Shown here in pieces: positions 1-64,000 of a stretch of DNA of 64,000 nucleotides. Source of the stretch: an uncultured Planctomycetales bacterium (GTDB lineage Bacteria; Omnitrophota; Gorgyraeia; Zapsychrales; Fredricksoniimonadaceae); contig CAZOXU010000005.1 of assembly GCA_964583975.1 (NCBI GenBank), positions 2,034 through 66,033 of the forward strand, read 5' to 3'. The notes beneath the pieces are model-generated. The model was given only the letters and a program-made list of their open reading frames with translations. It had not been told where the DNA came from and made no database searches. Position 1 is the first letter of the stretch, and every line of letters starts with the position of its first letter. The translations under genes were made by a program, and so were the position numbers.

Positions 1-2085
1 TAAGCTATGCTTTCCTGCCGGCAAAACCACACCTTTAAAGGCCAAGCCAGCTCGATAAATTTTAACAACCTTCCCATCCATCAGAGCCTGCCAGTCATTG
101 GTAAAATTGTCCGTATAAACCAAAAACTTAGGATGATCAAGATCGATAATTAAATCAATACGATTAACATCAAAATGTTTAACTTTTAATTGAACAGATG
201 AAGCATCGATAATCTGCGCTTGATTCACCCCTCCTTCTTGCTCCATACGCATCTGTTTAATGTTATTTCTGGGCAACTGATCATCAAAGGCGTATGTTGC
301 ATCACTGTGATCAATCATTCGTTGCTCTAAATCTTTTAATATCTCCTTGTCTTCCTTATTGTAAAAATCAACCTTATTATATAAGTAAAACTTATGTCGA
401 ATAAACTGATCCATGGTTCCTGATTTCATATACAAAACACCCAAAAGAAACCACCGTGAAATAGCCCCGGGTGGTCGTATAAATGCGTCATAAGAATCCT
501 TCATCTTCAACAGGGCTTCGAAATTAAAGTCCCGAAACATATAGTCATATTTTTTAATTTTCTCAGGCCGATCAAATGTAAAGACCGGTACCGTGTGACT
601 AGAAGCAACCAAAGGCTTCCCAGCAGCTGCATGGGACTGATATGCCAAATAAACTTCTAGAGGTTGAATTACAATCAAAATCAAAAGTGAGATGAAATAA
701 AAAGGTGTTAATTCTTTACGACGAAAGAAAACAAAGAATATGAACAAAAGCCCCGCTAATGCCAATGTTAGGTAGGATGAACCAAGATTAGGACCTTGTA
801 ACTGTGCGATACTTGCCAAGATCAACAATAAACCAATAACAATAATTACTGTCCTCATACCAAAATTAGCCAAATGTTCCACAAGAACCTTCAATTGCAT
901 CATGGAAAACAGGATTATCATGGGAATTAAGAAGGCCATGAAAAAGAAAAAATTTCTGAAATACTTAAAATAGAAACCGTGCTTAAAAAGAAAACTTTCA
1001 ACAGGCGTTGTGACCCCCATAGCAACAATAAAGACAGCAAACCCAGAAAACAAAAACACCTTAGCAGCTCGTGAAAGAGGCAAAAACAACGAAATAAAAA
1101 TAACTGCCAAGCAAAAAATGGGCACAAAAAAAACACTATCATCTATTATGTTTATCTTATCCAAATGAGAAAAAAGCGAAGAAAATGAAACACGTTCAGC
1201 CAAAGATCCGGGCACAACATCGAGTAATTTCAATTGTGAATTCTCGAAACAAGGCCCAACATTATTCTTCAAATTACAATCAAAATGACGCGATGGCGCG
1301 ATGATTTCACCTGCCGCATCTTTAAATTTGTACATAATTAGCGGCATTGCTGTAATCATTAAACCCGTCAAACAAACAACCACTACTATCTTATGTTTAT
1401 GACAAAAACTCCAAATATTACGGCAAATAATCTTAAAATTAACGAAATTATAAAGCACATAAAACAAAGTGACGGCTAAAAATACTGTCAAAAGATAAAA
1501 AGGATAGTAAGAAATCTCCATAATCATCAAACTAAAAAATATTCCAAAAAAATCTGCTACACGATATTCCCTGACAAAACGCATTAAAAAGAAGAAAAAC
1601 CAGACTGAAGGCACAAAAATTAACAAAATATAATATTGATTAAAAATCATCAACCCCATTCCTGAGAACAAAAGGGCCACAGACGACAAAGTAGCATATG
1701 CAGAGTCTTTAAGAAGCAGCCGAGAAAGAAAAAAGAAACCTAGAACACCTAAGAAATAATTAAGCAAGATAAAACAAAGAAACGCTTGATAATAAGAAAA
1801 ACCCAGGAAAACAGTCAAAAAACTAATATGCATCAAAGGATGCAACATTGCCTGGTTAAGCAATCCCAAAAAAGGACGTCCAGCAAAAACAAAAGGTTCC
1901 CAATGTGGCACCACCCCATTAAAAACATTATTCATAAAATATTTCATAAAAACATACAGGGACATGGTATCCATATTGATAGATGTCTTGCCAGTAACAA
2001 AATCCTGGCACACCCAAAGGTAAAAAACAAAAGCGGATAACAATGCCCCAATCCATATAAAACGAGGGAAAATAGTTCTATTCAT
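1..2085 (-). CDS. Large polytopic membrane protein, partial (C-terminus lies beyond window start); YfhO/GT-C-like putative glycosyltransferase
   Basis: Hand translation of the minus strand gives an uninterrupted ORF of about 695 codons from ATG at 2083-2085 (SD-like aaaagga 6 nt upstream) to position 1 with no stop. It is absent from the ORF track because its stop lies outside the window. The N-terminal two thirds are very hydrophobic with many predicted TM helices, the C-terminal third is soluble, and the last residues in the window read ...GVVLPAGKHSL. The family call rests on general architecture only. Confidence 0.6.
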   Translation of the reverse strand, partial: MNRTIFPRFIWIGALLSAFVFYLWVCQDFVTGKTSINMDTMSLYVFMKYFMNNVFNGVVPHWEPFVFAGRPFLGLLNQAMLHPLMHISFLTVFLGFSYYQAFLCFILLNYFLGVLGFFFLSRLLLKDSAYATLSSVALLFSGMGLMIFNQYYILLIFVPSVWFFFFLMRFVREYRVADFFGIFFSLMIMEISYYPFYLLTVFLAVTLFYVLYNFVNFKIICRNIWSFCHKHKIVVVVCLTGLMITAMPLIMYKFKDAAGEIIAPSRHFDCNLKNNVGPCFENSQLKLLDVVPGSLAERVSFSSLFSHLDKINIIDDSVFFVPIFCLAVIFISLFLPLSRAAKVFLFSGFAVFIVAMGVTTPVESFLFKHGFYFKYFRNFFFFMAFLIPMIILFSMMQLKVLVEHLANFGMRTVIIVIGLLLILASIAQLQGPNLGSSYLTLALAGLLFIFFVFFRRKELTPFYFISLLILIVIQPLEVYLAYQSHAAAGKPLVASSHTVPVFTFDRPEKIKKYDYMFRDFNFEALLKMKDSYDAFIRPPGAISRWFLLGVLYMKSGTMDQFIRHKFYLYNKVDFYNKEDKEILKDLEQRMIDHSDATYAFDDQLPRNNIKQMRMEQEGGVNQAQIIDASSVQLKVKHFDVNRIDLIIDLDHPKFLVYTDNFTNDWQALMDGKVVKIYRAGLAFKGVVLPAGKHSL

Positions 2086-2108
2086 TAATATCCTTTTAGA
2101 ATTAAAAA

Positions 2109-2972
2109 TTATTTCAAACGCGCGTACACCCACAAAACATTATTGGGCATTAAAACATCTAAAGGAGCACTCCCAGCACTGACAATACCTTGGGGGTTAA
2201 AAATTTCACATAACTTTTGCGGGAAATTCTTCAAAGAAAGATAGCGATACAAATTGCTGACCAAATTGGGAATTGTATAGTATCCACTAGAGATAATCGA
2301 AAGACCCTGTTCTTCCAAAAACTGTTTTAAGATTGGCTTTTTAAAGAACCACAAATGCATTGGCGGATCATAAAAGAAATAATATTGACCAAATAAGCGG
2401 TCTTGTAAATTGCCGTGATTAGGCACAACAATATAGAAATCGGTTATCCCATAAGAAATCAATTTTTGGATAAACAACCGTGGTGAATAGATATGTTCCA
2501 AGACATGCCTTAAAATAACAACTCCTCTATTCATAGGATTCATCCCTTGAATGCTATAGTTGGAATAATCAAACTGGAAATAATCGATGGCTTTGATATC
2601 CTTAACCATGACTGGCCTTTCAAGGGTTGAATCCGAAGCCCTCACCTTAAATCCCTGATCGTAAATCGTTTTGACAAAATCTCCTGTTCCACAGCCAATA
2701 TCCAAAAATTCACGTTGAGGACCACAAAAATTAACAATCCTATCTAATTCTTTTTTAAGCAAAAATTGTTTTAAGAAAACATATAGCTTATTATTGGGCT
2801 TTCGCATATGTGTATCGATATAATATTTGGATAAATCTTTAGGAGGATTCAACACCTTACGAACCCCACATGCGACACATTCCCCTATTTGAAAAATCTC
2901 TTTAGTTTGTCTGGAAGGAGTCTCAAAAACGAAATTGCTTTTAGCCTGTTGATTACAAAGATTACAAATCAT
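2109..2972 (-). CDS. Class I SAM-dependent methyltransferase with N-terminal Cys cluster
   Basis: 287-aa ORF with motif I LDIGCGTGDF. It overlaps the upstream GT9 gene by 11 nt, suggesting an operon. Confidence 0.75.
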   Translation of the reverse strand: MICNLCNQQAKSNFVFETPSRQTKEIFQIGECVACGVRKVLNPPKDLSKYYIDTHMRKPNNKLYVFLKQFLLKKELDRIVNFCGPQREFLDIGCGTGDFVKTIYDQGFKVRASDSTLERPVMVKDIKAIDYFQFDYSNYSIQGMNPMNRGVVILRHVLEHIYSPRLFIQKLISYGITDFYIVVPNHGNLQDRLFGQYYFFYDPPMHLWFFKKPILKQFLEEQGLSIISSGYYTIPNLVSNLYRYLSLKNFPQKLCEIFNPQGIVSAGSAPLDVLMPNNVLWVYARLK

Positions 2973-4062
2973 TACACAAGTCCTGTAATTGAAGATTTTT
3001 TACACAAATGTAAGACTCGTTACAAGTTGGCACGGTATAGCCAAAACGAGTGCAGGGTGAACACGATACCTGTTCAGTAATAACTTTATGCTTCTCTCCC
3101 TTAGGCTGCCATTTAAACAAATTCCCTGGTCCGAACGCAGCAATGACCGGTGTCCCTACTGCACAAGCCAAATGCATAAGGCCAGAATCAGGACCGATAA
3201 ACTTTTCACTTCTTTGGATGAGCGCAGCACTCTCCATAAGGGAAATCTTTCCCACAAAATTCAAAACTCTAAAATCTTTCATTAAATCTACTAATTCTTG
3301 AGGGATCTCTTGGACATCTTTACCCCCCAAAAGCACAGCATTATATCCAGCCCCCAACACCTTCTTGATAAAAAACCGTAACTGTTGTTCTGAAAAACGC
3401 CTTAACTGAATACTGCCTCCTAGAAAAATAGTAACACTCTTCTGTTGAAGCTGTTGTACAGCCCATTGCTGGACTGCAGAAGAGACTTCAAAACAATCAT
3501 TGATATCCACAGGTCGTATAGATGGCGGCACAAAATCCTCTAATAGACGAACAAAGTTATCTAATGCATAACCATTTTCATCATAAGAAACTGATTTATG
3601 AAAAAGTTTTAACCGCAAAGGACGAGTCCCAAACCCAATTTTATAAGCGGCTTTTGACCAATAACAAACTAAAGCGCTTAAGTAATGCCATTGCTCTGTG
3701 TCAATGACAACATCGTACTCCTGTTTCATGACAGACCAAAAATCTACCTGATTATGATACAAAAAAACCGGATACCCTTGCGACGAAAACACCTGAACAT
3801 TCCTGTCCTCACAAAGCACATCTATCGCAATGCATTGAGACTTCAAGACTCTGAGAATTGGCAATAAGAATATTGCGTCTCCCATTCCACCAGGTCGAAT
3901 AACAAGAATCCTTTTTACTTTACCCTCCCAAGAAGAAGCCTTAATTGGAGGAACAAAAAGACTTATCATTGAACCTAAGAAATAATCAATAAGCTTCACA
4001 CATTTTGAATGGAGATTTCCTTGGGAAAAAAAGATATCAAAAAGTGTAACTCGAGGAGGCAT
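2962..4062 (-). CDS. Glycosyltransferase family 9 (ADP-heptose:LPS heptosyltransferase-like)
   Basis: 366-aa ORF. It has KRILVIRPGGMGDAIF near the N-terminus and the GT9 signature GPDSGLMHLACAVGTPVIAAFGP near the C-terminus. Confidence 0.85.
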   Translation of the reverse strand: MPPRVTLFDIFFSQGNLHSKCVKLIDYFLGSMISLFVPPIKASSWEGKVKRILVIRPGGMGDAIFLLPILRVLKSQCIAIDVLCEDRNVQVFSSQGYPVFLYHNQVDFWSVMKQEYDVVIDTEQWHYLSALVCYWSKAAYKIGFGTRPLRLKLFHKSVSYDENGYALDNFVRLLEDFVPPSIRPVDINDCFEVSSAVQQWAVQQLQQKSVTIFLGGSIQLRRFSEQQLRFFIKKVLGAGYNAVLLGGKDVQEIPQELVDLMKDFRVLNFVGKISLMESAALIQRSEKFIGPDSGLMHLACAVGTPVIAAFGPGNLFKWQPKGEKHKVITEQVSCSPCTRFGYTVPTCNESYICVKNLQLQDLCNDL

Positions 4063-4065
4063 AAT

Positions 4066-4944
4066 TTAAAAAGCTAAGAAATAAATGACTGTAGTAACAA
4101 AGACAATCCACAGCACTATATTAATCATCAAGGGACGGTCCGATAAAAGTATTTCCGTAGGATCATCTCCTCCATGACGCATGTAAATCAAATACAAGTA
4201 ACGAAAAATACCATAAATAACAAAACCAACCGAATACAAAATATCGTATCTTCCGTGTAATCGGTTCAAAATATCAGGTGATATTGAGTATAAACTATAA
4301 AAGACTATAGCCAATGTAGAACAGATAACAATGATATGGTCCAAAAAATATGCCGAATAGTGATGCAACACTTCGCGGTGTTCAAAAGCATCTTTCTTTA
4401 AAGCAATTAATTCATACCTACGCTTTGTAAAACCAAGAAATAAAGCCAGTACCAACACACAGATTTGCAGCCATACCGATGGCAACACTCCAATAGCAAC
4501 AGAGCCTGCCCAAATACGAATTTGAAAGCCAAAACTAATGGTTAACACATCGAGAAGAACCAATTTCTTAGTTCTTAAATTATATAGAAACTGTAGCAAA
4601 ACGTAAGCAAACGCTAGAAACAAAACTTCTGTAGAAACAGCAAGACAAGCTAACAACCCACTGATCAGCAACGCCAAGGCTATAACAAGGGCAGGAACAA
4701 CCGCAATTCTGCCACTAGCTAGAGGTCTCTTGGATTTACGCGGATGAAGTCGATCTTGTCGTAGATCTAAATAGTCGTTGATAACATACATACTGCTGGT
4801 TACAAGACAAAATCCAGCCACTGTAGCAAGACACATTTTCCATAATGATAGATGCACGAAAAGCCCTGAGAAAATCAGAGGAAAGACTATAAAGATATTT
4901 TTGGTCCATTGTTTGACTCTTAAAAGCTCTATCAAGGTATGCAT
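4066..4944 (-). CDS. UbiA-family polyprenyl-phosphate transferase (decaprenyl-phosphate phosphoribosyltransferase-like)
   Basis: 292-aa protein with about 8 TM segments and motif NDYLDLRQDRLHPRKSKRPLASG, which fits the UbiA superfamily NDxxDxxxD plus a DRxHPxKxxRPxAxG-type signature. Confidence 0.75.
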   Translation of the reverse strand: MHTLIELLRVKQWTKNIFIVFPLIFSGLFVHLSLWKMCLATVAGFCLVTSSMYVINDYLDLRQDRLHPRKSKRPLASGRIAVVPALVIALALLISGLLACLAVSTEVLFLAFAYVLLQFLYNLRTKKLVLLDVLTISFGFQIRIWAGSVAIGVLPSVWLQICVLVLALFLGFTKRRYELIALKKDAFEHREVLHHYSAYFLDHIIVICSTLAIVFYSLYSISPDILNRLHGRYDILYSVGFVIYGIFRYLYLIYMRHGGDDPTEILLSDRPLMINIVLWIVFVTTVIYFLAF

Positions 4945-5015
4945 ATGGTTTAGTATAATTTCTTAACTCTTAAAAAACCATTGATTTTAGGGCAATTTTG
5001 ATATCTAATCCCAAC

Positions 5016-5597
5016 ATGCATCTTGCTATTTTTGATTTCGATGGAACCATTACTCACAAAGACAGTTTGTTTGATTTCATTGCTTACGCAGTAAAGCCAC
5101 CGGTCTACTACGCTGGGCTTTTTTGTTTAATCCCTGTTTTAATTGCTTATAAATTAAAAATATTAGCCAACAACAAAACTAAAGAAGCTGTCCTGAGCCA
5201 ATTCTTTAAGGATTGGGAATTACAACGGTTCGAATGTACGGCCAAAGCCTATAGTGACCGCATCCCTTCTATTGTTCGCAAAGCTGCTTTAGAAAGAATC
5301 CACTGGCATTTAAATCAAGGACATACCGTTGTCATTGCTAGCGCTTCTCTGGAGAATTATTTAAAAGACTGGTGCGCGAAATTACAGGTAGGATTAGTTG
5401 GCTCACACATAGAATTTATTAATGAAAAATGTACTGGCCGGCTCGTGGGAGCCAATTGCTATGGTCAGGAAAAAGTCCGCCGTCTTCAAGAAAAATATAA
5501 TCTAAAGAATTTTGATCGTATTTACGCTTATGGCGATTCTCCTTCCGATTACGCCCTTAAAAACATAGCCCATGAATTCTATTATAAATATTTTTGA
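5016..5597 (+). CDS. HAD-IB family hydrolase (phosphatase)
   Basis: The track ORF starts at a TTG at 4998. An internal ATG at 5016 gives MHLAIFDFDGTITHKDS with HAD motif I (DxDGT) at the extreme N-terminus, and a TAGTATAAT -10-like box lies upstream. Confidence 0.75.
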   Translation: MHLAIFDFDGTITHKDSLFDFIAYAVKPPVYYAGLFCLIPVLIAYKLKILANNKTKEAVLSQFFKDWELQRFECTAKAYSDRIPSIVRKAALERIHWHLNQGHTVVIASASLENYLKDWCAKLQVGLVGSHIEFINEKCTGRLVGANCYGQEKVRRLQEKYNLKNFDRIYAYGDSPSDYALKNIAHEFYYKYF

Positions 5598-5656
5598 AAT
5601 AAAGCCCCAAAATTACATATTCACAAAAAGATATGCTTTTGTTAGTATAAAATCCT

Positions 5657-7321
5657 ATGTTGAACCAGCTTAATATCAGCAATTTCGGACTCATCGACAA
5701 ACTTTCCATCGAATGGGTCGACCGACTTAATATCCTCACTGGTGAAACTGGTGCGGGAAAATCAATCCTCATTGATGCCTTACGTTCAGTGCTTGGAGAA
5801 CGTTTTGATACATCTTCTATCAGAGATCCCAAGCTTCCCTGCGTCATTGAAGCTGTTTTTGAACTCAATTCTTCTATTAAAAGCAATGAAATTTTCCAAG
5901 ACTTTCTAACTGATGGGGAATCCCAGTTAATTATTCAACGTACTATTACAGCGGATGGAAAAAACAAAATCAAAATTAATGGATTAAATGTGACCGTTGG
6001 CCAATTAAAAAGTATTGGCAATTATCTGGTTGATTTTCATGGACCTCATGATCACCAAATGCTTCTTTCAGAAGAAGAACATTTAAAAATGTTAGATAAG
6101 TTGATTGATTTTAAAACCCTCAAAAAAGACTACTCTAGCATCTATCAAAACTATATTGATCTCCAACATAAGCTTAAAACTCTCACCGAGCTCGCTCAAA
6201 CACGTCAACGCGACCTTGATTTGCTAAGTCATCAAGCCAAAGAATTAGAAACCGTCCCGTTAATTGAAGAAAAATACGAGCAAGTGTCTCAAGAAATTGT
6301 CAAAATTAATAACGCTCAGAAATTGTATGAACATATTCAGAACTTGCTTAACATTTTAGAAGATGAAGATGGTGGTGTTAATCAGCAACTTCGTAAAGCG
6401 TTTAATCCTCTTAGAAATCTTAATCAAATTGATGAAAAAACTACTCCTCTTTTAGACCAATTAAGCTCTATTCAAGAAAATACGAATGATCTGATCAGCC
6501 AGTTAAATGATTATGCCCAAAGCCTTAATTTTGATCAATCCGAAGCCCAAGAAATCAATAAACTTTACGATACCTATCAAGACATTCGACGTAAATATGG
6601 TCCTTCCCTGACCGAAGCGGCTGCCTTTTTTGCAGAAATAAAAGAGAAGCTCGAGCTTATTAAGAATTTCGAACACAATGATCATCAATTACGTCAAAAC
6701 ATTGCGGATCAAGAAAAAGAATTAACCAAGATTGCTAATAAAATCACTAAAGCCCGCCAGTTGGCAGCTGCTGATCTTAACAAAACCATTGAAAAAGAAC
6801 TTAAAGAACTAGGGATCAATCATGTCCGTTTTGAAGTGCGTTTTGAAAAAACAGACTTTGGACCTAATGGCAATGATCATGTCGTCTTTTATATCAGCCC
6901 TAATGCGGGTGAAGATTTAAAACCATTAGCTCAAATTGTTTCTTCTGGAGAAGCTGCTCGGGTCATGCTGGCTCTTAAAAAAGCTTTAATTAAGGTAGAT
7001 CCGATTCCTGTACTGATCTTTGATGAAATTGATGCTCAGATTGGCGGCCGACTAGGGACCGTGACTGGTAAGAAGTTGACTGAACTTGCTCGACACAGAC
7101 AGGTCATTTTAATCACCCATCTCCCTCAAATCGCCTCTTTTGCTGATAGGCATTTTAAAGTCGTCAAGTCAGTCAAATCATCCAGGGCGACTACTCAAAT
7201 CAACCTCCTGGAGAATAAAGCTAGGGTTGAAGAAATCGCCCAAATGATGAGCGGCCATGACACTAATCGTATTTCTCTAGAGCATGCCCAAGACATGCTT
7301 CTATCTGCTCAAAAAGCTTAA
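5657..7321 (+). CDS. recN: DNA repair protein RecN
   Basis: 554 aa. The N-terminus MLNQLNISNFGLIDKLSIEWVDRLNILTGETGAGKSILIDAL carries Walker A, the middle is a long coiled-coil, and the C-terminus has the SMC-like signature and Walker B (LIFDEIDAQIGG). This is the canonical RecN architecture. Confidence 0.9.
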   Translation: MLNQLNISNFGLIDKLSIEWVDRLNILTGETGAGKSILIDALRSVLGERFDTSSIRDPKLPCVIEAVFELNSSIKSNEIFQDFLTDGESQLIIQRTITADGKNKIKINGLNVTVGQLKSIGNYLVDFHGPHDHQMLLSEEEHLKMLDKLIDFKTLKKDYSSIYQNYIDLQHKLKTLTELAQTRQRDLDLLSHQAKELETVPLIEEKYEQVSQEIVKINNAQKLYEHIQNLLNILEDEDGGVNQQLRKAFNPLRNLNQIDEKTTPLLDQLSSIQENTNDLISQLNDYAQSLNFDQSEAQEINKLYDTYQDIRRKYGPSLTEAAAFFAEIKEKLELIKNFEHNDHQLRQNIADQEKELTKIANKITKARQLAAADLNKTIEKELKELGINHVRFEVRFEKTDFGPNGNDHVVFYISPNAGEDLKPLAQIVSSGEAARVMLALKKALIKVDPIPVLIFDEIDAQIGGRLGTVTGKKLTELARHRQVILITHLPQIASFADRHFKVVKSVKSSRATTQINLLENKARVEEIAQMMSGHDTNRISLEHAQDMLLSAQKA

Positions 7322-7404
7322 CTACATTGATTTATACCCTAGTTTATGGTATTTTACTGCCTTCCATTTGTTATTAACCTCATTAATAAGCAAGGAGTTT
7401 TTTA

Positions 7405-8610
7405 ATGAAACGCATTGGTATTATCACTTCAGGCGGAGATTGTGGCGGTCTTAATGGTGTTATTAAAGGTGCAGCTTCTATGGCTCGCGCTCATGGTGTC
7501 GCTTCTTTCGTCATTCCCAACGGCTATGCCGGTCTTTACAATTTAATTAATTTTGATCATTTAACCGAATTAACTCAAGAACGTTTAGATAAAATCAATA
7601 CGAACCTAGCTGGTTCGGAAGCTGGCCACTCTAGAGTTAACATCAAAAAGATCGATGATCCTAATAAATATCAACAGATCAAAAAAGGTATGGAGAAATT
7701 CAAACTCGATGGCCTTATTATCTCTGGCGGTGATGATTCGGGCAGTGTTATGGTGGATTTAATTGAGCATGGTATTAAATGTGTCCACGCACCTAAAACC
7801 ATGGATTTGGATCTGCAAACCTATTCCGTAGGCGCTGACTCAACCATCAATCGCATTGCAACTTTCCTGGAAGACTTAAAAACTACAGCAGCAACCCATA
7901 ACCGTATCTTGGTCATGGAAGTATTTGGACGCTATGCTGGACACACTGCCTTTCGTGGTGGCGTGGCTGCAGATATTGATGCCATTATCATCCCTGAAAT
8001 CCCCTGCGATTTCGATATTCTCTATAAACATATGAAAGAACGTTATTTTAAACGTATTAAAGAAGATGATGTGCATGCTGGAACCTACATGATTGTGGTT
8101 GCTGAAGGTATTAAGGATGCTTCTGGAGCTGATATTGTAGATGAAAATGCACCTGTGGATGCTTTTGGACACAAACGTTTGGCTGGTGCGGGAAATTATG
8201 TCTGCCAACAGCTGACCAAACGCCTCAAAGCTGATAAAGAGATCACCGCCCTCATGCAATCGTCTAACATGTATGTTAAAGGAATCAATGAGATCCCCGA
8301 AGTACGTGCTGTCACCCCTGGCCATTTAGTACGCTGTGGTCACTCTAGCGCTTATGATGTTAACTTTGGTAAAGAAGTTGGGGCTGGCGCCTTTATTCTT
8401 CTGAATCAAGGCATTACAGGCGTAACTGTTGCTGGTATTAACGAGGGCACGGTTCGCTATATGGATACCAAGGAAGCCATCCAACAACGCTTTGTAGATG
8501 TCAATCAAGTCGCTATTTATGAAGCTATGGGAATGTGTTTTGGACGTATAGCCCCAAAGGCTCAAACCAAGACTGAAAAACTCAGTGGTAAAACTGAACG
8601 ACATTTCTAA
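7405..8610 (+). CDS. pfp: 6-phosphofructokinase, probably PPi-dependent
   Basis: MKRIGIITSGGDCGGLNGVIKGA is the PFK N-terminus. The ISGGDDSGS motif has Asp where ATP-dependent PFKs have GGDGS, and the GGDDS variant is characteristic of PPi-dependent enzymes. A good SD (aaggag) sits upstream. Confidence 0.8.
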   Translation: MKRIGIITSGGDCGGLNGVIKGAASMARAHGVASFVIPNGYAGLYNLINFDHLTELTQERLDKINTNLAGSEAGHSRVNIKKIDDPNKYQQIKKGMEKFKLDGLIISGGDDSGSVMVDLIEHGIKCVHAPKTMDLDLQTYSVGADSTINRIATFLEDLKTTAATHNRILVMEVFGRYAGHTAFRGGVAADIDAIIIPEIPCDFDILYKHMKERYFKRIKEDDVHAGTYMIVVAEGIKDASGADIVDENAPVDAFGHKRLAGAGNYVCQQLTKRLKADKEITALMQSSNMYVKGINEIPEVRAVTPGHLVRCGHSSAYDVNFGKEVGAGAFILLNQGITGVTVAGINEGTVRYMDTKEAIQQRFVDVNQVAIYEAMGMCFGRIAPKAQTKTEKLSGKTERHF

Positions 8611-9317
8611 TTCTTAGAACAGACTGTAATTAAGGATTGTCCCCACATAGGTTTAAGTATGGTTTCTATTTTCTCAAAAATAGGAACCATACGATCTAAT
8701 TGCCCCGCAGATCTATGGTCAAATGATTGGTATTTTAAAATACGACCCGCTACAAACCAAGAAACGATCCCAAATAAATTCATATAAAACTGATGTTGGA
8801 TCATAAAACCACTGGCTTCTAAAATAGAATTTAATCTTGTCTTTGTGTAGCGTCGATGATGCCCTACCAACCTATCTAGTGTTCCATAAATACTAGGTAT
8901 AGCTGGAACCATTAAGACCACCCTTCCATGGGGTTTTAATAATCGACGAATATTGTCTAGCGCTTCCTGCTCATTCTCGATATGTTCCAACACATTAATA
9001 CAAGTGACACAGTCACCAAAACTGTATAGTTTCTGAGGGATTGTTTGTCGGTCGGCAATATCCATAGGAACAATACGGTAAAAAGGATCTGTGCCGAATC
9101 TTTCTCTTAAGGGGATAAGAGTCTCTTTGTGACTATCTGTTAAGACCACCTGGGCAATAGTTTTATGCTCTTTGTAATATTTGGTTATATCCCCTATCCC
9201 GCTACCCACATCCACTACCGCACCAGATAAATAAGGTTGAATATTACGAAAAATCCAAGAATTATAATTATGGAAGGCGCTAATGATGTTTAAAGCTTTT
9301 AAAAGATCCGTAGCCAT
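8607..9317 (-). CDS. Class I SAM-dependent methyltransferase
   Basis: 236 aa with motif I VVDVGSGIGD. Its stop and start are tightly packed with both neighbours. Confidence 0.7.
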   Translation of the reverse strand: MATDLLKALNIISAFHNYNSWIFRNIQPYLSGAVVDVGSGIGDITKYYKEHKTIAQVVLTDSHKETLIPLRERFGTDPFYRIVPMDIADRQTIPQKLYSFGDCVTCINVLEHIENEQEALDNIRRLLKPHGRVVLMVPAIPSIYGTLDRLVGHHRRYTKTRLNSILEASGFMIQHQFYMNLFGIVSWFVAGRILKYQSFDHRSAGQLDRMVPIFEKIETILKPMWGQSLITVCSKN

Positions 9318-10159
9318 TAGGGAAACAATCTGGGTATTTGTTCGATGATATCACTGGCAATTAAAGAAGTTTTTGATCCTTGTCGAACGGCTAAATCCCC
9401 TGCCTTGCCATGGTCGTAAACACCCCACCGAGCTGCTTCGAAAGCTTCTATTCCCTGCGCCAAGAACGCAGCAATCATTCCTGTTAGAACATCACCGCTT
9501 CCTGCGGTGGCCATACCGACATTCCCGGTTGGATTGATGATAATTTTAGAAGGCGCTGCAATGATCGTATGGTGTCCTTTAAGGACAAGCACACAATGAT
9601 ACTGATGCGTAAATTCCCGAGCCACTGTCTTACGGTTTTCTTCAATATATTTAGCACTCTTGCCTATAAGTCGAGACATTTCTCCAACATGAGGAGTTAA
9701 TATCCGTGGCCCTTTAGCTTTAGCTAAACACCTGAGATTGGCAGCCAAGGTATTTAAGGCATCGGCATCAATGACCATCGGGCCAGGATAATGTTCTACT
9801 ATCTTATAAACAAAAGCACAGGTACTATGATTTAGCCCTAACCCAGGACCAAGAGCTATAGCATTAAATTTCGAATAGATTCTTTTTAAAACATCAAAAG
9901 CTTTAAGAGAAATGGTCCCCTGAGTCGTCTCTGGCAAGCTTACAGTCATTACAACATTAGAGATTTTCTTTTGTAGGGTAAGATTAAGGCTTCGAGCCAC
10001 GCCAGCACTCACCATGCCTGCCCCGCAACGCATTGCAGATAAAGAACACAAGGCTGCAGCACCGAGCATATTGGGTGAACCAGCTATGACCAAAACATGG
10101 CCAAAGTCTTTTTTATTTAAACGAGGATTACGGCGTGACAATACAGAAGGCCGTGGCAT
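9317..10159 (-). CDS. nnrD: NAD(P)H-hydrate dehydratase (YjeF C-terminal carbohydrate-kinase domain)
   Basis: 280 aa with HVLVIAGSPNMLGAAALC and GSGDVLTGMIAAFLAQG, the typical YjeF-C motifs. Confidence 0.8.
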   Translation of the reverse strand: MPRPSVLSRRNPRLNKKDFGHVLVIAGSPNMLGAAALCSLSAMRCGAGMVSAGVARSLNLTLQKKISNVVMTVSLPETTQGTISLKAFDVLKRIYSKFNAIALGPGLGLNHSTCAFVYKIVEHYPGPMVIDADALNTLAANLRCLAKAKGPRILTPHVGEMSRLIGKSAKYIEENRKTVAREFTHQYHCVLVLKGHHTIIAAPSKIIINPTGNVGMATAGSGDVLTGMIAAFLAQGIEAFEAARWGVYDHGKAGDLAVRQGSKTSLIASDIIEQIPRLFP

Positions 10160-10475
10160 AGTCTTTAGAATGGGAAATGGAAATTAAAATTTGATTTTTA
10201 AAACTCTTGAGTCGGTGTCGGCAAACTGGTTTGCCATGTTTGTCATTTACAATACTCACATCCTGAAATGACAATTTAGGATCACCCACTGCTTTAAAAA
10301 TAGCCTCTTTGGCAGCAAAGCGCCCTGCGTAATGGGCAAACGGATAACGATAACGCTTGGCATTGAGAATCTCTTCGCGGGTCAGAATGTGCTTTAAGAA
10401 ATCTTCACCCCAACGCTCAACCGCTTTTTTAATGCGATCAATTTCAACAATATCCGTACCAATGCCTAGAATCAT
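10128..10475 (-). CDS. acpS: Holo-[acyl-carrier-protein] synthase
   Basis: 115 aa starting MILGIGTDIVEIDRIKKA, the canonical AcpS N-terminus. It overlaps both pdxJ and nnrD. Confidence 0.85.
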   Translation of the reverse strand: MILGIGTDIVEIDRIKKAVERWGEDFLKHILTREEILNAKRYRYPFAHYAGRFAAKEAIFKAVGDPKLSFQDVSIVNDKHGKPVCRHRLKSFKNQILISISHSKDYATAFCIVTP

Positions 10476-11197
10476 CGCTTAATAAGTCCTAACATTTCTC
10501 TGACAGCCTGCTTTAAACCTACAAATACTGCTCTGGAAATAATCGAATGACCTATATTTAATTCCTGCATTCCAGGGATGGCAGCAATCTTCGAAACATT
10601 GTGATAATTCAATCCATGTCCTGCATGAACGATCAATCCCAATTTTTGAGCATAGGCAGCCATGGTCTTCATTCGAACTAGCTCTTTGGCGTCTCTACGA
10701 TTCTCAAAAGCTTTGGCATACGCACCTGTATGTAATTCAATCATCGGCACGCCAAGGCCTTTGGCTGCATCAATCTGGCGTTTATCGGGTGCAATAAAAA
10801 GACTGACATCAATACCCTTATTTTGGAAACCATCACACACAGGGCCTAATTGTCTGCGCAAAGCCACCACATCCAAGCCACCTTCGGTGGTGATTTCCTG
10901 ACGTCTTTCGGGTACCAAGGTCACCTGGTCTGGCTTGACCCCTAAAGCCACCTTAACCACATCCTTAGCGATCGACATTTCTAAATTAAATCTGGTTTTG
11001 ACGGATTTGCGAAGCATAACCACATCCACATCTTGAATATGGCGACGATCTTCTCTTAAATGAGCGACTATGCTATGAACCTTCTGTTGTTCGCAAATAC
11101 GAGCTGCAAGGATGGGATCTGGATCGGTTTCTCTTCGAGCTTGACGCAAAGTTGCTACATGATCTATGTTAACTCCGAGCTTAGGCATCTTATCCAT
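10472..11197 (-). CDS. pdxJ: Pyridoxine 5'-phosphate synthase
   Basis: 241 aa starting MPKLGVNIDHVATLRQARR and carrying HLREDRRHIQDVD; PdxJ is unmistakable. Confidence 0.9.
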   Translation of the reverse strand: MDKMPKLGVNIDHVATLRQARRETDPDPILAARICEQQKVHSIVAHLREDRRHIQDVDVVMLRKSVKTRFNLEMSIAKDVVKVALGVKPDQVTLVPERRQEITTEGGLDVVALRRQLGPVCDGFQNKGIDVSLFIAPDKRQIDAAKGLGVPMIELHTGAYAKAFENRRDAKELVRMKTMAAYAQKLGLIVHAGHGLNYHNVSKIAAIPGMQELNIGHSIISRAVFVGLKQAVREMLGLIKR

Positions 11198-11282
11198 TCT
11201 TGACGTATAACCATGTAATCACAGCCAGCGCCAGAGCAACCAATTTATAAAGCAAATTAGAGTTAAACCATGTTTTCATATG

Positions 11283-12050
11283 TTATGCTTTCGCAGATGG
11301 ATTAAAGAATTCTTCCAGTAAGGTCACAAAATGTTTCTGGTCCTCAATCTTGATTAAGCGACCTTCAAAAACAATACTGATATCAGAAGTTTCCTCCGAA
11401 ACCAAGGCAATCACTGCATCGGTATGTTCACTTAAGCCCAAGGCTGCACGATGTCTTGTGCCAACCGTTTTACTCACTGTTGGATTTTCAGAAAGTGGGA
11501 ACAAACAAGATGAGGCTGCTATGCGTTCACCCCGCACAACTACCCCCCCATCATGTAAAGGAGACTGGATCATAAAAATACTCTGTAAAAGTGCTGAAGA
11601 AATCTTTGAATCAAGGGGTACGCCACTTTCAATATACATGTTTAATTTCATTTCACGTTCGATAGCAATCAAACAGCCAGTCTTACGGCTAGAAAGCTTA
11701 AAGACGGCATCAGCAATCTCATCAATCAAAGCTTTTAATTCAATCTCTCCTAAAGAAACGCTAAACAAATGTTGTTGTCCCAGCCGAGCTAGCCCAGAAC
11801 GTAATTCATGCTGAAAGATAACTACAATGACAATAATCCAAATCGAAAAGAAATTTCTTAAAAGCCAATTAAGGACTTGAAAATCAAAAATCTGCGACAA
11901 TAAAAGGGCAATAATTAAATAAGCAATCCCCTTAAGCACCTGAAAAGCACGTGTTCCTTGAAAGAATAATAAAATACGGTAGAAAACAAACCAAAGGATG
12001 GCAATTTCAAGAACAGGTTTAACAAATTCTATAAAAGGGAGATTCGACAT
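11283..12050 (-). CDS. cdaA: Diadenylate cyclase (c-di-AMP synthase, DAC domain) with N-terminal TM helices
   Basis: 255 aa. It has 2-3 N-terminal TM helices followed by a DAC domain containing HDGGVVVRGERIAAS and GTRHRAALGLSEHTDAVIALVSEETSDISIV (the DGA and TRHRAA motifs). Confidence 0.8.
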   Translation of the reverse strand: MSNLPFIEFVKPVLEIAILWFVFYRILLFFQGTRAFQVLKGIAYLIIALLLSQIFDFQVLNWLLRNFFSIWIIVIVVIFQHELRSGLARLGQQHLFSVSLGEIELKALIDEIADAVFKLSSRKTGCLIAIEREMKLNMYIESGVPLDSKISSALLQSIFMIQSPLHDGGVVVRGERIAASSCLFPLSENPTVSKTVGTRHRAALGLSEHTDAVIALVSEETSDISIVFEGRLIKIEDQKHFVTLLEEFFNPSAKA

Positions 12051-12069
12051 ATGGCCAATTGTAGCGCGA

Positions 12070-12777
12070 CTATGGATTTTTTTCTAGAAAATTAGTCATA
12101 TCTTTAGCTAATAAAGCTTTAACATTTATCATTTTTCCTGTCACAGGATGTGGCCAACTTAATTCTTGAGCATGTAGCGCTGTTCGTTTAAACCTTAAAG
12201 CAAAGTCTTTACGAAAAGCGTACTTATCTTCCCCCACCAAGGGATGACCTATCTTGGCCAAATGAATACGAATCTGATTTGTACGACCGGTAATAGGATT
12301 AACTTCTAGAATACTGAATTCTTTACGCCCTTCTAGGACCTTATATAGAGTCAAGGCTGACAGTGCTGGGATATTTTTCTGAAATTTCTTTTGGTGAAAA
12401 TCTTTAATTGGCAAACTAATTTTCCCCTGAGATTCTTTAAGCCTGCCATGAACAAAGGCTATGTAGGTTTTCTTAACCTTCTTGGCTTTAAAAGCATCCA
12501 TCAAAATCTGCTGATTGTCCTTACCCTTGGCGAATAAAATCACTCCAGAGGTATCTCGATCCAGACGATGCGCGGGAAACAACTTAAGCCCACTCTTGCT
12601 TTGCTGATTAACAATAGACACAACAGTCCATTGTTCATTTTTATCGGTAGGAATGACTAAAAGACCTGCTGGCTTATAAAACGCCACACAATCTTTATCT
12701 TCATATAAAACTTCGATGGTTCGACTAGGCTCACCTTGAGCGCTAGTTGTTACATCTCTACCTGGGTGAGGATCCAT
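12070..12777 (-). CDS. RluA-family pseudouridine synthase
   Basis: 235 aa with the catalytic motif HRLDRDTSGVILFAK. Confidence 0.85.
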   Translation of the reverse strand: MDPHPGRDVTTSAQGEPSRTIEVLYEDKDCVAFYKPAGLLVIPTDKNEQWTVVSIVNQQSKSGLKLFPAHRLDRDTSGVILFAKGKDNQQILMDAFKAKKVKKTYIAFVHGRLKESQGKISLPIKDFHQKKFQKNIPALSALTLYKVLEGRKEFSILEVNPITGRTNQIRIHLAKIGHPLVGEDKYAFRKDFALRFKRTALHAQELSWPHPVTGKMINVKALLAKDMTNFLEKNP

Positions 12778-13144
12778 GCGATATTATTGTGTAATCCACA
12801 AATTCGTGAAGGATTTGACTATCTCGTGGAGAAATATCATTAAAAAAGATGGCTGTCTGAAAAGCATCTTGGTCAACTGCAGCCTCTGAACGAACCACTA
12901 CCCCTTCGCAGCTGATACGCTTATTAACCACCTTATTATTACGTTTAATAGGTACCAGAAAATGAAGTTTGAGCTTAGTCATCGGCGTAATAAATTTGCT
13001 AACCAAACACAAGGCTCCCGAACCACTGAGGTTTTTTGTCTCAGTCACAATATCTACATCATTACTCGAAATCTTAAGAGCTATGGGATGTTCAAGACGC
13101 GGAGCTCTGCGTCTTTCCGAAGCTTTTGATCCATGTGATGACAT
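12758..13144 (-). CDS. PilZ-domain protein (putative c-di-GMP receptor)
   Basis: 128 aa. RRRAPRL fits RxxxR and NLSGSGALC fits (D/N)xSxxG, the two PilZ signatures, in the correct order and spacing. Confidence 0.6.
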   Translation of the reverse strand: MSSHGSKASERRRAPRLEHPIALKISSNDVDIVTETKNLSGSGALCLVSKFITPMTKLKLHFLVPIKRNNKVVNKRISCEGVVVRSEAAVDQDAFQTAIFFNDISPRDSQILHEFVDYTIISHGSSPR

Positions 13145-13149
13145 GATTC

Positions 13150-13344
13150 TTACCCTTTGTTTTCTTCAGAAGAGGCTTTAGCAGCTTTAGCTGCAGCGTT
13201 AGCTTTCTTAAAACAATTGTTATTGCAATAATACGAACCGTTACGATAAAAACGTCTGGACCTCTTAAGAGGTTTCTTACAGGAAGGACAATTCTTGATT
13301 TCTTCAACTACGGGTGCCTGTGGGGTTGCTGTTTCTTTTGCCAT
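13150..13344 (-). CDS. Small Cys4 zinc-ribbon protein with Lys/Ala-rich tail
   Basis: About 64 aa from the internal start MAKETATPQ. It has CPSCKK and, 19 residues later, CNNNC, followed by a KKANAAAKAAKASSEE tail. It sits between the two PilZ genes. Confidence 0.4.
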   Translation of the reverse strand: MAKETATPQAPVVEEIKNCPSCKKPLKRSRRFYRNGSYYCNNNCFKKANAAAKAAKASSEENKG

Positions 13345-13403
13345 AAAACGTAATACTCCTTTCAAACATTAATAAAATAAAACATTAAAATGTGTTGGGA
13401 AAT

Positions 13404-13745
13404 TTAAGTGTTTTCCAAACGCAGAAATTTAATATAATTCTCTAATTCTGAAGAAAGAGTGCCGTCATCTATTAATTGCAGACCCACCTGCCAAGCTTCA
13501 AGGCGTTGGGCATGTTCTCTAATCCAGACAACCTTAGCAGTCATAAAAGCCATTTGAACCTGACCCGGCAGATGAACTTGTAGCTCAAGAGTGGTATTAA
13601 CTGGGATAAACTCATTAACATTGAGCTTTAATCCCATACGGCTTATATCTTCAGACAAAGAACCTACAAGGGGCATTTCTTCACTTTTCTGATATCCTAC
13701 AGACTCAGAAAATGGAAACCGTTGATGCTGTCTTTTATCGTTCAT
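13404..13745 (-). CDS. PilZ-domain protein (putative c-di-GMP receptor)
   Basis: 113 aa. RQHQRFPF fits RxxxR and SEDISRMGLKL fits DxSxxG. An own promoter-like TATAGT box and an SD (aagggga) lie upstream. Confidence 0.6.
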   Translation of the reverse strand: MNDKRQHQRFPFSESVGYQKSEEMPLVGSLSEDISRMGLKLNVNEFIPVNTTLELQVHLPGQVQMAFMTAKVVWIREHAQRLEAWQVGLQLIDDGTLSSELENYIKFLRLENT

Positions 13746-13913
13746 TGAAGTCCCCTTGATCTTAATTTCTATAAATACTATACCATATGATCCGAGGAAC
13801 TGACAATAAATAAACTTCTAAAAGGACGAACCCTGCCAGGCCTTTTCAGACCCAGCAGGGCCGTTTGTGGATGCCACCCTGCCCCATTTTCAGAGTGGCT
13901 GAGGGATCTCTTT

Positions 13914-14574
13914 TTAATGCTTGAGCAGCTTATTTAAATAATGAGAAGCATGCTCACGTCCGCCTATACCAAAGGCTAAACCTAAGGCCAAGGCTAAAGC
14001 AGCAACCATCAAGGTTAAAGCTGTTCCAGTAAACAAGAAGCCAAGACCAATCTTATCTACGAAAGAGATAAAGGCCGTGGCTACTACAGCCCATTTACTG
14101 AAAGTAGCAATTAAGTCAGGCTGAGGCATGTTGCAATTAGCAGCTACCATGCGCACAAAGACGCCAATGATGTGTGCCAAGATAATACCGACAGTCAAGG
14201 CTACCGCAGCTGTGGTAACAGTGGGTATATAACCTGTGAGATGATCGGTCATCCCAAGCACATTGATGCCTGTAATGCCTAAGGCGATTACAAAGGTTGT
14301 GATCATAAGAACCCAACTAATCACACAACCTACAGCATCAGAGATGGAGCGTCTAACTCCGCCTGTGACTAAAACGCGATCTAAACCAACCGTGTGGCTT
14401 AATTTGTCTGCGTGAATGTCCTTGAGGGCACCAGCCACCAGCTTCCCTAAGCTGCGAGACAATAAGGTACCAATCACCAAGACAGCCAACACTGCAACGG
14501 TTATGGGGATATAGCTATACACTAGTCCTACTACTGCTTTGAGTGGATCCAAGATGAAGTTAAGAGTATTCATA
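13914..14574 (-). CDS. Integral membrane protein of unknown function
   Basis: The track ORF begins at 14660, but the internal ATG at 14572-14574 is preceded by a perfect SD (aaaggaggg, 5 nt spacer) and gives MNTLNFILDPLK.... It has about 6 TM helices and is Gly/Ala/Val-rich. Confidence 0.6.
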
Positions 14575-14715
14575 TGGACCCTCCTTTCCGTTCCGACAGT
14601 TTTGTCTGCGGAACTCGAAGGCCCTGAAGGACCTTCTAATGCAAGGATAGCACCTGTCAAGTCAAAATCAAGACCTCCAGCCCTATTTTGAGAAAACGGT
14701 TTCTTAAGGCTATAA

Positions 14716-14756
14716 TAAAAACCCCCGTCGATACATCTGACAGGGGCTTTATTTAT
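14716..14756. terminator. Bidirectional rho-independent terminator downstream of the YceI-like gene
   Basis: aaaacccccgtcgatacatctgacaggggctttattt forms a GC stem (cccc/gggg plus gtc/gac) flanked by an A-run on one side and a T-run on the other. On the minus strand it reads gcccctgtcagatgtatcgacgggggtttttatt. Confidence 0.6.
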
Positions 14757-14775
14757 ATAATAATCTCAAATAAAA

Positions 14776-15357
14776 TTATTTATTAGCAACTTCTTGTTTA
14801 CCTGCTTCTGCACTAATATTAACTACTATATCATTAGACACAGCCAAGCCTCCTTGATCTAAAACCTTATTAAAGCTAATTCCATAATCTTGACGATTAA
14901 GAGTAAAGCTACCTGTAATACCAATAGCCATACCCATAGGAGTTTTAACCGGTCCAGCAATAGTAGCTGGGATGGTCACTTCCTTAGTGACACCTCTCAT
15001 AGTCAGGTCTCCTACAATTTCTGTAGGTGTGATTTTCTTGCTGACAAAGGTTATGGTTGGGAATTTGGCTGCATCAAAGAAATCAGCACTTCGTAAATGC
15101 TCATCTCTTTTTTCATTACGTGTATCAATACTACCAGTATCGATCGTTACATCGATTTTAGAATTGGCCAAATCTTTAGGATCATAGCTGATCTGTCCTT
15201 CAAATTTATTAAACTGTCCACTTACATTACTAATCATCATATGTTTAGCACTAAATCCTAATGTGGTATGTGAAGCATCAATTTTGTATGTATCTGCAGC
15301 CCACACGGATCCCAACAAACCAACTGTGAATAATAAACTTAAGAAAATCTTACGCAT
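14776..15357 (-). CDS. YceI-like periplasmic polyisoprenoid-binding protein
   Basis: 193 aa with a signal peptide MRKIFLSLLFTVGLLGSVWA, followed by DASHTTLGFSAKHMMISNVSGQFNKFEG, typical of the YceI family. Confidence 0.8.
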   Translation of the reverse strand: MRKIFLSLLFTVGLLGSVWAADTYKIDASHTTLGFSAKHMMISNVSGQFNKFEGQISYDPKDLANSKIDVTIDTGSIDTRNEKRDEHLRSADFFDAAKFPTITFVSKKITPTEIVGDLTMRGVTKEVTIPATIAGPVKTPMGMAIGITGSFTLNRQDYGISFNKVLDQGGLAVSNDIVVNISAEAGKQEVANK

Positions 15358-15407
15358 ACATCCTCCTTTTTATTCTTATAAACTGCGTTAGCACAATTGC
15401 TCACGAG

Positions 15408-16175
15408 TTAATTCTTAATTCCTATACCCTTTTTCAACAACCAAATATTAGTACACCAAAGCACTACCGTTAAAATAATCAAAAATATAGCGCTAAAAAT
15501 TACGCTAACATCAGAAAAGCCAAAAAATCCGTAACGAAAACCATCAACCATGTATAAAAGAGGATTTAACTTAGAAGCATGCTGCCAAAACTCAGGTAAT
15601 TTTAAAATTGAATAAAATACTCCCCCTAAATAAATAAGCGGAACGAGGATAAAGTTCTGAAAGATGGCCACCTCATCAAAATTTCTAGCAAAAATTCCAT
15701 TAATCATGCCTGCCAACGAAAAGACTGTGGCTGAAAGAAACATAAAAAGAAAAACTGTTCCAATTTGATAAACCGTTGGATGAGTAAAGAAACACGATAC
15801 CAAAAACACCAAGAATCCAACAGCCACCCCTCTGAGCACACCTGCAATGGTATAACCCGCTACCACAACCCATTCTTGCATGGGAGCAACGAGCATTTCC
15901 TCAATATTACGTTGAAATTTAGCACCAAAGAACGAACTGACGACATTACTGTAGGAACTATTAATCACCGCCATCATGACCAAACCTGGCACAATAAAAG
16001 ACATGTAACTGACTCCATTAATTGGGCCTACTTGTGATCCAATAAATTTCCCAAAAATAATAAAATAAAGACTCTGAGTCACCAAAGGCGGCAACAGCGT
16101 CTGTGTCCAAATCCTAAGGATCCGACTAATTTCTTTTCGAACTAATGTCTGTAAGGCAATCCATTGTTGTTTCAT
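15408..16175 (-). CDS. ABC-2 type transporter permease
   Basis: 255 aa with 6 TM helices. It overlaps the upstream ATPase gene by 4 nt. Confidence 0.8.
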   Translation of the reverse strand: MKQQWIALQTLVRKEISRILRIWTQTLLPPLVTQSLYFIIFGKFIGSQVGPINGVSYMSFIVPGLVMMAVINSSYSNVVSSFFGAKFQRNIEEMLVAPMQEWVVVAGYTIAGVLRGVAVGFLVFLVSCFFTHPTVYQIGTVFLFMFLSATVFSLAGMINGIFARNFDEVAIFQNFILVPLIYLGGVFYSILKLPEFWQHASKLNPLLYMVDGFRYGFFGFSDVSVIFSAIFLIILTVVLWCTNIWLLKKGIGIKN

Positions 16176-17086
16176 ATGAGTGACAAAAATAATTTCTCTA
16201 AACGTTGTTCTTTAGGATGGACCTCGGTAATATCAAAACCATTTTTAATAAGATTAATTAATAGATCGTTAAGTTGTGCATCGCGATTCAGATTAACCTC
16301 TAAAGTATGCTCATCAACAATTACAGGCTTATAAACAGCAATACCCTCTATCGCTTTCATTGTTTTTACGCTAATGACATAGGTTTCTTCTTGAATCAAT
16401 TTATTTAAATTCTTTACACTGTCCCTACGCACAATCTCACCATCTTTAATAATGGCCGCTTCACGACACATTTGCTGAACTTCTTCTAGATAATGAGTAG
16501 TCAAAAGAATCGTCACGCCCTGAGCATTCAATTCTCGCAAATAATCCCACATCCCTACACGCAACTGAACATCTACCCCTGCTGTTGGTTCATCAAGGAT
16601 TAATATCTTAGGCCTATGTACCAAGGCTCGGGCAATCATCAATCTTCTTTTCATACCTCCTGAAAGAGTACGAGACATACTATTGCGTTTCTCCCAAAGC
16701 CCTACCTTTTTTAAAACTTCTTCTGTGTTTTTTAAAGCTGTTTCCCGATCAATACCAAAGAATCCAGCTTGGATGGAAACAATATCTTCGACCTTTTCAA
16801 ACATATTAAAATTAAATTCTTGTGGCACAACTCCAATGAGCCGTTTGGCTTTATCAAATTCCTTATCGATATCGTGATCAAAAATTTTAATAGTTCCTGA
16901 AGTTTTATTAACTAAACCAATGAGAATACTAATAATCGTTGTCTTGCCTGCCCCATTAGCTCCTAATAAAGCAAAGAAATCTCCTTGAGCAACAGCTAAA
17001 TTAACCCCCTTAACAGCCTTGGTTCCTGTTTTGTAAGTTTTTACTAAATTTTTAATTTCTATCGCAAGCATCGATACTATTTCCAC
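16172..17086 (-). CDS. ABC transporter ATP-binding protein
   Basis: Walker A GANGAGKTT, signature LSGGMKRRL and Walker B ILILDEPT are all present. Confidence 0.9.
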   Translation of the reverse strand: MEIVSMLAIEIKNLVKTYKTGTKAVKGVNLAVAQGDFFALLGANGAGKTTIISILIGLVNKTSGTIKIFDHDIDKEFDKAKRLIGVVPQEFNFNMFEKVEDIVSIQAGFFGIDRETALKNTEEVLKKVGLWEKRNSMSRTLSGGMKRRLMIARALVHRPKILILDEPTAGVDVQLRVGMWDYLRELNAQGVTILLTTHYLEEVQQMCREAAIIKDGEIVRRDSVKNLNKLIQEETYVISVKTMKAIEGIAVYKPVIVDEHTLEVNLNRDAQLNDLLINLIKNGFDITEVHPKEQRLEKLFLSLI

Positions 17087-17095
17087 TTAAATTAA

Positions 17096-17875
17096 CTATC
17101 TACTTTTTATAACAATAACTTCTTCAATCTGTGCCAAATCAACGACGGGATCAACAAAACATTCAGCTGTATGGCTATTTTCGCTAGCCCTAACATCTTG
17201 AACCTGACCAATCAATATTCCTTCTGGAAAAACCGAAGATAATTTTGAAGTAATGACAAGATCCCCCACCTTCACATCAGCCTTATCTGTCAAATAATCT
17301 AACCGGCATATTCCTTCTAAAGATCCTGTTAAAAGACCACTTTCACGGGTTCTTTGCACAATAGCAGCTACACTAAAACTAGGATCCGAAACTAAAATAA
17401 CCTTGGCAGTCTTATTACCAACTTCAAAAATCCTTCCTACAACTCCTAAGATAGAAACTACCGGCATCCCAACCCGCAATCCATCTTTTTGCCCTTTATT
17501 AATAATTAAGGAGGCATTCCAATTGGAAGGGTCCCGTCCAATCACATGAGCTACTATAGAAACATAGCTTTGAGTACGACGGAATTCAGATATTTTCCCA
17601 TATTGTTTATCTTGTTCAACTGTTTCTTGTAAATAAACGATGCGGGCTTTAAGAGCCTGTACTTGCTTATTTAACTTGAAATATTCGTCATAGGTTTCTC
17701 GATAAAAAAATAGTTTCTTAAATTCTAAAATAGGCGCCTCAAACCACTGAATGGGCTTAGCAGTTAAATCTAATAAAAAAGTCGGCCTGGATTGCTTAGG
17801 ATGTAAAAAAAGAATCAAAAGCGGAACGGCGAGAATAGCAATATAAATGATGTTTTTGGCGTATTTACGAAACAC
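17096..17875 (-). CDS. mreC: Rod shape-determining protein MreC
   Basis: 259 aa with an N-terminal TM helix, a coiled-coil, and a C-terminal beta domain (GDLVITSKLSSVFPEGILIGQV). It lies directly downstream of mreB. Confidence 0.8.
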   Translation of the reverse strand: MFRKYAKNIIYIAILAVPLLILFLHPKQSRPTFLLDLTAKPIQWFEAPILEFKKLFFYRETYDEYFKLNKQVQALKARIVYLQETVEQDKQYGKISEFRRTQSYVSIVAHVIGRDPSNWNASLIINKGQKDGLRVGMPVVSILGVVGRIFEVGNKTAKVILVSDPSFSVAAIVQRTRESGLLTGSLEGICRLDYLTDKADVKVGDLVITSKLSSVFPEGILIGQVQDVRASENSHTAECFVDPVVDLAQIEEVIVIKSR

Positions 17876-17887
17876 ATTAGTCTTTTA

Positions 17888-18961
17888 TTAGAAGTCTAAT
17901 TTAGTATGTTGAGTGAAACGTCGACGCATGGCAGGACTCATGTTGAGCGTCTCTCCGGTTCCATTAACGACCGCTGTTAAAGGATCATCAGCCACATGCA
18001 CAGGCAATCCAGTTTCTTCAGCAATACGTTTATCTAGACCACGAAGTAATGAACCTCCACCTGCCATCACAATGCCACGGTCAATTAAATCGGCGGCTAG
18101 TTCTGGAGGCGTATGTTCCAAGGTTGATTTAGATGCATCCACAATCGCCTGGACAGGATCAGCTAAAGCTTCACGAATTTCCACAGAACTGATATTAATC
18201 GTCTTAGGAAGACCAGCAATCAGATCACGTCCACGAACATCCATATTTAATTCTTCATCCAACGGATACGCAGAACCCAAACGGATTTTGATTTCTTCAG
18301 CTGTACGTTCACCAATCATCAAATTATAAGTTTTACGTAAATATTCAATAATGGCCATATCCATCTCATCACCAGCAATACGAATGGATTTGGCATACAC
18401 TAGACCACCTAAAGAAATGACAGCAAATTCAGTAGTACCACCACCGATATCAATGATCATATTACCTGCAGGTTCATGTACTGGAAGCCCGACTCCAATA
18501 GCTGCAGCCTTAGGCTCTTCAATTAAAATAACATGCCTAGCTCCAGCATGTTCTGCAGAATCAATAACAGCTCTTTTTTCAACTTCAGTAATTCCTGAAG
18601 GAATTGCAATAACAATAGTTGGACGAAATGAAAATTTACTAGGTTGGACTTTTTGGATGAAATACTTAAGCATGGCTTCAGTGACTTCAAAATCTGAGAT
18701 AACGCCATCTTTCATTGGACGGATCGCCACAATGCTTCCTGGGGTACGACCCAACATGCGTTTGGCTTCTTCACCTACAGCCACCACACGGTTTGTATCT
18801 TTTTCAATAGCTACTACAGAAGGCTCACACAAAACAACCCCTTCACCCTTAACGTATACCAGGGTTGTTGCTGTTCCTAAATCGATACCCATGTCTTTGG
18901 AGAATAAACCTGAAATGTAGTCGGAAATTTTTTCGGAAAATTTCTTTATCTGGTTAATCAT
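17888..18961 (-). CDS. mreB: Rod shape-determining actin homologue MreB
   Basis: The track ORF starts at 18988. The likelier start is [37 protein letters not shown] at 18961, and the rest matches the MreB actin fold motifs. Confidence 0.9.
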
Positions 18962-18988
18962 AATAGCCCACATATTAACCAAAAGCAT

Positions 18989-20248
18989 CTATAGTGTCAA
19001 TCGATTATTACGCGACTTCCCTGCCGGCAGGCAGGTTAAGCCTAATGATTTCATATCTTTAACAAAATCTGGGTAGGATTTACGACAGGATTCTATGCCT
19101 CTAATTTGACAGCCAATTTTCATCCCTAAAACACTCCACGCCATGGCTAAGCGATGATCATGGTGACTGTCTAATATCTGATTGGCCTTATAAATATTCT
19201 TAGGATTAATAATTAAGGCATTCGATGTTTCTTTAATATCTGCCCCCACCTTAAGAAGCTCCTGACGCACGCTGCTAATACGATCAGACTCTTTAATACG
19301 CGCATGAAAGACATCTATAATCTTAGTAGGCCCTTTGGCAAACAATCCTAATACGGCCATAATAGGAACAAGATCGGGGCAATTCTTAAGCGAGAATGTC
19401 CCTCCCTGGAGTGTAAAAGGACCTTTGATCGAAATAGCTGTATCAGTCTTTTTATACAAAACTCCCATCCGTTTAAGAAATTCCATAATATGTCCGTCAG
19501 ACTGGATCAAATCATTTTTCAAATGACCTTTTAAAACAATATTAGATTTAAGCAAACTAGCAGCAGCCATAGAAAAAGCAGCCAATCCATAATCTGAAGG
19601 GACCACAAAATTCTTTAGGCCTTTAAATGCTTGATTACCTTTGACGAAATATTTTCGGGGAGCTAATTGCTTAATACGAATCCCTGCTCGAGCCAGAATC
19701 TGATTAGTCATGACAATATAATCAGCTGAGACCATTTCTTTACCCGTGATGATAATATGACTATCTTCTTCAAGTCGAGGCAAAGCAATCAATAAGGCAG
19801 AGATAAATTGAGAACTTAAAGAACCATCAATCTTAATTACCCCTCCCTTTAACTTGCCTCCTTGGTACACCATAGGTACTGACTCTTTGGCTCCCTCACC
19901 TTGAATATCCATCCCTTGATGACGCAATGCTGCACACAAATGATGATTAGGCCTTCCAATTAAGGTTCCCTTTCCTTTAATCGTAGCTCGGGAGGTATGA
20001 AAAGGTAACAAGGGCAATAAAAAGCGTAGACTAGTGCCTGATTCACCAACATTAAAAAATTTGGATCGTCGCTTTAAGGCTTTAGAAATATTTTGGGCAA
20101 CGATGGCATCTTCGCAATTGGAAGGATGAATGATCTTCGATCTGCCTCCACAAGCGGCAATAATTAAAGCCCTTATGGAGTAAGACTTTGAAGCTGGCAG
20201 ACGGATCTGGCCTTTTAATAATTTTACAGGGGAAACATTTAAAATCAT
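18989..20248 (-). CDS. murA: UDP-N-acetylglucosamine 1-carboxyvinyltransferase
   Basis: 419 aa with the EPSP-synthase/MurA fold (KSYSIRALIIAA...; ...DHRLAMAWSVLG). It overlaps the upstream coiled-coil gene by 4 nt. Confidence 0.9.
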   Translation of the reverse strand: MILNVSPVKLLKGQIRLPASKSYSIRALIIAACGGRSKIIHPSNCEDAIVAQNISKALKRRSKFFNVGESGTSLRFLLPLLPFHTSRATIKGKGTLIGRPNHHLCAALRHQGMDIQGEGAKESVPMVYQGGKLKGGVIKIDGSLSSQFISALLIALPRLEEDSHIIITGKEMVSADYIVMTNQILARAGIRIKQLAPRKYFVKGNQAFKGLKNFVVPSDYGLAAFSMAAASLLKSNIVLKGHLKNDLIQSDGHIMEFLKRMGVLYKKTDTAISIKGPFTLQGGTFSLKNCPDLVPIMAVLGLFAKGPTKIIDVFHARIKESDRISSVRQELLKVGADIKETSNALIINPKNIYKANQILDSHHDHRLAMAWSVLGMKIGCQIRGIESCRKSYPDFVKDMKSLGLTCLPAGKSRNNRLTL

Positions 20249-21045
20249 GATTGTTTGAGTACTACAATATCATTCTTACGGACATTTCGGCTGGAAAGTG
20301 GTGCAACAAAATCTGCAGCAGACATCTCATCTTGGATACGAGAAATCTTTAAGTCTCCTAAATATTGATCCTCCCTATATACAGACAAAAGATCTCCTAA
20401 CCTAACCCCCTTAGTCGATCCTAAATTACAAATAACAAATTCAGACTCGCGATCCACACTTAATATTCGTCCCTTATCAAGATTATCTCCAACAACAATT
20501 TTCTCTAACTCCAACTTATTCTTGTTTTGTGCCGGAGCTGGAACTTCTGAATTATTCGACTTGGCGCGTTCAAGATTTGATTGATCAATAGTACTGATTC
20601 TTGCTTGTAATTCTTTTGCTTTATCCAATTGGGCTTTCAACATCTCTTGGCTTTCTTGAAATTTCTTAACTCTATCATCTAGATCAGCCTTGATCGCCTC
20701 TTTTTCTTTTTTAACAGTCTCTATAGCTTCTTTCAAAGTAGCATTTTCTTTCTTCAATGCAGTGCGAAGCCCATCACTAAGCTCCATCTCATCCATCAGA
20801 CTGTTAATCTTATTATCAGCTTCTTTATTTTTATCTTGTAATAAGACTAATTGTTTCCTGGTATCCTTAAGATCGGCTGTTAATTTGTCTTGCGCTTGTC
20901 GACTTTCTTCTAATTGTGCTTCAAGGTTTTTACGCATTTGGTTTTCTTTTTGAAACATAAAAAACCCTATGGCTGTTGAGGAAATCAACAGGAGCCCAAT
21001 AAGAATGATAAAAATCGTTGAAGTTCTTCCTTTGGAGTTATTCAT
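20245..21045 (-). CDS. Membrane-anchored coiled-coil protein with C-terminal beta domain (unknown function; heads the murA-mreBC cluster)
   Basis: 266 aa. One N-terminal TM helix is followed by about 150 aa of heptad-rich coiled-coil (EAQLEESRQAQDKL...) and a C-terminal domain of about 70 aa. Confidence 0.5.
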   Translation of the reverse strand: MNNSKGRTSTIFIILIGLLLISSTAIGFFMFQKENQMRKNLEAQLEESRQAQDKLTADLKDTRKQLVLLQDKNKEADNKINSLMDEMELSDGLRTALKKENATLKEAIETVKKEKEAIKADLDDRVKKFQESQEMLKAQLDKAKELQARISTIDQSNLERAKSNNSEVPAPAQNKNKLELEKIVVGDNLDKGRILSVDRESEFVICNLGSTKGVRLGDLLSVYREDQYLGDLKISRIQDEMSAADFVAPLSSRNVRKNDIVVLKQS

Positions 21046-21119
21046 CTTATTTATTATAAAAAAATCTTCTTGAGAGTAAAGGTTTAATTACCCTAATTTT
21101 GGTATCCGCCAAAGGCGAA

Positions 21120-22019
21120 TCAGCCTTTGAATGTTAAAAATTCAGGCGGCAATGGGCAAGAGAATTCTATTAACTCCTTGGTAATAGGATGGTTAAAGCA
21201 AATGCTCTGAGCATGTAATGCTAGCCTTGAAAAAGACTCTTTGCGGCCATACTTCTCATCCCCCAAAATCGGATGTCCTAAATGTTTCATATGCACCCTT
21301 AACTGATGGGTTCGCCCTGTTTGTGGAAAAAGAGCCACCAAGGTCGAAGACTTAAAACGTTTCAAAACTTGATAAAGCGTACTAGCTTCTTTTCCTTCAC
21401 CTTCTTCTACAATGCTGCGCTGATCATGATATTTATAATGGCGACCTATCTCCGCGTTAATGACTCCTTGGTCAAACTGAACAACCCCCTGCACAATAGC
21501 CACATAACGTTTGATGACAGTGTGTTTTTCAAATTGTCGAGCCAGACGCGCATGGGCCAGATTGGTTTTAGCAACAATAATAAGACCTGATGTATCTTTA
21601 TCCAGACGATGGATAATACCAGGCCGGACAGGACCATTGACATCTGAAAGTTCTTCAAATTTTCCAAGCAAAGCATTCACAAGCGTACCTGTCTGGTCCC
21701 CGCTCGCTGGATGAACAGTTAATCCAGAAGGTTTATTAATCACAATAATATCCGGATCTTCATAAAAAACATCCAACGCCATTTTCTGGGCTGGCAAATC
21801 TTTAGGACCAAAGGCGGAAGAATCAATATCAACCTCTACCTTGTCTCCTAGAGCAACCTTATACTTGGTCTTCTGAGGTTTGCCATTAACCAAAACTTGA
21901 TCTGAATCGATAAACTTTTTGATAAAAGTACGCGATGGAAGATTTTCAATCACATGGGTGAGATAAATATCTAGACGTAAATCCTGATGGGCTTCTTCAA
22001 CCGTAAATTTGTGTTTCAT
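21120..22019 (-). CDS. rluD: 23S rRNA pseudouridine synthase, RluD-like (S4 + RluA domains)
   Basis: 299 aa with an S4-like N-terminus and the catalytic motif HRLDKDTSGLIIVAK. Confidence 0.85.
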   Translation of the reverse strand: MKHKFTVEEAHQDLRLDIYLTHVIENLPSRTFIKKFIDSDQVLVNGKPQKTKYKVALGDKVEVDIDSSAFGPKDLPAQKMALDVFYEDPDIIVINKPSGLTVHPASGDQTGTLVNALLGKFEELSDVNGPVRPGIIHRLDKDTSGLIIVAKTNLAHARLARQFEKHTVIKRYVAIVQGVVQFDQGVINAEIGRHYKYHDQRSIVEEGEGKEASTLYQVLKRFKSSTLVALFPQTGRTHQLRVHMKHLGHPILGDEKYGRKESFSRLALHAQSICFNHPITKELIEFSCPLPPEFLTFKG

Positions 22020-22738
22020 CGCTTAAATTTCCAGAACAAAAAACCACCAATGATGATCATGGCTAAAGAGATATACTGAAACAAACTCAAACCTCCCCAC
22101 AGAACATCATGGTCAGCCCGATAAAATTCCACAATAAAACGTTCGAGAGCAGCTAGCCATAAATACAGAACAAAAATCATTCCCGTACGATGAGGCTGGC
22201 GTTGAGCATATTTAAGAATGAAAAAAGCTAAAAAAAGCCCCCCGGTTTCATAAAGTTGAGTTGGAATAAGCTTAGCATGGTGGACCGGAAAATAAAGCCC
22301 CCAAGCCACTGGTTTTCCATAACAACATCCATTAAAAAAACAACCTAACCGCCCAATCGCTTGTCCCAGAGCAATGTACGGAGCTACTAGATCTATAAAA
22401 GTTCTTAACTTTAATTTTTTAAATTTTACAAACCATACGCCTGCTAAACACCCTCCCAACAATCCTCCCTGCCAAGCTAAACCACCATGCATAATCATGA
22501 TTATTTCTAATGGATTTTCACTGAAATAATCCCACAGTAAAAATACATAAAAGATCCTGGCTCCAATAATACCCCAGGCCACTACCCAAAACATTAAATC
22601 ATAAATAACTTCAGGAAGAATTTTATAAACTTTAGCATCTCGGCTTAATAAGAAAGCACATACAACCGCAGCTATAGCGATCATCGCGCCATAGGAATAA
22701 ACAGTGATGGGGCCTATTTGGAAGAGGATGGGATGCAT
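22016..22738 (-). CDS. lgt: Prolipoprotein diacylglyceryl transferase
   Basis: 240 aa. MHPILFQIGPITVYSYG and GRLGCFFNGCCYGKP are the Lgt signature motifs. Confidence 0.85.
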   Translation of the reverse strand: MHPILFQIGPITVYSYGAMIAIAAVVCAFLLSRDAKVYKILPEVIYDLMFWVVAWGIIGARIFYVFLLWDYFSENPLEIIMIMHGGLAWQGGLLGGCLAGVWFVKFKKLKLRTFIDLVAPYIALGQAIGRLGCFFNGCCYGKPVAWGLYFPVHHAKLIPTQLYETGGLFLAFFILKYAQRQPHRTGMIFVLYLWLAALERFIVEFYRADHDVLWGGLSLFQYISLAMIIIGGFLFWKFKR

Positions 22739-23193
22739 TTTAATAAAATAATGGCTGCACCAATGGTGATAGCACTATCAGCTACATTAAACACCGGCCA
22801 AATGCGAAAATCAATAAAATCTATGACATACCCTAAAGAAATGCGGTCAATCAAATTACCGATAGCCCCGCCTAAAATCAAAGAAAAAGCTGTAATATAA
22901 ATTCGGCTTAATTGTTGGGCGTGCTGATAGTAATAAATATTATAGATGAGCAGTCCTGTTAAGACGACTGGGATAACAAAAAAGACAAAACCGCAATCTT
23001 TAAAAAGACCAAAGGCAATCCCTGTATTATGAACCAGAGTAAAATGAAAAATATTCTTAAAAATAATCAGAGAATCATTAACGTCTAAAAGATTGGAAAA
23101 GAAGATTTTGCTAAATCTATCTAGGACAATAGTACCTAATACGCCAGAAATAAAAATAGCAATATCTATTTTAGAACGCTTAAGATCATTCAT
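22714..23193 (-). CDS. lspA: Lipoprotein signal peptidase II
   Basis: 159 aa with 4 TM helices, NTGIAFGL, and the C-terminal VIDFIDFRIWPVFNVADSAI. Confidence 0.85.
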   Translation of the reverse strand: MNDLKRSKIDIAIFISGVLGTIVLDRFSKIFFSNLLDVNDSLIIFKNIFHFTLVHNTGIAFGLFKDCGFVFFVIPVVLTGLLIYNIYYYQHAQQLSRIYITAFSLILGGAIGNLIDRISLGYVIDFIDFRIWPVFNVADSAITIGAAIILLKCIPSSSK

Positions 23194-23199
23194 GAGAAC

Positions 23200-23601
23200 T
23201 TATTTTCGACGAGATTCAAGCTTTTCCTGACACTTCAGACATGTCTGAGCATGTGGCAAAGCTTTTAAACGCGTAGCAGCAATAGGTTTCTTACAATCAA
23301 CACAAGTTCCATAGGTGCCATCTTCAATCCGTTTCATCGCATCATTAATACGCACCAATAATTCTCTATCATTAGCGGCAAGACCCATTGCAAATTCACG
23401 ATCATACATATCGGTCGCCACATCAGCCATATGCAAGGCATGGCCTGACACATCGCCACCACCATCATTAGCAGAACCTGCATTATCATCAGAAAGATTT
23501 CTGATATCTCCAGAAATTTGATCCTTGATCTTGATGAGTAATTTTCTGTAAACTTCTAATTTAGGATTGATTTTAACTCTTCTTCTTTTAATGGGAGGCA
23601 T
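23200..23601 (-). CDS. DksA/TraR-family C4 zinc-finger protein
   Basis: 133 aa with a coiled-coil N-terminal half and the C-terminal zinc finger CVDCKKPIAATRLKALPHAQTCLKCQ. Confidence 0.7.
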   Translation of the reverse strand: MPPIKRRRVKINPKLEVYRKLLIKIKDQISGDIRNLSDDNAGSANDGGGDVSGHALHMADVATDMYDREFAMGLAANDRELLVRINDAMKRIEDGTYGTCVDCKKPIAATRLKALPHAQTCLKCQEKLESRRK

Positions 23602-23611
23602 TAATGATCTC

Positions 23612-26443
23612 CTACTTTAGATTTTCCACTACTTGCGCACAATTCCCGCACAAGCTTGGATGATTGTTATTTTTTCCTATATCCACCCGATAATTCCAAC
23701 AACGAGAACATTTCTGACCATCAGCATTGTGAACTTCTATAGATGTTTGAGCAAAATATTCGTTTAATCCTTGGCTTACTTGAGCGACCTTTTCAATCTT
23801 TACTTGCGAAACAATAAAATAAGCGGCTAACTGAGATTCAAAACTGCTTAAATAATCAAAATCACGAGCGCTGGCTGTCTTAATAAGCACCTTGGCTTGT
23901 AATCCACTGCCAATGACCCCCTGTTTTCTTTGTTCATCTAAGGCTTTAAGAACAAAAGGCCGAAAATCAATGAGCACCTTAAATTTATTTTCGATCTGTG
24001 TACTAAACCATTGTGGATCAATCACAGGCCAGCTTAACAAATGTACACTAGAGTCTGATGAAGTCTTTTGACTTGAAGGAGTTATGGCAAATATCTCCTC
24101 TGAAGTCACCACCATAATCGGAGCAATCAAACGCGTTAAATTATTTAAAATATGATAAAGAACGCTCTGTGCTGACTTCCTTTCGAGCGATAAAGCGGGG
24201 CAAGTATACAAGCGGTCCTTAAGGATGTCAAGATAAATGCTCGAAAGATCTTCATTACAAAAGCTATGAATTGTTTTGTAAACCTTTACAAAATCATAAG
24301 CTTCATAAGCACCATCAACTTCTTTAATAACACAAGCCAGCCGATTTAAGGCCCATCGATCCAGATCCAAAAGCTTGTCATAACTCAATAAATCATTATC
24401 AGGAGTAAAATCACTCAAATTGCCTAAAAGATAGCGAACTGTGTTACGAATTTTACGGTAAGAATCCACCAAACGATCCACGATTTCTTTAGAAATGCGC
24501 ACATCATCATTATAAGAACTTGAAGCGACCCACAAGCGCAGGATCTCTGCTCCATGGTCCTTAATCATATCTTGAGGTGAAACCACATTTCCAAGAGATT
24601 TGGACATCTTTCTTCCCTGCCCATCCACCACAAAACCATGGGTCAAGACCTGGCGATATGGCGCCTTACCATCAATCGCCACTGATGGGATCAAGGATGA
24701 TTGGAACCATCCGCGATGTTGATCAGAACCTTCTAGATAAAGATCTGCAGGCAAAGGTGAATTAATCAAGGTATGAAACACCGCTTGATGTGAAACACCC
24801 GAATCAAACCAGACATCCAGGATATCATGGGTCTTTTCAAACGTATTGCCTCCACAATTGGGGCATTTAAATCCTGGTGGTAGCAGATCTTTCACATCCT
24901 TTTCAAACCACACATCCGACCCTTGAGTTTTCACAAGTTGGGCTAAGTAGACAATGACATCAACAAATAATTTATGTTCTCCCTTACATCCAGCACAAGC
25001 CAAAGCTGGGATAGGAACACCCCAAAGCCGCTGGCGAGACAAACACCAATCGGGACGGGTTGTTACCATCGCTGAAATACGCTCACGGCCTGCTGGCGGA
25101 ACCCATTGCACTTCATTCTCAATAGCACTTTTTAACTTCTCTCTTAGATTATTATGAGAGACATTCAAAAACCACTGTTCGGTGGCTCGAAAGATCACAG
25201 GATTCTTGCATCGCCAGCAATGTGGATACGAGTGTTGAATATTTTCGGTGACGAATAATTCTCCGCGCTTCTTGAGCTCTTCAATGATCACATCATTGGC
25301 TTTAAAAACATGCTGCCCTGTAAATGGTGCACCATCTTCGTTAAATACACCCTTACTGTTGACTGGCATCAAAATCGGCAATTTGTACTTCAGCCCTGTT
25401 TGATAATCTTCCTGACCGTGGCCCGGAGCTGTATGCACCAAACCAGTACCATCTTCCTTGGTCACATAATCGACATTTACCACAGGACAATCTTTTAATT
25501 TATCAAACGGATGGTGGTAGGTAAGCTTGATTAGATCCTTACCCTTCACTTCCTTAACAATTTTCGCGGTGATATTATTCTTAGCAAAGATAGTCTCAGA
25601 CAAATTTTTCTCAACAATGACAATCTCTTGTCCTAGATCAGCTAAGACATAGGTAAAATCAGCATGAGTAGCCACAGCCACGTTAGCCAATAAGGTCCAA
25701 GGAGTAGTTGTCCAAATAAGTAAGGATACAGGTTTAACAAAAGTCTGCCCCAGCGCTTGTGAGTTATTAACCTTAAATTTCACATAGACTGTTGGTGAGG
25801 AGTGATCTTCATACTCAACCTCTGCCTCGGCAAGCGCGGTCTCGCATGAAAAGCACCAGTTTACTGGCTTTAAGCTACGATAAACATACCCTTTATCCAC
25901 CAAGGTGGCCAAAGATTTCAGGATCCAATATTCATATTCGGGGGCTAAGGTCAAATAAGGATTATCCCATTGTCCCCAAATCCCCAGCCGCTTAAACTCT
26001 TCGCGTTGAATTCCCACAAACTTCATCGCATACTCATGAGCTTTCTTACGAAAGACAACTGTATCAAAATCACCCTTCTTAGCCTTTAAGTCCTTAAGCA
26101 ACTGGTGCTCAATAGGTAGTCCATGACAGTCCCAGCCAGGCACATACAAAGCATCAAAACCCTTCATGCTCTTGTAACGAACAATAATATCTTTCAAAAC
26201 CTTATTAAGGGCATGGCCGATGTGGATATGTCCATTGGCATACGGTGGGCCATCATGCAAAATAAAAGGCTTACGGCCTTTAGATCTAGCACGCAAAGAC
26301 TGATAAATCTTATCATTTTCCCACTTAGCCAGAAACTGTGGTTCTCTTTGCGCCAGATTTGCTTTCATCGCAAAGTCAGTTTTAGGCAGATTCAGTGTTT
26401 TTTGATAATCAGTGTTACTGGATGTATTTTCCGATGATGACAT
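23612..26443 (-). CDS. ileS: Isoleucine--tRNA ligase
   Basis: 943 aa. It has HDGPPYANGHIHIGHALNK (HIGH), KMSKSLGN (KMSKS) and a C-terminal Cys4 zinc finger (CSRCWNY...CGNC). It sits in the classical ileS-lspA neighbourhood. Confidence 0.95.
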   Translation of the reverse strand: MSSSENTSSNTDYQKTLNLPKTDFAMKANLAQREPQFLAKWENDKIYQSLRARSKGRKPFILHDGPPYANGHIHIGHALNKVLKDIIVRYKSMKGFDALYVPGWDCHGLPIEHQLLKDLKAKKGDFDTVVFRKKAHEYAMKFVGIQREEFKRLGIWGQWDNPYLTLAPEYEYWILKSLATLVDKGYVYRSLKPVNWCFSCETALAEAEVEYEDHSSPTVYVKFKVNNSQALGQTFVKPVSLLIWTTTPWTLLANVAVATHADFTYVLADLGQEIVIVEKNLSETIFAKNNITAKIVKEVKGKDLIKLTYHHPFDKLKDCPVVNVDYVTKEDGTGLVHTAPGHGQEDYQTGLKYKLPILMPVNSKGVFNEDGAPFTGQHVFKANDVIIEELKKRGELFVTENIQHSYPHCWRCKNPVIFRATEQWFLNVSHNNLREKLKSAIENEVQWVPPAGRERISAMVTTRPDWCLSRQRLWGVPIPALACAGCKGEHKLFVDVIVYLAQLVKTQGSDVWFEKDVKDLLPPGFKCPNCGGNTFEKTHDILDVWFDSGVSHQAVFHTLINSPLPADLYLEGSDQHRGWFQSSLIPSVAIDGKAPYRQVLTHGFVVDGQGRKMSKSLGNVVSPQDMIKDHGAEILRLWVASSSYNDDVRISKEIVDRLVDSYRKIRNTVRYLLGNLSDFTPDNDLLSYDKLLDLDRWALNRLACVIKEVDGAYEAYDFVKVYKTIHSFCNEDLSSIYLDILKDRLYTCPALSLERKSAQSVLYHILNNLTRLIAPIMVVTSEEIFAITPSSQKTSSDSSVHLLSWPVIDPQWFSTQIENKFKVLIDFRPFVLKALDEQRKQGVIGSGLQAKVLIKTASARDFDYLSSFESQLAAYFIVSQVKIEKVAQVSQGLNEYFAQTSIEVHNADGQKCSRCWNYRVDIGKNNNHPSLCGNCAQVVENLK

Positions 26444-27275
26444 CTAATTCCTTTTTCTTTTTTGCAGTAATCTTATCACGAGAGGTAATGATAGCAAATT
26501 TCAACGCCTCTGCCGCAGAGAACTTCTTTAATTTTCCTACCCTTGGAATAGCTGCTCTTAAAATCTTCTTGGCATTACCCACATTTTGATGCAAATTATG
26601 AATAATCATTTCCACAGTCACAGAATCATGATCTGGATGCCAGCAATCATAATCGGTCACGGCAGCCAAGGTCGCATAAGAAATCTCTGCCTCGCGAGCC
26701 AGCTTTGCTTCTGTAAGATTGGTCATGCCAATAATATCCATGCCCCAGCTGCGATACAAATTAGATTCGGCTTTTGTTGAAAACTGCGGACCTTCCATAT
26801 TCACATAGGTCCCGCCCCGATGCGCCTTAATTTTTAGGGATTTAGCTGTAGAATCAATAATGTCGGCAATCTCAGGACTAATCGGATCAGCAAATGCCAC
26901 GTGCGCCACAATGCCACCACTAAAAAACGTATCGATTCTTCCCTTACGGGTTCGATCCAAAAACTGATCTGGAATCACAAAATCCATAGGTCTATATTCT
27001 TTTTTCAAACTTCCACAGGCAGAAACAGAAATGATCCCCTCAACCCCGAGCTTCTTCATTCCATAAATATTGGCACGAAAATTAATCTCAGAAGGAGAAA
27101 TGGCATGACCGCGACCGTGCCGAGGCAGGAACACTACCTTCGTATTATCAATCTCGCCAGTGACATACGCATCCGATGGATCACCAAAAGGAGTCTTTAA
27201 CTTAACTTCCTTAACCTTGTTAATCCCTTCCATCTGGTAAAGTCCGCTACCACCGATTACACCGACAATGGCCAT
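26415..27275 (-). CDS. mtnP: S-methyl-5'-thioadenosine phosphorylase (PNP family 2)
   Basis: 286 aa starting MAIVGVIGGSGLY, with the conserved GPQFST.. and TNLTEAKLAREAE motifs. Confidence 0.85.
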   Translation of the reverse strand: MAIVGVIGGSGLYQMEGINKVKEVKLKTPFGDPSDAYVTGEIDNTKVVFLPRHGRGHAISPSEINFRANIYGMKKLGVEGIISVSACGSLKKEYRPMDFVIPDQFLDRTRKGRIDTFFSGGIVAHVAFADPISPEIADIIDSTAKSLKIKAHRGGTYVNMEGPQFSTKAESNLYRSWGMDIIGMTNLTEAKLAREAEISYATLAAVTDYDCWHPDHDSVTVEMIIHNLHQNVGNAKKILRAAIPRVGKLKKFSAAEALKFAIITSRDKITAKKKKELDVIIGKYIQ

Positions 27276-27285
27276 ATCCTATCCT

Positions 27286-28098
27286 TTATTTAGCTAATTC
27301 TCTGGCTCGGTTTTTAGCAGCTGATAAAGCATTTTTCATCAACTGATCCAATCGACCTTTAGAAAAAACATCCATCGCTGCTTGTGTTGTGCCCCCTTTA
27401 GAGGTAACCTTGGCACGCAAAGTAGCTGCATCGAACTCGCTTTGTTCTAATAAATGTGCGCTTCCTAAAAGAGTTTGATAAACCAATTGCCGAGCTTGGG
27501 TGGCATCGAATCCTAATTGCCTAGCAGCTGCGATCCATTGCTCGACAAACAAAAACACATAAGCAGGACCACTACCTGAAACGGCCGTGACGGCATCAAT
27601 CATGGATTCTTTCACCACAACTGTCGCACCTATGGTCTGTAAAATCTTCTGTGCTGTTTTAATATCTGCAGATGTTGCATATTTACCAGCACAAATGGCT
27701 GTAATGCCTTGGGCGATCAATGCTGGCATATTAGGCATGGTACGAATGATTCGTGCGTTTGGACTTGTCTTGGAATTTAAATGCTTCTCAAAAAACGTTG
27801 TAGTTAAACCAGCAGCAATAGAGATAATTAATTTCTCTTTTTTCGAGAACTCTTTCTCTACTCTCACATAAGAAAGAACCGCATGCATATCCTGAGGCTT
27901 TACAGCCAAGATGAGAACATTAGCTTGATGAATGGTTTCATCAATGTCTTCTATGCTCAGGCGGTATTTCTTCTTTAAGAATGCGGCTCTTTTAGTATCT
28001 GCTTCAGTGACATATAAAATATGGCTAGAATGCAGACCTTTAATCAAGGCCTCACCCATGTTCCCACCACCAATAATCCCAATTTTCAATTTAGGCAT
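27286..28098 (-). CDS. proC: Pyrroline-5-carboxylate reductase
   Basis: 270 aa starting KIGIIGGGNMGEALIKGL (Rossmann fold), with a ProC C-terminal dimerisation domain. Confidence 0.85.
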   Translation of the reverse strand: MPKLKIGIIGGGNMGEALIKGLHSSHILYVTEADTKRAAFLKKKYRLSIEDIDETIHQANVLILAVKPQDMHAVLSYVRVEKEFSKKEKLIISIAAGLTTTFFEKHLNSKTSPNARIIRTMPNMPALIAQGITAICAGKYATSADIKTAQKILQTIGATVVVKESMIDAVTAVSGSGPAYVFLFVEQWIAAARQLGFDATQARQLVYQTLLGSAHLLEQSEFDAATLRAKVTSKGGTTQAAMDVFSKGRLDQLMKNALSAAKNRARELAK

Positions 28099-28819
28099 TT
28101 TGCATTACCTCTTTAAAGATAGCACTACCCACACGAATCATGGTGGACCCCTCTTGAATAGCTATTTTGTAATCTCCACTCATACCCATCGATAAAATAC
28201 TTGTTTCAATTCTTGGATGTGATGAAAAATTGGTTTTGATTCGGTCTCTAATGGTGCGTAAATCTGCAAAAGTTTTTCGAATGATCCCCTGATCTTCAGT
28301 GTAAGGCGCCATGCACATGAAACCTTTGATCGCTACGTGTTCTAATTTGGCGATCGCTTCAATAAGAACCAAAGCTTCCTCAGCTTGAGCACCGAACTTC
28401 TGTTCCTCACGTGCTGTATTAAATTGGACGAGAATTTCAGCTACTTGATTGAGCTTAGCAGCTTGCTTTTCAATCTCTCCCGCTAACTTCAAACTATCTA
28501 CCGATTGGATTAAAGAGCAAACTTTAATGGCGTCCTTGGCCTTATTGGATTGCAAATGGCCAATAATGTGGGAACGTACCTGAGGATTCTTAACTAATAA
28601 AGGAGGAAATTTTTTCTCAGCCTCCTGAACTCGATTTTCAGCAATATGGATGATTCCAGCATCAATGGAATCTTGAATAGCTTCTAAAGGAGCATATTTG
28701 GTAACAGCAACCAAGAGGACTTCTTGAGGATTACGGCCTGCCTGGCGGCAAGCTTCTTGAAGCTGGGATTGGACTTTTTGGACGTTTTCTTTGACTGACA
28801 TAGGTTGATAAACTAACAC
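28091..28819 (-). CDS. yggS: YggS-family pyridoxal-phosphate homeostasis protein
   Basis: 242 aa with an alanine-racemase-N-like TIM barrel and a conserved Lys region (LVAVTKYAP). Confidence 0.8.
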   Translation of the reverse strand: MLVYQPMSVKENVQKVQSQLQEACRQAGRNPQEVLLVAVTKYAPLEAIQDSIDAGIIHIAENRVQEAEKKFPPLLVKNPQVRSHIIGHLQSNKAKDAIKVCSLIQSVDSLKLAGEIEKQAAKLNQVAEILVQFNTAREEQKFGAQAEEALVLIEAIAKLEHVAIKGFMCMAPYTEDQGIIRKTFADLRTIRDRIKTNFSSHPRIETSILSMGMSGDYKIAIQEGSTMIRVGSAIFKEVMQNA

Positions 28820-28859
28820 AAAAGCCAGACAGCGTCAACCCTTGGAACCGCTCTTTGAT

Positions 28860-28910
28860 ATCGCAATTTGCGACATCAAACTTGAGGTCGCAAATTGAGG
28901 CCTCAAGTTT
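28860..28910. promoter_or_regulatory. Two overlapping, mutually exclusive hairpins followed by a T-run (terminator or attenuator-like element)
   Basis: cgcaatttgcgac (28863-28875) pairs with gtcgcaaattg (28888-28898). cttgagg (28881-28887) pairs with cctcaag (28901-28907) and is followed by tttt. The second arm of helix 1 lies in the loop of helix 2. Confidence 0.45.
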
Positions 28911-28914
28911 TCAA

Positions 28915-29286
28915 TTAGCGCCAAAATCTTATAAGAATATACGAACCCACAATCCCAATACTATCAATCATAACATCATAAATCGAACTTGTACGGGAAG
29001 GGACAAAACTTTGATGGTATTCATCCAAGAGGGCGTATATTACAGAAAATACGACAGAACAAAGAAAAAGCTTCTTTGGATCTAGCTTAAACGAACCTTT
29101 AAGAGCCCTGTAGAATAAAATGTTAAGCATAAAGTATTCAAAAACATGAACGCATTTTCTTAAAGCTAAATCCACCAAGCCAGCTTCCACCTCTTCTAAT
29201 CCTGAACCGATCCTTGGTTGATTAGAAAAGTAAAAAATCATTCCAGCCCAAAAAATAACAGGCCCCCAAAGTTTAAGTATTTTCAT
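28915..29286 (-). CDS. VanZ-like family membrane protein
   Basis: 123 aa with 3-4 TM helices and a VanZ-like pattern (...LDEYHQSFVPSRTSSIYDVMIDSIGI...). Confidence 0.55.
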   Translation of the reverse strand: MKILKLWGPVIFWAGMIFYFSNQPRIGSGLEEVEAGLVDLALRKCVHVFEYFMLNILFYRALKGSFKLDPKKLFLCSVVFSVIYALLDEYHQSFVPSRTSSIYDVMIDSIGIVGSYILIRFWR

Positions 29287-29963
29287 AGTTCCTTTATAAA
29301 AATGACAGGCTTACGATTACGATCAAGCCAGTTAAGAATTTTAAAAACATTATCCTCAGATAATGCTACACAACCGCTGGTAGCTTTATCAAAACTTCGC
29401 CAGATATGCAAAAAGATTGCACTTCCCTTGCCAGCTACAACAGGATTTTCATTATATTTGATAACCACCCCTGCTTTGTATAAATCATCACTTCTTTTCA
29501 TTATTTCAAAAGACTTAGCATCGCCTTTTTTCTTCAAATAACTCCATCGATTATATTGTGCTGATTGGGGATCATCAATCCAGATATCTTCAGCCTTAAG
29601 AACCCGATAATCCATCTTGGTTGAGACCTTGCGTAAGTAGCCAAAACTGGTGCCAAGATTAAAGACTCCTGCAGGAGTAAACCCATCCCCCTCACGTTTT
29701 TCTTGGGCCGAAATCACACCGCTTCTTCCAACAACAGCATCGAGAGACACGAAGACAGGTTTCCATCCATTCCATCTTCTCTCCCAGACATTGACCTTGG
29801 CTTTAAAAAGACTTCCGGGTACAACTTCAACCACCAAGGCTTGGGTAATATGCCTCGATAATGGCTTAAAAATTTCAGGAGTAGACGTTTGAGCTCGAGC
29901 ATCTTGAGAGTTTAGAAAAAGCAATACAACACAGATAAAGAATAATTTGAGGAATTGTAACAA
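29283..29963 (-). CDS. L,D-transpeptidase (YkuD domain), secreted
   Basis: 226 aa with a signal peptide and a C-terminal catalytic region GKGSAIFLHIWRSFDKATSGCVALSEDN (His ... SGC motif). Confidence 0.7.
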   Translation of the reverse strand: MLQFLKLFFICVVLLFLNSQDARAQTSTPEIFKPLSRHITQALVVEVVPGSLFKAKVNVWERRWNGWKPVFVSLDAVVGRSGVISAQEKREGDGFTPAGVFNLGTSFGYLRKVSTKMDYRVLKAEDIWIDDPQSAQYNRWSYLKKKGDAKSFEIMKRSDDLYKAGVVIKYNENPVVAGKGSAIFLHIWRSFDKATSGCVALSEDNVFKILNWLDRNRKPVIFIKEL

Positions 29964-29966
29964 AAT

Positions 29967-30329
29967 TTATACTCCGAGAATTTCTTGGACTTTTTCTACA
30001 ATTTCTTGGAGTTTGAGAGGTTTTAAAAGGTAGGATTTAATTCCATGGCGTTTAAAAACAGGCTCCATCTCTCCATAAGCGGTCAGGACTACAACGGGGA
30101 TCTTGGCAAATTCAGGATTCTTGTCTTTCTCCATAACAAAAGTGTAGCCATTCATATTAGGCATTTGGACATCCAATAAAATCAAATCTGGAACTCTTTG
30201 TTTAAGCATTTCCAAAGCTTGATCTCCATCACCCGCTGTCATCACCTCATAACCATGCTCAAGGAGTTTGCGTTTTGAGATTTCGACTATGACTTCTTCG
30301 TCATCTACCACCATGACACATTTTGCCAT
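29967..30329 (-). CDS. Stand-alone response-regulator receiver domain (CheY-like)
   Basis: 120 aa. VMVVDDEEVIVE provides the acidic pocket, DLILLDVQMPNMNGY the phospho-acceptor Asp, and there is a conserved Lys in KPLK. No output domain is present. Confidence 0.8.
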   Translation of the reverse strand: MAKCVMVVDDEEVIVEISKRKLLEHGYEVMTAGDGDQALEMLKQRVPDLILLDVQMPNMNGYTFVMEKDKNPEFAKIPVVVLTAYGEMEPVFKRHGIKSYLLKPLKLQEIVEKVQEILGV

Positions 30330-30412
30330 TCACTTAATCCCTTTCAATTGTAATAAATTAATTTTATATAATTTAACGGCTTTAGCAAGGCTTTACCAGA
30401 GATATTTAACGA

Positions 30413-33214
30413 TCAATCTCTCTGATTTCTTTGTGGGTCATCCACAAAAGGAATTTGTGGATCCAATATTTCCTCCAAAATAAAGCCCAGCGACCGAAGA
30501 CCTGCATCAATAGCTTGCTTAGAATCTTCCAAGCTATAACCTTTGATAAATTTCTCAATCTTGTTGGTCTTTAAATGGTAAAGGGCGGCATTAATAGGTA
30601 CATTTGGGTAAACTCCCTGTAAATAATAAAGATACAAAGGCATCTGGAAAGACAATAACTGGTCTCGGATAATTTCTCGACTTAAATGACCTTCAAGCAG
30701 TTCATCAAAACTCTTAGGGATTAATTCTTGTCCTCCCGTCTTATAATCCAAAACCAAAATACTACCATCCGTCATCTGGTCAACCCTATCCATACGATAT
30801 GTCAATCGCACCTGCTTATCTCCTAAAAAGGTTACATGATCAAACCTTCTTTCTAGGGCTAGGATAGTGGCCACCTCCTTATGGCAACGCAAAGCTTCAA
30901 CATCTAAAAAACGCTGCAATCTGGTTTCTAATACACTCTTAATTAAAAAGGCATCACTTCTTTGCCTACGGCCAAAGATTTCTTCAAATTTCCGGCGACT
31001 AACATTTAGAAAATATTTTCTAAACTCTTCATCCAAAATAGGTTTTTTGTTAATAAATGACTTAAAGGTATCTTCCAAAAGTTCATGCACAAAGTTTCCA
31101 ATATGCCTGGCTTCTGGCTCATCTAATAAATTATCTTGTTCCCTTAAACCCAAAACATAATTCTCATAAAATTCATAAGGGTTACGCAAATAGGTATTAA
31201 GACTAGAGGCTGAAAAACTCATAGTCTTTAAGAAATCAACCATGGCCTGCGTTTTGGGAATAATTTTTTGAGTAGAATTTAATTTGACCTGAAAACGACC
31301 TGATTCGACCGTAACCACATCGAGCTTCTGCGCCTTCTTCTCCTCTTCCCAAATCAATTCTTCAATAAAACGACTACGTTGTTTATCTGCCCGTTCCTGG
31401 TAAATCAAATGTACGTTTCGAGCAGAAGAAATCAAACGCATGAATCCATAACGTTGGATTTCTTCTTCAAGCTCAAGGCGATCCAAATTCAACTTAATCA
31501 TGATGTCTCTAGGGATTAAAGGCTCGTAGATATTGAGATTTGGCAAAATACCTTCATTCACATCCACCACAATGACATTTTCAAAACTTAAAGCACGCGT
31601 TTCAAAAAGACCCAAAATTTGCAAGCCTCGTAAAGGCGAGCCAGTAAAAGCTACCATTTGATTACTCAAAGTATCTTCTAGAATTCGAAACATTTCATGA
31701 GGTAAGAAAGACTGCTTAGCAAATTCACTGGCTGCAAGTTCTTGAGATAAGTTTTCCAGACTCAAAGCGATCCGATCATTAAAAGGATACTTTGACATAG
31801 AACCACCTTGTCTCATTAAAGACGTAAAATCACCCAATACTTGCGCTAAATCTCCAAAGCTAGCAGCCTTCTGCCATTGATAAAAAAGGTTCTGATGTAG
31901 AAATTTCAATGTTTCTTTTAAATTCTGTGGTGTTATATCAATATCTATAGCTTTAAGAGCAACCAAGCTTCGCTCAATCAATTTTTCTTCTTGAGCAAAA
32001 GCCTCAAGGTTTAGAAAAATCTGTCCGGAATATTGCGATTCAACCTGACCGGTTAAAATCTCTTCAATTGTATGGACCAATACCCTGACAACTTGAGCCC
32101 CTCCTTTTTCTAAATTCTGAACCAAAGGATGGCGCAGTACTCTTAAATAATCACGTGTATAATACAAATTTTTCTGCAGAGATTTCTGGGCCGCAAAGAT
32201 CTTTTCTAAAAGAGCATACAATGCGCTTCGTTTTAATGGATAACCCATTGAAATATTAAATTCTTTAACCTGGTCTGATAACAATGACAACAGTGGAAGA
32301 ATAAAATCGGTTTGAGGCAAAACAATGACAGTTCGCTCAGGCTGTGAAACTTTCTCTAAAATATTCTTAACCATAGCTGCTTGGGAATGAATATCAAAAG
32401 CTTTATGGATTTTTAACTTAAAATCCCCTTCAATAACCTTAGGCCCCTCTAAGATCTCTCCACCTAGCACAGACGAAATACGTTTAAGCGCGGGCCATCG
32501 GCGTTGATCACCTTGCATCATCAGCGTTGTGTTGGCATGCTTGTAACAATACTCAATAGTTTTCATCTCACTACGGTGCAAATAAAAGAAATTGCAAAAC
32601 AAAATTTCCTGCCAGCCACTTAAATCACAAGATGCAACCAATTGACTAGCTTTGGAATATTGGAAGCCTCTGGAAGTGATATTTTGTTGCTCCAACAATT
32701 GATGATACTCTCTTCTTAAAACAAACAAACTTTCAAGCAAACGACTAATATCTTTAGGAATATCAAAACCAATCTGTGCCTGAGCTTGTAAATTTTTAAG
32801 AATGTTCTGAGAAGTCAATTCTAAATCCAACTGCTCAATAAGCGCATGGATCTCCTTGGCCCATGGGAGAAAAGAACAGAAACGCTCTCTTCCTTTTAGA
32901 AGTTCGGGAGTATGTTTTAAAGCTAATTGATAAATCAGATAATAATGATCTAGTCCAGAAAGTGGTTGGGTTTCCTTCTGGCTCGCAACAATATGCGCCA
33001 TCCATTCATCGATAGTAAAAAAGGTTGGTGGGTAGAAAACTTTTTTTGACCTCGCAGCTAAAGCACGTTTTAGAAAAAGCGCAGGCCTTCGACCGCCAAA
33101 AATAACAGCCAGCTTGCGCAAATCTATCCCCTTCAAAATATAATTTTGATGGATATAGTCTGCCAAGTGATCAATAAAATCTTCTGTGAATGGGACAGTA
33201 ATTATTTTACTCAT
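30413..33214 (-). CDS. AddB-like subunit of a helicase-nuclease (PD-(D/E)XK nuclease, degenerate helicase fold)
   Basis: 933 aa. The C-terminal ILVLDYKTGG is the RecB-family nuclease motif. There is no Walker A at the N-terminus and no Cys cluster, so no Fe-S domain. It overlaps the addA-like gene by 8 nt. Confidence 0.65.
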   Translation of the reverse strand: MSKIITVPFTEDFIDHLADYIHQNYILKGIDLRKLAVIFGGRRPALFLKRALAARSKKVFYPPTFFTIDEWMAHIVASQKETQPLSGLDHYYLIYQLALKHTPELLKGRERFCSFLPWAKEIHALIEQLDLELTSQNILKNLQAQAQIGFDIPKDISRLLESLFVLRREYHQLLEQQNITSRGFQYSKASQLVASCDLSGWQEILFCNFFYLHRSEMKTIEYCYKHANTTLMMQGDQRRWPALKRISSVLGGEILEGPKVIEGDFKLKIHKAFDIHSQAAMVKNILEKVSQPERTVIVLPQTDFILPLLSLLSDQVKEFNISMGYPLKRSALYALLEKIFAAQKSLQKNLYYTRDYLRVLRHPLVQNLEKGGAQVVRVLVHTIEEILTGQVESQYSGQIFLNLEAFAQEEKLIERSLVALKAIDIDITPQNLKETLKFLHQNLFYQWQKAASFGDLAQVLGDFTSLMRQGGSMSKYPFNDRIALSLENLSQELAASEFAKQSFLPHEMFRILEDTLSNQMVAFTGSPLRGLQILGLFETRALSFENVIVVDVNEGILPNLNIYEPLIPRDIMIKLNLDRLELEEEIQRYGFMRLISSARNVHLIYQERADKQRSRFIEELIWEEEKKAQKLDVVTVESGRFQVKLNSTQKIIPKTQAMVDFLKTMSFSASSLNTYLRNPYEFYENYVLGLREQDNLLDEPEARHIGNFVHELLEDTFKSFINKKPILDEEFRKYFLNVSRRKFEEIFGRRQRSDAFLIKSVLETRLQRFLDVEALRCHKEVATILALERRFDHVTFLGDKQVRLTYRMDRVDQMTDGSILVLDYKTGGQELIPKSFDELLEGHLSREIIRDQLLSFQMPLYLYYLQGVYPNVPINAALYHLKTNKIEKFIKGYSLEDSKQAIDAGLRSLGFILEEILDPQIPFVDDPQRNQRD

Positions 33215-36200
33215 GTAAATAGACTAAAAATCCTTCCACCTTTAATTTAGGATAAAGCTGACCAATTAATTGTTGATATTCCTTCATTTGGCTTTGATGC
33301 ATCTGCTCTTCTATTCGACTGGTTTTAAAATCTACAATCCAAATCTTATCTTTAAAAACCATAACTCTATCTAAGCGTCGGGTGTCACCAAAGCGATTGA
33401 CAATTTCTTGTTCACAAAGCACCCCAACATCCGAGCTTATTTCAAATAATGGACACACATCAGACCTTACCAAAAATGTTGATAATTGCTTCGTATAAAA
33501 ACCCTCATCCAAACGGCCAAACTTTAACCTTGCTTCATCTACAACCTTTGCGACTACAGCCTCTATCTTCCCTTCAATACGAACAATCTTAGATAAGCAG
33601 TAGTGTAAGATCACACCCTGCTGGCGAATCTTAGCCTGCTGTGAACTTTCTTGAGCTAGCTCTTCTGTCAACTCAGCTACCCATCTTCGATCAACAGCCG
33701 TAGCTAGAACTGGCAAAGTCACTGCTGATTCAGGTTCTTTCTTATGAGCTATTTTTTGACCTAAAGAAAAGGAGGCTTCCTGAAACAAAAAGCCTGCCGG
33801 ATTGATACTATTAGCACTCCTTTGAGGAACCATGACATAAAGCTCACTAATGGCTCTGGTGAGGGCCACATAGACATTATTCAATTCAATAGCTAACGAA
33901 GCTTTATATTCATCTTCATAACGCTTTTTTAGAATTTCACTAAATCGGCCGTAGGTTTTCTTCAACCGAAGCATTCTTAAGCCCTCATCATCGACATCCA
34001 ACACATAGGCGAGCGCCTTATCAGAACTCTTAGATGTTTGTACGGTCATTTCTAAAAATGGAATAATCACAACTTCAAATTCCAATCCCTTGGCTTTATG
34101 AAGGGTCATGACCTTGATAGCTTCCTGAGAAGCAACGCTCACAAACCTTTCTTCCGTAGGTAAATTATCAAAATAATCAATAAAGCCTTCTAAGTCGCAA
34201 CTCGATTCTTCACGGCGCTTAATTAGTTCTAAAAAATGCATCAAGAAACCTTGAGCATCATGAAACTCATGCAAACGAAATTGGGCATAGATGCTGACAA
34301 CCAATTCATAAATAGGATAGATGCCCACCTGATTAAAGAAATCTTCCAGGCAATCTTTCCACACTTGCGAATAGCGTTCTTGAAATTGTTTATAAAGATA
34401 CGCCTGTGCGTGGGTCCGTCTCTTAGCGCGACATTCAAACAGAAAATCTCTTAATTGCTCTTGAGATAAACCACTGGCTTTAGGGAAGATCTCGCCTAAT
34501 AAAAATCGAGCGAAGTTTACATTATCAACGGGCGCGTTTAAAAAACGTAAGAACTCAACGATCTCATTGATCAAAGGATGGTTCTTAATATCACAACTTC
34601 TTTCAGACTGCGCATGGATCCCCTGACTTAAAAGCCAACCAGTCACCTCCTCTACCTGTCCATTGGTGCGTGTTAAAACAGCAATATCCTTTAAAGCATA
34701 ACGCTTTTGAACATCAGCAATGGTTTTAAGCAATTGCTGTCTAACAGACTCCTGACGTTCTTGTCGCCTTTTTCCTTCTATGAGATGGACCTGTACAAAA
34801 CCTCCTGACATGTCTTCTCTAATTTCTTGCTTCGAATGTTCAAAGGTCTTTTGGATCTCTTGAATATTTTCCTGATTAAAATAAACCTCTTCACCAGATT
34901 TGTCTTTTTCCGAGTAATGCTCCTGGCGTCTTACAAAGAAATCTTCTATATTTTTAGGACTAAACAAATAATTATTAAATTCCACAACAGCCTTACGACT
35001 ACGCCAATTCTTCAATAAAAAATCCCTGTTTAAAGGAGCGCTAGGGAACTGCTGCGGTAATTCATCAAATAAACGACTTTCGCCACCACGAAAAGAATAA
35101 ATTGCTTGTTTCTTATCGCCAACCACAAACAAAGATCCTTGAATAGAAAGAGCTTCTTGAATCATTAAAAATAGATTCTTCCACTGTGAGTCACTGGTAT
35201 CTTGAAATTCATCAATTAAATAATGGTGAAAACGGACAGCCAAGCGATAGTAAAGCTCACTGACACTAATTCCTTCCTCGATCAAGGCTGAAGCTTTCTT
35301 ATTGAGTTCTTGTAAGAATAAAATGTCATCTTGGGCACAAAGCCTGGCAAAGACCTCATTGACCTTTTGAAAAATCATGACATAAGGATTAAAAACTCCA
35401 TAGCTTTCTGCCAAACACAAATTTTTAATACATTCCCTGGCCTTAGCCCATTGCTGTTCTAAATCCTTAGAAATTTCTACCCCTTTATTGGCAGGAAACT
35501 GCTCGTAGGAGAAATACCGGCTCACATCATCTAAGTCAAACGATACAGGATGAGCTTCAAGGAATTTAGCGAGACCCTCTGTAAACTTCTTATTCATCGA
35601 AGGATCAGATAATGCTTGTATATTTTTGGCTATATCCAGAAATTCTTTTTTAGCTAGGTATAAATCCCTGCTATCAGCAGGAAAGATAATAAAAGACTTT
35701 TGGTAAGTGTTATATTCTCCAAAAAGCATGGTGAGGGTATCCATAAGGTCTTCCTTAGGAAACCATCCGCTTCTATTCTCCAAAAACAAATACTGATGTA
35801 CAAAATCGTCTAATAAGGCGCGGACCTTGGGATCATCCTGACTTAAAGCAATCCATTGGTCCAAGCTCTGTTGTAAATAATCCTGGCTGTTACGTTGAAT
35901 CTTAAAACGGGCTGATAGATTAATTTTAAACGCACAACCGGCCAGTAAAGTATTGATAAAACTATCAATGGTTTTGATGGAAAAGAAATGATAGTGGCGG
36001 ATCAAAGAATCCATAAGGCTAAAACTCAAGGTAGAAGCCTCGTGAGCTGAAATACCCAATGGATCAAGAAAAGCCTGCTTTTCTTGTGAATTAAGTCGAT
36101 TGAGTGCAATCTTCTTTAAAAACTGCAGCACCCTGGTTTTCATTTCAAAAGAAGCTTTATTAGTGAAGGTAATGGCAAGAATATTCTTAAAGCTTTGTGG

Positions 36201-36320
36201 ATTGTCCTTGGCTGTTTTAAGCAATAACTGGACATACCTCAAGGCCAGCGCATAGGTTTTGCCGCTACCAGCAGAAGCTTCGGTAATGCAAATCTCGGGA
36301 AAGTCAAACAATTGGGACAT
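33207..36320 (-). CDS. AddA/RecB-like UvrD-family helicase with C-terminal PD-(D/E)XK nuclease
   Basis: 1037 aa. Helicase motifs are I EASAGSGKT, II LIDEFQDTS, III VVGDKKQAIYSFRGG, and a late motif MTLHKAKGLEFEVVIIP. The C-terminal nuclease motif is IWIVDFKTSR. Confidence 0.8.
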   Translation of the reverse strand: MSQLFDFPEICITEASAGSGKTYALALRYVQLLLKTAKDNPQSFKNILAITFTNKASFEMKTRVLQFLKKIALNRLNSQEKQAFLDPLGISAHEASTLSFSLMDSLIRHYHFFSIKTIDSFINTLLAGCAFKINLSARFKIQRNSQDYLQQSLDQWIALSQDDPKVRALLDDFVHQYLFLENRSGWFPKEDLMDTLTMLFGEYNTYQKSFIIFPADSRDLYLAKKEFLDIAKNIQALSDPSMNKKFTEGLAKFLEAHPVSFDLDDVSRYFSYEQFPANKGVEISKDLEQQWAKARECIKNLCLAESYGVFNPYVMIFQKVNEVFARLCAQDDILFLQELNKKASALIEEGISVSELYYRLAVRFHHYLIDEFQDTSDSQWKNLFLMIQEALSIQGSLFVVGDKKQAIYSFRGGESRLFDELPQQFPSAPLNRDFLLKNWRSRKAVVEFNNYLFSPKNIEDFFVRRQEHYSEKDKSGEEVYFNQENIQEIQKTFEHSKQEIREDMSGGFVQVHLIEGKRRQERQESVRQQLLKTIADVQKRYALKDIAVLTRTNGQVEEVTGWLLSQGIHAQSERSCDIKNHPLINEIVEFLRFLNAPVDNVNFARFLLGEIFPKASGLSQEQLRDFLFECRAKRRTHAQAYLYKQFQERYSQVWKDCLEDFFNQVGIYPIYELVVSIYAQFRLHEFHDAQGFLMHFLELIKRREESSCDLEGFIDYFDNLPTEERFVSVASQEAIKVMTLHKAKGLEFEVVIIPFLEMTVQTSKSSDKALAYVLDVDDEGLRMLRLKKTYGRFSEILKKRYEDEYKASLAIELNNVYVALTRAISELYVMVPQRSANSINPAGFLFQEASFSLGQKIAHKKEPESAVTLPVLATAVDRRWVAELTEELAQESSQQAKIRQQGVILHYCLSKIVRIEGKIEAVVAKVVDEARLKFGRLDEGFYTKQLSTFLVRSDVCPLFEISSDVGVLCEQEIVNRFGDTRRLDRVMVFKDKIWIVDFKTSRIEEQMHQSQMKEYQQLIGQLYPKLKVEGFLVYLHE

Positions 36321-36326
36321 GAAATG

Positions 36327-37070
36327 CTATTTGTGAGCTTTGAAAATAGGATCTTCTAGAACTTCACGGATGATGGCAATTGAGGCATCCAAGGTGCTTT
36401 GCCCTGGCTTAACTCCCCAATCGGTAACATCTTTACCATATACTTCTAAATCTTCTAATAATTTGCTGCGTTGCTTTTCCGTGATGGCTAAAAGCTTACC
36501 TTTATCATTTGCATTATCTTGACTTAAAAGAACCTTGGTCATCAACGCTGAGGCCTTAATAACAGACTTATCTATTTCCTTACGTTGAAGCTCCAATTGA
36601 CGCAAGGAGTTACTAAACTCCTTCTCTTCAGCTACTTTAGGTTTTGCCTTAGTTTTATATTCCAGCCAATTCTGCCACAGATCTTTAGCTTTATCATTTA
36701 AGACTATTTCCTTATCACAAGCAATGATCACTAAATCAGACACTTTCCGCATCAATTGATTGGAAGATGTTAAATATTTATTCAGATAACCTTTAATAAT
36801 TCTCAGATTAGCATTATCTAAAACATAGTATTCGATATTACCTCGAATCATCTTTAATTCATCTTTGGGGAACTTTTTCTTAGGGGGATTTTGACTCCAT
36901 CGATTCTCAATGGTTCGAAAATAACTGAGAGCCGAAATATAACTGCGGGCAAATTCATACTTATTACCATCAGGATTGTTCTTTTTAAATTCATTCTCTG
37001 CAGCCAAAACATTGGAAGCACCAATGAATATTAAAAATCCAATAAGAACATTCAAAATGATTTTATTCAT
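36327..37070 (-). CDS. Small secreted protein of unknown function, abutting the giant gene
   Basis: The track ORF starts at 37106. The internal start MNKIILNVLIGFLIFIGASNVLA at 37070 is a classic signal peptide. The rest is Lys/Glu-rich and alpha-helical. The gene sits between the giant gene's stop at 37107 and the addA-like start at 36320. Confidence 0.5.
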   Translation of the reverse strand: MNKIILNVLIGFLIFIGASNVLAAENEFKKNNPDGNKYEFARSYISALSYFRTIENRWSQNPPKKKFPKDELKMIRGNIEYYVLDNANLRIIKGYLNKYLTSSNQLMRKVSDLVIIACDKEIVLNDKAKDLWQNWLEYKTKAKPKVAEEKEFSNSLRQLELQRKEIDKSVIKASALMTKVLLSQDNANDKGKLLAITEKQRSKLLEDLEVYGKDVTDWGVKPGQSTLDASIAIIREVLEDPIFKAHK

Positions 37071-37106
37071 GTGTGCTATTGTAACGTCCACAAAGGTCTT
37101 GGGCAA

Positions 37107-40100
37107 TTAAATCTTTGCTAATGCTTGCGCTTCTTTACTGATTCCAAGTAATGGAAATGGGCTTAGGATGGGTGCGATATCGATAATGACAGGTGAAAAA
37201 CCTTGAAACTCTCCTTGAAGCAATTCATCGAGTTGGGCTGGATCAAAATCAACCTTAATCGTCTTGCCAGTACGATTAATATTAATTTGATTTAAATCAA
37301 TACCACCTAGATCTTGTGATTTATTAGATCGGTTAAGCATTGCTTGATCATTTCCTTCATATAGTTGAGATTCTTCGCCATAACGAATACCCCTTAAAGC
37401 ATCTTCATACATTTGCTTACGTCTTAACCATTCTAAAGCCCCACTTGCTCGATTATGAGCTTCAACTAAATCCATTTCGGGCGTTGATTTACTTAAGAAC
37501 ATAATATCAATCAACTCTTTAGCCTTGATTACCTCATTAGAATTAAATGATTGCAAAAACCAAACAAGCGCCTTGACCAACATTTCTTCCCTAATATTGT
37601 GAGCCACCCTACGTTCATTTAAATCATCTATTGTCAAACTTTTCGAATTACCAATAAGATCCCGTGCAAACATTATGGTATCTGCCATTTGAGCTATCTC
37701 CCTAGCAGTTGCTTTGGAAGGCAATAACGACTTAGCTACTTCAAAATCCGAGACATCATTAGAAGACATCGCCCTGTCATCCCCCATTGCACTATTAAGC
37801 TTATTAAATACTTTTTGCGCTTTAATATAGGCAATATTAATAGCTGTATAAATATCATTGTTAGATCTCCTATATCCATAAATCAAATAAATAATTTCTA
37901 TGGCCTTTAAAACTTCATCATTAATCTTTGAATCCAAAAACCTAAGAAGAGCTTTTACTAAATAAGTTTCATTTGTATCATAAACTTCTAATTTAGATTC
38001 TATGTCTTTCACGGATATAATTTGATCTTTAGAGTCTACCCATTCTCGGGCAAGTCTTAAGGCATTTCCAAACCTGTAAATATTCTGTGGATTATTTTCT
38101 AGAGGTAAAAAATCTTTAGCATAATCATAAAAAGCACCTAATGCATCATTCAAAGAGGGAATCTGGCCCAATTTCTTAATACGCAATGATTTAGTATCCC
38201 AAGGAACTATTTTCGAAGGCTCCCCCTCAACAGAAGAATCAATAGCTCTAGAAGCTTTCTGGTACATTGACCTTAATAATGCACTGCGCTCATCTTTCTT
38301 TGTTTCTAAATAAATGCCATAAATTAAAGATATGGCTCGTGATTTTTCATCATCATTTCCAAATCTTAAAAACCAATCCAAAGCAATGATTAACAAATTA
38401 CGATCAAACTTTGAAGCTTTAATATCTGAATCTATTTCTTCAATTGAAAAGTTTTTTTGTTCTCTAATATATCTGTGCGCCAGATTTAAAGCGTCTCCTA
38501 ATTGAGTTAATGGTATCTCTTTATACTTGTTATCTTGCTCTTGGATCTTTTGAGCTAACTCATAACCATTGAAAACTGTTGGAGATGTTGAATCTGATTT
38601 AGAATTCATAGCTTGATCTGCAGGCACGGTGGGCTCGCTGTCCCATATACGAATTGTTTCATCAACCTTACTCTGATCAATCCATCGATCCCACTTGCAG
38701 CTCATAAGCGCTTGGCGAATGGCCCCATCTCGATCTAATGGTTTTAATCTTAAAACATATTCTTGAATAATCAAACGAGCTTGTTCTCGTACTCGATTAA
38801 TTCTTTCATTTTGAGGATTCATGGAAGCAATCAAATAGGGTACCGATCTTTCTAACTCCACAACTGACATTGTTTTTAAACTCAACATGCGAACATGGTC
38901 ATTTTGCTCAACACCATTAAATCCATGATTATTTCTTTCATCCATATAGGCATGTTGTTCCAACAATTTCCAAAATTCTCCTTTATCAAGCAAGTCTTGT
39001 CGCAATGATAATATTAACAATGCCCCTTGTCGGGCTTTCGAATAATCTCTTCCTGTCGTAGATAGTATTTCTAACAAAGCTTGAACATTCAAATCCCTAT
39101 TCACTAAAGCTCTTGCCTTGTCTCTAATATTATTATTAGCATATTCATCAGGAAATTCTTGTGCCAGCTCTTTAGCTTCCGATGATAAAGCACCCTCTTT
39201 TATAATATCCTTAGCAACTCCTTTGTCTATACCTGCACCTGACTTCCCATCCCACAAACCTATAAATCTTCGAATCCTATCTTTATCAATTTTAAAATCA
39301 TCTACTAGCGCGCTACCAAACGCACTTCTAAAACGTCCCTGCCTATCTAATTCTCTAATTTCTGCAATATATTGAATGGCTATATCTATAACTACATTTC
39401 TCACCTCTACTGACAACTCACTCTTCCAATAAAATGATTCAACCAAATAAGGAATTGCTCTACGTAAATCTAAAGCGGCCATGGTTCTTAAACTTTGAAC
39501 CCTTACAAAATTATTTCGTTCAATGCCTTTAATCCTCATTGAATTATATTGATTTTCATACGCATGTTGCACCAAGTAAGGCCAAAGATCATCCTTTTTG
39601 ATTAAATCTTTACGTAATGTAAAAATAAACAAAACTGCTTCTCGAGCCGGAGCATATTTTCGATCTGTCGTTGCTAAAACCTCCAACAATACCTTTAACT
39701 CTAGCGTTCCTTGCACAATCTCCCGCGCCTTACTATAAATTTGCTCTCCTTTCCAATGACTTAGAAACTCATCGGCAAATGCTTGCGCTTCTAGTGACAA
39801 GACTGGCTTGGAATCTGGCTGGGAAGTCATAGCATGATCTGAAACATCTGGCATTGTTGCAGAAATATTAGCCCATCGATTTACTAATTCTAAGACCCTA
39901 TCTTTATCTATCCATTGATCATATTTATAGGACAATCTTAATTGTTTCAATAATTCACCTTCTGAATCTAATCTTATTATCCAATTAAGCTTACCAGATA
40001 TAATTCTCAATATTCTTGCACGAACATCTACTATTCTTTCATTTCTAGGGTTTAATGAATGAATTAAATACGGAATTGACCTTTTTAAATCCAGCTCAGC

Positions 40101-42170
40101 CATTGTTCTTATACTTTGTAATCGAACATAATTATTCTGTTCAATACCTGGAATTCTTTTATCATTTGTATCATCACGATAGGCATGTTCTTCAAGCAAT
40201 GGCCACAAGATTTTATTCGGAATTAAATTCTTTCGAATAGATAAAATGATTAAAACCGCCTGTCTAGCCCTAGAACATCTTGCTGTTCTTGTTGCTAAAA
40301 CTTCCAACAAAAGATCTTTCTCATAATACCTTTGAGATATATCTTGTGCCTTTTTAATAACATCTTGGACTAAAAAGCTTACTGGAAACTCCTCTACAAA
40401 TTTTCTAGCTCCTTCAGATAAATAATCATCTTCGTTTAACTGGGAAGTCATGGCGGAATCTTGTGATAGTTCTTGAGCAATTTGGAGAATTCGAGGTAAA
40501 TTTCGTTCTAATTTAAGTTGAATTTCTAAGACTTTCTCGGCCATTTCTTGAGTAAAACCACCATCAATTATAAATTTAGCCGCATCCCAAAGATTCACTA
40601 ATCCAGCATTATTATCTTCTAATTTAGGTCTATTTGGCATTCGTTGAATAATTTTATGCGCCCAATCTAATAAATTTCTTAATTTAGAATAATTACTAAA
40701 CTGATCTAAAACATTTCTTAATGTTTCTGCACCTTGATCTATATTAACTTTTTTATCTGTAATTTCTGAAATCTGAAGAAAAGCCAATTCAAAGCTTACA
40801 ATTGGTTCAATAATTAAATGATTAATCCCTGTAGAATTTAAATTAGCTTTTGATTGTAAATAGCCAAACAAGCCCTTGTGATAGACGTCTTTTATTTCTT
40901 CTATTAATTTCACACCCTCTTTCTGTAAATTATCTCTCTTTGCTTTAGAAATCATTGCTACATCTGTTGCAAAATTATTTACTAATTTCACCTGCAAAGA
41001 CATCATCGCCCCATCTGCTTTAATATCAGCCTGTCTTCCATTTCTTTCTACAGGAATCTTCATCAACGTCAGTCCACCAGAGAAATACTTCCGTGGTCCT
41101 GCTGATGCTGCACCAGATCCAACGTCAGTTGGATCTGGGTCCTTAATGTAATTAAACACACCCTTTTTATAGGCTTGCAGATAGCGCTCGTATATCTGTT
41201 GTTTTATCGCAGGGTCGTTAAGATTAACACCTGCCACCTTGTTCTTATTGGTATACACTGCATCTAAAAGACCATTTTGAATGGTTTCCTTGTACCATTT
41301 AGCTAAGATCAATGCATCGTAGATTTGACGAAGTGGGGCAAAGTTCTTTCCCTGATTGACTTCTTTGGTGATTTCGGGAATGACAATCTCACGGATGATT
41401 TGGCTTCCGATTTGATTGGATTCGCGTACGGGCGGGGTTTCCTCGCCCTTATTAGGGCTGGGTGACCCAGCCCGTACATTATTCTTTGACATCGCCAAAT
41501 AATCCTCATCCAACATGACCTTCAAGGTTGATTTGGTCACGTAGGCCGCTGGTGGAACATTTCCGCCAGAGGCGGATCGACCTGCGGCCGACTCATACAC
41601 CTGCGCTTGATCTGGTAGAATCCATACCTTGTTAAAAGTATTGACTGGAACATCCGTGGTGCCAAATTGCTCTTGGGCTTTTTTGTAGACTCTACTCCAA
41701 AACTCCTTGCCTAAATCCTTCTCTGGGTAAATCAGCGAGGCAGTCAATTGCTTAAGGATATAGTCTTGGGCTAATAGATCACGACCTAGCTCGGTTTCAC
41801 CTAAAGACTGGGTAGTCATGCGGTCTTTTTCATAAGGTGAAAGATTGACCCATAAATCACCTTCTGGGATGGTTAGGCCAGCTAAGAAGTACTTCACTAA
41901 TCTTTCTGCCTCTTCTTGATTAGGGCTGCTAGCTGCCCCTACCGAGCCAGTGTCTACGATAAATTGAAATTCCAGAGGTTTCTGGGGATTAACAATAATA
42001 CCTTTTAAAGCTAGGGGTGTAAAAGCTGCTGATGGCCCTACCATGACTCCTGGCTCGGGCAGCTGTAGTAGGGGCACGGCATGCCGTGCTCCTACATCCG
42101 CATAGGAATACTGTAAGTTGCTGCAAATAAATGACATGCAGACTATAGAAGAAATCAAACGTTTGAACAT
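37107..42170 (-). CDS. Giant secreted modular protein (1687 aa): signal peptide, conserved N-terminal module, 3 x ~200-aa HEAT-like tandem repeats, further helical modules, conserved C-terminal ~75-aa module
   Basis: The signal peptide is MFKRLISSIVCMSFICSNLQYSYA. The N-terminal 365 aa and the last 75 aa are clearly homologous to the partial ORF at 60607..64000. Three internal repeats share ATTxRxYxxARxAxLxIxxLRxxLxxxxxWxxLxxHAYxxxxNxxxIxGxExNxxVRxQSxRTMAxLDLxRxIPYL. Confidence 0.85.
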   Translation of the reverse strand: MFKRLISSIVCMSFICSNLQYSYADVGARHAVPLLQLPEPGVMVGPSAAFTPLALKGIIVNPQKPLEFQFIVDTGSVGAASSPNQEEAERLVKYFLAGLTIPEGDLWVNLSPYEKDRMTTQSLGETELGRDLLAQDYILKQLTASLIYPEKDLGKEFWSRVYKKAQEQFGTTDVPVNTFNKVWILPDQAQVYESAAGRSASGGNVPPAAYVTKSTLKVMLDEDYLAMSKNNVRAGSPSPNKGEETPPVRESNQIGSQIIREIVIPEITKEVNQGKNFAPLRQIYDALILAKWYKETIQNGLLDAVYTNKNKVAGVNLNDPAIKQQIYERYLQAYKKGVFNYIKDPDPTDVGSGAASAGPRKYFSGGLTLMKIPVERNGRQADIKADGAMMSLQVKLVNNFATDVAMISKAKRDNLQKEGVKLIEEIKDVYHKGLFGYLQSKANLNSTGINHLIIEPIVSFELAFLQISEITDKKVNIDQGAETLRNVLDQFSNYSKLRNLLDWAHKIIQRMPNRPKLEDNNAGLVNLWDAAKFIIDGGFTQEMAEKVLEIQLKLERNLPRILQIAQELSQDSAMTSQLNEDDYLSEGARKFVEEFPVSFLVQDVIKKAQDISQRYYEKDLLLEVLATRTARCSRARQAVLIILSIRKNLIPNKILWPLLEEHAYRDDTNDKRIPGIEQNNYVRLQSIRTMAELDLKRSIPYLIHSLNPRNERIVDVRARILRIISGKLNWIIRLDSEGELLKQLRLSYKYDQWIDKDRVLELVNRWANISATMPDVSDHAMTSQPDSKPVLSLEAQAFADEFLSHWKGEQIYSKAREIVQGTLELKVLLEVLATTDRKYAPAREAVLFIFTLRKDLIKKDDLWPYLVQHAYENQYNSMRIKGIERNNFVRVQSLRTMAALDLRRAIPYLVESFYWKSELSVEVRNVVIDIAIQYIAEIRELDRQGRFRSAFGSALVDDFKIDKDRIRRFIGLWDGKSGAGIDKGVAKDIIKEGALSSEAKELAQEFPDEYANNNIRDKARALVNRDLNVQALLEILSTTGRDYSKARQGALLILSLRQDLLDKGEFWKLLEQHAYMDERNNHGFNGVEQNDHVRMLSLKTMSVVELERSVPYLIASMNPQNERINRVREQARLIIQEYVLRLKPLDRDGAIRQALMSCKWDRWIDQSKVDETIRIWDSEPTVPADQAMNSKSDSTSPTVFNGYELAQKIQEQDNKYKEIPLTQLGDALNLAHRYIREQKNFSIEEIDSDIKASKFDRNLLIIALDWFLRFGNDDEKSRAISLIYGIYLETKKDERSALLRSMYQKASRAIDSSVEGEPSKIVPWDTKSLRIKKLGQIPSLNDALGAFYDYAKDFLPLENNPQNIYRFGNALRLAREWVDSKDQIISVKDIESKLEVYDTNETYLVKALLRFLDSKINDEVLKAIEIIYLIYGYRRSNNDIYTAINIAYIKAQKVFNKLNSAMGDDRAMSSNDVSDFEVAKSLLPSKATAREIAQMADTIMFARDLIGNSKSLTIDDLNERRVAHNIREEMLVKALVWFLQSFNSNEVIKAKELIDIMFLSKSTPEMDLVEAHNRASGALEWLRRKQMYEDALRGIRYGEESQLYEGNDQAMLNRSNKSQDLGGIDLNQININRTGKTIKVDFDPAQLDELLQGEFQGFSPVIIDIAPILSPFPLLGISKEAQALAKI
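38600..40450 (-). repeat. Three divergent tandem coding repeats (~600 nt / ~200 aa each) inside the giant gene
   Basis: Protein-level alignment of three consecutive segments beginning ...FVEEFPVSFLVQDVIKKAQ, ...FADEFLSHWKGEQIYSKAR and ...LAQEFPDEYANNNIRDKAR; each continues with LLEVLATxxRxYxxAR...HAY...NER...W(I/D)xKDR. DNA-level identity is low, so the duplication is old. Coordinates are approximate. Confidence 0.6.
41424..41478. repeat. GC-rich nested palindromic mini-element embedded in-frame in the giant ORF
   Basis: gtacgggcggggtttcctcgcccttattagggctgggtgacccagcccgtac. The outer arms gtacgggc/gcccgtac are perfect. The inner hairpin gggctgggtgacccagccc is nearly identical to an intergenic copy at 59262-59284. 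It encodes the low-complexity linker AGSPSPNKGEETPPVRE. Confidence 0.55.
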
Positions 42171-42181
42171 TTAGAAAAGTA

Positions 42182-42205
42182 TGCCATATATTTATATATA
42201 TGGCA
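42182..42205. promoter_or_regulatory. Perfect 9-bp inverted repeat in the ppa / giant-gene intergenic region (ppa terminator and/or operator in the giant-gene leader)
   Basis: tgccatata (42182-42190) and tatatggca (42197-42205) flank a 6-nt tttata spacer, 12-35 nt upstream of the giant gene's ATG at 42170. It is followed by a T-run when read on the minus strand. Confidence 0.45.
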
Positions 42206-42239
42206 AATGGACTTCACTTAAGATTTACACTGGCAGGAT

Positions 42240-42920
42240 CTACTCTTCGAGAATGGTTTCCATCATGGCTTCGAGTTTGCCGAAACGCTCTTTGTAATCA
42301 ATACGTGAACGACGGATGACTTCAATCGCCTCTTCACGCCCATAAACATGCGTAATTTCACAGGCACGCTCTTCAGATCCAGGAAGATCTTTGTAGGTTA
42401 AAAAGTAGTGCTTGAGCCTATCAATAAATGCGCGAGGACAATCTTCAATATTATTCCAAGCACTATAAAGACCGTCACCTTGCATCACCGCAATGATTTT
42501 ATCGTCAGCCTGGCCTCCATCGATCATGCGAAACCCTCCGATGGGAATTGCTCGAATAATAATATCGCCATGGCTAATGACCTTCTCGGTTAGGATACAA
42601 ATGTCTAATGGATCATCATCCCCAATTATACCTTCTCGATTGGTACGTTCCGAACAAAGTTCTGCTACTTTTTGAGAACAGTAGGTTTGAGGAATAAACC
42701 CATAAAGCGTTGGACAAATGCTAGAATATTTCTGTGGCCTATCGACCTTCAAAAAACCACTTTTTTTATCAATTTCATACTTAACTGTATCAGAAGGAAC
42801 GGTCTCAACGTAGGTATTGACGATTTGAGGAGCATCTTCCCCAATAGGCACACCATGCCAGGGATGGGAACGCAACAAAAGCGCCATGGATTGCCAGATA
42901 TCTTTTAAATCATCAGTCAT
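42240..42920 (-). CDS. ppa: Inorganic pyrophosphatase (family I, soluble)
   Basis: 226 aa with HPWHGVPIG, YVETVPSDTVKYEIDKKSG and DDDPLDICIL, the family I PPase signature regions. Confidence 0.9.
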   Translation of the reverse strand: MTDDLKDIWQSMALLLRSHPWHGVPIGEDAPQIVNTYVETVPSDTVKYEIDKKSGFLKVDRPQKYSSICPTLYGFIPQTYCSQKVAELCSERTNREGIIGDDDPLDICILTEKVISHGDIIIRAIPIGGFRMIDGGQADDKIIAVMQGDGLYSAWNNIEDCPRAFIDRLKHYFLTYKDLPGSEERACEITHVYGREEAIEVIRRSRIDYKERFGKLEAMMETILEE

Positions 42921-43041
42921 AATAAAGTCCTTACAAATAAAAGGGTTACACGTTTAAAGACGCTTTAGTATAGCCAAGTTCAAAAGAATTTCAAGAGTAT
43001 ATTATTCTTGCCTTTAACGGCCCATAGTTTATACTATCTAT

Positions 43042-44877
43042 ATGATTAAAAACACATCCATTCATACATTTCACGTTCCAGTCATGGGAACAGCCTTCAC
43101 CATTGATAGCCCTGTTAAGGTGGCTAAATATGGGATCCATTCTGTCATATCCCTGGTGGACGATCATTTAATTGAAGAAATGCGTAAGTTTTATTGCACC
43201 AAATACGTCCAAGACTATACACCCATTACTAAATACGATGAAGATTACCGAGCCAGACGTATTACAGCCTATCTTGATCTCCTTGACTGGATTGTCCAGA
43301 AAGAATTTAATGCTGTCAAAAACTCCCAGTTTGTGCCAGGAAGCGAAATCACCAAATATTTCGAACTACTTCCTGATGATTCTGTACTAAAAGCAGCCTA
43401 TCACCACATGCTCGAATGCCAAGATGAAAAAGTCAAAGAAGGCCTCCAAAAGAACCTGCGCGAAGCGATGAAACCTGGCGATATTAACGTAAACATTATG
43501 ACCAAGTTAGATCGTGATAATTATGACTCTAAGGGCAATCTCTTGGCTCCTGAATTTTCTGATGGGCTCTCAGCCTTACGTGGTTATGCCCAAAGCCGCT
43601 TAAAATCCTGTATCATCTTCTCAGCTGGTTTTAACCGTCGTCTTTATGGTTATATTGAAAACTTCAAAGATTTCTATGCAGATGCCACGGGTGAGATCAA
43701 AAAGAAAATCATTTTAAAGGTCAGCGATTTTCGCTCCACCCTGATTCAAGGCAAATTCTTGGCCAAAAAAGGCCTGTGGGTTTCTGAGTATCGCATTGAA
43801 TCTGGTCTTAATTGTGGCGGACACGCCTTTGCAACCGATGGTTATCTCATGGGCCCTATCATGGAAGAATTTAAAACCAAACGCCAAACGCTTATTGATG
43901 ATCTGCACAAAATTTGTAATGAAGCCTTGAAAATTAAAAACCGTTTAACAACCATCCAGCCTCATAGCGTTAGAATCACCGCTCAAGGTGGTATTGGTAA
44001 TTACAAAGAAGATTCATTTCTTCGTAAACATTACAATCTTGATGGTACAGGTTGGGGCACTCCTTTCTTGCTGTGCCCAGAAGTCACCAACGTTGATCCG
44101 GTGACCATGGAAAAACTATCAAAAGCAACCGAGAAAGATGTATATTTGAGCCCCGTTTCTCCTCTTGGCGTGCCTTTTAATAATTTGCGTGATTCTTTAA
44201 GTGATCTCGAGCGTGATATGCGCGTCATGCGCGGCCGTCCAGGCAGTGCTTGCCCTAAAAGCTATTTAGTTTCAAATACCGAATTTACTCAGCAACCTAT
44301 TTGTACAGCCAGCCGTCAATATCAAAAATTGAAATTAGAACAGTTAGCTTCTTTAAATCTCGAGCAACAAGAATACAAAAAACAATTTGAGAAGATTATT
44401 GTGAAATCTTGCATTTGTAATGATCTTGGTGAATCTGTATTAATGAATAATAAGGTCCCTACTCCTATCAATCGCTTTCCGGCTGTTTGCCCAGGGCCAA
44501 ATATTGCCTACTTTTCTAAAATTGTATCGCTCAAAGAAATGGCTGACCATATCTATGGACGTATTAATATCCTAAATAACACCTATAGACCGCATATGTT
44601 CATCAAAGAATTACGTATGTATGTGGATTATCTGCGTAGTGACGTCGTCAAATCACTTGACTCATTAAGCGATCAGAAAACTAAATATTTCGGAGAGTTT
44701 AGAAATAATCTGCTAGAGGGAATTGAATACTACCGCAAACTATTTCCACAAATGACTGATGAGAGCGTAGAATTTCGTAGTAAGATGATTAATGAACTCG
44801 AAGAGTGCAGAACAAATCTTTTAAATCTTTGCCAAGAACACGCCACAGCCTTCTCACCTGCTCTAGCGCAAGTCTAA
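43042..44877 (+). CDS. Unassigned 611-aa protein; central region resembles an FMN-type TIM barrel (nitronate monooxygenase / FabK / IMPDH-like) with extra N- and C-terminal domains
   Basis: ESGLNCGGHAFATDGY parallels the QGxEAGGH catalytic His motif of NMO/FabK, and ITAQGGIGNYKED parallels the (A/S)GGI FMN phosphate-binding motif. The remaining ~300 aa are unassigned. A TATACT box lies 6 nt before the ATG and there is no SD. Confidence 0.55.
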   Translation: MIKNTSIHTFHVPVMGTAFTIDSPVKVAKYGIHSVISLVDDHLIEEMRKFYCTKYVQDYTPITKYDEDYRARRITAYLDLLDWIVQKEFNAVKNSQFVPGSEITKYFELLPDDSVLKAAYHHMLECQDEKVKEGLQKNLREAMKPGDINVNIMTKLDRDNYDSKGNLLAPEFSDGLSALRGYAQSRLKSCIIFSAGFNRRLYGYIENFKDFYADATGEIKKKIILKVSDFRSTLIQGKFLAKKGLWVSEYRIESGLNCGGHAFATDGYLMGPIMEEFKTKRQTLIDDLHKICNEALKIKNRLTTIQPHSVRITAQGGIGNYKEDSFLRKHYNLDGTGWGTPFLLCPEVTNVDPVTMEKLSKATEKDVYLSPVSPLGVPFNNLRDSLSDLERDMRVMRGRPGSACPKSYLVSNTEFTQQPICTASRQYQKLKLEQLASLNLEQQEYKKQFEKIIVKSCICNDLGESVLMNNKVPTPINRFPAVCPGPNIAYFSKIVSLKEMADHIYGRINILNNTYRPHMFIKELRMYVDYLRSDVVKSLDSLSDQKTKYFGEFRNNLLEGIEYYRKLFPQMTDESVEFRSKMINELEECRTNLLNLCQEHATAFSPALAQV

Positions 44878-44883
44878 AACTGA

Positions 44884-46368
44884 TTAACCTAAAAATCCTC
44901 TGGCTGAACCTGCACGTGTAATAAGGTCAGTTAAATGAACGCCAAAATTCTTCTTTTGAACATTCTCGATAAGTTCACTCGAAACCTCTAGATGCTCCTT
45001 ATTGGTCTCAAATTCATATCTTTTAACCACAGATTGCAGTTGTTTTCTTAAGCTTGCAGGGACCAAACTTAACACTTCAGGGTTCCATAGGCTTAAAGTA
45101 TCTTGAAGATTGTCTTCAAATTGAGCATAGGTGCGTTGAATAAATTGAAAATCCTCATCACTCAGAGCGTTTAAACCAATAATATCGGGTGGAAGACCTA
45201 AACTGTATAAAACGGCGCAAAATGAAATAACGCGCGGCAGGGTCACTCCCTTTTTCAATTCACGAGAATATCCAAACAATCCTGTATGTAATTTTCTCAT
45301 ACGGCGAGCTGGGACAAATTTAGAGACCTCGTTGATTAGCGGAGCCAAGATTTGAATTTGGCGTTGGTATTCTTTAGACACCTTCTCAATAATCTTAAGT
45401 GCACGCTTTTCATCTTCAATACGAACTGGCGGCTGGGCTGAAGTCTGATTGATCATGGCAATTGCCTTTTGGACTTCTTGAACAGAAAAATCATACTTAA
45501 AGGCCGATTGAATCGTAAAAGTCGCCACACTAGGATATTTATTTAAAACATTTTGAACCGTTCGCGGGTTTAAATGTCCACGAAAAGGAGCGCTACCTGC
45601 CCCTAAAATAGGATAAATAGCTACCCCGGTTTCTTCTTGTAGATCATAAAGCCTTTGCAAAGCAATTTGCAAAGCCAAAATAACAGCCACGGAAGAATGG
45701 TTCATGGCTGGATCGGAACGAGCCAAGAAAACGCGCTGATGCTTGGCCTTGTTTTGTTTTAAGAATACTCTGAGCGTTTGATCAGCTGATAACATCGAAG
45801 AGACATCTTCAAACAACGGAATTACATTGATAGTCTTAGGATTAAAATCTCCGATCCACTGCCCTACCGTCAATCGCTTGTGATCCATAAAATTATGGTT
45901 TTCTTTACCAATGACAACGTTCTTATAGTAATAGTAAATCTTTTCAATGATCTTGGCATCAGCCATAGGAACAATGACTTCAAAAATTGGAGGATTTTTA
46001 CCATCGCCATAAAAAGCACGAGCCGTATCATAAGAACGAGGAATACTTTCTAAAGTCTCTAAAAGGATCTTAGCTTCAGCTTTTTCATAATCTGGATTAG
46101 GAACACGAATGGTAATAAACACATCCTTGCCCATGCGTTTCTCTTGGAAGAAGTTCTTATGTTCGGTGATTAATTTACGAATAACAAAATCGTCAGCCTC
46201 TTTGCCTTCAGAATCCCACATAATTTCTTCAACGCCAAGGTTGGAGAATGCATAAAAAGCCTCCTTGATTTCATCATCACCACGTAACACAGAATGATTA
46301 GCAAAAAATGGAATGGTGACGTTATCAGGATGCTGTGTGGACATGGTTCGAGGTATTTTGATATTCAT
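44884..46368 (-). CDS. Archaeal-type phosphoenolpyruvate carboxylase (PepcA family)
   Basis: 494 aa. The N-terminus MNIKIPRTMSTQHPDN carries the PRxMSTQHPDN hallmark of the short archaeal-type PEPC family, and the length is about 500 aa rather than 900 aa. Confidence 0.8.
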   Translation of the reverse strand: MNIKIPRTMSTQHPDNVTIPFFANHSVLRGDDEIKEAFYAFSNLGVEEIMWDSEGKEADDFVIRKLITEHKNFFQEKRMGKDVFITIRVPNPDYEKAEAKILLETLESIPRSYDTARAFYGDGKNPPIFEVIVPMADAKIIEKIYYYYKNVVIGKENHNFMDHKRLTVGQWIGDFNPKTINVIPLFEDVSSMLSADQTLRVFLKQNKAKHQRVFLARSDPAMNHSSVAVILALQIALQRLYDLQEETGVAIYPILGAGSAPFRGHLNPRTVQNVLNKYPSVATFTIQSAFKYDFSVQEVQKAIAMINQTSAQPPVRIEDEKRALKIIEKVSKEYQRQIQILAPLINEVSKFVPARRMRKLHTGLFGYSRELKKGVTLPRVISFCAVLYSLGLPPDIIGLNALSDEDFQFIQRTYAQFEDNLQDTLSLWNPEVLSLVPASLRKQLQSVVKRYEFETNKEHLEVSSELIENVQKKNFGVHLTDLITRAGSARGFLG

Positions 46369-46391
46369 TATTTGCTTTCCTAAGTTATGGA

Positions 46392-48176
<1,785 letters not shown>

Positions 48177-48515
48177 TTAACTAAACGAGGTGCCGCAACC
48201 GCAGCTTGATTTAGCATTGGGGTTTTTATATTTAAAACCACTCTCTTTTAAAGTGTCTACGTAATCGACTTCAATACCTTTTAAAAACTCTAAGCTTTCT
48301 TGATTCACAATCACGGTCAAACCCTTATGTTGATAGACAATATCATTATCGTAAGGGTTTTTCTGAAATTTCATCTCATAGGATAAACCAGCACATCCGC
48401 CTGTGGTAACCCCCAGGCGTAAAGCATAGCCATCCTTGCCTTCTTTTTTCATCATAGAAAGGATTTTTTCGACGGCTGAATCAGTTAATGTGGCAACAGG
48501 TGTTGTTGTACTCAT
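48177..48515 (-). CDS. Iron-sulfur cluster insertion protein (IscA/ErpA/HesB family)
   Basis: 112 aa with GGCAGLSYEM and the C-terminal SCGCGTSF, which supplies the three conserved Cys. Confidence 0.85.
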   Translation of the reverse strand: MSTTTPVATLTDSAVEKILSMMKKEGKDGYALRLGVTTGGCAGLSYEMKFQKNPYDNDIVYQHKGLTVIVNQESLEFLKGIEVDYVDTLKESGFKYKNPNAKSSCGCGTSFS

Positions 48516-48576
48516 ATTAAAATCATATCATACTAAACTTTTTTTAGCAATGCTCGTTCCCGGCGGAGTAAGAACC

Positions 48577-49845
48577 CTACAAACCCGCAATATTTCTTAG
48601 CTTTTTCTGCTTGGCCTCATCCAAAGGACCGATCAGACTCACATTTAAACGACGCTCGGAAAGCACTTCTTGAGCTACTCTTCTTATATCTCCCAAGCTA
48701 ACGGCCTTAATCTTCTTAACAACAGCGGCTAATGTTCTGGTCTTATCGCGACTAATCAATCCTGCTCCTAACCAAATCATATGATCCAAAGTATCTTCCA
48801 GGCCTAGGAGGAATTGGCCTATAAAATATTCTTTGGCACGGCCCAACTCATCGGCCGTCACACCATCCTTTGTGATCTTACGCAATACCTTTAGAATTAA
48901 TTCAAGCGCATCGACAATCTTCTCGTTATCAACCCCTGCGCGAATTAAAAACATGCCCGTATCATCCAGTGTCTTTAAGGAGCTGCCAATTGAATAGGCC
49001 AGACCTCTGTCTTCACGCACTTCATTAAAAAGCCGGCTCGACATATTACCGCCTAAAATGATACTCAATAGCGCCAGCACATAGTAATCCTTATGATTGG
49101 TTTCATAAGCCAAGTAACCTAAGGCCAAATGCATCTGTTCAGTATTTTTCTGATAGAACTTAACCGATGGTTTATCCTGATGACTGCGGGCAGGAACATA
49201 TTGATCCTGGCTTTCACCCTTAAGCTTTCCTAGCTTTTTATCAACAACTTTAACAACAGCCTCATGATCGATATCTCCACACACCGAGACAACGATATTA
49301 TCGGGCACATAAAACCGACGTTGAAAATCTCTCAAATCAACATCACTTAAAGCCGAGACCGTTCGGCTATCGCCTGCCAAACCTTGCCCCAAAGGATGCT
49401 CTGGCCACAATAATTCCTGCAAAAGCTCCATGACATAATATTGTGGCAGATCATGGTACATCTTGATTTCTTCTAAGATAACCGAACGTTCTTTTTCTAA
49501 ATCAGTCTTATTGATAATCGGAAAAAGGCTGATATCCGCTAAAATATCAAAGGTGCGATTTAAATGTTTGCCTGGGACCTTGGCGTAATAACAAGTCTCT
49601 TCTTCACCCGTAAAGGCATTCAGATTTCCCCCAACCCCTTCAATGAGCTGCTTGATCGCCTGGCAAGAATAATTGCGACTGCCTTTAAAAGCCATGTGCT
49701 CCATAAAATGAGCAACTCCCTTATTTTGAGAGTTCTCATATCGACCACCCACTCCAAACCAAACACCTACCGCTGTGCTGTCACGGTCTTTTAGATGTTG
49801 AGTGATGATGCGAAGCTTATTATTGAGAGTTGTTAACTTTTGCAT
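48577..49845 (-). CDS. M16-family zinc metallopeptidase (pitrilysin-like)
   Basis: 422 aa with the inverted zinc motif HFMEHMAFKGS (HxxEH) followed by the downstream Glu region. Confidence 0.8.
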   Translation of the reverse strand: MQKLTTLNNKLRIITQHLKDRDSTAVGVWFGVGGRYENSQNKGVAHFMEHMAFKGSRNYSCQAIKQLIEGVGGNLNAFTGEEETCYYAKVPGKHLNRTFDILADISLFPIINKTDLEKERSVILEEIKMYHDLPQYYVMELLQELLWPEHPLGQGLAGDSRTVSALSDVDLRDFQRRFYVPDNIVVSVCGDIDHEAVVKVVDKKLGKLKGESQDQYVPARSHQDKPSVKFYQKNTEQMHLALGYLAYETNHKDYYVLALLSIILGGNMSSRLFNEVREDRGLAYSIGSSLKTLDDTGMFLIRAGVDNEKIVDALELILKVLRKITKDGVTADELGRAKEYFIGQFLLGLEDTLDHMIWLGAGLISRDKTRTLAAVVKKIKAVSLGDIRRVAQEVLSERRLNVSLIGPLDEAKQKKLRNIAGL

Positions 49846-50633
49846 AACGATTTTACGAAACGAGATATCTTAGGCGCTAGATTTTTGTCCTTAGCATACC
49901 GGTTGATTTGTTTAACAATGGCGCTGCCGACAATCACCCCATCAGCCACCTTAGACATACTTTTAACTTGAGCCGCATTGGAAATCCCAAAACCTACACA
50001 CACAGGTTTATTGGTGAATTTCTTAATACGCTTGATATCAGCACCTACCGTGGCAGGCAAGGCTTCTCTGGCGCCAGTCACCCCGGTTAATGAAACATAA
50101 TAAATAAATCCACTGCTAGCCTGAGCAATTGGTTTGATACGATCATTACTGGTTGTAGGAGCAATAAAAAACACCGTAGCTAAATTTGCTTTAGAAGCAT
50201 ACTTTCTTAAAGACCCTGCCTCGGTGACTGGCAGATCCGGAATAATAACCCCATCCACCCCACAAGACACTGCCTCGCGAACAAATCGCTCTTCACCGTG
50301 AGCAAAAATAATATTGTAATAGGTCATCAGACACAAAGGGATCTGTGTCTTTAATCGCAACTGTTTGACCAAATTTAGAACTTTATTTAAACTCGCGCCT
50401 TTTTGTAAAGCTCTCATGGAAGACGCTTGTATGGTTGGTCCATCAGCCATGGGATCAGAAAACGGAACACCCAGCTCGATAATATCAGCCCCTGCCTTTT
50501 CTAAAGCCAGCACCAAATCATAGGTAGCTTTAAGATTAGGATCGCCTGCCGTGATAAAAGCAATGAAGGCTTTCTTCTTTTGCTGACGTAATTTCTTAAA
50601 TGTGAGATCAATTCTATTCATAGGATTAAACAA
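49833..50633 (-). CDS. trpA: Tryptophan synthase alpha chain
   Basis: 266 aa with ITAGDPNL and [22 protein letters not shown]. It overlaps trpB by 8 nt. Confidence 0.85.
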
Positions 50634-51816
50634 ACTGTGAAATCTGATTCATATCCTTATCCCCACGGCCAGAGAGACAGACAATGACCGAGGCCTTTCC
50701 CTTAACGCGCCGAGCCAGGGTCTCCAAATAAGCAATCGCATGCGAAGTTTCCAACGCTGGGATAATCCCTTCTGTGCGAGCCAGTAACTTAAGTCCTGCT
50801 ATCGCCTGCTTATCATCGACCGACACATATTGGGCGCGACCGCTATCCTTGTAAAAAGAATGCTCTGGTCCGACGCCTGGATAATCTAACCCTGCTGCAA
50901 TCGAATGTGCAATTTGAACTTGTCCATCCTTGTCTTGCAAAAGCATGCTCTTAGAGCCATGCAAAACCCCAACCTTGCCCTTGGTCAAGGTGGCTGAGTG
51001 AGCGTGCGAGTTTAGTCCATGCCCAGCTGCCTCGACACCAATAATCTTTACTGTCTTATCATTATAAAATGGATGGAAAAGCCCCATGGCATTGCTGCCT
51101 CCACCCACACAAGCCAGCAAATAATTAGGCAGACGGCCTTCTTTAGCTAAAAACTGACGGCGAGCTTCCTGACCAATCACAGACTGAAAATGTCGCACCA
51201 TGACAGGATACGGATGAAAGCCTGCAACTGAACCAATGATATAAAATGTATCTCTGACATTGGTGACCCAGTCACGCACAGCTTCGTTCATTGCATCTTT
51301 AAGAGTCTTCGAGCCGCTCTCAACTGGAATAACTTCTGCCCCCATAAGCTTCATACGCACCACATTAAGCGACTGACGTTTCACATCTTCGGCACCCATA
51401 TAGATCACACATTTTAGCCCAAACAAGGCTGCCACGGTGGCAGTGGCTACTCCATGCTGCCCTGCCCCGGTCTCAGCAATAATACGGGTTTTACCCATGC
51501 GGCGAGCCACTATGATTTGGCCTAAGGTGTTGTTGATCTTATGCGCACCTGTGTGCAGAAGATCTTCACGTTTGAGATAAACCTTCAGATTCTTGAGATG
51601 CGCACTGAGGCGCTTGGCGAAATATAAATTGGTAGGACGACCTGCATACTCTTTAAGATAGAACTCAAACTCTCGCTTAAAAGCAGCATCCTTCTTGACC
51701 TTTTGAAATTCTTTTTCCAGATCCAACAAAAGTCCCATTAAGGTCTCTGGTGCATAGCAGCCACCAAATTGACCAAAATGTCCAGTACTGTTGGGTAATT
51801 GTATCGTCTTTTTCAT
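50626..51816 (-). CDS. trpB: Tryptophan synthase beta chain
   Basis: 396 aa. HTGAHKINN carries the PLP lysine, and GGGSNAMG is also present. Confidence 0.9.
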
Positions 51817-51818
51817 GA

Positions 51819-52481
51819 TTATTCCTTCATCACCATGGCTGTGTTACCAAAACCCACGGCTCCTGATATACGAACGGGCAACTTCTTACTCGATGTTTCA
51901 AACCATATCTTGTATTTCGAAGGCTTGCTTTGCATATAAAGCACATCATAGGTCTTATCGCCTATGGTCAATGTATCTTTTTTCACCAACACAATCTTGA
52001 TATCCTTGGTGGGCAAATTAATCGAAAGAGTTTCATTGATTTGAAACTTGCCAGACTGACGATAACGATAAATAAACGCATAAATATTATCCATCCAGCC
52101 TGCTTTGTCAATAACTTGCTCAGTCGTCTTGTTACCGACCGTTTTTACAATCTTTAACTTTCCTTGAGAATAAAACTCAACAATCTTTTCTTTCTTACCA
52201 AAGATGTTCAAGTCGCGTTCTACAATTAAAGGCTTCAGTCTCTGTGGGTCTAGATAAATCTTCTCATGGTCTTGGAAATTCATTCCCTGAGCTACAAAAT
52301 CAATATAGATCGTTTCCTGGTCCTTAATCTTGACCTTGCCGTTAAAGGTTAAGGTGGCCTCTCCTGCTTTAATGCCCATCTGGGTCAAATTATAATGAAT
52401 CTGCTCACCTACTTCCTGACCCCAGGCAGACTGCCAAGCTGATCCGATCAATAACCCACAAAGAAGAATAATTGTTCTCAC
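51819..52481 (-). CDS. Secreted beta-rich protein, DUF3108-like
   Basis: 220 aa with a signal peptide [21 protein letters not shown] and alternating hydrophobic beta-strand pattern. The family call is tentative. Confidence 0.4.
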
Positions 52482-53620
52482 TTAGAATCGTATTCTTTCA
52501 GATAGGCTTCAAGTGCTTGAGCACCATTGTAGAGTGTTTTAATGACAGCATACTCATCATTAGCATGAATAACCCCATGCGATCCCCAGCCTGTAGAAAA
52601 GGCGGGAATACCATAATCTTGGAAGAATGTAATGACGGTCGCTCCCTGACTGCCTAGGTACTTTGCATCAAAACCCATTTTCTGACACACATCCACATAG
52701 GTTTTCACAAAAGGATGTTTGGGATCAAGTTCATAGGGTTTCTGGCTGTCATCAATAATCACCTTAAATTTCTTGGCTTCTTTGGCCACAATGCTTTTGA
52801 CTTCCTTTAAGACGCCCGCGGCAGTCATTCCTGGCATAAAACGAATATCTAAGGCAAACTCACAGAAATCAGCCACCATGTTGACCTTATCGCCACCACG
52901 GATTGTGCCAATATTCTTGGTTGGCGGTACCAGCAAAGGATGTTTCTTATATTTGAATTGATGCTCTTTTAAACGATTGATCACGCGAGCGGCAATCTCG
53001 ATTGCACTTACTCCTCTCCAGTTATAAGCCCCATGCGCTTTCTTACCAAAGATCTGTACGCGACAATGAAACAAACCTTTCTGGGCAACGATGCAATCAA
53101 ACTCTTCTGAATCAGTAATTAAAGCGACTTTAGGACGCAAGACGCCTTTTTCAAGCAAAGGTCTGATGCCTTGATGCGAGCCAGTCTCTTCATCCACTGT
53201 AGCAGCGTAAATAATATCGCGGTTAAGTTTAACCCCATCTTCAACCAAGGATCTCAAGACTTCCATGCCAACGGCAGTATTGCCTTTATCATCACTGGCT
53301 CCGCGACCATAAATCTTTCCTGCATGGATAGTTCCGCCAGTAGGGTCAAATTTCCAGCCTGAACCAAAGGGTACTGTATCAATATGTGGGGTAATTAAAA
53401 TAGCTTCCGAGGCAGCCTTTTTACGCGGCCATGTTCCTTTAAGCGTTGCAATGACATTCGGTCGATTTTTAGCATAAGAAACGGTTTTAACATCAAGCCC
53501 TAAGGACTTTAAATCTTTTTCTATAAAACGTGAAACTTCCAGTTCATTACCTGGAGGGTTAACGGAGTTAAATTGCAATAATTTCTGGGTTAATTTTACC
53601 AAACGATTTTTATTAATCAT
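52478..53620 (-). CDS. M20-family metallopeptidase (ArgE/DapE-like deacylase)
   Basis: 380 aa with ITPHIDTVPFG, GRGASDDKG and VDEETGS, the M20 metal-binding motifs. Confidence 0.8.
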   Translation of the reverse strand: MINKNRLVKLTQKLLQFNSVNPPGNELEVSRFIEKDLKSLGLDVKTVSYAKNRPNVIATLKGTWPRKKAASEAILITPHIDTVPFGSGWKFDPTGGTIHAGKIYGRGASDDKGNTAVGMEVLRSLVEDGVKLNRDIIYAATVDEETGSHQGIRPLLEKGVLRPKVALITDSEEFDCIVAQKGLFHCRVQIFGKKAHGAYNWRGVSAIEIAARVINRLKEHQFKYKKHPLLVPPTKNIGTIRGGDKVNMVADFCEFALDIRFMPGMTAAGVLKEVKSIVAKEAKKFKVIIDDSQKPYELDPKHPFVKTYVDVCQKMGFDAKYLGSQGATVITFFQDYGIPAFSTGWGSHGVIHANDEYAVIKTLYNGAQALEAYLKEYDSK

Positions 53621-53926
53621 TTATCCTAATATCTCCTTGGCCTTGAGCTCCCCTTCAATTTTCTTAAAATCATCGTAATCAATAAAAACTATCTCAGGCC
53701 TTTCATGCGCTATGCGCTGCATTTTTGGCAAATGGTCTTTAATGTTAATAAAACCTATGTATTTAAAAGTATTTTTGCACGAAGGGCAAGCAGTAGCATC
53801 TAGTTTGATATCTAAGGTCTTGCAATGGCTACAACTTCCAGAAAGCGCCCCATACAAAAGCGTGTGTGACTTAACTTCATCAAAGTAAAATTTCTTATAA
53901 ATACGCAGAAAACGTTCTGTGGACAT
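53621..53926 (-). CDS. Small Cys-rich (zinc-ribbon-like) protein, unknown function
   Basis: 101 aa. It has CSHCKT and, 11 residues later, CPSCKN. It directly abuts the M20 peptidase start. Confidence 0.4.
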   Translation of the reverse strand: MSTERFLRIYKKFYFDEVKSHTLLYGALSGSCSHCKTLDIKLDATACPSCKNTFKYIGFINIKDHLPKMQRIAHERPEIVFIDYDDFKKIEGELKAKEILG

Positions 53927-53976
53927 GAGGGAAATTATATATCAAATTTAAAATAAAATGCGAAATTTCCTAGTTA

Positions 53977-54252
53977 TCAAACAAGACTAACTTTTAAATG
54001 CTTGTCTAATGCCAAAGCTACTTTATACAAGGTGGATAATTTGATATCTTCAGCATGATTTTCAATTCTGGAAATAGCTGTTCTTTTAGTACTTATCTTG
54101 CGCGCCACCTCTTCCTGGCTTAAACCAGCCTTTTCCCGAGCTTCCCTTAACATAACACCTACCTTAAATTCTTCAAAACCCTCATCAAAACCCTGGGCAA
54201 ATTTAGGATCTTTCTTTTTACGCTTTGAGATATATTTATTTAAATCGTCCAT
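53977..54252 (-). CDS. XRE-family HTH protein, HigA-like antitoxin
   Basis: 91 aa. The HTH is GLSQEEVARKISTKRTAISRIENH. It lies immediately downstream of the HigB-like toxin gene, in the toxin-first order typical of higBA. Confidence 0.7.
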   Translation of the reverse strand: MDDLNKYISKRKKKDPKFAQGFDEGFEEFKVGVMLREAREKAGLSQEEVARKISTKRTAISRIENHAEDIKLSTLYKVALALDKHLKVSLV

Positions 54253-54313
54253 TTAAAACTCCTTAACTAAATAGTCATTATCAATTACCTTCTTTACAAA
54301 GGTAACATGCGTG

Positions 54314-54673
54314 TTACGTATTGTCAACCCTCTTAGTTAACCAATAGTCTTTCTGATACGATTTTGCTCGTTCTATTTCTAAATACGGCGTCTTTTGGGA
54401 TTTCTTAACAAATCCATGCGTTAAAATAATTTTATTAGCATCCCAGAATGCAAAAATACGATAAATGTTAGATCCTAACTTGATTCTACACTCCCAAAGA
54501 TCCTCCTGCCCTTGCAATTTACAAAAATACCGGGTTGGAACCCTATTTAATTGAACAGTAAGCTGTAATACCCAAACGACTTTCTGGGCCGCCTTGGGAG
54601 GTAAACAGTCCAAGAAATACTCAACTGGACATTGGTCATTAGCTGTTCTATAAAAAATAATCTTTTTTTCCAC
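54314..54673 (-). CDS. HigB-like type II toxin (RelE/ParE superfamily, Gp49/DUF891-type)
   Basis: 119 aa. DLWECRIKLGSNIYRIFAFWDANKIILTHGFVKKSQKTPYLEIERAK matches the Gp49-type HigB pattern LWELR...YRI.Y.....I.LLH.F.KK.QKTP..EIE.A. It has a GTG start with a strong SD (gaaggaggg). Confidence 0.7.
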   Translation of the reverse strand: MEKKIIFYRTANDQCPVEYFLDCLPPKAAQKVVWVLQLTVQLNRVPTRYFCKLQGQEDLWECRIKLGSNIYRIFAFWDANKIILTHGFVKKSQKTPYLEIERAKSYQKDYWLTKRVDNT

Positions 54674-54916
54674 AGAAACCCTCCTTCAATAAAGAATGTA
54701 AGAAATATTGGGGGAATTTATAGAAAAAAAGACCGATTGAGGATATCGGGTGGAATTAGGCTTAAAAATGTAAGCCGGATGGTCATCTATCTTTTATCTT
54801 TGTCTAGTGCGCCCCTCACAAATCTGACGGGCCTTAAGACGAATGATGACGAAACCGGCTTATCTACTAGGAATATAGCACCAGCCTTTTAAGAAATCAA
54901 GTTTTAAATTCGACAA

Positions 54917-55771
54917 TCACCGACGACGATTTGCTATTTTTGACTTAATTTGGAAATAATTTACACGAGAGGAAATGAGTTGGTATTCTTTTAATTCCCA
55001 AGGCTTAGGTGTCACATTAAAACTCTTCAAATCCATTGCTTCGAGTACTTTTCCAGTCTTAACCGAACGAAATTCCATACCTGCTTTTTGAATAATAGGC
55101 CAACTGCCAGCAAAGTCCCACAAATTACATCTTAAAAAACTTCCTATACCCCGGCCTATGGCGGGCCAGCATAAATTAACTACGGCACAGGCGTTGATCA
55201 TGATGTGAAAATCCTTGTCAGACCAGGCAAATCGATCAAAGAAGGTATCATTACAAAAGAACAGGGATTTGGGTGAAAGCTTTTCATTAATGGGCTTAAT
55301 GCGCGTCTTCTTTTGAGCTTTGCTAAAGGCGTTTTCAACAAAATAGGCATGCTTGCCATCGCAATAAAATAATTCCTTAAGGGCTGGGAAATATACGACT
55401 CCGAGCCAGGGTTTTAGACATTTAAGTAAACCTAAAGAAATTCCATACATAGGCATGCCATTGGCATAAAGTCGGGTGCCATCAATAGGATCTACAGCCC
55501 AGAGAAACCGAGTTGCATCTAATTTTTTTTGAGTTAAGTATTCTGCGATATGAGGATCTTCCTCATCCAGCAGTAAATGTGAAGGATCTTTGAGGTATTT
55601 TTGCAGCGATTTGCGGCAATATGCAGATATTGCTTTATCTGCCTTGGTAATGACGCTGGCATCTTTTTTAAGGGTTGGTGAGCTTCGATTCTGATGTCGT
55701 AAAGCGATCTGGCCTGCGCCCCGAGCCACACTCAACATTGTATTAAGATATTCAAGGGCGTTACTTTGCAT
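54917..55771 (-). CDS. Inositol monophosphatase / CysQ-family phosphatase
   Basis: WAVDPIDGT (motif A) and WDFAGS (WDxAAG-like motif). The track start at 55843 overlaps the upstream FIST gene by 83 nt. The internal start MQSNALEYLNTMLSVARGAGQIAL at 55771 is more plausible. Confidence 0.7.
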   Translation of the reverse strand: MQSNALEYLNTMLSVARGAGQIALRHQNRSSPTLKKDASVITKADKAISAYCRKSLQKYLKDPSHLLLDEEDPHIAEYLTQKKLDATRFLWAVDPIDGTRLYANGMPMYGISLGLLKCLKPWLGVVYFPALKELFYCDGKHAYFVENAFSKAQKKTRIKPINEKLSPKSLFFCNDTFFDRFAWSDKDFHIMINACAVVNLCWPAIGRGIGSFLRCNLWDFAGSWPIIQKAGMEFRSVKTGKVLEAMDLKSFNVTPKPWELKEYQLISSRVNYFQIKSKIANRRR

Positions 55772-56921
55772 AAAATAAAGCCATACTATTGGTAAAACCA
55801 TGTAAAAAGTTGATCCCACCCACCGGCCCAATCTCACCTGCACAGAAAAAGCCTGCTGCGGGCATAGGACCCAAATGCTGCTGGATAATCTTTATATCAT
55901 GATTGTGTTCTTTAAAAAGCCCTAAACCTCGCCCATTGCAAGAAAATACTAAAGCTCCCTGAGGCACTTGCTCGGTCTTTTTCTTCTGCAAGGTTAAAAG
56001 TTCATGTAGGTCTTCATTGGCTGTTTTCGCATCACGTAGATGAAATTGTACGGTTTGACCAACATTGATGTAATCCCCAATCGCTCCTGCCCCATTGGCT
56101 GGGTCGACCGCCATCAAAGGCCTGATCAAAAAATCACCACGCTTTAATTCTTGCTTGTATTCATTAATCGCAATGCCCACAAAAATAGCCTCCCGAGCCA
56201 GATGACGATCATATTCCGTACCTTCCTTTAAAATGTTCTCTAGCACCTTATAAAAAGGCTGGCCCGCTAACTCATAAATGAGATTGTCTTTGGCCTTAGT
56301 CACGATAAAACTCTGGCCAAAGGGGCGACATCCTTGAGAAACTACAGTCTCGACCTTCAAAGGCCCGCTCAAAACAATCCCCATCAGTCCTTCGTTATAA
56401 ATCTGACCATTCATAATTAAAGTATTCTCTTGAGGACCAGACGCTGCTGAAGCAAGCCCTCCAATAATCGCTGATCCTTTATAGGCATTGTTAAGAGATT
56501 TTAAGAAACGATTCGTATCAACGGCATACGGATCTGGCAATATCAGGAAATTAGGATTTTCATTGGGGTATATTTCAAAAAAATTATACAATGCCTCAGG
56601 AGTTTGCAAACCTTCTAATTCGACTTGGTTGATATAGAAAGGATTAATAGCGACAGCTGGTAATCGTGCTAAAAGCAATGATGCGGCAGGCCTTCCTTCT
56701 ATTTCCCTTTCACTGCCAATAATGCCGGCGCAAGTACAACAAAGGAAATGACGAATGCCAATCTTGTTTTTGAGCGCGTTGTAAAGCTCATGCGGTTCAT
56801 ATGGACGCCAGGGAGCGATAAATAAAATACCAAGATCAAAAGCTCCTCTTACGTCTTCGGTAAGGTCTTTAATAATCTGTTCTTGATCTAAAGCTTCAGT
56901 AATGCGGCTTAAAAATTGCAT
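55761..56921 (-). CDS. FIST-domain (FIST_N + FIST_C) putative sensory protein
   Basis: 386 aa with two-lobed FIST-like composition. The call rests on overall pattern. A TATAAT box lies 6 nt upstream of the ATG. Confidence 0.5.
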   Translation of the reverse strand: MQFLSRITEALDQEQIIKDLTEDVRGAFDLGILFIAPWRPYEPHELYNALKNKIGIRHFLCCTCAGIIGSEREIEGRPAASLLLARLPAVAINPFYINQVELEGLQTPEALYNFFEIYPNENPNFLILPDPYAVDTNRFLKSLNNAYKGSAIIGGLASAASGPQENTLIMNGQIYNEGLMGIVLSGPLKVETVVSQGCRPFGQSFIVTKAKDNLIYELAGQPFYKVLENILKEGTEYDRHLAREAIFVGIAINEYKQELKRGDFLIRPLMAVDPANGAGAIGDYINVGQTVQFHLRDAKTANEDLHELLTLQKKKTEQVPQGALVFSCNGRGLGLFKEHNHDIKIIQQHLGPMPAAGFFCAGEIGPVGGINFLHGFTNSMALFYAK

Positions 56922-56992
56922 GAATGCATTATAACAAATTAGGGACAGCTCCCTATTTTTTATTAAAGAAAAATAAGGCGCTGTCCCTAATT

Positions 56993-57421
56993 TTATTTAC
57001 TTGAACGAATCATGAGGATTGGGATATCGGTGTTGTGCCTTAAGGTGTCTGCCACAGAACCTAAAATAACATCTTTCACAAAACCATGACCGTGGGTCGC
57101 CATAGCAATCAAATCACAGCCTTCTTTGTTAGCAGCTTCTAAGATAGCCTCAGCAGGCTCTTTGCCCTGTAGAAGCATCGACTTAACTTTAAAACCTTCT
57201 TTGGCGAAACGCTGATCAACTTTGTCTAGATATTGCTGATCTTTTTTGATTTCCTCAGAATCAGCTAAATTAAGCTCATTTTGTAAACGTGCACCAAAAC
57301 CATCAGCCACATGTACCAAAATAAGCTCAGCTTTGCTTAACTTAGCCAAAGGACGTATATGCTCTAAGATCGTTTCATCGGTTAAAGAGTTATCCAAAGG
57401 TATTAATATCTTTTTATACAT
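56993..57421 (-). CDS. Universal stress protein (UspA family)
   Basis: 142 aa with a C-terminal ATP-binding-type motif (MATHGHGFVKDVILGSVADTLRH). Confidence 0.8.
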   Translation of the reverse strand: MYKKILIPLDNSLTDETILEHIRPLAKLSKAELILVHVADGFGARLQNELNLADSEEIKKDQQYLDKVDQRFAKEGFKVKSMLLQGKEPAEAILEAANKEGCDLIAMATHGHGFVKDVILGSVADTLRHNTDIPILMIRSSK

Positions 57422-57422
57422 C

Positions 57423-58769
57423 CTAGCCCCCTAACCATGAACGAATAGTTTGAAATAATAAATAAGCATTTAATCCACCAATAATGACCGTAATAGTCCA
57501 AGCCAACACCTTGAGCCAAGTAGGATTAACAAATTGATCCATCTTGAGTCGATCAGACGTAAACAATACCAACGGTACTACTGCAAAACTTAATTGTAAA
57601 GACAAAACCACCTGACTTAAAACCAAAAGGCTTCCTACCCCTTTTTCACCATACATGGCAGCCACAATAACAGCTGGCACGATCGCTACCGAGCGGGTCA
57701 AGATACGGCGCATCCAGGGACGTAAACGAATGTTTAAAAATCCTTCCATGACAATTTGACCGGCTAAGGTACCTGTGAGGGTCGAATTTTGGCCTGAAGC
57801 GAGCAAGGCCACGGCAAACAAGGTACTGGCAAATGTAGCTCCAAGTACAGGAGTCAGAAGTTTATAAGCATCGTTAATATCAGCCACATCTTGATGTCCT
57901 GTACCATGAAAGGCTGCTGCGCTTAAGATTAAAATAGCTGCATTGATAAAAAAGGCGCACAGCAAAGCTGCAGTTGAATCAATAGTGGCAAAACGGATCG
58001 CCATTTTCTTACCTGCATCATTGCGTTCATAAGCTCGTGTTTGCACAATGCTAGAGTGCAAATACAAATTGTGGGGCATGACCGTGGCTCCCAAAATACC
58101 GATAGCGATATATAACATTTGGGGATTGGTGACAATCTCAGGCTTGGGGATAAGCCCTGTTAAAACATCCGGTAAAAACGGATGCGAGATAGCCATTTCA
58201 TAAGCAAAGCAACCACCAATGAGCACAATTAAACCCGCTACCAAGCATTCCAAAACGCGAAAACCCTTATGCTGCAAAAATAGGATGATCATAACATCAG
58301 TAGCCGTAATCAAAATACCAACCACCAGGGGAATACCAAACAGTAAATTTAAGGCAATGGCTGAACCGATAACTTCAGCTAAATCGCATGCTGCAATAGC
58401 AATTTCACAAAGAACCCATAAAAACATCGACACAGGTTTAGAATAATGATCGCGGCAAGCCTGGGCAAGGTCGCGGCCAGTTACAATCCCTAGTTTTAAA
58501 GCTAAATGCTGCAGAATAATGGCCATAAAATTAGAAATTAAGATGACTGATAATAAAGTGTATCCAAATTGAGCACCACCTGCTAAATCGGTCGCCCAAT
58601 TACCTGGATCCATGTAACCAACAGCCACCATCAATCCAGGACCAACAAAAGCCATCATCTTACGCCAAAATGTAGCTGTTACAGGCACATGCACTGAAGC
58701 ATGAACTTCGGGCAAACTTAGTTGTATGGCGTCACGCCGCCAAGGCTTTCTCATAAACTCTCCTGACAT
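57423..58769 (-). CDS. mntH: Nramp-family divalent metal (Mn2+/Fe2+) transporter
   Basis: 448 aa with 11-12 TM helices. The Nramp motifs DPGN ([20 protein letters not shown]) and MPH ([14 protein letters not shown]) are both present. Confidence 0.9.
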
Positions 58770-59197
58770 TGACTACAAATTCCATAAAAATGCATTTCAT
58801 GACCAATAATTTTAAATCCTTCTTTCTCCAGAAGCGGACGATACCGACTCTCCTCATCTAAATCAGGAAACTCGATAAACTTCTGGCAGCGGATGCATTT
58901 GGCATGATGATGCTTTTGTTCATCATAAAGATGCTCATAATGCTGATGCTTATCTCCAAAGGCTGTACCTCGAATAACTCCCGACTCAAGAATTTCATGC
59001 AAGGTGCGATAAACGGTTGCTCTGGACACTGCTGGTTTTAATCGGCTGCAAATCTTGGCCAATTCCTCAGCTGTAAAATGACCATGCTTATTCATGACCT
59101 GGTCAAACACCACCTGCCGGCCACGACTCAAACGCAAACCCTCTTCTTTCAAATAAGCCTCATACTTGAGCCTTTCGCCCTGAATTGTTTTCTTCAT
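58751..59197 (-). CDS. fur: Fur-family metalloregulator (likely Mn/Fe-responsive, co-transcribed with mntH)
   Basis: The track ORF begins at a TTG at 59233. The ATG at 59197 ([10 protein letters not shown]...) is likelier. It has an [13 protein letters not shown], and [13 protein letters not shown] metal-binding motifs. Its 3' end overlaps the mntH start by 19 nt. Confidence 0.8.
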
Positions 59198-59231
59198 AAT
59201 GAGACCGTGTATCCTTATAAAATTAAAAAGC

Positions 59232-59285
59232 AAGGGGTTAATTTTATTAACCCCTTAAAAGTACGGGCTGGGTTACCCAGCCCCT
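59232..59285. terminator. Tandem hairpins between the redoxin gene and fur: AT/GC terminator hairpin plus GC-rich palindromic element
   Basis: aaggggttaa-tttta-ttaacccctt forms a perfect 10-bp stem at 59232-59256, followed by a T-run on the minus strand. gggctgggttacccagccc (59265-59283) is the second hairpin and copies the element at 41455-41473. Confidence 0.6.
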
Positions 59286-59289
59286 ACAA

Positions 59290-59856
59290 TCACGCTCTCC
59301 ACTTGATTGAACAACCCATCGAAGGCTTTTGCTGAGCATCAATAGGCCGACCTGCCGCCATATTGTTCATAGCTTCTTTAAGCTCTTCACGCGTGACCTT
59401 TGCTTCTTCTTTCCAATTATCATCGATACGGCCATGATAAACCAATTTACCTTCTTTATTAAAAAGATAGATATCCGGTGTGCACTGAGCTTTAAAGGCA
59501 TCCGCGGTCTTTTGCGTCTCATCAACTAAATAAGGAAATTCAATACCCAACTCTTTGATTTTCACGATCATTTTATCAGGAGCATCATCAGGAAAATCTG
59601 GATTGATATTAGGATTAATGGCAACGGTATTAACTCTCATCCCTAAGCCATACTTGGCTAGCGCAATGACACGCGGCCACACGGCAATGGCATAAGGACA
59701 GTGATTGCAAGTGAATACCACCAATAGTCCTCTTTCACCAAAAAGCTCTTTTCCTTTATAAGCCCTGCCAAATGGATCTTGAAGTTCAAAATCTGGCATC
59801 GATGTGCCCAAAGGAATTTTGATAGACTCTAATAAAGCCATTTGATTACCTCCCAA
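59290..59856 (-). CDS. Thioredoxin-fold redoxin (TlpA/AhpC-TSA-like thiol-disulfide oxidoreductase)
   Basis: 188 aa. LVVFTCNHCPYA supplies the CxxC in thioredoxin-fold context. Confidence 0.7.
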   Translation of the reverse strand: MGGNQMALLESIKIPLGTSMPDFELQDPFGRAYKGKELFGERGLLVVFTCNHCPYAIAVWPRVIALAKYGLGMRVNTVAINPNINPDFPDDAPDKMIVKIKELGIEFPYLVDETQKTADAFKAQCTPDIYLFNKEGKLVYHGRIDDNWKEEAKVTREELKEAMNNMAAGRPIDAQQKPSMGCSIKWRA

Positions 59857-59968
59857 TTGTAATGTAATATCTGTTTGTCATTCCCGAATGTTTTTATCGG
59901 GAATCTAGTACCTGGATCCCCGATAAAAACATTCGAGGAAGACCCTCATTATAAAAGGATGCATACCT

Positions 59969-60610
59969 ATGTCAAGCAAGTCTCTCGTCATTAAACAATA
60001 CGAAATCGGTCCTTTAAATAATTTTCTCTACCTTTTAGGAGATCCAGCTACCAAGGAAATGGCCGTGGTCGATCCAGCTTGGGATGCCACCTTCTTATGC
60101 CGTGAAGCCCAAAATATGGGTTATAAAATCACCAAAGTCTTTTTAACCCATGCGCATCCTGATCACGTCAATGGCCTTGATGAACTTTTACGACAACACG
60201 ATGTGCCCGTTTACATATCCCGACACGAAGCCGCTTTCTTACGCAAAAACCTCAAGAATCTCGTAGATGTGTCTGATAAAGAGAAACTCACTCTAGGCCA
60301 AATATCTTTTGATTGTATTCATACACCAGGACACACTCCAGGCTGCCAATGTTTCCTATCTCAAGGACAGCTTATTTCTGGAGATACTCTCTTTATTGAT
60401 GGATGTGGTCGATGCGATCTGCCTGGCGGGGATGCTAGAATCATGTATAACAGTCTTAATATTATTAAAAAGCTTCCTGATGACATAATTGTCTGGCCTG
60501 GTCACAACTACGGCCCCACCGTTACAGACACCATTGGTCATCAAAAACTTACCAATCCCTACTTACAGGCTTCTAGCATTGAAGAATTTTTGGGCGAACG
60601 AATGGGCTAA
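59969..60610 (+). CDS. MBL-fold metallo-hydrolase (glyoxalase II-like)
   Basis: 213 aa. HAHPDHVNG is the HxHxDH motif, and the downstream His/Asp ligands are GDTLFIDGCGRCDLPGG and HNYG. Confidence 0.85.
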   Translation: MSSKSLVIKQYEIGPLNNFLYLLGDPATKEMAVVDPAWDATFLCREAQNMGYKITKVFLTHAHPDHVNGLDELLRQHDVPVYISRHEAAFLRKNLKNLVDVSDKEKLTLGQISFDCIHTPGHTPGCQCFLSQGQLISGDTLFIDGCGRCDLPGGDARIMYNSLNIIKKLPDDIIVWPGHNYGPTVTDTIGHQKLTNPYLQASSIEEFLGERMG

Positions 60611-63600
60611 ACTTTAGCAGTAGATTCTTGCAATTGTGAGAACATTGGCAGGCTTACAGCAGGTTTGATATCAATAATAATAGGCACCAGACCTTCGATG
60701 TGAATGTTTTCTAAATCTTGCTGACTAATAGGCAATGGCACGCCTGCCCCATCACGCTTAATCTGTAAATTCAAATTCGCTGCGTTAAAATCAATACCAC
60801 CCTTATTAAAATTCTGATCAGCCACCCTCATAGCACCATCTGGATTCTGATTTGTATTTTGATTATATCTACTAACCGCCTCTGCAATATTAGAAGGAAT
60901 TTGCTGACCATCTATTGGATATAATTTATTACTTTTTACAAAATAAAATACCGATTGAGGTCCTTTGTCCGGATTGTCAATTCTACCTAAATTAAAAATC
61001 ATTCCCTCTTCTGAAAGATAATCAAGCCGTATATATTTTCCAGATATTCTTGACAAATTCATTAAATCAAAAATTTGACGATGATTATAGTTAATAACTT
61101 TTTGTGAATCTTGCTCCACATGACGCATAACAATAAAAACATTCTTTGTCACATCTTGAAGTCGAAAGGTTATATTTAAAGTATTATCTTTATTTTTTAG
61201 AGCCCACAACTGAATAAGAAACCGACTCATCTGGGCAAGCCCTTCAATTCTTGTTTCAATTACAACCTTTGAATCTTTTTTAGTAAAACCAATTGTACTA
61301 ATATCACCTATTGCAATCTCTCCTAATTCTTTTAGGTTCGAATCTAATAATACCAATTGTCCTTTTGCATTAGTATGAAGACCCAATGTGAATGTACCAA
61401 TTCTTAAGATAATCGGATCATTTTGATATAAAACTGTAGCAGCTCCGCCCATATCCCCATCATCTCGAATTGCTATAGAATGATATTGCGTGTACTGCAG
61501 ACCATGTTCAACAGATTGAAGCTTTTCAAATTCATTTAGTATTTCTTCATATTTCCTTGTTTCCTCAATGGCGCGCTCATTTGCCCCTCCAAAAACGCTC
61601 CAAACCTTAATTCGAGCTCTTAACACATCAAAATTTCTAACATCCTCAGCTTGAATATCTAGCTGATTATCGGGAATCTCTCGTGTTAAGTATTGCACGT
61701 CATCCCTAGCAACAGATAACAATAAACGTACGGCTCGGATTAATTTATCTTTCGATGCTAAATCATCTTTATTGCTTATAACCCTCTTATTTAATCCTTT
61801 AACAAATGACATTATCTTTATTTCCCAATTTTCCCGCGTCTCTCCACCGTTCATAGCAGAATCAGCGTTTGATGCCGGCTCCACTGGAATAGACCCACTC
61901 GTTGAAGCTATCTCAGACATACTTTTTTCTAAATAGTTACTAAGAGCATCGGTGAATAATTTAACATTACTAGGTGTCAGTAGACTAACACTAATTCCCT
62001 TTTTATCAGAACTAACCCTTGCAATAGGAACTCCAAACCAGAGAAACTGATCATTTTCAAATTTTAATTCTGAATTCAACTGAGCAAGCATATTTATTTG
62101 ATAGTTATCATATAAATATGCATATACAAAATGAGCTATTGAGGCCATAAACTCTTCTGGAGTATTTAACTGGCGCTCTATTTCTTCTAGAAGAGCATCT
62201 GTAACTTTACCCTCAAAGTCTTTTTTATTTGAATCGCGTAAATCTTCTATTGCCTGTCTCATCGCTTTAGCTGTTTCACCACTCGACATTGCTGCATCAC
62301 CTCTTAAATATGCATCTATTCTATCTCTTACATTTAATAAATCTGCTTTGATAGACACCCTTGTAATTCCAGATGCCTCAAAATTATTCATAGCTCGTAA
62401 TTGGCTAACCAAAACTATCTCCCTATTTTTCAACCTAAGCAATTCATTAGCTAAAGTAACTTGAAAAACATTGGAATCAATCTCGCTTATCATTTTCTGT
62501 AACTCTTCATCTTCTTGAAGAAAATCACGAAATCTTTTCTTAAACGTTCCTGCTTGTGGCCCAACGTCAGAGAACATAGATAATATTTGCATTGAATATT
62601 CATCCAAAAGTTTTCTGGTTAAAACCGGATATTCTTTTAATTTCCTAACAATTTCTTGGAAAGATTCTAGCTTATCTTTGGAAATATACATCTTCACGTA
62701 ATCTTTAGCGACCAACTCATTCAATAGAACATCAATTGCACCTCTATTTTTATTTACCCAAATACGCACCTGTTTAGGCAAAGATTTTACTTCTAAATTA
62801 GATGACAAATTATCTAGCCTACTCACTGCTGTTGCCATTGCCATGTCACTGAAGAACACTCTAGTCAAATAATCTGCCAATGCATTAGCAAATTCTTCTT
62901 TACTATAATCTTCCACCTTAACCAACCCTACATTAATACTAGCCACACGAATTCCTAAAAATCTAATGACATCTCTCTCTATTTTTATATTTTCAGGTTT
63001 AAATTTAAAAAAACCTAAATCTAACGTATTTAATAAGAATGTATTAATTCTTTCAGCAAACTTTTTTTGGAAATCATCTGAGTCAATAAAATCTCCTTTA
63101 TACAAAATGAGCCTTAAACTCCCTATAGAACTTTTCATAGAATCTTCCATCTGACGTAAGGACTGAACGGCTTCCAATACTTGACTCTTTACTTTCTCAT
63201 TCCATACAAATCCAACATCCTTATCAGAGACATAATAAGCACCACCATCTCTTAGTAAGATCAATTTATCATCTTCCTCTCTAACTAATTCGATATTATC
63301 AAACTCAATGGAAATCGTATCAAGAATATTACTAGCCTTAATAAAGCTATCCCTCACCTGCAAATCTTGAGCACTAGCAAAAATCTTTGTATTTAAACCT
63401 TTCAATATAACCCTATTCTTTTTATTCTCTAACTCTACTTTGCTACCTAAGTTTGGAATCTTAACGCTATAGATACCTTCTTCTTCAAGAACCAACTTAT
63501 CATTCGCTCTAACAACCATCGCCGCATCAGCCTCAGACTTCTCTGCCAATACAGCTTCAGCAGCATCTAGCTTTCCTGCCTCGGTGATCATAATAGGTCT

Positions 63601-64000
63601 TGCCATGGCAGAATCTGTTGTTGTGCGCATTGCTTTTCCGTATTCATTCTTGGTCCCACCCGAAAAATACTTCCTTGGCATTGGCTGATGCGTGAATTTA
63701 TCGGTGTCTTCTTTAATATAGTTAAATACACCCTTCTTATAAGCTTTGAGGTATTGCTGATAGATCGCTTCGTTGTTCTTTGGGTCTTGGTTAATTCCAT
63801 TAACCTTGGCTTTATCTGCATAAATCTTCCCTAATAAAGATTCTTTCAAAGCACGTTTATACCAGGCTGCTAAAATCATTCCGCTATACACCTGACGAAG
63901 CATGGCAAAATTCTTGCCTTCATTGACTTCTTTTTCAAGGGCTGGAAGAACGATTTCACGGACGATTTGGGAGCCGATTTGATTGGTTTCCGTAGGGGCA
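60607..64000 (-). CDS. Paralogue of the giant secreted modular protein, partial (N-terminus beyond window end)
   Basis: The minus-strand ORF stays open from 64000 down to the stop at 60607; the track's Met at 63903 is internal. The residues read ...TETNQIGSQIVREIVLPALEKEVNEGKNFAM-LRQVYSGMILAAWYKR...KYFSGG. These align to ...NQIGSQIIREIVIPEITKEVNQGKNFAPLRQIYDALILAKWYKE...KYFSGG of the 1687-aa protein. The last ~75 aa also align (GGIDFN...PIIIDIKP against GGIDLN...PVIIDIAP). Confidence 0.8.
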   Translation of the reverse strand, partial: APTETNQIGSQIVREIVLPALEKEVNEGKNFAMLRQVYSGMILAAWYKRALKESLLGKIYADKAKVNGINQDPKNNEAIYQQYLKAYKKGVFNYIKEDTDKFTHQPMPRKYFSGGTKNEYGKAMRTTTDSAMARPIMITEAGKLDAAEAVLAEKSEADAAMVVRANDKLVLEEEGIYSVKIPNLGSKVELENKKNRVILKGLNTKIFASAQDLQVRDSFIKASNILDTISIEFDNIELVREEDDKLILLRDGGAYYVSDKDVGFVWNEKVKSQVLEAVQSLRQMEDSMKSSIGSLRLILYKGDFIDSDDFQKKFAERINTFLLNTLDLGFFKFKPENIKIERDVIRFLGIRVASINVGLVKVEDYSKEEFANALADYLTRVFFSDMAMATAVSRLDNLSSNLEVKSLPKQVRIWVNKNRGAIDVLLNELVAKDYVKMYISKDKLESFQEIVRKLKEYPVLTRKLLDEYSMQILSMFSDVGPQAGTFKKRFRDFLQEDEELQKMISEIDSNVFQVTLANELLRLKNREIVLVSQLRAMNNFEASGITRVSIKADLLNVRDRIDAYLRGDAAMSSGETAKAMRQAIEDLRDSNKKDFEGKVTDALLEEIERQLNTPEEFMASIAHFVYAYLYDNYQINMLAQLNSELKFENDQFLWFGVPIARVSSDKKGISVSLLTPSNVKLFTDALSNYLEKSMSEIASTSGSIPVEPASNADSAMNGGETRENWEIKIMSFVKGLNKRVISNKDDLASKDKLIRAVRLLLSVARDDVQYLTREIPDNQLDIQAEDVRNFDVLRARIKVWSVFGGANERAIEETRKYEEILNEFEKLQSVEHGLQYTQYHSIAIRDDGDMGGAATVLYQNDPIILRIGTFTLGLHTNAKGQLVLLDSNLKELGEIAIGDISTIGFTKKDSKVVIETRIEGLAQMSRFLIQLWALKNKDNTLNITFRLQDVTKNVFIVMRHVEQDSQKVINYNHRQIFDLMNLSRISGKYIRLDYLSEEGMIFNLGRIDNPDKGPQSVFYFVKSNKLYPIDGQQIPSNIAEAVSRYNQNTNQNPDGAMRVADQNFNKGGIDFNAANLNLQIKRDGAGVPLPISQQDLENIHIEGLVPIIIDIKPAVSLPMFSQLQESTAKV

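What the first reader, a model, noticed from the sequence alone, without database searches (positions are those of the whole stretch)
43042..44877. Unassigned 611-aa protein with an NMO/FabK-like FMN TIM-barrel core, divergently transcribed from ppa and convergent with archaeal-type PEPC
ESGLNCGGHAF and AQGGIG are only loosely reminiscent of FMN-dependent TIM barrels. About 300 additional residues match nothing I recognise, including the N-terminus HVPVMGTAFTIDSPVKVAKYGIHSVISLVDDHLIEEMRKFY and the Cys-containing C-terminal half. The gene appears leaderless, with TATACT 6 nt before the ATG and no SD. It lies in a pyrophosphate/PEP-centred metabolic neighbourhood.
Basis: partly seen in the sequence, partly recalled or inferred. 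Interest (0 to 1): 0.5.

Follow-up and report, generated by a model that had tools for sequence, protein, structure and literature searches.

The report
Uncharacterised long FabK/NMO-like flavoenzyme family
The gene encodes a well-conserved but unstudied 600-residue enzyme, found in hundreds of bacterial species, whose core is a flavin-binding barrel related to fatty-acid enoyl reductases; it carries an extra cysteine-rich module that probably holds an iron-sulfur cluster, and its substrate is unknown.

Summary
It matches no Pfam, NCBIfam or PDB sequence model. It nevertheless belongs to a large, tightly conserved family: more than 8000 90%-identity clusters and at least 597 species genomes, spanning Omnitrophota, many cultured Bacteroidota, Ignavibacteria, Zixibacteria, Myxococcota-like bacteria and Desulfobacterota.

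Three features are new:
- a ~90-aa helical insert;
- a Cys inside the catalytic loop (ESGLNCGGH);
- a C-terminal module with five near-invariant Cys, which is not the FabX motif, followed by a helical bundle.

Some members are fused to an NADPH diflavin (CPR-type) reductase. Others are fused or adjacent to a PlsB-like acyltransferase.

Best reading: an FMN plus probable Fe-S reductase fed by flavodoxin/ferredoxin-type donors, possibly acting on an acyl or lipid substrate. The ppa/PEPC neighbourhood is not conserved. The leaderless promoter is conserved. Novelty: a new variant of a known kind.

The parts
43008..43035 (+). Promoter-like element TTGCCT (43008-13), 16 nt spacer, TATACT (43030-35), ending 6 nt before the ATG. 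Implies a leaderless mRNA.
   Evidence: The same arrangement (TTGCnT, 16-17 nt, TATAnT, 6-8 nt, ATG, no SD) occurs in Omnitrophota loci L001, L002/3, L004, L005, L006, L014 and L018. The consensus scan alone is not above shuffles, so the cross-locus conservation is the evidence.
43042..44877 (+). CDS, 611 aa. Long-form NMO/FabK-superfamily flavoprotein of an uncharacterised family.
43042..43215 (+). aa 1-58: beta1-alpha1-beta2-alpha2 of the TIM barrel. IPVMG (aa 11-16) corresponds to the FabK IIQAGM FMN loop.
   Evidence: DSSP of the model. Colinear hhalign with the insert removed (weak, N-terminus alone E 0.31).
43216..43476 (+). aa 59-145: four-helix insert between alpha2 and beta3, absent from FabK/FabX/NMO.
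   Evidence: Model secondary structure H69-93, H102-108, H115-125, H129-142. Removing it makes the FabK alignment colinear. Column conservation is moderate at 0.42.
43477..44076 (+). aa 146-345: beta3-beta8 of the barrel, carrying the FMN-binding and catalytic motifs.
43483..43500 (+). INVNIM (aa 148-153). N151 corresponds to FabK N69 and FabX N99, an FMN ligand.
   Evidence: hhalign. N151 is 98% conserved. FabX FMN contacts from PMC8626469.
43615..43647 (+). IFSAGFNRRLY (aa 192-202; family consensus VFSAGxNPxL), aligned to the FabK VFTSAGNPKTW motif.
   Evidence: S194, A195 and G196 are >=94% conserved.
43798..43824 (+). ESGLNCGGH (aa 253-261): expanded version of the NMO/FabK E-A-G-G-H catalytic loop. 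H261 is the putative catalytic His (FabK H144 / FabX H182). C258 is an extra conserved Cys.
   Evidence: hhalign pairs GGH with GGH. H261 is 98% and C258 96% conserved across sequences 31-51% identical to the query. Role of the FabX/FabK His: PMC8626469.
43984..43998 (+). QGGIG (aa 315-319): beta7 FMN-phosphate loop, equivalent to FabK AAGGI.
   Evidence: Core of the significant hhalign segment. Q315, G316 and G317 are 96-98% conserved.
44050..44067 (+). GWGTPF (aa 337-342): beta8 loop, equivalent to FabK IGSRF.
44077..44232 (+). aa 346-397: lid/linker segment containing invariant S373-P374.
44233..44595 (+). aa 398-518: Cys-rich module with C404 (44251-53), C421 (44302-04), C457 (44410-12), C459 (44416-18) and C483 (44488-90), plus H503. 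Proposed Fe-S (or other metal) site. Not an autonomous domain.
   Evidence: All five Cys are >=96% conserved. Two sit in C-P motifs (C404-P405, C483-P484). The segment is mostly loops with pLDDT 64-81 in the full model but <50 when folded alone. CPR-type reductase fusions imply a one-electron acceptor. Metal content was not tested.
44596..44874 (+). aa 519-611: three long helices forming a bundle. This is the least conserved part and gives spurious weak apolipoprotein A-I matches.

Best explanation
The gene encodes a soluble, stand-alone flavoenzyme of the NMO/FabK (NPD-like) TIM-barrel superfamily, in a previously undescribed long architecture.

Shown:
- The fold is an FMN-type barrel closest to FabX and FabK.
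- The family's most conserved motifs align with the FMN-binding residues and the catalytic His of FabK and FabX.

Inferred:
- FMN sits in the barrel.
- H261, helped by the family-specific C258 in the same loop, does proton transfer at a carbon next to an activating group.
- The five conserved C-terminal cysteines hold an Fe-S cluster, most likely [4Fe-4S]. This cluster replaces the NAD(P)H site of FabK, as the unrelated Cys motif does in FabX. It wires the FMN to an external one-electron donor, flavodoxin or ferredoxin.
- In some Omnitrophota that donor is built in as a C-terminal NADPH-FAD-FMN (CPR-type) reductase. The chain would then be NADPH -> FAD -> FMN -> Fe-S -> barrel FMN -> substrate, so the enzyme works in the reductive direction.

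Most tentative:
- The substrate is an acyl or enoyl thioester or a lipid acyl chain (C=C reduction). This rests on all the closest structures being fatty-acyl enoyl reductases or dehydrogenases, and on a myxobacterial-type clade that has a PlsB-like acyltransferase fused or adjacent.
For: - Fold: AF2 pLDDT 87.9, pTM 0.89.
- Foldseek: FabX E 4e-10, FabK 1e-7.
- Motif-level homology to a verified FabK: hhalign E 7e-4, colinear beta1-beta8 once the insert is removed.
- Mapped FMN and His residues are >=94% conserved. FabX residue roles are taken from PMC8626469.
- Five C-terminal Cys are >=96% conserved across 31-51% identical sequences.
- The Cys module depends on the barrel to fold.
- The diflavin reductase fusion occurs in at least two Omnitrophota sequences and three assemblies. 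A flavin reductase lies directly upstream in L090.
- The acyltransferase is fused in P0152 and P0459 and adjacent in L086. A fatty-acid desaturase overlaps the start codon in L075.
- The protein is soluble, with no TM segment.
Against: - No cofactor was measured.
- The sequence-level link to NMO/FabK is weak: hhalign probability 25-27%, and no PF03060 hit even at E<=1.
They could bind Zn or be structural.
- The Cys spacing (C-x16-C-x35-C-x-C-x23-C) matches neither FabX (CX3CX3CX11C) nor classic ferredoxin motifs.
- The acyltransferase link is confined to three species of one clade. The desaturase link is confined to 1-3 loci.
- Other loci point elsewhere: RIC, Rrf2, Hcp; QueD-like; NadA/NadB; tryptophanase; RNA-modification genes.
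- A canonical FabK coexists in L034/L054, and true FabX orthologues exist in Bacteroidales (PMC11300592). The family is therefore not simply the missing FabK or FabX.
Confidence: 0.5

Rival explanations
1. It is a FabX-type acyl-ACP dehydrogenase/isomerase: an oxidative enzyme that introduces the double bond for unsaturated fatty-acid synthesis and passes electrons from FMN through Fe-S to an acceptor.
Against: - Identity to FabX in the structural alignment is only 18%, whereas accepted orthologues are 36-40% identical.
- The FabX Cys motif is absent.
- Bacteroidales already have true FabX.
- The fusion to an NADPH-driven CPR module argues for electron input, not output.
Confidence: 0.1
2. It belongs to the nitrosative/oxidative-stress or Fe-S-homeostasis response. 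Possible roles include a nitronate or NO-related detoxifying flavoenzyme, or an NAD(P)H:quinone-type reductase like PA1024. The conserved Cys would act as a redox- or NO-sensitive cluster.
For: - RIC/YtfE (TIGR03652 above cut-off) is directly downstream in L075 and nearby in L050, L059, L152 and L160.
- Rrf2 regulators are adjacent or near in six loci.
- A Crp/Fnr regulator lies 10 nt upstream in L059.
- Hcp is 4 kb away in L091.
- COX1-family genes occur in L024, L059 and L068.
- NMO and PA1024 are close structural relatives.
Against: These neighbours occur in fewer than 10% of loci, and only in some Bacteroidota. The Rrf2 proteins could not be typed as NsrR. In Omnitrophota the gene has a conserved constitutive-looking promoter and different neighbours. 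Class I NMO and PA1024 motifs were not examined.
Confidence: 0.12
3. The cysteines bind zinc or are purely structural, and the enzyme takes hydride directly from NAD(P)H like FabK and PA1024. The CPR fusion would be a lineage-specific curiosity.
For: The Cys spacing is atypical for Fe-S. Isolated beta-bridges at residues 412 and 420 flanking C404/C421 could be a zinc-knuckle-like hairpin. Most family members have no dedicated donor encoded nearby.
Against: CPR-type modules deliver single electrons to haem or Fe-S partners (established knowledge of P450 BM3, NOS and CysJ). That makes little sense for an enzyme with its own NAD(P)H site. The fusion is seen in several assemblies. The closest structure, FabX, uses Fe-S in place of the NAD(P)H motif.
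Confidence: 0.18
4. It is an RNA-modifying reductase, functionally like dihydrouridine synthase or a third type of epoxyqueuosine reductase. The catalytic Cys/His would sit on an FMN barrel and the C-terminal helical domain would bind RNA.
For: - A QueD/PTPS-like gene is directly downstream in Hymenobacteraceae and nearby in three more loci, seven in all.
- Pus10-like (L118, 5 nt downstream), THUMP methyltransferase (L015), RtcB overlapping the stop codon (L090) and RluA-type synthase (L086) are neighbours.
- Dus enzymes share the general plan of FMN barrel, Cys and helical domain (established knowledge).
Against: - No domain is basic: whole-protein pI is ~6.6 and the helical domain pI ~5.3, and that domain is the least conserved part.
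- Each RNA-related neighbour is a one-off.
Confidence: 0.07
5. It functions with ppa and archaeal-type PEPC in pyrophosphate/PEP metabolism, as the first reader suggested from context.
For: It is adjacent to both genes in this window. ppa is also adjacent in L001.
Against: PEPC is absent next to the gene in the closest relatives (L001, L002, L003) and in all other loci. ppa is adjacent in only one. All three genes are in separate transcription units on opposing strands.
Confidence: 0.03

Closest known systems
FabX (HP0773; UfaA in Neisseria), acyl-ACP dehydrogenase/isomerase, PDB 7E1Q
   Different: - Identity is only 18%.
- FabX is 366 aa against 611 aa here.
- The FabX cluster motif CX3CX3CX11C is absent; the family has C-x16-C-x35-C-x-C-x23-C.
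- This family adds a 90-aa helical insert, a Cys in the catalytic loop and a C-terminal helical bundle.
- The CPR fusion suggests reductive rather than oxidative turnover.
FabK, enoyl-ACP reductase II (e.g. PDB 4IQL, 2Z6I, 3BO9), Pfam PF03060 NMO
   Same: The barrel is the same. The motifs align in order: VNV, SAGNP, E..GGH, (A/Q)GGI, G(S/T)xF. The predicted chemistry is the same kind: FMN-mediated hydride transfer to or from a C=C next to a thioester.
   Different: There is no PF03060 hit and hhalign probability is only ~25%. FabK uses NAD(P)H directly and has no conserved Cys cluster. It is half the length. A genuine FabK coexists with a family member in the same Chitinophagaceae loci (L034, L054).
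PfaD / DfnA-type trans-acting enoyl reductases and the fungal/mycobacterial FAS enoyl-reductase domain
   Different: These use NADPH directly and have no Cys cluster. They lie in PKS/PUFA/FAS contexts, whereas this gene is stand-alone.
FadH 2,4-dienoyl-CoA reductase and other OYE-type FMN + [4Fe-4S] enzymes
   Same: The proposed electron path is the same: NADPH -> FAD -> [4Fe-4S] -> FMN -> enoyl substrate. This is most evident in the CPR-fused members.
Nitronate monooxygenase / PA1024 NADH:quinone reductase
   Different: There is no sequence-model match. The extra domains and the Cys module are absent from NMO and PA1024. No evidence exists for nitronate or quinone substrates.

Membership tests
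NMO/FabK (NPD-like) FMN TIM-barrel superfamily | (beta/alpha)8 barrel structurally closest to NMO-family members | tested here: met
NMO/FabK (NPD-like) FMN TIM-barrel superfamily | Match to the family sequence model (Pfam PF03060 NMO) | tested here: not met
   No PF03060 hit at E<=1 for the query, or at E<=0.1 for 66 members. No NCBIfam model matches. Profile against PDB sequences finds no NMO hit at E<=10.
NMO/FabK (NPD-like) FMN TIM-barrel superfamily | Catalytic His in the E-x-G-G-H loop after beta6 | tested here: met
   hhalign pairs ESGLNCGGH with EGFEAGGH. H261 is 98% conserved. The loop carries a 3-4 residue insertion (L-N-C).
NMO/FabK (NPD-like) FMN TIM-barrel superfamily | FMN-binding motifs (Asn on beta3, SAGNP, GG on beta7, G-S/T-x-F on beta8) | tested here: inconclusive
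   All four align in order and are >=94% conserved. The alignment has only 25-27% probability, and FMN binding was not measured.
FabX (dehydrogenase/isomerase) | [4Fe-4S] ligated by C300/C304/C308/C320 (CX3CX3CX11C) in a C-terminal subdomain | tested here: not met
   The family's conserved Cys are at 404, 421, 457, 459 and 483 with different spacing. FabX motif from PMC8626469.
FabX (dehydrogenase/isomerase) | Orthologue-level sequence identity (~36-40% to HP0773) and ~360 aa length | tested here: not met
FabX (dehydrogenase/isomerase) | ACP docking through the basic alpha7 helix; L-shaped acyl tunnel | not testable with these tools
FabK (enoyl-ACP reductase II) | NAD(P)H-binding motif / direct pyridine-nucleotide use | not tested
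   Only indirect evidence: the CPR fusion suggests an external one-electron donor instead.
FMN + Fe-S flavoenzymes (generic) | Four spatially clustered Cys ligands within electron-transfer distance of FMN | not testable with these tools
   Five invariant Cys exist, but their 3D geometry could not be read from the model and metal content is unknown.

The most novel reading that the evidence does not exclude
The family is a hitherto unrecognised ferredoxin/flavodoxin-dependent FMN-[4Fe-4S] ene-reductase acting on fatty-acyl chains (acyl-ACP/CoA or glycerolipid-bound). It would represent an undescribed step of lipid metabolism shared by Omnitrophota, the FCB group, Myxococcota and Desulfobacterota, with a new type of cluster-binding module grafted onto the FabK/FabX barrel.
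Probability: 0.2. Interest if true: 0.75.

Novelty: new variant of a known kind. Interest (0 to 1): 0.55.

Why it matters
This is a true "conserved hypothetical". It is about 50% identical across phyla and present in at least 597 species genomes, including many cultivable Bacteroidota. No family model, paper or experiment covers it.

Placing it in the FabK/FabX/NMO superfamily, with a distinct Cys module and natural fusions to an NADPH diflavin reductase, turns it into a directly testable enzyme. The self-sufficient fusion protein can be screened for substrates by NADPH consumption.

If the lipid link holds, the work would reveal a new redox step in bacterial lipid metabolism and a second, independently evolved Fe-S module on this barrel. 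At minimum it justifies a new Pfam/NCBIfam model and better annotation of thousands of genes.

Tried and rejected
- **Sequence searches with the protein and two profiles.** Pfam, NCBIfam and PDB returned only spurious apolipoprotein A-I and helical hits caused by the C-terminal helices.
- **Folding the C-terminal 266 aa alone for a domain-level fold search.** The model was poor (pLDDT 55.7), so I ran no fold search on it. The result shows the Cys region is not autonomous.
- **The afdb50 fold library** was unavailable.
- **Gene-neighbourhood analysis over 171 loci**. Only Omnitrophota-specific synteny recurs: TrxB, OFOR, BioB divergent from the target, then ThiC and IscA convergent. I rejected ppa/PEPC as functional partners.
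- **Themes considered and left as weak leads.** NO/Fe-S stress (RIC, Rrf2, Hcp, COX1-like); Trp/NAD (tryptophanase, TDO, KMO, NadA/NadB); pterin/queuosine (QueD-like); RNA modification (Pus10, THUMP, RtcB); chorismate synthase.
- **The 651-aa ORF upstream of the fusion gene in L084** is not a paralogue.
- **No FabX-like sequence was found in the DNA I held**, so residue mapping to FabX went through FabK.
- **Literature searches** by topic, by sequence motif and by accession found nothing on this family.
- **Charge and hydropathy profiling** found no basic or membrane segment.
Full report
**Observation.** The ORF at 43042..44877 (+) is present exactly as described: ATG start, 611 aa, with the quoted N-terminus. 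ESGLNCGGHAF is at aa 253-263 and AQGGIG at aa 314-319. The neighbours are as stated. Inorganic pyrophosphatase is divergent (42240..42920, -; PF00719 2.7e-42; NF001886 5e-97). Archaeal-type PEPC is convergent (44884..46368, -; PF14010 7e-178; TIGR02751 3.5e-171). ThiC follows. The protein has no Pfam, NCBIfam or PDB sequence match. Only weak apolipoprotein-like hits to its C-terminal helices appear.

**A real, large and isolated family.** A search of 5.8 billion proteins hit the 8000-candidate ceiling. The best 120 are 65-81% identical over the full length, none has a Pfam domain on record, and all named ones are "hypothetical protein", mostly Omnitrophica. An exhaustive profile search of 1.84 billion 50%-identity representatives found 1383 proteins at E<=1e-3 and 367 at E<=1e-30. 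The family is therefore sizeable but does not bleed into the very large FMN-barrel families.

They include Omnitrophota, many cultured Bacteroidota (Pontibacter, Nibribacter, Adhaeribacter, Runella, Dyadobacter, Pedobacter, Gillisia, Maribacter, Aquirufa), Ignavibacteria/Melioribacteraceae, Zixibacteria, Calditrichia, Sumerlaeota, Desulfobacterota and Acidobacteriota, all at 50-58% identity to the query. Later searches added Polyangiaceae-type and Elusimicrobia members.

Exact look-ups show nearly all records are "hypothetical protein". Three RefSeq entries are named "nitronate monooxygenase family protein". I found no paper by topic, by sequence motif or by accession.

**Fold.** AlphaFold2 on a 66-sequence alignment gave pLDDT 87.9 and pTM 0.89, with eight alternating strands and helices.

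| Search | Hit | Score |
|---|---|---|
| Foldseek | FabX | E 4e-10 |
| | FabK | E 1e-7 |
| | PfaD | E 8e-7 |

**Sequence-level correspondence.** A canonical FabK happened to lie in loci L034 and L054 (GFEAGGHNG; 4iql E 9e-120). I built a FabK profile from it and compared profiles. hhalign gives E 7.5e-4 and probability 25%. Its core pairs query 309-371 (ITAQGGIG...GTGWGTPFLLCPE) with FabK 164-224 (VIAAGGIATG...GVQIGSRFVASPE).

With permissive settings the alignment pairs these motifs in order:

| This family | FabK |
|---|---|
| INVNIM | FGVNVP |
| VFSAGxNPxL | VFTSAGNPKTW |
| ESGLNCGGH | EGFEAGGH |

With the helical insert removed, the alignment is colinear from beta1 (IPVMG to IIQAGM) through beta8.

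The FabX paper lists N99, E175, S179/G180, G220/G221 and Q240-T243 as FMN contacts. It names H182 as the catalytic His, conserved in FabK (PMC8626469). The aligned family residues are N151, E249/E253, S254-G255, G316-G317, T340 and H261. All are >=94% conserved among sequences only 31-51% identical to the query. The statistics are weak, but the motif order, the conservation and the fold agree.

**What is new in the architecture.**
- (i) A ~90-aa four-helix insert (aa ~59-145) lies between alpha2 and beta3.
- (ii) The catalytic loop carries a 3-4 residue insertion with a 96%-conserved Cys (C258) three residues before H261.
- (iii) After the barrel comes a loop-rich segment (aa ~398-518) with five near-invariant Cys. 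C404, C421 and C459 are 100% conserved, C457 98% and C483 96%. Two lie in C-P motifs.
- (iv) Three long helices (519-599) follow. They are the least conserved part and explain the apolipoprotein noise.

Folded alone, aa 346-611 gives a poor model (pLDDT 55.7), with the Cys loops below 50. In the full-length model the same loops score 64-81. The Cys module therefore packs on the barrel rather than forming an independent domain.

The Cys spacing differs from FabX's CX3CX3CX11C. If it is an Fe-S site, it arose independently. I could not read coordinates, so the spatial clustering of the Cys remains untested.

**Fusions.** Three longer architectures exist.
- P0121 (1167 aa; three cluster members from different assemblies) and the ORF L015:8010-11516 (1168 aa) append Flavodoxin_1 + FAD_binding_1 + NAD_binding_1. 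This is a CPR/CysJ-type NADPH diflavin reductase.
- P0152 (981 aa, two contigs) and P0459 (1051 aa, 69% identical to P0152) append a PF01553 acyltransferase that is weakly PlsB-like. In the unfused relative P0461 the same acyltransferase lies 189 nt downstream on the same strand (L086).
- P0132 carries an N-terminal TetR, which may be a merged gene call.

From established knowledge, CPR-type modules deliver single electrons from NADPH to haem or Fe-S partners. This favours a one-electron entry port, the Cys module, and a reductive direction. A PF01613 flavin reductase lies directly upstream in L090.

**Genomic context.** In Omnitrophota the order is conserved: TrxB, OFOR-beta, OFOR-alpha, BioB divergent from the target, then ThiC and IscA-like convergent. 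In this window ppa plus a giant ORF replace BioB upstream, and PEPC is inserted before ThiC. PEPC is absent next to the gene in the nearest relatives (L001 at 81% identity, L002 and L003). The PPi/PEP idea is therefore not supported.

I clustered ORFs from 171 loci: GTDB genomes, metagenomes and look-ups. No neighbour occurs in more than ~9% of them, and those that do are the Omnitrophota synteny. The gene is essentially monocistronic.

Lineage-specific neighbours include:
- RIC/YtfE (5 loci), Rrf2 regulators (6), Crp/Fnr, Hcp and COX1-family genes;
- a QueD/PTPS-like gene directly downstream in Hymenobacteraceae (7 loci in all);
- tryptophanase (5), TDO-like (2), KMO-like, and NadA-NadB (2; NadA overlaps the stop codon in L065);
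- fatty-acid desaturase (overlapping the start in L075; 3 loci);
- proline dehydrogenase, alanine racemase, chorismate synthase, Pus10-like, THUMP methyltransferase and RtcB.

None is general. I treat them as weak leads.

A genuine FabK coexists in L034/L054, and gut Bacteroidales have true FabX orthologues (PMC11300592). The family is therefore not simply a replacement for either.

**Mechanism proposed.**
- Shown: NMO/FabK-type barrel; conservation of the residues that bind FMN and of the catalytic His; five invariant Cys; natural fusion to an NADPH diflavin reductase; soluble protein.
- Inferred: FMN in the barrel; an Fe-S cluster in the Cys module wiring FMN to flavodoxin, ferredoxin or CPR; reductive catalysis with H261/C258 as the proton relay.
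- Tentative: an acyl or enoyl thioester or lipid substrate.

Rivals and their refutation tests are listed separately. They are a FabX-like dehydrogenase, an NO/nitronate-stress enzyme, Zn/structural Cys with direct NAD(P)H use, and an RNA-modifying reductase.

**Leaderless start.** TTGCCT (43008-13), a 16 nt spacer, TATACT (43030-35), 6 nt and then ATG, with no SD. The same layout occurs in L001, L002/3, L004, L005, L006, L014 and L018. This supports a conserved promoter abutting the start codon. The consensus scan alone is not above chance: 5 sites found against 5.9 expected.

**Verdict.** The fold interpretation is supported and the context interpretation is not. The protein is a new architectural variant of a known superfamily, widespread and uncharacterised, with clear experiments available. 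Interest is moderate to good (0.55). It would rise if the Fe-S/lipid reading proves right.

Noticed in passing
window 43008-43044; loci L001, L002, L004, L005, L006, L014, L018 upstream of the homologue: A conserved -35/-10 promoter ends 6-8 nt before the ATG with no Shine-Dalgarno sequence. This suggests leaderless translation of this gene across Omnitrophota.
   Followed up: partly
window 37107-42170 (-): A giant 1687-aa ORF with a signal-like N-terminus contains three tandem ~200-aa repeats (38-42% identical; 'LLE[VI]L[AS]T' at aa 620, 827 and 1031). Related Omnitrophota loci carry 760-2084-aa ORFs without Pfam hits in the same position (L002, L003, L006, L007).
   Followed up: partly
window 44884-46368 (-): Archaeal-type PEPC (PF14010/TIGR02751) is inserted between the target and ThiC only in this window. 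In the closest Omnitrophota relatives ThiC is directly convergent with the target, so PEPC looks like a local insertion.
   Followed up: partly
L015:8010-11516 (+); proteins P0121, P0455, P0456: Natural fusion of the family domain to a CPR/CysJ-type NADPH diflavin reductase (Flavodoxin_1 + FAD_binding_1 + NAD_binding_1) in Omnitrophota. This is a self-sufficient version that would suit substrate screening.
   Followed up: yes
L084:7107-10052, L085:4198-7143 (P0152); P0459; L086:8001-9956 and 10145-11452: In a Polyangiaceae-like clade the family domain is fused to, or directly followed by, a PF01553 PlsB-like acyltransferase.
   Followed up: yes
L034:14068-15006 (+), L054:13544-14497 (+): A canonical FabK (4iql E 9e-120) lies about 4 kb from the family member in two Chitinophagaceae genomes, so the two enzymes coexist.
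   Followed up: yes
L075:2618-11494; L059:99-14697; L065:7398-15270: Some Bacteroidota loci gather TDO-like, KMO-like, NadA/NadB, tryptophanase, RIC/YtfE, Rrf2, Crp and QueD-like genes around the family member. These may be stress- or NAD/tryptophan-related islands; their relevance is unclear.
   Followed up: partly
window 48177-48515 (-) and 46392-48158 (-): A HesB/IscA-type Fe-S assembly protein (PF01521 in the syntenic loci) sits immediately downstream of ThiC. This pairing is conserved across the Omnitrophota loci, where BioB and 2-oxoacid:ferredoxin oxidoreductase lie on the far side of the target gene, making the region rich in Fe-S enzymes.
   Followed up: no
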